Source: an uncultured virus (IMG/VR IMGVR_UViG_3300044643_002701) (lineage: Duplodnaviria; Heunggongvirae; Uroviricota; Caudoviricetes). From it: 20,000 bases of DNA. The stretch's first letter is position 1, and every line of letters begins with the position of its first letter. The stretch lies in the IMG/VR virus record IMGVR_UViG_3300044643_002701; one strand, 5' to 3'. This document shows, one piece after another, positions 1-20,000 of the stretch. The position numbers and the translations under genes are program-made. The notes under the pieces were generated by a model. It was not told the origin of the DNA. It did not search any database and saw nothing but the letters and a program-made list of their open reading frames with translations.

Positions 1-9
1 TAAATTTAT

Positions 10-627
10 ATGGCTCATTTTTGCTTAAACGCCCCTGTCTCTCAGCATATTTATGGCTATGTTGATAAAGCGATACTTCATGGAAGCCTTACTCCACAGC
101 ACGAATACGAACCTTGCATTATATTTGGCATAACATCCATCCCATCACGGGCTTTACATTTTTCAATATTGTGCGAGTCAGGAGCGCAGTGGGCAAGAAT
201 ACCACTTCATATGTTAAGGCACGAAAAGCCAACCTTTTCTCTATCAAAAACACATGATCTGAGTAATTTACAAATGTGGGATAATCATGGTTGGGATTTT
301 AGTGTTGTTCAATACGACTTTTTAAGAGAAATGAGTTGTGAGTATATAAACAAAGACAATATTAAAATACCAGCGCGTTACTGGTTTACTCTAGACCATA
401 CGGACAATGGTTATTCGCAATATCCATCACAACACAAATGTTATCATTTACTACTATTGGAAGATGGCAGTGGTCAAATAGCCGCACAACCAAATAATAG
501 AATTTTATGGAAAGAACATTCGTTTGTCAAGAATGTGGATAAAATAACTTACAAAACAATGTCTCCAAAAACTTGGCATTGTGAGACTGGTAAAAACGCA
601 GACGAAACATCTTTTACAAATAACTAA
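10..627 (+). CDS. Conserved phage hypothetical protein
   Basis: 205-aa ORF. CIIFGITSIPSRALHF..ESGAQWARIPLH and GQIAAQPNNRILW resemble an uncharacterised family I recall from large aquatic phages. Confidence 0.7.
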   Translation: MAHFCLNAPVSQHIYGYVDKAILHGSLTPQHEYEPCIIFGITSIPSRALHFSILCESGAQWARIPLHMLRHEKPTFSLSKTHDLSNLQMWDNHGWDFSVVQYDFLREMSCEYINKDNIKIPARYWFTLDHTDNGYSQYPSQHKCYHLLLLEDGSGQIAAQPNNRILWKEHSFVKNVDKITYKTMSPKTWHCETGKNADETSFTNN

Positions 628-634
628 TTTATAT

Positions 635-919
635 ATGAACAAAACTAGGGTAAACAATGAAGTGTATATAGACATTTCTAAACCCCTGAGTAAAAAAACA
701 AAAAAGCTCCTTAGAAACGCGAAACCCGCAAAAAAACATTTTTGTTATAATTTGTTTAATAAAAAGATCAGCATCGGGCTTTGGGAGATTCCAGATACAA
801 AATATAAGAATTATCCAAAACTTAGCTTTGCAAACTTTAAATCATATGCAAAAATAGGAATTTCTTGGAAGAAGAACCTATTTGAGATTGTTTGGAATAA
901 GAAAACCCGTACTTATTAA
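635..919 (+). CDS. Basic hypothetical protein
   Basis: The ORF track starts at 581, overlapping the upstream gene. ATG at 635 (MNKTRV) follows the stop at 627 and is more likely. Lys-rich. Confidence 0.6.
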   Translation: MNKTRVNNEVYIDISKPLSKKTKKLLRNAKPAKKHFCYNLFNKKISIGLWEIPDTKYKNYPKLSFANFKSYAKIGISWKKNLFEIVWNKKTRTY

Positions 920-936
920 AGAACGGATTTATTTTC

Positions 937-965
937 TTGACATGCACTACTAAAGTATGTAGAAT
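937..965 (+). promoter_or_regulatory. sigma70-type promoter, leaderless
   Basis: TTGACA(937-942)-17 nt-TAGAAT(960-965); ATG at 972 after a 6-nt gap. Confidence 0.85.
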
Positions 966-971
966 CATATA

Positions 972-1595
972 ATGAAAAATGTTTTCATCATTGCAGATCT
1001 TCACTTCGGAGACTCTGATATGTGCAATCTGTTAAAAGCAGATGGCCATCCTATGCGACCATTTAATAGCGTAGAGGAGCATGATGCTACACTGATTGAA
1101 AACTGGAACAAGGTTGTTACTGACCCAAGCGATAAGGTTTATGTTCTTGGTGACGTAGCACAGAAAAGGAAAGACATTGAAAACTTTGGCAAACTCAATG
1201 GGAAAAAGATCCTTATCAAGGGCAATCATGATATCTATGAGATGAAAGAGTATGCGAAGTATTTCAAAGATATTCGTGCAACTCATAGGTTGGAGAATGG
1301 TATTCTTATGAGTCATATTCCGGTTCATCCCGGCACTTTTGGCAAAGCACATAAGGTAAATGTACATGGTCACATTCATGATAAGAGGGTCTTAAGAGAC
1401 AAATACTTTCCCAGTGATGGTACGCTTGAAATCGACCCAAGATATTTCTGCGTCTCTTGTGAGCATATTAACTATACCCCTATGGAACTTGGTGCTATTG
1501 AGATAGAGGTATTCGGATTTGAAAACCGTGCAAAGACCTTGGAGGAACTTGCGACACAGGCACAGGAACTTAATATGGGATATGAATTAAAATGA
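972..1595 (+). CDS. Calcineurin-like metallophosphoesterase
   Basis: Full motif set: ADLHFG, LGDV, KGNHD, MSHIP, HGHIH. Confidence 0.92.
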   Translation: MKNVFIIADLHFGDSDMCNLLKADGHPMRPFNSVEEHDATLIENWNKVVTDPSDKVYVLGDVAQKRKDIENFGKLNGKKILIKGNHDIYEMKEYAKYFKDIRATHRLENGILMSHIPVHPGTFGKAHKVNVHGHIHDKRVLRDKYFPSDGTLEIDPRYFCVSCEHINYTPMELGAIEIEVFGFENRAKTLEELATQAQELNMGYELK

Positions 1596-1966
1596 ACAAT
1601 CATCAAAAAATTGTAGAACTAAATAAGATTTGGTATGATCTTATAACTTGCGAGTACCATAAGGACAGGGATTGTCATTTCTATATCATCACTGATTACC
1701 AGTATGGTGAGAAGGTTGTTTATACTGTTCAACACGTCGGGTATATTAATCATCGTTATGATGATACTGACTGGGAGACGATAGCAGAAGCTGAAATAGA
1801 ACTTATTAAGGTTTTGTCTGAATGCATATTAAATGAAGTTGAATGGTACTTAGAACATTATGGAGACCCAAATTGGGATCAGCATGCAAGATATAATAAT
1901 AAAGAGCTTGAAAGCATAAAGCAAGCTGTACTTGATATAAAATCTAATGTAAAAGCAGAAAGGTAA
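1592..1966 (+). CDS. Hypothetical protein
   Basis: 124-aa ORF whose start overlaps the upstream stop. Confidence 0.65.
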   Translation: MNNHQKIVELNKIWYDLITCEYHKDRDCHFYIITDYQYGEKVVYTVQHVGYINHRYDDTDWETIAEAEIELIKVLSECILNEVEWYLEHYGDPNWDQHARYNNKELESIKQAVLDIKSNVKAER

Positions 1967-1973
1967 ATAGCAT

Positions 1974-2243
1974 ATGGTCTTAAAAGATATTGTAAGGGAA
2001 GTTTCAGGGTCTATTATGTCCCTATGCTGTTTAATTGGTTCAATGCCTCAGATTTATAAAATCCTTAAAACAAAACACTCAGCTGATCTTGCACCAGCTT
2101 CTATTCTCATTTCCTTTACTTGTGCTGTATCAGGAATGGTCTATATATTGACTGGTACATACTCTTTTTGGTTGTTTATAAATTGTGTTAATGGTATAAT
2201 ATTATCAACAATTTTGTTTTGCTGTTGGTACAAATACAAATAA
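1974..2243 (+). CDS. PQ-loop / SemiSWEET (MtN3)-like three-helix membrane protein
   Basis: 89 aa with three hydrophobic segments; MPQIYKILKTKHSADL matches the PQxxKxxKTKxxxDL pattern. Confidence 0.82.
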   Translation: MVLKDIVREVSGSIMSLCCLIGSMPQIYKILKTKHSADLAPASILISFTCAVSGMVYILTGTYSFWLFINCVNGIILSTILFCCWYKYK

Positions 2244-2251
2244 ATAATAAT

Positions 2252-3073
2252 ATGAATACATATACACTCCCTGAATCTGTTGATCTTGAAGAGATGAAAG
2301 CTTCTTTTAAGCAACATGGATATGCTGTAGCAAGAGGTCTCTTTACAGAAGTTGAAGTAGAGGAAATAAAATCAACCTTTACTAACATTGCTGAAAATGG
2401 TCGGGTGCCGGGTCATTTTGAACCCATTTCCAAGGAAGAATCTGGTGGAGACCCTTTAAAAGAATTTCCAAGAATTATACACCCACATAGATTTAATGAT
2501 GTGGCTCGTAAGCATTTAGTTCATCAGGGTGTACTGACATGTTTAAAACAACTCATGCAGGATGACCTCTTAGCAGCTAATTGTATGTTCTACTATAAAC
2601 CACCAGGCTCCAGAGGACAGGCAATGCATCAAGATAATTTCTATCTTTTAGTTGAACCACAAACATGTGTTGCAGCATGGACTGCTATTGATGATGCAGA
2701 TCCTGACAATGGTGGAATGTATCTGGTAGCAGATACAGCAGAAGAGGAAATCATATGTCCTAAAGAAGCTAACGCTAATGAGTCATTTACAACACACTTT
2801 GTACCAACCCCAAAAGGAAAAAAAGCTGTTCCCTGTATTATGAAAGCTGGTGATACATTATTCTTTAATGGTAGTTCAATTCATGGTTCCGGCCCAAATA
2901 GGTCAAAAGATCGGTTCCGCAGATCATTTATTTGCCATTATGTTCCAAAATCTACACAACGCATAAGCAAACATTATCTACCTCTAATAACGCCCAAAGG
3001 CGAAGAGGTTATGATTGAAGCTACTGATTTTGGTGGGTTATGCGGCGAGACATGGGGTGGTGGACAACATTAA
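2252..3073 (+). CDS. Phytanoyl-CoA dioxygenase (PhyH) family Fe(II)/2-oxoglutarate oxygenase
   Basis: FxxxGYAVxRGLF N-terminus, YYKPPG..HQDNFY, AWTAIDDADPDNGGM, AGDTLFFNGSSIHGSGPNRS..RRS (HxD...H triad plus 2OG-binding Arg). Start moved to ATG 2252 to avoid overlap. Confidence 0.92.
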   Translation: MNTYTLPESVDLEEMKASFKQHGYAVARGLFTEVEVEEIKSTFTNIAENGRVPGHFEPISKEESGGDPLKEFPRIIHPHRFNDVARKHLVHQGVLTCLKQLMQDDLLAANCMFYYKPPGSRGQAMHQDNFYLLVEPQTCVAAWTAIDDADPDNGGMYLVADTAEEEIICPKEANANESFTTHFVPTPKGKKAVPCIMKAGDTLFFNGSSIHGSGPNRSKDRFRRSFICHYVPKSTQRISKHYLPLITPKGEEVMIEATDFGGLCGETWGGGQH

Positions 3074-3277
3074 ATGCAAAATAATGACATACATATTATT
3101 GGCCATGCTGCTATAGGCCTATTAGCATTTGGAATGCTTATGTTTTTCTGGATGATCTTCAAAGGGGTTAAGAAGGTAAAGAAGAAAGGCAGAAAAGCAG
3201 TTAAAAGAACTAGCAGATTCGATTTATATCTGGAGGAATTAGAAAATTTTAAGAAAAACTGGTTTTATGATATTTAA
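3074..3277 (+). CDS. Small single-pass membrane protein
   Basis: Hydrophobic IIGHAAIGLLAFGMLMFFWMIF followed by a Lys-rich tail. Confidence 0.65.
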   Translation: MQNNDIHIIGHAAIGLLAFGMLMFFWMIFKGVKKVKKKGRKAVKRTSRFDLYLEELENFKKNWFYDI

Positions 3278-3557
3278 AAATAAATTTATATACAAACTTG
3301 TAATAATACTGTCTTTAGTGACACTTGGAACTTTAAGTGGCTATGAAAAGCCAGAATTTAAACTGATTGATTATCTTGATTCTTTCCATCATAGTGGAGA
3401 TGTTATAGAGGACATGAATATGTTGCAATCCAAGTATCATCTCAGAGTATCCAAGAAGAGAGATTGGCAATTAGGTGGAATTATTATTAGAGACTTTAAG
3501 TTTCATGGGGGCAATCAACCTATTGTTACTCAGACTGGATTAATGTTTGCATTTTAA
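3267..3557 (+). CDS. Small putative exported protein
   Basis: Basic plus hydrophobic N-terminus (signal peptide-like); ends in the amphipathic strand TQTGLMFAF. Confidence 0.55.
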   Translation: MIFKNKFIYKLVIILSLVTLGTLSGYEKPEFKLIDYLDSFHHSGDVIEDMNMLQSKYHLRVSKKRDWQLGGIIIRDFKFHGGNQPIVTQTGLMFAF

Positions 3558-3559
3558 TC

Positions 3560-3588
3560 TTGACAGGTTTACCATATATTTATACCAT
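3560..3588 (+). promoter_or_regulatory. sigma70-type promoter, leaderless
   Basis: TTGACA(3560-3565)-17 nt-TACCAT(3583-3588); ATG at 3595 after a 6-nt gap. Confidence 0.78.
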
Positions 3589-3594
3589 ATTGGT

Positions 3595-3897
3595 ATGTAC
3601 AATTGGTTTAACTATTCTAGAGTGAAGAAGCAACTTGAGAGTCAACTGGCTGAAAATGCGGCTCTTAGAGAAGAAAATAAGAATCTAGAAGATATCCTCA
3701 AGTCTATTGAGCAGGATGGAACAGAAGAGCATAATAATGCAGTTGCACTTAGACAGGAGATTGCTTTTCTTAAAGCAAAGTACCAAGTGATCAGTAATGA
3801 TTATAAGAAGTGCACTGAACAGAGAGATGAATATAAGCATCAGCTCAATGCTGCTAATAAAGAGATTGAAGTATTGAAAAGCAAATTAAAAACTTGA
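3595..3897 (+). CDS. Coiled-coil hypothetical protein
   Basis: Heptad-rich sequence. Start reassigned from 3547 to 3595 (MYNWF) because the promoter occupies 3560-3588. Confidence 0.7.
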   Translation: MYNWFNYSRVKKQLESQLAENAALREENKNLEDILKSIEQDGTEEHNNAVALRQEIAFLKAKYQVISNDYKKCTEQRDEYKHQLNAANKEIEVLKSKLKT

Positions 3898-3921
3898 CAT
3901 CATCTTATAAAAATATATAAT
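3894..3921 (+). promoter_or_regulatory. sigma70-type promoter, leaderless
   Basis: TTGACA(3894-3899, containing the upstream TGA stop)-16 nt-TATAAT(3916-3921); ATG at 3928. Confidence 0.85.
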
Positions 3922-3927
3922 AAGGAC

Positions 3928-4158
3928 ATGCCCAAAGCAACTCTTACATTCGATTTACCAGAGGAACAAAGTGAATTTGATCTAGCAAATAATGCTGGAA
4001 AGTATTATTCTGTTCTATGGGACTTGGATCAATATCTCAGAAACTTTGTCAAGTATCCATCTGATAGAGAAGATCCAATTCTTACTGATACTATGTCTAA
4101 GGTAAGAGGTGAGCTTTGGAGACTCATGAATGAACACAACCTAAATTTAGACCAATGA
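3928..4158 (+). CDS. Conserved small phage protein
   Basis: MPKATLTFDLPEEQSEF..VLWDLDQYLR resembles a common uncharacterised phage family; it has its own promoter. Confidence 0.75.
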   Translation: MPKATLTFDLPEEQSEFDLANNAGKYYSVLWDLDQYLRNFVKYPSDREDPILTDTMSKVRGELWRLMNEHNLNLDQ

Positions 4159-4364
4159 AACCAGAATGGGAATTTAGAAATGATAGTGAAGGTAATCTTG
4201 ACGAGATTGTTGCGGAAGATGTCCAGTTCTTCCATCTAGAAAGAATGGATAATGGCCATTGGTGGCTTGGCGTAACTCTTCAAGATGGCTCTAGAATTTC
4301 AGCCAATCTTATTTCAGATTTTAATAAAAGAATTAATTGTGTAGCACATAAAGAAGAACCTTAA
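4155..4364 (+). CDS. Hypothetical protein
   Basis: 69 aa; ATGA overlap with the previous gene; FHLERMDNGHWWLGV core. Confidence 0.65.
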   Translation: MKPEWEFRNDSEGNLDEIVAEDVQFFHLERMDNGHWWLGVTLQDGSRISANLISDFNKRINCVAHKEEP

Positions 4365-4365
4365 A

Positions 4366-4587
4366 ATGTTTGAAAAGAAAGCAAGAACATTAGCAAGAAT
4401 GTCAACATACAGGATTTGTTGCATTACAACAACTCTTATTGGAACCTATATCCATACAGGACATTTTACCAAATCAGTTATCTTTGCTTTAATTTTAAAT
4501 GCTTGTTTTACAGTCATTTATTATTTCCATGAAAGGTTTTGGTTAGAAAAAGTAAAGTGGGGGTTGAAACTTGACACCTCCTCCTAA
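4366..4587 (+). CDS. DUF2061-like membrane protein
   Basis: RTLARMSTYRI...two TM segments...IYYFHERFW..VKWG matches the DUF2061 pattern. Confidence 0.8.
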   Translation: MFEKKARTLARMSTYRICCITTTLIGTYIHTGHFTKSVIFALILNACFTVIYYFHERFWLEKVKWGLKLDTSS

Positions 4588-4599
4588 AAGATATAGAAT
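4571..4599 (+). promoter_or_regulatory. sigma70-type promoter, leaderless
   Basis: TTGACA(4571-4576)-17 nt-TAGAAT(4594-4599); ATG at 4606. Confidence 0.85.
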
Positions 4600-4605
4600 A
4601 AGATT

Positions 4606-4956
4606 ATGAATAAAGAACTTTTTGAAGAAATTATCCTAAAGCTTCAGCTAATGCATGAAAAGGGTCGAAAGCTCTATGAACTTGGAATTGATCTGCTGGA
4701 ATATACAGAATCATATGAAAGGATTATCGATGTACTTTTAAAGGCTCATTTCAATGATGAACAAATTGGATGGATTGATTGGTATCTTTATGAAAGACCA
4801 TCCTTGACAGAGAGAGGAAAGTCAAACAAAGCTTATAAGACAGTTGGCAAGAAGAAGGTAGAAATCTGTCACACTATTGATTCTCTTTGGGAGACTATTC
4901 AGGAATATACACCTCAAGCTGAATGGGATAAAAGGTGGCCGGGTAGAAACAAATGA
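4606..4956 (+). CDS. Hypothetical protein
   Basis: 116-aa ORF directly after a promoter; WIDWYLYE motif. Confidence 0.7.
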   Translation: MNKELFEEIILKLQLMHEKGRKLYELGIDLLEYTESYERIIDVLLKAHFNDEQIGWIDWYLYERPSLTERGKSNKAYKTVGKKKVEICHTIDSLWETIQEYTPQAEWDKRWPGRNK

Positions 4957-5072
4957 TGAAAGCTTTAACAACTTTTATAATCCTAGTATGCTTTTGTATA
5001 CTTGAAGGTTGGTTTACATCTAACCTTATCAAGGTTGTTGCTTATAACGAAGTTATTCTAAATGACAATTAA
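4953..5072 (+). CDS. 39-aa membrane mini-protein (absent from the ORF track)
   Basis: MMKALTTFIILVCFCILEGWFTSNLIKVVAYNEVILNDN*. ATGA overlap with the previous stop; it fills the gap up to cysC. Confidence 0.55.
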   Translation: MMKALTTFIILVCFCILEGWFTSNLIKVVAYNEVILNDN

Positions 5073-5616
5073 ACCTACAGTAATTTGGTTAACAGGCCTA
5101 TCTGGTTCTGGAAAGACTTCCATTGCCGAGGCCCTTAACAATAAGCTTAAAGCGAATGGAATTAGATCAGGAGTAGCAGATAGTGATACTCTAAGACTTG
5201 ATACTAAAACACTTGTTGGGTTTGATATAGAAGGCAGATGGGTAGCTGTTAATAGAATGATCTATGCTGTTAAGAATATGATCGAATTCCAAAAGGCAGA
5301 AGTTGTTATTGTTGCTAGTATTTCTCCTCTTATAGAGATGAGAAAACAAGCTAGGCATATTCTTACAAATTATTCAAACGCTAATTTTATTGAAGTATTC
5401 GTTGATACGTCTATTGAGATTTGTGAACAAAGAGATGTTAAAGGTCTCTATAAAAAATTTCGAGATGGTCTGATTAAAAATATGTCTGGAATTGATTCTC
5501 CATATGAAGCAGATGCAAATGTAGAAGTTTGGCTTCCATATAAAAATCCATATACTGGAGAATTGACAGTTGACAACGCCGTAAAGATTATTTACAATGC
5601 TATTTATCAATTATGA
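5062..5616 (+). CDS. cysC: Adenylyl-sulfate (APS) kinase
   Basis: VIWLTGLSGSGKTSIA P-loop, DSDTLR, ASISP, FIEVFVDTSIEICEQRDVKGLYKK, GIDSPYE. Confidence 0.92.
   Translation: MTIKPTVIWLTGLSGSGKTSIAEALNNKLKANGIRSGVADSDTLRLDTKTLVGFDIEGRWVAVNRMIYAVKNMIEFQKAEVVIVASISPLIEMRKQARHILTNYSNANFIEVFVDTSIEICEQRDVKGLYKKFRDGLIKNMSGIDSPYEADANVEVWLPYKNPYTGELTVDNAVKIIYNAIYQL
5570..5598 (+). promoter_or_regulatory. sigma70-type promoter inside the 3' end of cysC
   Basis: TTGACA(5570-5575)-17 nt-TACAAT(5593-5598); next ATG at 5613, giving a leader of about 8 nt. Confidence 0.6.
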
Positions 5617-5987
5617 TAAAGAAAGTATTACAACCAACTAACGGCGCTTTCGTTCAGTTTACCGAAGAAGAACTTGAGTGTATTGGCGCAGGACCGGGCA
5701 CAAAGTTTAGTGTTAAACTTCATGATGATGGGTCTGTTGAGCTTCGACCTTATGTAAAAATGGAAGTTGACATTGAGAACTGGTCTAGAGAAGTCCTTGA
5801 ACTAATAATTAAAGAATCATGCGAACGAGATGTTTCAGTGAATGATGTTATTATTGATTTTATAAAAGAATCAATTAATAAAGAAGATATTAGTGCAGAA
5901 AACAAGGAAATTTTTGAGGGCAATTTACAGGCCGCATCGTTGGATCCAAATTTCACAAATCAAGACACCAGCGTTGTTAAATATTAA
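5613..5987 (+). CDS. Putative DNA-binding protein (AbrB/MazE-like N-terminus, RHH-like C-terminus)
   Basis: FVQFTEEELECIGAGPGTKFSVKLHDDGSVELRP is swapped-hairpin-like; REVLELIIKESCERDVSVNDVIIDFIKE is RHH-helix-like. Confidence 0.55.
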   Translation: MIKKVLQPTNGAFVQFTEEELECIGAGPGTKFSVKLHDDGSVELRPYVKMEVDIENWSREVLELIIKESCERDVSVNDVIIDFIKESINKEDISAENKEIFEGNLQAASLDPNFTNQDTSVVKY

Positions 5988-6002
5988 TTATTAAATAATT
6001 TT

Positions 6003-6593
6003 GTGAACGACAAGCTAAGGAAAGAAACGGTTTTAGTATTGAACCGCAATTGGCAAGCTATTCATGTTAAAAGCCCTACCGAGGCGATTACAATGATGTA
6101 CGCTGAAAACGCCACTGGTCTTGACATAAGAGGAGAAGACAATATGGTTCCATTAAAATGGGCGGATTGGATTCAATTACCCATTGAAAACGAAACGGAC
6201 GACTATATTCAAAGTATTCGTGGCAATATTAAAATACCAAAGGTAATTGTTCTTTGTCATTATAATTTAGTTCCTAGAAAGCGGCCAAAATTTTCCGCTA
6301 AAGCCATATGGGAAAGAGACATGGGAACTTGCCAGTATACTGGGCAAAAGTTAATCCCAAATGATGCAAATATTGACCATGTAATTCCAAAATCTCGTGG
6401 CGGCAAAACCGACTGGTCTAACTGCGTACTCACACATAAAGATATTAATGCAAAAAAAGCAGACAGGACGCCAGAAGAAGCTGGGCTACGCTTGATCAAG
6501 CGGCCACAAGATCCAAAAGAATTACCATCTACTTTTTATATTAAAAATAAACACAAGGTTAAAGAATGGGAACTATTCTTAAATTGGAATTGA
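6003..6593 (+). CDS. HNH endonuclease
   Basis: GTG start; VLVLNRNWQAI N-terminus; RDMGTCQYTG..NIDHVIPKSRGGKTDWSNCV..HKDINAKKADRTPEEAG. Confidence 0.92.
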   Translation: MNDKLRKETVLVLNRNWQAIHVKSPTEAITMMYAENATGLDIRGEDNMVPLKWADWIQLPIENETDDYIQSIRGNIKIPKVIVLCHYNLVPRKRPKFSAKAIWERDMGTCQYTGQKLIPNDANIDHVIPKSRGGKTDWSNCVLTHKDINAKKADRTPEEAGLRLIKRPQDPKELPSTFYIKNKHKVKEWELFLNWN

Positions 6594-6618
6594 CATACAA
6601 TACATATACTGTTATCAT
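6590..6618 (+). promoter_or_regulatory. sigma70-type promoter with extended -10, leaderless
   Basis: TTGACA(6590-6595, containing the HNH stop TGA)-17 nt-TATCAT(6613-6618), with TGn immediately before the -10; ATG at 6625. Confidence 0.85.
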
Positions 6619-6624
6619 ATATTT

Positions 6625-7374
6625 ATGAATGCGAAAATTATTAAAACCCTAACTAAAAGACTAGAGGGCTCAAAAATCTTACCCTATATAAAGGTTAATA
6701 GTGTGGATGATTATTTTAATTTGCCAAGTTCAGAACGCGAAAGGTGGGGTCTTTATAGACGGCCATTTGCATTGCCATGTGAATGGCTAGAAACTCGAAT
6801 GGGCAAAAAGAGCGGCGCACTAAAACCAGAAAAGAAGGGCTGGAATTCTTGGCGTGAACAAATTAAGCGCGAATACCCTGTTCAGTGGTTCCTGCGTGAA
6901 TGGTGCTTTAGTTACGAAAATCCAGTTTATGCCTTTATTAAAAGCGTATACTTTGATTATACGGAAAAGAAATACGCAATAAAGCGTTTTATTAAACCTT
7001 TTTATCCACGCTTTCGCAAGTCAATGCCACGGCATAAATATATTGACGTATGCGAAGCTCTGAAGAGAGTTAATTTTGCACTTATTTTAGATTTTTGGCA
7101 CGATGAAATGAGTAGTGGAACTGTTAACTGGGAAGACAATGCCCAGCATAAGAACTTCTATAAGCGAGTAGAGGCACTAGTTAAATATATTGAAGTTGAC
7201 CGTCCTGCGTTAGAAAAGAAGGCAGATGACGCGCTGACGGTGGCGACCAACAAAAAGACCGGAACGTATGAACAACGTTATTCAAAATACAATGCAATAG
7301 AAGCGAAGATTGCACAAAAAGATACGGATCTTTTAGTATGGGCCATGCAAAATCGTGAGATGTTTTGGACTTAA
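6625..7374 (+). CDS. Hypothetical protein (helical, aromatic-rich)
   Basis: 249-aa ORF after a promoter; ends in DTDLLVWAMQNREMFWT. Confidence 0.7.
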   Translation: MNAKIIKTLTKRLEGSKILPYIKVNSVDDYFNLPSSERERWGLYRRPFALPCEWLETRMGKKSGALKPEKKGWNSWREQIKREYPVQWFLREWCFSYENPVYAFIKSVYFDYTEKKYAIKRFIKPFYPRFRKSMPRHKYIDVCEALKRVNFALILDFWHDEMSSGTVNWEDNAQHKNFYKRVEALVKYIEVDRPALEKKADDALTVATNKKTGTYEQRYSKYNAIEAKIAQKDTDLLVWAMQNREMFWT

Positions 7375-7378
7375 TACC

Positions 7379-8392
7379 ATGAGTAATGTTCTATTAATAG
7401 AAAGTTGCGAAAAAAAGACTATAGAAGAAAACTTTTCTAATACTTCTATAGTACATGTAAGAAATTCGCTAATCTTGAAGAAAGAACTTGGCTATGAGCT
7501 AGTTACTCATATGTCACAAATACCCAATGCTCTAGAAAAACAATGGGATCATATAGTTTGCTGTTACGCTTCTCCTTACATGAAGTACAAAGCATACATG
7601 GATATTATTGATAATAATCCTAATGCAAAACTATGGTTCCTAGTAAATGATTATGACCTAGAGGACAACGTATTATTACGAAACGTGGTAAAGAAATATC
7701 ACAAAAAATACAATGTTATCTGCAATACAGAAAGATCTGGATACCGCCATTGGATCCTAGGCAAAAAGCTTGAAGAAAAAAAGTTGAACGACTGGATTGA
7801 TGAGTGGCACGTTGCAAATTTAAATTGTTTAATTTTTAATTATAAAAACAATACTGAGCAGTCTTTGGCAAATAAAAGTAATTGTATATATTTTGGAACG
7901 CCTAGAAAGCATAGGTATAAGGACATGGTGGCCTTTAATGGCATCGAAGATTACTACATATCCTCTTCGGCAAAAAACCAGCTAAAATACACAAACGCCG
8001 GGATTGAGGCTCAGTATATAGATAAACTCGACTGGACTACTGGCAATGAAACCTTGAATGAATATAAATACTCAATATATTTTGAAGACGTTCATACGCA
8101 TAATGTATATTCCGGATTAGCGAATAGGTTCTACGAATGTCTAATGTGTGATGTGGTTTTGTTTTTTGACGCTAAATGCGAAAAAACAGTTCAGAAAGCA
8201 AGAGATCACGGCTATAAAATTAGCGATTTTCTACTAGTCAAAGATGCCAAAGATTTAAATTCTAAAATACAATTAATGAATAAAAATCACGAGTTGTATC
8301 TAGAGGTATTCAATGCGCAAAGAGAGAATATAGACGTTGCCATAGTAGATAGGAACATCTGTTTGGATAAAATCAATAAGATTCTTTCTTAA
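7379..8392 (+). CDS. T4 beta-glucosyltransferase-like GT-B glycosyltransferase (putative DNA-modifying)
   Basis: By-eye colinear match to T4 BGT: KLWFLVNDYDL~KIYYLFTDIRL, CIYFGTPRKHRYKDMVAF~VIYGGSFRSGQRESKMVEF, ANRFYECLMCDVVLFFD~TLRVWETMASDAVMLID; similar length. Start taken at ATG 7379. Confidence 0.75.
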   Translation: MSNVLLIESCEKKTIEENFSNTSIVHVRNSLILKKELGYELVTHMSQIPNALEKQWDHIVCCYASPYMKYKAYMDIIDNNPNAKLWFLVNDYDLEDNVLLRNVVKKYHKKYNVICNTERSGYRHWILGKKLEEKKLNDWIDEWHVANLNCLIFNYKNNTEQSLANKSNCIYFGTPRKHRYKDMVAFNGIEDYYISSSAKNQLKYTNAGIEAQYIDKLDWTTGNETLNEYKYSIYFEDVHTHNVYSGLANRFYECLMCDVVLFFDAKCEKTVQKARDHGYKISDFLLVKDAKDLNSKIQLMNKNHELYLEVFNAQRENIDVAIVDRNICLDKINKILS

Positions 8393-8399
8393 AGAATGC

Positions 8400-8639
8400 T
8401 TAGTATAGTTTATTCTTAATAAAATTTACTGCTTCAATAAAATTATTAATTTTAGAATCGGAAATACGATTTTCATTAATCTTATTTACTAAAGTAATAT
8501 CACCTAGTGGATCTAAATAGAAACTTAAATGAAATGCGTTTTCTGAAAAGTTAATTGTAATTTCTTGTTTTTTAAATAAATTTGTACTAACTTCCTCGAA
8601 CCCTAGTGATATTATATAATTATAAATAATTTCGTTCAT
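8400..8639 (-). CDS. Hypothetical protein
   Basis: 79-aa ORF preceded by the GTGTA-N9-ATG motif. Confidence 0.55.
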   Translation of the reverse strand: MNEIIYNYIISLGFEEVSTNLFKKQEITINFSENAFHLSFYLDPLGDITLVNKINENRISDSKINNFIEAVNFIKNKLY

Positions 8640-8647
8640 AAACTTGA

Positions 8648-11600
8648 TTACACTCCAAATCCTTTAAAATTCTTATCTAAATTTCCGCTATAATCCATTG
8701 CGGCAGTTGAGCATCTGAAATCTGGATGACGAAGATTTGAAAATAGTCCATGAAAATAAATTCGGTCGTTATTAAATGAGGCGTCGTAAACAAACATATT
8801 TGCAGAACTTGATGCAGTGCCAAGCTCTTGATTAAGCTGGAATGCATTTGTTTGGTTATCTATCACAAAATCATAATTAGTAAGATTATTTCCAGTTATT
8901 TTATCTTTTAAGGTAATAAAGGAATTTTGTGGAGAGGGTGAATTCATATGCCTATATTCCAACATGTCACCAAACTCTCCCACAGTGATTAATTCATCTC
9001 CATATGTCTTTATGTCCCATATTTGACCGGGGAACTGATCTCCGAAACCAAATGGTGGACGTTCTCTAAACACGCTACCTGGGCCAGCGCCTCCGTAATT
9101 TCTAATTATATTACCACTTGTTAAACCTACTAAAAACACACCTCTAGGACTATTACTATCTCCAGAACCTCCTACTGATACAAGGTCTCCTCCTACAAAT
9201 AAACCACTTGGATGAAGATGTAAAGCTGTAATTCCGTCAGTACCAAGAACATTTCTAGTATTATACCAATAAGAAGTATTTACAGTATATCCAGAGAAAG
9301 GTCTGAATGTTGTTAAGTGTGCAGCTGTATTTGTATCAAATGCAGCTACTCCTACATATGCACTAACTGGCGCCGCTCCAAATTGTGATGTTGTTCCAGC
9401 TGTGTATATAGTATTTCCAGTAATAGCCATTTTTCTTAACACTCCATTAAGAATGCTTGGATTATATGACTCTAAAGCACCGCCAGAAGCCGCCGAAACG
9501 TCAAATCTGCAAATTCTGTTTCTACTCAAACCACTTACCGTAGTGAAGTCACCACAAGCAAACATCTTATTACCACTAAACTGTAAATCCCAAACATCAG
9601 CATTCATATTTGGGTTCCAGCTATCTAACGTGTTATCATTAAGATTAATTCTAGCAATTCTATTCCTTGCTGTTCCAAGTACAGATGTAAATGTGCCGCC
9701 AATATAAAGAAAATTATCTCTTCTTTTTATTGCAAAAACACTATTATTAACATTATAATCAATTCCTGAAATTCTCTGGTTATTTAAATCAAACCATGCC
9801 ACTCTATTTCTTGTAACTGTTGACTCATTACTTGTCGCAGGAGACATGTTTTGAACAAGTGTAAATTGTCCACCGATATACATAAATCCAGACTCCAAGA
9901 AACTAGACAATATACCACCATTCCTAGTACAACGTGGCGCACCGTTATTAATATTACCAGTAACGAGATTTCCAGAATCCAAGTTATAAGCAAGTTGATT
10001 GGCATAGGGTGTGAAATTTTGATTCCCTACGGATATACCTAAACTATTAAATGTTCCGTTGATATATGCATTATTATTATATATTTCTATAGTTCTACCA
10101 GCACCTACTTGGTTAAGCATTAAACTCAAAACAGGAGTGTCTAAAAGTGTTCCACTTTGAATACTAAACGTAGCTATACCACCCCTTCTTTCTCCAGCAT
10201 GTGCAAAACTTCCGCAAACTAAAACGCCAGATGGGGTTACTCTAATATTGGTAGGTTCTCTAGGCAATTTTGGATCCCATGCTAATAATCCTGTATTATT
10301 TAAATTAATTGCCGCGCCGAAGTTTCTTTCTTGACCCAAGACTCTTCTAAATGCCCCACCTATATACAATGTATTAGTACTTGTATCAATATCCATTGCC
10401 TTAACTTCACGATCAAGGTTTAAATTAAAATTTGTAATTGAATTGTTTTGTAAATCTAAACAGAACAGACCATTCCTACTAAGGCCACTTACCGTACCAA
10501 AAGTGCCACCAACATAGAGTCTGTCATTTTGCCTGCGCATACACGAAATAACGGAATTAGAACTTGGTCCGGTTTTATTAGAATTAAAGCCAAAGTTTTG
10601 AACTATTTCAAAATTTGTTCCATATCTCACTTGATTAGTATTTATATCAATACCAGCAAAAGACCTAATTCTATTTGGAACCGAACCAGAAACAAAATTT
10701 CCACCCATAAATAGAACATTACCACTTTTTTCTAAACATAAAATGTCGGTGTTAACGCCAAGATCAACATTGAAATTTGTAGTTAACCCACCAGTTCTCA
10801 AGTCTACAATCGCCACAGAATTTCTAATACCCGTAGTAAGTGTTGGCGAGTTTACGCTATTGAATCTACCACCAATTGCCAAAGTATTATCTCCAGTATC
10901 TAAATGCATAGACCAAATCCCCTGCGCAAGATTATTTGACGAATAATTACTTGTTGGCGCGCTAACCATTTGAATATTTGGATTCCAGTCTAGAATTCTA
11001 TTTGTATTCAGATCTACAGCAAAAGCATTATTTCTTTTTATTTTTTCGATAAATCCGCCATGACTTCTTCCAAAAATTAGCATGTTATTACCACGTTTTT
11101 GATAAGAATCAAATAAAAGTCCATTACTTCCATGATAGTAACTATTACCACCACAACCTTGACTTAATCCAGTGTGTATTGTCAGACCACTCACATTGTC
11201 TATAATGTAAGGTGGATTTACAGGATTATGATCATTTGCTATTAATGTTGGATTTGATGTTGAGTTATTAACTCTATATGTCCAAAGTTTAGACTGATCA
11301 CCCCTCAAATCCACAATAACCTTGTTTCCAAACTCGTTTACATATCCACACAAACCCAATGGCAAAATAGAATTTGGTCTGAATCCCGTCATTATTACTC
11401 CATTTTCATAATCAACTCTACATAAAAATTGGTAATTGCCACCAGTTCCGGCTACGGTTGTAAAATCTCCACCAATGTAAAGGCCGCTTACGCCAGTATT
11501 CATTGATCTAACAATTCCATTTAAGTTAGGATTAAATGGTAATAAAGTCATATCCGGAAATGTAACTGCGGCAATTCTATTCCTAGTAACCCCACCAACT

Positions 11601-12502
11601 GTGGTAAAAGTTCCATTAAAGTAAATTTTATTACCAGAACGTATCATGCTATAAATTTCACCATTTGGGCCAGCCGCAGAAGTAAATCCCGTAATTGCTG
11701 TACCGCTAACATAATCTAAACAAACTATACGGTTCCAACTTCCACCTGCGGCTGTTGTAAAATTTCCACAAACCCAAACGCCAGTTCTGTTAGGATAAAA
11801 ATTTCCAGTATCTACAAAATAATCGTTACAATTTGAATTAGTTCTCGTGCTATTTGAAAAATTTTGAAACCAAGTTCTATCTGGAATTAAAGACCATCTA
11901 TAATTATTTGCTGGATTTACTTCTAAGTTCATTTTAACTATAGATGGGTTATACAAACCAAAGCCATAGTTAGCACCATTAATGACATTATTGCTATTAA
12001 ATACTTGAATATTATTGCCTGCATGGCGAAAAAGAAGCCCAGAGCCAACCCACTTTAACCCTATAATGGCATTTCCCCCACCCATAGCCATACCCAGCCC
12101 CGTATTAATACCAGATGGAGTAATTTGTATAAAACTCTCTCTACCACCAAGCATATTTGCTGGAGAGGTTGATGTAGACCCATCTGGACGACAAACTTGA
12201 GAAATATTATTAACATTTCTAAAATTGCCACAAAAATATTTATTTCCATATGGATCCACTTCATAACCTACCTTGGTATGACCAATGCTATCTCCATAAA
12301 TTTTAGCATCTACATTTGCAGGATATACATTTAAATCCGAATCTATCTCAGCGAAAGGAGAGTAAACTTGGCAAAGCGAGTTAAAATTGCCTCCAAAATA
12401 TAAAACATTACCACTAATAGCTGATGCCAAAACTGGCCCATTTGGATATAAAAAGTTTTTTTCGTTAGTATCCTTATCTAAATTTGAAAACGGGAAAAAC
12501 AT
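8648..12502 (-). CDS. Large beta-propeller repeat protein, putative virion adhesin/receptor-binding protein
   Basis: 1284 aa with about 18 recognisable repeats of consensus LYxGGxFTxVxGxxRNRIAxxD...W/FNPN; Gly/Asn/Thr-rich; no signal peptide; lies in the fibre operon. Confidence 0.8.
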   Translation of the reverse strand: MFFPFSNLDKDTNEKNFLYPNGPVLASAISGNVLYFGGNFNSLCQVYSPFAEIDSDLNVYPANVDAKIYGDSIGHTKVGYEVDPYGNKYFCGNFRNVNNISQVCRPDGSTSTSPANMLGGRESFIQITPSGINTGLGMAMGGGNAIIGLKWVGSGLLFRHAGNNIQVFNSNNVINGANYGFGLYNPSIVKMNLEVNPANNYRWSLIPDRTWFQNFSNSTRTNSNCNDYFVDTGNFYPNRTGVWVCGNFTTAAGGSWNRIVCLDYVSGTAITGFTSAAGPNGEIYSMIRSGNKIYFNGTFTTVGGVTRNRIAAVTFPDMTLLPFNPNLNGIVRSMNTGVSGLYIGGDFTTVAGTGGNYQFLCRVDYENGVIMTGFRPNSILPLGLCGYVNEFGNKVIVDLRGDQSKLWTYRVNNSTSNPTLIANDHNPVNPPYIIDNVSGLTIHTGLSQGCGGNSYYHGSNGLLFDSYQKRGNNMLIFGRSHGGFIEKIKRNNAFAVDLNTNRILDWNPNIQMVSAPTSNYSSNNLAQGIWSMHLDTGDNTLAIGGRFNSVNSPTLTTGIRNSVAIVDLRTGGLTTNFNVDLGVNTDILCLEKSGNVLFMGGNFVSGSVPNRIRSFAGIDINTNQVRYGTNFEIVQNFGFNSNKTGPSSNSVISCMRRQNDRLYVGGTFGTVSGLSRNGLFCLDLQNNSITNFNLNLDREVKAMDIDTSTNTLYIGGAFRRVLGQERNFGAAINLNNTGLLAWDPKLPREPTNIRVTPSGVLVCGSFAHAGERRGGIATFSIQSGTLLDTPVLSLMLNQVGAGRTIEIYNNNAYINGTFNSLGISVGNQNFTPYANQLAYNLDSGNLVTGNINNGAPRCTRNGGILSSFLESGFMYIGGQFTLVQNMSPATSNESTVTRNRVAWFDLNNQRISGIDYNVNNSVFAIKRRDNFLYIGGTFTSVLGTARNRIARINLNDNTLDSWNPNMNADVWDLQFSGNKMFACGDFTTVSGLSRNRICRFDVSAASGGALESYNPSILNGVLRKMAITGNTIYTAGTTSQFGAAPVSAYVGVAAFDTNTAAHLTTFRPFSGYTVNTSYWYNTRNVLGTDGITALHLHPSGLFVGGDLVSVGGSGDSNSPRGVFLVGLTSGNIIRNYGGAGPGSVFRERPPFGFGDQFPGQIWDIKTYGDELITVGEFGDMLEYRHMNSPSPQNSFITLKDKITGNNLTNYDFVIDNQTNAFQLNQELGTASSSANMFVYDASFNNDRIYFHGLFSNLRHPDFRCSTAAMDYSGNLDKNFKGFGV
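8649..8653 (-). promoter_or_regulatory. GTGTA motif (candidate late promoter)
   Basis: Minus strand GTGTA-ATCAAGTTT-ATG(8639); overlaps the last codon and stop of the upstream gene. Confidence 0.4.
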
Positions 12503-12504
12503 AT

Positions 12505-13491
12505 TTAGTTACTGAAGTCTTTAACATAAGTTGAATAAAAATTTGAACCAATTCTTAGTACTGTATAAATATCAACCCTGCTTTGTTGTAAAGTTAATGA
12601 AGGAGTTACGCCGCCTGGGAACTTATATGCAAAATTAAATGCCATATTGTTGCTTCCACTAGGACTTTGTTGAATTTCAATAATAATACTATCTCCATTA
12701 ACCATATTAATAGGCGCGTTTAGCGTTGCCGTGGCCCCAGCAACTCCAGTTAAAACATATTCAAAAACCCGTGCTTCATTTGCGTCTGGAGTAAAATTAT
12801 TTCCAGTAAAAGATCTTATATTTCTTAGAAAATAAACAGGTTGACCACTAACTTGTGGCGTGGTCGTAAAATTTTTAAGACCACTGACTGTTTGATTACC
12901 AGTAATAAACATTATGTTACTAGATGAAGAATTTACGTAGCCGCTTAGATTGTTAATGTTAGTTTGTAGCGTAGAACCAGTAGAAGCGAGGTTCGTTGGC
13001 GTAGCGGCTTCGCCGCTCAAGACTACTCCGGTTCCGTTAACAGTAGGACGCAGACTAAAAACTCCAGAGCCAGAAACGAAAAGATTACCAGAAACGAAAA
13101 GTTTTTGTGTACCAGTAGTAGGTAATGCGCCAATACCAACTGAATTTCCAGTGATAATAAAATCGTTACGATTAAATGCACCCATGATAACAGTATTATC
13201 ATCGAATGCCTCGATAATTGGCAATCCAGCGATATCATTAACGCTGAATAAAGATCCCGAAAGGCTATCTGTTACTGAAAATAATCTACCATTAGCACCA
13301 TCTATACTAAATCTTTCTACTCCAGTTGGGTTAGATACATAGCTTGCTAAGTTTAATCCGCCATAATTATCATAATTTATTCTAGCACCAAAGCCCCCTC
13401 CAGTAAAATTTGGATTAAAAAATCCACCACCAGCAATTCCGGTTGAGAATTCTATAATTCCAGAATTAGGATGGATTAAAATATTTGGCAT
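12505..13491 (-). CDS. Tail fibre-like protein
   Basis: G/S/T-rich shaft, TGNQTVSGLKNFT motif, RLFSVTDSLSGSLFSVNDIAGLPIIE block, and a C-terminal IEIQQ..G....FxxAYKFPGGVTPSLT..VDIY domain typical of phage fibres. Confidence 0.72.
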   Translation of the reverse strand: MPNILIHPNSGIIEFSTGIAGGGFFNPNFTGGGFGARINYDNYGGLNLASYVSNPTGVERFSIDGANGRLFSVTDSLSGSLFSVNDIAGLPIIEAFDDNTVIMGAFNRNDFIITGNSVGIGALPTTGTQKLFVSGNLFVSGSGVFSLRPTVNGTGVVLSGEAATPTNLASTGSTLQTNINNLSGYVNSSSSNIMFITGNQTVSGLKNFTTTPQVSGQPVYFLRNIRSFTGNNFTPDANEARVFEYVLTGVAGATATLNAPINMVNGDSIIIEIQQSPSGSNNMAFNFAYKFPGGVTPSLTLQQSRVDIYTVLRIGSNFYSTYVKDFSN

Positions 13492-13499
13492 ATATATTT

Positions 13500-13504
13500 T
13501 ACAC
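13500..13504 (-). promoter_or_regulatory. GTGTA motif (candidate late promoter)
   Basis: Minus strand GTGTA-AAATATAT-ATG(13491), filling the entire 13-nt intergenic gap. Confidence 0.5.
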
Positions 13505-14224
13505 TTAAGGTAGACGAAACCTTCCCTTTAAAGCTCTATAATTCTGGAGTATTTCAATATCTGTTAAGGCCCTGTTATAGTATTGATATGCATATATTTC
13601 TGCATTTAAAGGATTTTGATAATTATTTTCCCCTACAGTTGAGAACTGTCTGCACCCCAAGAATAAAGCATTATGATCATTGAATGTATAACTTGAAGCC
13701 ATTGGCTGTATTCCATCTAAAATACCATTTAGATAATATCTAACTTGCAAATTTGTTTGATTACAAACAACTGAACAATATGAAATTTGTTGATTAATGG
13801 CAGTATTATTTCTGGATGTATTACCTCCATATAAATCACCCGCCTCCATGCCAAAATATCCACCGTTAATAGTATGAATAACAAAATTTCCACCACCATA
13901 ATCAATGGAATCAGCGGAATTTTTAATACAAAATATACCCCTATGGTTAGCAGTAGTATTAATTCTTATCCAAAAACCAACAGTAAAATTAAAAACAACC
14001 GGAAAGAAGCCAGAAACATATAAAAAATCATCAGCACCATCTAAAGTAAACCTTCCAAAATTTGCCGCAGAAAAAAGCGTACCATTCTTTATGCTGGCAT
14101 TTTTATCATTTCTACTCAAATCTCTCCAAATAGTGCCAGAACCAGAATAAGACTTTCTATTTCCTGCATCTAAACAAAGAATTAAACCGTCTTCAATAAC
14201 ATCTGGACCTGCGGCTGCGCTCAT
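13505..14224 (-). CDS. LamG / concanavalin A-like lectin domain protein
   Basis: DGLILCLDAGNRKSYSGSGTIWRDLS...LDGADD..FTVGFW...YYLNG...YYNRALTDIEILQNY. Confidence 0.85.
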   Translation of the reverse strand: MSAAAGPDVIEDGLILCLDAGNRKSYSGSGTIWRDLSRNDKNASIKNGTLFSAANFGRFTLDGADDFLYVSGFFPVVFNFTVGFWIRINTTANHRGIFCIKNSADSIDYGGGNFVIHTINGGYFGMEAGDLYGGNTSRNNTAINQQISYCSVVCNQTNLQVRYYLNGILDGIQPMASSYTFNDHNALFLGCRQFSTVGENNYQNPLNAEIYAYQYYNRALTDIEILQNYRALKGRFRLP

Positions 14225-14225
14225 A

Positions 14226-14486
14226 TTAAGGCTCTAAATTAAAAGGCTGGGTCCATTCCTCAGTTGACAAAATTGCAAGAATCTCTTCATTAGTATAAGG
14301 ACCTTCTATGCCTTGGGTTATACTGGCCACCGATGCTGGCATTTCACTTTCCCACTTAACAAAGGTCTTGGTGCCATTAACTGACTTGCGAACAGTCTCT
14401 GCAGAAGTTTCTAAGACTTCATCAAAGTTAATGTTGGGAAGTTCTGTTACGGGGAATATTAGGTATTGTCTGTTTTCGTAGTTCAT
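14226..14486 (-). CDS. Small acidic conserved phage protein within the fibre module
   Basis: INFDEVLETSAETVRKSVNGTKTFVKW..GPYTNEEILAILSTEEW; sits between the LamG paralogues. Confidence 0.7.
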   Translation of the reverse strand: MNYENRQYLIFPVTELPNINFDEVLETSAETVRKSVNGTKTFVKWESEMPASVASITQGIEGPYTNEEILAILSTEEWTQPFNLEP

Positions 14487-15160
14487 AAATTGTATCTGCC
14501 TTTTGTTGCATTGTAGTTTTGTTGGATTTCTGCGGGGGTTAGGGCGCGGTTATAGATAAAATAATTGGATATTGTTCCATTTAAAAAGTTATCGATTGTT
14601 GTACCGTTAATGTGGGAAGCACCTATTGTGAATAAGCTGGTAGAAATATTTACTATGGAAGAACTAAAGGGTGTTGTAGAGTGTAATACCCCATTTACAA
14701 ATAAAGTTTTATTACTGCTGTCTACTAACAAATTTATATTTACCCAAGTATTAATTGGAATATTATAACCTGTAGTCCACTGATCTAAACCTGTATCAAA
14801 TCTAACTGTATTTTGAGGACCTCCAAGCCCCAATCCAAAAATACTAATACCACGACCAATTTCAGTTCTAGAGCAGTAAAAACATTGATTCTTAGTAGCA
14901 TTAATTTTAGACCAAAAGCTTATTGTAAAGGGCTTATCCGATATTATATTATTATTAGCTACATAATCATTGCTTCCATCGAAAACTATACTACCTGCAT
15001 TTGCACTACTAAATGTTGGACCATTTGTCAGAGTTCCATTATTAGACCCAGCCAAGTCTGTCCAAACAGTTCCTGAACCTGAATAAGATTTCCTGTTTGC
15101 GGCATCAAGACACAAGACAAGACCGTTTGTAACTATTCTTGGTGAATGTTGAAGACTCAT
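14483..15160 (-). CDS. LamG / concanavalin A-like lectin domain protein
   Basis: NGLVLCLDAANRKSYSGSGTVWTDL...FDGSNDY..FTISFW...LFVNG...IYNRALTPAEIQQNY. Confidence 0.85.
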   Translation of the reverse strand: MSLQHSPRIVTNGLVLCLDAANRKSYSGSGTVWTDLAGSNNGTLTNGPTFSSANAGSIVFDGSNDYVANNNIISDKPFTISFWSKINATKNQCFYCSRTEIGRGISIFGLGLGGPQNTVRFDTGLDQWTTGYNIPINTWVNINLLVDSSNKTLFVNGVLHSTTPFSSSIVNISTSLFTIGASHINGTTIDNFLNGTISNYFIYNRALTPAEIQQNYNATKGRYNL

Positions 15161-15924
15161 CTTACATATACCTCCACTCTTGCGGATCTATTTATACCTA
15201 TGGTATCTGCACAACAACCAATCACATCTCCAGCAGAAAAATCTCTACTTCCGTTTGTAAAAGCTTGAGTACCTTTTAATCCGATGCCACCAACAACATC
15301 ATCTGAATTCATGTCTCCATTTGGAAATAGTCCGCCACCATTTTCATTCCAACCAAACCCCCAGCGACTTTTAGCTAAATTATTATTATTAAAATAATTA
15401 AAACCGTAAAATCTTACGTCTACTTGACTAGAAAAAATACCATTTGCCCAGCCACTATATGTTTTAGCATCCATAACAAATTTTCTTGAAGCCGTAGAAA
15501 AGAAAGAAATTGGAGCTATTCTTGTTCCATCATTGTAATTGTTTTGTAACCAAACCCAAGAACCAAGACCAGTAATACTACCACCAGTACCAGTGGTTAT
15601 ATCAGGCCACCTAGCTAAAAAATCTTTGCCTTGATAATAATTCATCACATCGAACTTTGCATCTCCGTTGTTTTGATTAACCTGACTAGCATTTAATGTA
15701 TTATTTGTTGTCCAATAATTTGCATCATAAGCAAAAGTTGTTCCAGTTGTAGATTTCATCATCATCATCCAACCGCCACCATCCCATTTGCTATCTAAAA
15801 GACAATACACTAATGTTCTTCCTATTACTGGCAAGTTGATTAAATAAACTCCATCTCTCCTTATTCCCCACGAAACTAATTGAAGAGCAGAGTTAGCTAT
15901 TGGCAATCCGTATCTTGTAGCCAT
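15157..15924 (-). CDS. Fibrinogen C-terminal-like (intelectin-like) domain protein
   Basis: DGVYLI...VYCLLD...DGGGWMMMMK matches the fibrinogen-domain GxYxI..VYCDM..DGGGWT motif. Confidence 0.72.
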   Translation of the reverse strand: MATRYGLPIANSALQLVSWGIRRDGVYLINLPVIGRTLVYCLLDSKWDGGGWMMMMKSTTGTTFAYDANYWTTNNTLNASQVNQNNGDAKFDVMNYYQGKDFLARWPDITTGTGGSITGLGSWVWLQNNYNDGTRIAPISFFSTASRKFVMDAKTYSGWANGIFSSQVDVRFYGFNYFNNNNLAKSRWGFGWNENGGGLFPNGDMNSDDVVGGIGLKGTQAFTNGSRDFSAGDVIGCCADTIGINRSARVEVYVR

Positions 15925-15925
15925 A

Positions 15926-16663
15926 TTAAAACTCCACTATTAATTTTGGAATATCTTTTCGTTCTCCATAGACTGTATAAAAATAGTCATTTCCATTATT
16001 ACCATTTGTGACTACTCTTTGGTTATTATAATCAATAACATAAATATTATTAGCGGCGCTAATTGGGGTTAAATTAACTGAAATACTGTTTTCATCAACC
16101 AAATTAAACCAATAACTTGGAAGATTTATTATATTTTCGTTAGTTTTTCCTCTCACAAATACTCCGTGCTCCGGGCCTTCTAAACTACCATATTGAAGTT
16201 TCTTGTTAACTTGACTTGGGTGATCAATCAAGAATGATTTAGAGGCGGCAGAAAGATGTCCAGTTATTGTTGTACTACCACTTACTATTAGATTACCTTG
16301 TAAATTTGTATTATCAAAAATATTCAGAAGCCCAGTGCCATTGATATTTATGTTGTTACCTGTGATTAATACATCTCTTAAAATTCCATTTTGAGACCGT
16401 TGAGAACCAACTACGAATTGATTATTACTCCATCCAATTAACCCAAATTCACCAGAATTTATTCCCGTGTTATTAAATATTCTTAAATTTTGAGCACTTG
16501 TTCCGCTATAAATATCTATACCAGATGTAAATGTTTTTAAACCATTAATTATTTGGTTTCCGGTAGTGAAGACAATTGATCCAGTAAGAGAAACTGGTGT
16601 ATACCCAGTCAAATCCGACTTTAAAGCATACCTACATAAATCATCATAATTAGGTAGCGGCAT
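15926..16663 (-). CDS. Tail fibre-like protein with conserved C-terminal domain
   Basis: TGNQIINGLKTFT shaft motif; C-terminal SKSFLIDHP..LQYGSLEGPEHGVFVRG..YTVYGERKD domain common in phage fibres. Confidence 0.72.
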   Translation of the reverse strand: MPLPNYDDLCRYALKSDLTGYTPVSLTGSIVFTTGNQIINGLKTFTSGIDIYSGTSAQNLRIFNNTGINSGEFGLIGWSNNQFVVGSQRSQNGILRDVLITGNNININGTGLLNIFDNTNLQGNLIVSGSTTITGHLSAASKSFLIDHPSQVNKKLQYGSLEGPEHGVFVRGKTNENIINLPSYWFNLVDENSISVNLTPISAANNIYVIDYNNQRVVTNGNNGNDYFYTVYGERKDIPKLIVEF

Positions 16664-16676
16664 AAAAAAGAAAAGT

Positions 16677-17954
16677 TTATCTACTTATTTCTTCCCAGTC
16701 CATTGTTGTCAATACTTTAGCTGGACTGCCTCCAGTGGCCGTGCCAGCGGATATAACTAGTGTTAATTCCTGAGCGGCTCCAGTGAGGCCATTACGTTCT
16801 AGCTGAAATTTAAAAAGAGCTTCCTTTAAAATATCAAGAGCTGGATTGGCCTGATTAGTTTGACTAATAAATCCTGCCGCTAAAATTCTACCACCAGAAA
16901 CACTTGTTGCATCCATTTTATATTCTACAGCAGAATTATTGCCAGCACTTAACCAAGTGCCACTGCCGCCACTAGTGGTAGCATTTGCAACTACTTTCCA
17001 TTTAAAGTTGCCACTTGATGCTGGTAAGATGCTCAGCGCAGTAAGAATTACAATAGCATCCAATCTGCTTGATTTTAGTCTAATAGTAATTACAGGATAA
17101 TCAGTATTAGTTGCAGTTATTAAGTCATAAGGAACAGTTACATCCTGACCAATTGCCTGTTGCAATCCCCTTAATTCATACCCACCTTCTGAAATTACAG
17201 ACGAACACACTTGCTTTAATGTACTTGACCCACTAGTGGCAGACGTGTTTATTATTTCATATCTCAATGGCAATGAAGCAGTAGTGATATAGGTCGAATC
17301 AATAATATTCGCATGATGAAAAGTATGACAAAGAATAAATTTACCATTAATAATAAATCCCATACGCACTGATCCAAGACCAAGCCATTCAACGTCCATC
17401 CATAAAATTTGCGCCTTAGTTATATCTAAAGTTAGTCCAGAAGCTCCTGCCCCATCTAATTTATCCCCATTCCAATTTGATTTTAATACCCTTGTTTCAG
17501 TGGCCGGAGAGCCGTTTATCAAACTACGCTCTACAAAATTTAAATTATTACCATCTAACTCTAGATACATGCCATTGTCTTGGCCAAAATAACCCACTCT
17601 TTGTCTTAAACCAGTTTTTGCTGGCGACATAACGAATGTGTTGAAAATCAATAAAGATTTGCCCGGCTGATAAGAGAAAACTTTTGTTGTCTCTCTGGTC
17701 ACAAAAGATCCGGAAGCGTTGGTTACTCTCATCTCAACCAATCCTTGATTTTGATTGAAAACACCACTACCACTAACACCACTAGCAGTAGACCAAAGAT
17801 TGTTATCAGCATATCTATGAGAGGAATCAAATAGAGTTAATGGCTGGGCTACTCTTAAACGACCAAATGCATCTACTGCGCCATCTGGATAACCAGCTAT
17901 ATTAACATAATTGGGATTAGAGGTTTGAAAATACGTTTCGACTCTATTGATCAT
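16677..17954 (-). CDS. Putative virion structural protein (beta-rich)
   Basis: 425 aa; DAFGRLRVAQPLTLFDS, YQPGKS, EWLGLGSVRMGF and SLPLRYEI motifs resemble a conserved phage family; first gene of the minus-strand operon. Confidence 0.65.
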   Translation of the reverse strand: MINRVETYFQTSNPNYVNIAGYPDGAVDAFGRLRVAQPLTLFDSSHRYADNNLWSTASGVSGSGVFNQNQGLVEMRVTNASGSFVTRETTKVFSYQPGKSLLIFNTFVMSPAKTGLRQRVGYFGQDNGMYLELDGNNLNFVERSLINGSPATETRVLKSNWNGDKLDGAGASGLTLDITKAQILWMDVEWLGLGSVRMGFIINGKFILCHTFHHANIIDSTYITTASLPLRYEIINTSATSGSSTLKQVCSSVISEGGYELRGLQQAIGQDVTVPYDLITATNTDYPVITIRLKSSRLDAIVILTALSILPASSGNFKWKVVANATTSGGSGTWLSAGNNSAVEYKMDATSVSGGRILAAGFISQTNQANPALDILKEALFKFQLERNGLTGAAQELTLVISAGTATGGSPAKVLTTMDWEEISR

Positions 17955-17963
17955 ACAGTATAT

Positions 17964-17968
17964 TACAC
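17964..17968 (-). promoter_or_regulatory. GTGTA motif (candidate late promoter)
   Basis: Minus strand GTGTA-ATATACTGT-ATG(17954) at the head of the structural operon; no sigma70 consensus seen on this strand. Confidence 0.55.
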
Positions 17969-18002
17969 AGTTTTTAGAAAAAATTAATTTTTAAAAAAAT
18001 AC

Positions 18003-18031
18003 TTGCTTAACTATAAAAATAGGATTACTAT
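18003..18031 (+). promoter_or_regulatory. sigma70-type promoter with AT-rich upstream element, leaderless
   Basis: TTGCTT(18003-18008)-17 nt-TACTAT(18026-18031); ATG at 18038; A/T tracts at 17971-18000. Confidence 0.72.
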
Positions 18032-18037
18032 GGATAA

Positions 18038-18553
18038 ATGAAGAACACCGAAAAAACACAGAAACTTGGCTGGCTACAGGCGGGAGATACGTTCGAAATC
18101 CCTTCTCTGAAAGACTTGATGCGAAATTTGAAGGTTTTGTCTACAAACGAGTCGAGCACTTCGGTACAGGGAGATCGTCGTGACAGCGTTAACGACGAGT
18201 GGAGAAGTTTCAGGTTCCCAATTTCAAACGATGTAAATGTGATCGTTGTTGAAAGAAACCCGATTAAAGAGACAGTTGACGAAAACGGCTCGAAAAAAAT
18301 CGAGGAAAAACAGGTTGAGACAAAGGCCACGAAGCGCGGCAGGGGTAGGCCATCAAATCACGTGAAGTCACTAAACGAAATGAGTGGAACCTCTGGAGAG
18401 TTTACAGTTAATGATATTGTTTCCAAGAATGGCGTTAAAGAGTATCAGGCGCACAATTTAGTGAGGAGTGCCCTTAAGCAAGGCAAGGTGACGGTGGTCA
18501 AGGAAATCTCTGGTGGCAGGGGAAAGCCGAGGAAGGTTTATCGTCTAGCTTAA
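18038..18553 (+). CDS. Putative DNA-binding protein with AT-hook and C-terminal winged helix
   Basis: KRGRGRP AT-hook; FTVNDIV...AHNLVRSALKQGKV..GGRGKPRKVYRL is a wHTH wing pattern. Confidence 0.68.
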   Translation: MKNTEKTQKLGWLQAGDTFEIPSLKDLMRNLKVLSTNESSTSVQGDRRDSVNDEWRSFRFPISNDVNVIVVERNPIKETVDENGSKKIEEKQVETKATKRGRGRPSNHVKSLNEMSGTSGEFTVNDIVSKNGVKEYQAHNLVRSALKQGKVTVVKEISGGRGKPRKVYRLA

Positions 18554-18567
18554 TTAATTAAATTAAT

Positions 18568-18987
18568 ATGGAATATAAATATACTCCAGAAAACATAACC
18601 TCGTTGGATAAAAATGAAGTTTTTGTTTTTGGTAGTAACCTTGCTGGAATTCATGGGGCCGGTGCCGCAAAACTTGCCCATACTAATTTTGGCGCAATAT
18701 ATGGAAAAGGAAATGGCATTCAAGGGCAATCCTACGCCATTCCAACAAAAGATTTTGCAATAGAAACACTTGAGTATACTAATATTGAAAAACATGTTCA
18801 AGAGTTTATTACTTTCGCCAGAGAAAATCCTGAAATAATTTTTCTAGTTACACTAATTGGATGTGGACTGGCTGGGTATAAACCAAAAGATATCGCGCCA
18901 TTATTTTACTCTGTTCCATTGAATGTAATTTTACCAAAAGAATTCGCCAGTGATGCCTACAACAAGAGATTCTTTAATGAAAATTAA
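18568..18987 (+). CDS. Macro-domain-like phage protein (A1S_2505-like family)
   Basis: TPENITSL..EVFVFGSNLAGIHGAGAA..GQSYAIPT..FLVTLIGCGLAGY..IAPLF. Confidence 0.78.
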   Translation: MEYKYTPENITSLDKNEVFVFGSNLAGIHGAGAAKLAHTNFGAIYGKGNGIQGQSYAIPTKDFAIETLEYTNIEKHVQEFITFARENPEIIFLVTLIGCGLAGYKPKDIAPLFYSVPLNVILPKEFASDAYNKRFFNEN

Positions 18988-19663
18988 ATATAAACTAAAA
19001 AATATTGGTGAGAATATTTTTCTCTGCACTATAAGTAATCATTATGACCTTTGCATGACATTTTGTCGTAGCCAAGAGTTTTACGAATCGCCATACAAAG
19101 CAATTCGAGGCAAAAATTTTAAACTTTTAGACTTTATGAGCCTTTACGCAAAGGATAGTGAAGATGGGATTTTCACATACCCGGCGGATTGGGTTGGATT
19201 TAATATACCAAGCAATGTTTTGGAAAATCTTTACTATAATCCTATTCAAGATATTAATGATTATGATCATACTGTAAAAGAAATACTGACCAAAATCGGT
19301 AAAAATCTAAAAACCAAGGATAAGCGTTACTATTTAATTGCCGCTGTGCCCAACGATATTGAAACAATTTCACACGAAATCGCACATGCATTATACAATC
19401 TAAATAAAAACTATAAGAAAGATATGGATGCCTTAACAGACAGCATACCAAAACCAATATACGTTAAACTTTTAGACACTCTTTTCGCGCTCGGATATTG
19501 TAAACAAGTAGTTAAAGATGAAATTCAAGCTTATTTTTCAAATGATTCCTACATGTTTAATGACAATTTAAAACTCAAGGACAGAAAAAAACTTAAGAAA
19601 TTTGAGTTACAGTATAAAAGCGTATATAATAAATACAAAACCAGTCTTAAAATAAAGATTTAA
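18977..19663 (+). CDS. HEXXH zincin-like putative metallopeptidase
   Basis: TISHEIAHALY with a downstream DEIQAY third-ligand candidate; start at ATG 18977 (MKIKYK). Confidence 0.65.
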   Translation: MKIKYKLKNIGENIFLCTISNHYDLCMTFCRSQEFYESPYKAIRGKNFKLLDFMSLYAKDSEDGIFTYPADWVGFNIPSNVLENLYYNPIQDINDYDHTVKEILTKIGKNLKTKDKRYYLIAAVPNDIETISHEIAHALYNLNKNYKKDMDALTDSIPKPIYVKLLDTLFALGYCKQVVKDEIQAYFSNDSYMFNDNLKLKDRKKLKKFELQYKSVYNKYKTSLKIKI

Positions 19664-19746
19664 TGAGCAGTGGAGGAATTGGTAAACTCGGAGGTCTTTG
19701 GAACCTCTGTCGTAAGACGCTGAACGTTCAAGTCGTTCCTGCTCAG
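19664..19746 (+). tRNA. tRNA with anticodon TTG (Gln) and an atypical long variable arm
   Basis: Acceptor TGAGCAG/CTGCTCA plus G73; D arm GAG-GAATTGGTAAA-CTC; anticodon arm GAGGT-CTTTGGA-ACCTC; 14-nt variable region TGTC-GTAA-GACG-CT; T arm GAACG-TTCAAGT-CGTTC; CCA not encoded. Confidence 0.93.
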
Positions 19747-19779
19747 CTTTATATTTTTATTCATATTATGAAAATTAAT

Positions 19780-19784
19780 GTGTA
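19780..19784 (+). promoter_or_regulatory. GTGTA motif (candidate late promoter)
   Basis: GTGTA-TTAATTAAT-ATG(19794). Confidence 0.45.
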
Positions 19785-19793
19785 TTAATTAAT

Positions 19794-19994
19794 ATGACTA
19801 CCGCTTCAAATAACAGCGTTGAAAAATGGAGTGGTTTTTATAAAACATCAGACGAAGCACAGGCATCTCTTGAAAAACAAGTTAAAACGATGGCTTTAAA
19901 AAAATTAATTATTTCTGCCAAAAAGGAACTCATATTGCAGAATAAAAATCCGATGCTTTTGTATAAATTTACAGTGGTTACCGGCGTTAAATAG
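19794..19994 (+). CDS. Small basic hypothetical protein
   Basis: 66-aa ORF preceded by GTGTA-N9. Confidence 0.55.
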   Translation: MTTASNNSVEKWSGFYKTSDEAQASLEKQVKTMALKKLIISAKKELILQNKNPMLLYKFTVVTGVK

Positions 19995-20000
19995 TTTAGT

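What the first reader, a model, noticed from the sequence alone, without database searches (positions are those of the whole stretch)
19664..19746. Class II (long variable arm) tRNA carrying a Gln anticodon: Leu-like body with Gln identity elements
Seen: a fully paired 83-nt cloverleaf with anticodon UUG, U1-A72 and G73, plus a 14-nt variable region forming a 4-bp stem with a GUAA tetraloop and a 3-bp D stem around GAAUUGGUAAA. Known: in bacteria long variable arms are normally confined to tRNA-Leu, Ser, Tyr and Sec; this D arm is Leu-like; U1-A72 is typical of tRNA-Gln and is the bacterial GatCAB determinant; a long arm with G73 is typical of tRNA-Ser. Inference: either a chimeric tRNA-Gln on a class II scaffold (possibly evading host anticodon nucleases or matching a phage synthetase), or a tRNA mischarged with Ser/Leu that reads CAA. 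CAA encodes the conserved Gln of the PhyH HQD motif (2630-2632), which argues against global recoding.
Basis: partly seen in the sequence, partly recalled or inferred. Interest (0 to 1): 0.8.

Follow-up and report, generated by a model that had tools for sequence, protein, structure and literature searches.

The report
Phage glutamine tRNA with extra arm
A lake-water phage carries a real transfer RNA that reads the glutamine codon CAA but is built on the long-armed frame normally kept for leucine tRNAs, and similar long-armed glutamine tRNAs turn up repeatedly in other phages though hardly at all in bacteria.

Summary
Window 19664-19746(+) is a tRNA (ARAGORN Gln-UUG; Rfam tRNA 50.3 bits against a cut-off of 29). 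It has U1-A72, G73, a 3-bp D stem, an 11-nt D loop and a 14-nt variable arm (4-bp stem, GUAA loop).

It is not an assembly error. Contigs of three other runs carry it unchanged. Seven contigs hold three alleles whose differences all keep the fold.

The body is Leu-like and the ends are Gln-like:
- My isotype profiles score it Leu 25.3 bits, class-I Gln 9.7, Tyr 8.1, Ser 2.1.
- It has the build of the tRNA-Leu(UAG) of G004, a complete 140.5-kb relative.

In G004 it is the only Gln tRNA, and no synthetase was found there. CAA is the preferred Gln codon and aligns with Gln in relatives.

It is not unique. In one viral sample 9 of 90 tRNA-Gln(UUG) were long, and they arose by at least two routes.

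Best reading: a working CAA-reading tRNA-Gln on a class II frame, charged by host enzymes. Charging is untested. Eight literature searches found no report.

The parts
19664..19746 (+). tRNA, anticodon UUG (Gln by anticodon), 83 nt up to and including discriminator G73; no encoded CCA
   Evidence: ARAGORN; Rfam RF00005 50.3 bits; identical in contigs of three other runs
19664..19670 (+). acceptor stem, 5' strand (U1, G2, A3 ...); pairs with 19739-19745
   Evidence: bracket output; the A3-U70 to G3-C70 compensatory change in L339/L341
19673..19689 (+). D arm: 3-bp stem GAG/CUC with 11-nt loop GAAUUGGUAAA (Leu-type; G10 present)
   Evidence: 9 of 11 loop bases shared with G004 tRNA-Leu(UAG)
19691..19707 (+). 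anticodon arm: 5-bp stem with loop CUUUGGA
19698..19700 (+). anticodon UUG (reads CAA)
19708..19721 (+). 14-nt variable arm: 4-bp stem (one U.G pair) closed by a GUAA tetraloop, then CU unpaired
   Evidence: alleles have GAAA loops and U.G to U-A
19722..19738 (+). T arm: 5-bp stem with loop UUCAAGU
19739..19745 (+). acceptor stem, 3' strand (ends in A72)
19746..19746 (+). discriminator G73
19602..19630 (+). promoter-like site (TTGAGT, 17 nt, TATAAT; 10 of 12) 34 nt upstream of the tRNA, inside the end of the upstream ORF; weak evidence only
   Evidence: 7 sites found against 4.7 +/- 2.0 in shuffles
18950..19663 (+). 237-aa ORF of no known family; its stop codon abuts the first base of the tRNA
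   Evidence: its homologue lies downstream of the tRNA in G004

Best explanation
This is a working phage tRNA that reads the glutamine codon CAA. It is built on a leucine-type class II frame: a long variable arm, a 3-bp D stem and an 11-nt D loop. Its acceptor end and anticodon have been changed to the glutamine identity set.

Shown:
- it is a conserved tRNA gene;
- the body is Leu-like and the ends are Gln-like;
- it is the sole Gln tRNA of a complete related phage;
- CAA is the phage's main Gln codon and behaves as Gln.

Inferred:
- G73 in place of A73 removes leucylation, and A72 in place of C72 disfavours serylation.
- U1-A72, G2-C71, G10, U35, G36 and G73 let the host's GlnRS charge it with Gln. 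Less likely, a non-discriminating GluRS plus amidotransferase does so.
- The frame came from a tRNA-Leu(UAG)-type gene by duplication, one anticodon change (A35 to U) and remodelling of the acceptor stem. This may have happened in this lineage or in an older long-arm Gln lineage.
- The arm is kept because the Leu-type core needs it. Whether it also brings an advantage is open.
- RNase P and the host CCA-adding enzyme mature the transcript, since no CCA is encoded.
For: Real and conserved:
- ARAGORN and Rfam both call it.
- Contigs of runs X4, X10 and X13 cover 19664-19746 with no listed difference or indel.
- Seven contigs hold three alleles. They differ at five sites. Two sites form one compensatory pair (A3-U70 to G3-C70). 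The others are A-U to G.U, U.G to U-A, and GUAA to GAAA in the loop.
- Against G004 the tRNA block is 94% identical, while the flanks are 68-78% identical.

Leu-like body:
- My profiles, built from phage tRNAs, score it Leu 25.3 bits, class-I Gln 9.7, Tyr 8.1, Ser 2.1.
- It aligns with G004's own tRNA-Leu(UAG) over columns 7-77 with a single 1-nt gap. It shares A15, the U that ends the variable region, G18G19, G37, and a variable arm of the same design.
- Body identity to that Leu is 47 of 68. The acceptor strands differ.

Gln-like ends:
- The window allele has 7 of the 10 elements of the bacterial Gln set listed in PMC9976931 (passages read): G73, U1-A72, G2-C71, G10, U34, U35, G36. The G004 allele adds G3-C70.
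- Among 29 unique long-arm Gln tRNAs from viral contigs, 28 have U:A or A:U at 1:72, and 19 have G73.
- This matches the 84 class-I Gln tRNAs, none of which has G:C at 1:72. It differs from long Leu (A73 in 21 of 23), Ser (G:C in 16 of 19) and Tyr (G:C in 13 of 14).
- The same review reports that an amber tRNA-Ser, a class II tRNA, switched from Ser to Gln when pairs 1-72 and 3-70 were changed. GlnRS can therefore accept a long arm.

Role:
- G004 (140,531 bp, terminal repeats, rated complete) has 19 tRNAs. This one is its only Gln tRNA.
- CAA makes up 930 of 1468 Gln codons in G004 and 130 of 186 in the window.
- At 41 window CAA sites aligned to relatives (586 cells), Gln is 52.6%, and CAG is the commonest non-CAA codon. 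Ser is 8.5%. Leu is not among the eight commonest residues, each at 1.5% or more. CAG sites give Gln 54.1%.
- No synthetase or amidotransferase was found in 167 G004 ORFs or 17 window ORFs.
Against: - No charging, expression or modification data exist. The one RNA run laid covers only 19868-19983, not the tRNA.
- G37 and A38 replace the A37 and U38 of the E. coli Gln set, and the window allele has A3-U70 rather than G3-C70.
- The tRNA also carries 5 of the 7 listed bacterial Ser elements: G73, G2-C71, G4-C69, G30-C40 and a large variable region.
- The host is unknown. If it lacks GlnRS, the Leu-type D arm with an extra D-loop base and the long arm fit poorly with what the review reports for GluRS and the amidotransferase.
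- The codon test cannot detect partial, ambiguous decoding, and most of the relatives used in it lack this tRNA.
- With the acceptor stem removed, its nearest neighbours are other long-arm Gln tRNAs (70-74%) rather than G004's Leu (69%). That sample shares bases by construction of the search pattern. The timing and direction of the Leu-to-Gln step are therefore inferred.
- My isotype profiles are home-made from 12-24 sequences each. They are not tRNAscan-SE models.
Confidence: 0.65

Rival explanations
1. The tRNA is charged wholly or partly with serine by the host SerRS, which ignores the anticodon. CAA would then be read ambiguously as Ser and Gln during infection.
For: It has G73, G2-C71, R4-Y69, G30-C40 and a large variable region. 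That is 5 of the 7 bacterial Ser elements listed in PMC9976931. The window allele also has A3-U70. The codon test cannot see partial misreading.
Against: - It has A72 rather than C72, and A11-U24 rather than C11-G24.
- The review says G1-C72 is absolutely conserved in most bacterial tRNA-Ser. Long phage tRNA-Ser here have G:C at 1:72 in 16 of 19.
- Its variable region is 14 nt. In 9 of 10 tRNA-Ser of related phages it is 16-19 nt.
- The Ser profile scores it 2.1 bits against 25.3 for Leu.
- The G004 allele moves 3-70 to the Gln state.
- It is the only Gln tRNA of a phage that uses CAA for 63% of its Gln codons.
- Ser at CAA sites (8.5%) is about the same as at CAG sites (6.9%).
Confidence: 0.1
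2. It is still a leucine acceptor whose anticodon mutated from UAG to UUG. It would insert Leu at CAA, or be a decaying Leu gene copy.
For: Leu-like body. LeuRS of E. coli does not read the anticodon or the arm (PMC9976931). A Leu-bodied tRNA with A73 and a UUG anticodon does exist in a Vibrio MAG contig (L304).
Against: - A73, the crucial Leu determinant, is replaced by G73. The review lists G73 as an antideterminant for LeuRS.
- Long phage tRNA-Leu here have A73 in 21 of 23.
- Leu is not among the eight commonest residues aligned with CAA sites, each of which is at 1.5% or more.
- The gene is conserved with structure-keeping changes, so it is not decaying.
Confidence: 0.03
3. It does not serve translation mainly. 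It could be a decoy or sponge for a host tRNA-targeting defence enzyme, a regulatory tRNA-like RNA, or an attachment site.
For: Unusual build. Some phage contigs carry a class-I and a long-arm Gln(UUG) side by side (L054, L110), which suggests the two are not redundant. No expression data exist.
Against: - All the elements of a translating tRNA that I checked are intact: G18G19, the UUC-type T loop, U33, the 7/5 stems and the Gln-type acceptor end.
- It sits at the head of a tRNA array.
- It is the sole Gln tRNA in G004.
- No integrase reached Pfam's cut-off in G004. The only related hit is a weak integrase-core match (E 9.5e-4, 19.7 bits against a cut-off of 22) in a 77-aa ORF. G004 also has terminal repeats.
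Confidence: 0.1
4. It is an assembly artefact or a chance cloverleaf.
For: Single-sequence folding does not return the cloverleaf, and z is only -2.22. Per-hairpin shuffles of the variable regions are not significant (median P 0.45).
Against: - Rfam E-value is 5.2e-10.
- The sequence is identical in contigs of three other runs and in the window plus 3 of the 6 other contigs examined.
- One allele carries a compensatory change.
- 19 DNA runs hold at least half of the stretch's sampled words.
Confidence: 0.01

Closest known systems
Canonical bacterial and phage tRNA-Gln(UUG), class I
   Same: Anticodon UUG, U1-A72, G2-C71, G73, G10, and a 7/5 acceptor/T build. The 84 class-I phage Gln tRNAs sampled here show the same weak 1:72 pair and mostly G73.
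   Different: - A 14-nt stem-loop variable arm instead of 4-5 nt.
- A Leu-type D arm with an 11-nt loop.
- G37 and A38 instead of A37 and U38.
- A3-U70 in the window allele.
- It scores 9.7 bits on my class-I Gln profile against 25.3 on the Leu profile.
Bacterial-type class II tRNA-Leu, e.g. the tRNA-Leu(UAG) of the related phage G004
   Same: Same segment lengths apart from one base in the variable arm. It shares UG at positions 8-9, the 3-bp D stem, a D loop that differs at 2 of 11 bases, A15 with the U that ends the variable region, G37, and a variable arm closed by a GNRA loop.
   Different: G73 instead of A73, U1-A72, a different acceptor stem, and anticodon UUG instead of UAG.
Engineered class II tRNAs that accept glutamine (amber tRNA-Ser with pairs 1-72 and 3-70 changed; PMC9976931, passage read)
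   Same: A long-armed tRNA becomes a Gln acceptor through the first and third acceptor pairs together with a central U35.
   Different: Those are laboratory amber suppressors on a Ser frame. This is a natural sense-codon tRNA on a Leu frame, and its charging is untested.
Alloacceptor tRNA remolding in mitochondrial genomes (PMC4783518, abstract start seen in the listing)
   Same: Duplication of a tRNA gene plus an anticodon change gives a tRNA that is closer to another acceptor family than to its own.
   Different: Here it crosses the class II to class I divide, it occurs in phages, and the ancestral Leu gene is retained in G004.
Class II tRNAs with unexpected anticodons: nematode nev-tRNAs (recalled, not checked here) and bacterial allo-tRNAs (named in PMC7609411, passages read)
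   Same: A long variable arm combined with an anticodon of a class I amino acid.
   Different: As I recall, those keep Leu or Ser acceptor identity and mistranslate or recode. Allo-tRNAs also have 8/4 or 9/3 stems. This tRNA has a standard 7/5 build and an acceptor end that matches its anticodon.

Membership tests
tRNA (Rfam RF00005) | Cloverleaf scoring above the curated gathering score | tested here: met
   50.3 bits against 29, model positions 1-71 of 71; ARAGORN also calls it
tRNA-Gln (bacterial identity set, PMC9976931 Table 1) | Anticodon U34, U35, G36 | tested here: met
   UUG at 19698-19700
tRNA-Gln (bacterial identity set) | U1-A72, G2-C71, G73, G10 | tested here: met
   Read from the sequence. 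28 of 29 long-arm viral Gln tRNAs have an A/U pair at 1:72.
tRNA-Gln (bacterial identity set) | G3-C70 | tested here: not met
   The window allele has A3-U70. The alleles in L339 and L341 have G3-C70.
tRNA-Gln (bacterial identity set) | A37, U38 | tested here: not met
   The loop CUUUGGA gives G37 and A38.
tRNA-Gln | Class I build (variable region of 4-5 nt) | tested here: not met
   The variable region is 14 nt with a stem-loop.
tRNA-Gln | Charged with glutamine | not testable with these tools
   No biochemical or tRNA-seq data. The RNA run does not cover the gene.
tRNA-Leu (bacterial) | Discriminator A73 | tested here: not met
   G73. 21 of 23 long phage Leu tRNAs have A73.
tRNA-Leu (bacterial) | Tertiary elements A15-U48, G18G19, extra D-loop base, large variable region | tested here: met
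   D loop GAAUUGGUAAA, and a U ends the variable region. The Leu profile scores 25.3 bits. Standard-position numbering is my own reading.
tRNA-Leu | Leu anticodon | tested here: not met
   UUG reads CAA
tRNA-Ser (bacterial) | C72 (G1-C72) and C11-G24 | tested here: not met
   U1-A72 and A11-U24
tRNA-Ser (bacterial) | G73, G2-C71, R4-Y69, G30-C40, large variable region | tested here: met
   All are present. However, the arm is 14 nt against 16-19 nt in 9 of 10 related-phage Ser tRNAs, and the Ser profile scores 2.1 bits.
allo-tRNA / tRNA-Sec-like | 8/4 or 9/3 acceptor/T stems | tested here: not met
   Standard 7/5 stems

The most novel reading that the evidence does not exclude
The long variable arm on phage tRNA-Gln is not a leftover. 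It is a trait selected again and again, and the same may hold for the long-armed Pro, Thr, Ile, Met and Gly tRNAs seen in related phages.

It was gained by at least two independent routes: conversion of a Leu frame, and insertion of a hairpin into an ordinary tRNA-Gln. On this reading it gives phage tRNAs a shape that host tRNA-cutting or tRNA-modifying defences, or the phage's own attack on host tRNAs, do not recognise, while host synthetases still charge them.

Phages that carry an ordinary and a long-armed Gln(UUG) side by side would then be keeping a resistant spare.
Probability: 0.2. Interest if true: 0.85.

Novelty: new variant of a known kind. Interest (0 to 1): 0.6.

Why it matters
Textbooks and the identity review read here (PMC9976931) reserve the long variable arm for a few tRNA families such as Leu, Ser and Tyr.

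A natural, conserved tRNA with a glutamine anticodon, a glutamine-type acceptor end and a Leu-type long-armed body shows that the class boundary can be crossed in nature. The sampling here suggests phages cross it often:
- 9 of 90 tRNA-Gln(UUG) in one viral sample were long;
- 12 of 112 class-I-isotype tRNAs in related phages have long variable regions;
- 7 of 13 tRNA-Leu in those phages have short variable loops.

This gives three things:
- a natural test case for how GlnRS, or the GluRS plus amidotransferase route, tolerates a long arm;
- a likely example of tRNA identity switching outside organelles;
- a caution for annotation pipelines that assign isotype from body shape.

If the arm proves to be protective, it would add a new kind of phage counter-defence.

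Tried and rejected
- Own genome: not held. I worked from the nearest records G001-G004 instead.
- Cultured phages (INPHARED), six queries:
  - The window tRNA, L073 and L018 gave no match. The 301-nt region gave none either.
  - For L062, every annotated tRNA under the listed hits was a tRNA-Leu, over positions 6-78 at most; some rows had other or no annotation.
  - L080 hit class-I tRNA-Gln with a gap.
  - L054 hit tRNA-Leu or half of a tRNA-Gln.
  - So no full-length long-arm Gln relative appeared among the listed hits of these six queries. That is not proof of absence.
- Host: the DnaE-type polymerase of G004 is only 25% identical to any cultured phage's. The GDP-mannose dehydratase search returned no organism names. 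The 425-aa structural protein is 63-66% identical to that of T4-like cyanophages, but G004's replication genes are of another kind. That protein therefore says little about the host. The host stays unknown.
- RNA evidence: the only RNA run holding part of the stretch (X20) covers 19868-19983 and not the tRNA. No conclusion on expression follows.
- Variable hairpins against shuffles of the same bases: not significant singly (median P 0.45).
- RNAalifold on 19 long-arm Gln tRNAs: it recovers the acceptor, anticodon and T stems, with 16 of 17 pairs showing double changes. It does not call the D or variable stems because MAFFT puts them out of register. I therefore tabulated the variable hairpins by hand for 19 tRNAs selected out of 32, which is a biased subset.
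- Amber-suppressor link: the CUA scan gave 114 loci but only 2 CUA tRNAs. That is too few to say anything.
- Literature: eight searches found no report of a long-armed tRNA-Gln or of phage tRNA remolding. The 2020 review of non-canonical tRNAs does not contain the word phage. The library lacks most subscription journals.

Full report
**1. What is there**

ARAGORN finds a single tRNA in the window, Gln (ttg), at 19664-19747(+). Rfam's tRNA model matches 19664-19746 from its first to its last position at 50.3 bits (cut-off 29, E 5.2e-10) in the permissive run. The default-filter run over the whole window returned nothing. The same filter loss recurs for the near-identical L114.

Reading the sequence with ARAGORN's bracket output gives:
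- a 7-bp acceptor stem beginning U1-A72, G2-C71, A3-U70;
- discriminator G;
- a 3-bp D stem around GAAUUGGUAAA;
- a 5-bp anticodon stem with loop CUUUGGA;
- a 14-nt variable region with a 4-bp stem (one U.G pair) and a GUAA loop;
- a normal T arm;
- no encoded CCA.

So is the CAA codon in the MHQD motif of the PhyH gene. Single-sequence folding does not return the cloverleaf (z -2.22).

**2. Setting**

The window is phage DNA. It carries virion structural proteins, an HNH endonuclease, and PhyH, APS kinase and phosphoesterase genes, at about 35% G+C.

The stretch around the tRNA is held by 19 DNA runs of lake or fresh water, each with at least half of its sampled words. The runs listed as holding any part of it (one RNA run included) come from 19 studies, and three runs are flagged as possible sources.

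The nearest record, G001, carries the same tRNA at the head of an array: Val-UAC, Ala-UGC, Thr-UGU, Ile-GAU, Gly-UCC, Ser-UGA.

A second relative, G004, is a 140,531-bp genome with terminal repeats, rated complete. It is syntenic with the window at 68-90% nucleotide identity in blocks. Its replication genes (DnaE-type polymerase, DnaB, primase, RNR) have no close cultured relative. The host is unknown.

**3. Not an artefact, and under selection**

Contigs from runs X4, X10 and X13 cover the whole tRNA with no listed difference or indel. They do differ from the window in the flanks.

A pattern specific for this tRNA finds five viral contigs and one metagenome contig. With the window, that makes seven copies in three alleles:
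- four copies are identical;
- L343 has GUAA to GAAA, and U.G to U-A in the variable stem;
- L339 and L341 have A3-U70 to G3-C70 (both sides changed), A28-U42 to G.U, and GUAA to GAAA.

No difference breaks a pair. Against G004 the tRNA block is 94% identical, while the neighbouring blocks are 68-78% identical. The tRNA also lies on the other side of the neighbouring ORF in G004, so it behaves as a discrete module.

**4. Body and ends**

The window tRNA scores 25.3 bits on Leu, 9.7 on class-I Gln, 8.1 on Tyr and 2.1 on Ser.

It aligns with G004's own tRNA-Leu(UAG) over columns 7-77 with one 1-nt gap. The two share:
- UG at positions 8-9;
- the 3-bp D stem;
- a D loop that differs at 2 of 11 bases;
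- G37;
- the U that ends the variable region;
- a variable arm of the same design.

The seven acceptor pairs and the discriminator are different. UAG and UUG differ by one base.

The identity tables and text of Giege and Eriani 2023 (PMC9976931; passages read) give these bacterial sets:
- Gln: G73, U1-A72, G2-C71, G3-C70, G10, U34, U35, G36, A37, U38.
- Leu: A73 as the crucial element, plus A15-U48, G18G19 and A20a.
- Ser: G73, C72, G2-C71, R4-Y69, C11-G24, a large variable region and G30-C40.
- G73 is listed as an antideterminant for LeuRS and TyrRS.

The window allele has 7 of the 10 Gln elements, and the G004 allele has 8. It lacks the one crucial Leu base. It has 5 of the 7 Ser elements but lacks C72 and C11-G24.

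The same review reports that an amber tRNA-Ser became a glutamine acceptor when pairs 1-72 and 3-70 were changed. A long arm therefore does not bar GlnRS.

**5. What CAA means here**

CAA makes up 130 of 186 Gln codons in the window's ORFs and 930 of 1468 in G004.

I aligned window proteins to 79 related loci by tblastn (114 HSPs, 79 of them from one structural protein). HSPs above 90% identity and duplicate subject sequences were dropped. At 41 CAA sites (586 cells):
- the aligned residue is Gln in 52.6% (CAA 233, CAG 75);
- Ala is 18.3% and Ser 8.5%;
- Leu is not among the eight commonest residues, each of which is at 1.5% or more.

At 22 CAG sites (447 cells), Gln is 54.1% and Ser 6.9%. CAA is therefore an ordinary Gln codon. 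The test cannot exclude a minor share of misreading.

In G004 this tRNA is the only Gln tRNA among 19. Pfam scans of 167 G004 ORFs (150 at E 1e-5, 17 at E 1e-3) and 17 window ORFs found no synthetase, amidotransferase or tRNA-modifying enzyme.

**6. It is one of many**

ARAGORN found 37 Gln(ttg) and 2 Gln(ctg) tRNAs of 80 nt or more in them. Fifty loci had no tRNA. Rfam's model recovers the long Gln tRNA above its cut-off in 18 of 20 loci tested.

Among 29 unique viral examples, 1:72 is U:A in 24, A:U in 4 and U:G in 1. N73 is G in 19, U in 6 and A in 4. Controls from the same data:

| tRNA group | n | 1:72 | N73 |
|---|---|---|---|
| class-I Gln | 84 | no G:C | G in 45 |
| long Leu | 23 | G:C in 12 | A in 21 |
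| long Ser | 19 | G:C in 16 | G in 13 |
| Tyr | 14 | G:C in 13 | A in 13 |

The long-arm tRNAs therefore carry the Gln acceptor signature.

In 19 tRNAs that I selected out of 32 for having a tetraloop hairpin, the closing pair is C-G in 16. The loops are GAAA in 9, GUAA in 2 and GCAA in 2. The second pair takes five forms: UA 4, CG 3, GC 5, AU 5, UG 2.

Of these, 81 were short and 9 long, with a clear gap between 76 and 81 nt. Four of the 9 are a different oddity with an irregular anticodon arm, which leaves 5 of 90 with a stem-loop arm.

In bacterial and archaeal genome contigs the long-spacer pattern also hit its limit at 120 loci. Only 6 loci held any tRNA, and 2 held a long Gln(ttg). One is in a tRNA array on a Treponema MAG contig. 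The other is a Leu-like tRNA with A73 in a Vibrio MAG. Taking the loci without any tRNA (50 viral, 114 genomic) as a rough yardstick for the bases scanned, long-arm Gln is tens of times denser in viral DNA. The two patterns differ by one letter and the collections differ in composition, so this is only an order of magnitude.

**7. Two routes to the same build**

By my profiles, some long-arm Gln tRNAs have Leu-like bodies: the window tRNA, the L062 group and L059. The L062 type matches cultured-phage tRNA-Leu over positions 6-78 at most.

Others have Gln-like bodies (L076, L080/L120, L073, L018, L100). L080 equals the class-I tRNA-Gln of Klebsiella phage VLCpiP4a plus a 15-nt hairpin inserted in the variable loop.

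With the acceptor stem removed, the window tRNA's nearest neighbours are other long-arm Gln tRNAs (70-74%) and then G004's Leu(UAG) (69%). That sample shares bases by construction of the pattern. I therefore cannot tell a recent switch from an older long-arm Gln lineage.

**8. Wider pattern in related phages**

Among 145 unique tRNAs from phages related by the structural protein, plus G004:
- 12 of 112 class-I-isotype tRNAs have variable regions of 10 nt or more (Thr, Pro, Met, Ile-UAU, Gly, Gln);
- 7 of 13 tRNA-Leu have a 5-nt loop.

The class I/II rule is loose in these phage tRNA sets.

**9. Reading**

The best-supported account is a functional CAA-reading tRNA-Gln on a Leu-type class II frame (confidence 0.65). 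Charging by a host GlnRS is inferred from the identity elements and from the tRNA-Ser to Gln precedent.

If the host lacks GlnRS, the fit is worse. The review reports that some GluRS enzymes charge only tRNAs with an augmented D stem and no nucleotide 47. It also reports that an extra D-loop base acts against the amidotransferase.

Rivals:
- serylation, whole or partial: 0.10;
- a non-translational role: 0.10;
- leucylation: 0.03;
- artefact: 0.01.

Why the arm is kept is open. It may be a structural legacy of the Leu core, or it may bring a benefit. The independent hairpin insertion into ordinary tRNA-Gln, and contigs that carry a class-I and a long-arm Gln(UUG) side by side, hint at a benefit. 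I give that 0.2.

**10. Novelty**

Eight full-text searches found no description of a long-armed tRNA-Gln or of tRNA remolding in phages. The 2020 review of non-canonical tRNAs does not mention phages. The 2023 survey of structured RNAs in viruses mentions only unspecified tRNA-like candidates. The library lacks most subscription journals, so earlier notice cannot be excluded. I rate this a new variant of a known kind.

Noticed in passing
L131-L209 and G004 (L330-L337): In phages related by the 425-aa structural protein, 12 of 112 unique class-I-isotype tRNAs have variable regions of 10 nt or more (Thr-UGU, Pro-UGG, Met-CAU, Ile-UAU, Gly-UCC, Gln-UUG). Also, 7 of 13 tRNA-Leu have only a 5-nt variable loop. 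G004 itself has a 95-nt Ile(UAU) and a 78-nt Leu(UAA).
   Followed up: partly
L054 51-223; L110 51-221; L018 49-219; L035 39-221; L049 135-315: Some phage contigs carry a class-I and a long-arm Gln(UUG) side by side (L054, L110). Others carry a class-I Gln(CUG) beside a long-arm Gln(UUG) (L018, L035), or tandem long-arm Gln UUG and CUG (L049).
   Followed up: no
L508 (viral contig), around 101-165: A 92-nt tRNA with a CUA (amber) anticodon, A1:U72, G73 and a long variable arm. It may be a Gln-type suppressor of the same build. L506 is a Leu-like CUA tRNA with A73.
   Followed up: no
L304 220-304 (Vibrio MAG contig): A Leu-bodied tRNA with G1:C72, A73, CCA and anticodon UUG, with an imperfect anticodon stem, next to a class-I Gln(UUG). 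By the identity rules it would be a Leu acceptor reading CAA, or a decaying gene.
   Followed up: no
L014, L029, L038, L048, L356, L393, L414, L434: A recurrent 82-83-nt 'Gln(ttg)' call with an irregular anticodon arm and an unstructured 11-12-nt variable region. This is a different non-canonical tRNA type.
   Followed up: no
window 18950-19747 against G004 125165-126000: Gene order differs. The 237-aa ORF lies upstream of the tRNA in the window, but its homologue lies downstream of the tRNA in G004. Homology around the tRNA starts only 11 nt before it.
   Followed up: partly
window 5062-5616, 2219-3073, 972-1595: Auxiliary-metabolism-like genes: APS kinase (PF01583, E 2e-43), PhyH dioxygenase (E 1e-29) and a metallophosphoesterase.
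   Followed up: no
window 19664-19746; L114; L043: Rfam's default-filter (gathering) run misses these long-arm tRNAs, although the full score is well above the cut-off. Annotation pipelines that use the fast filters may undercount them.
   Followed up: partly
L464-L577: The CUA-pattern scan mostly hit one recurrent stretch: most listed loci are 262 bases long, and only 8 tRNAs were found in the 114 loci. This looks like a conserved non-tRNA sequence in many viral contigs.
   Followed up: no
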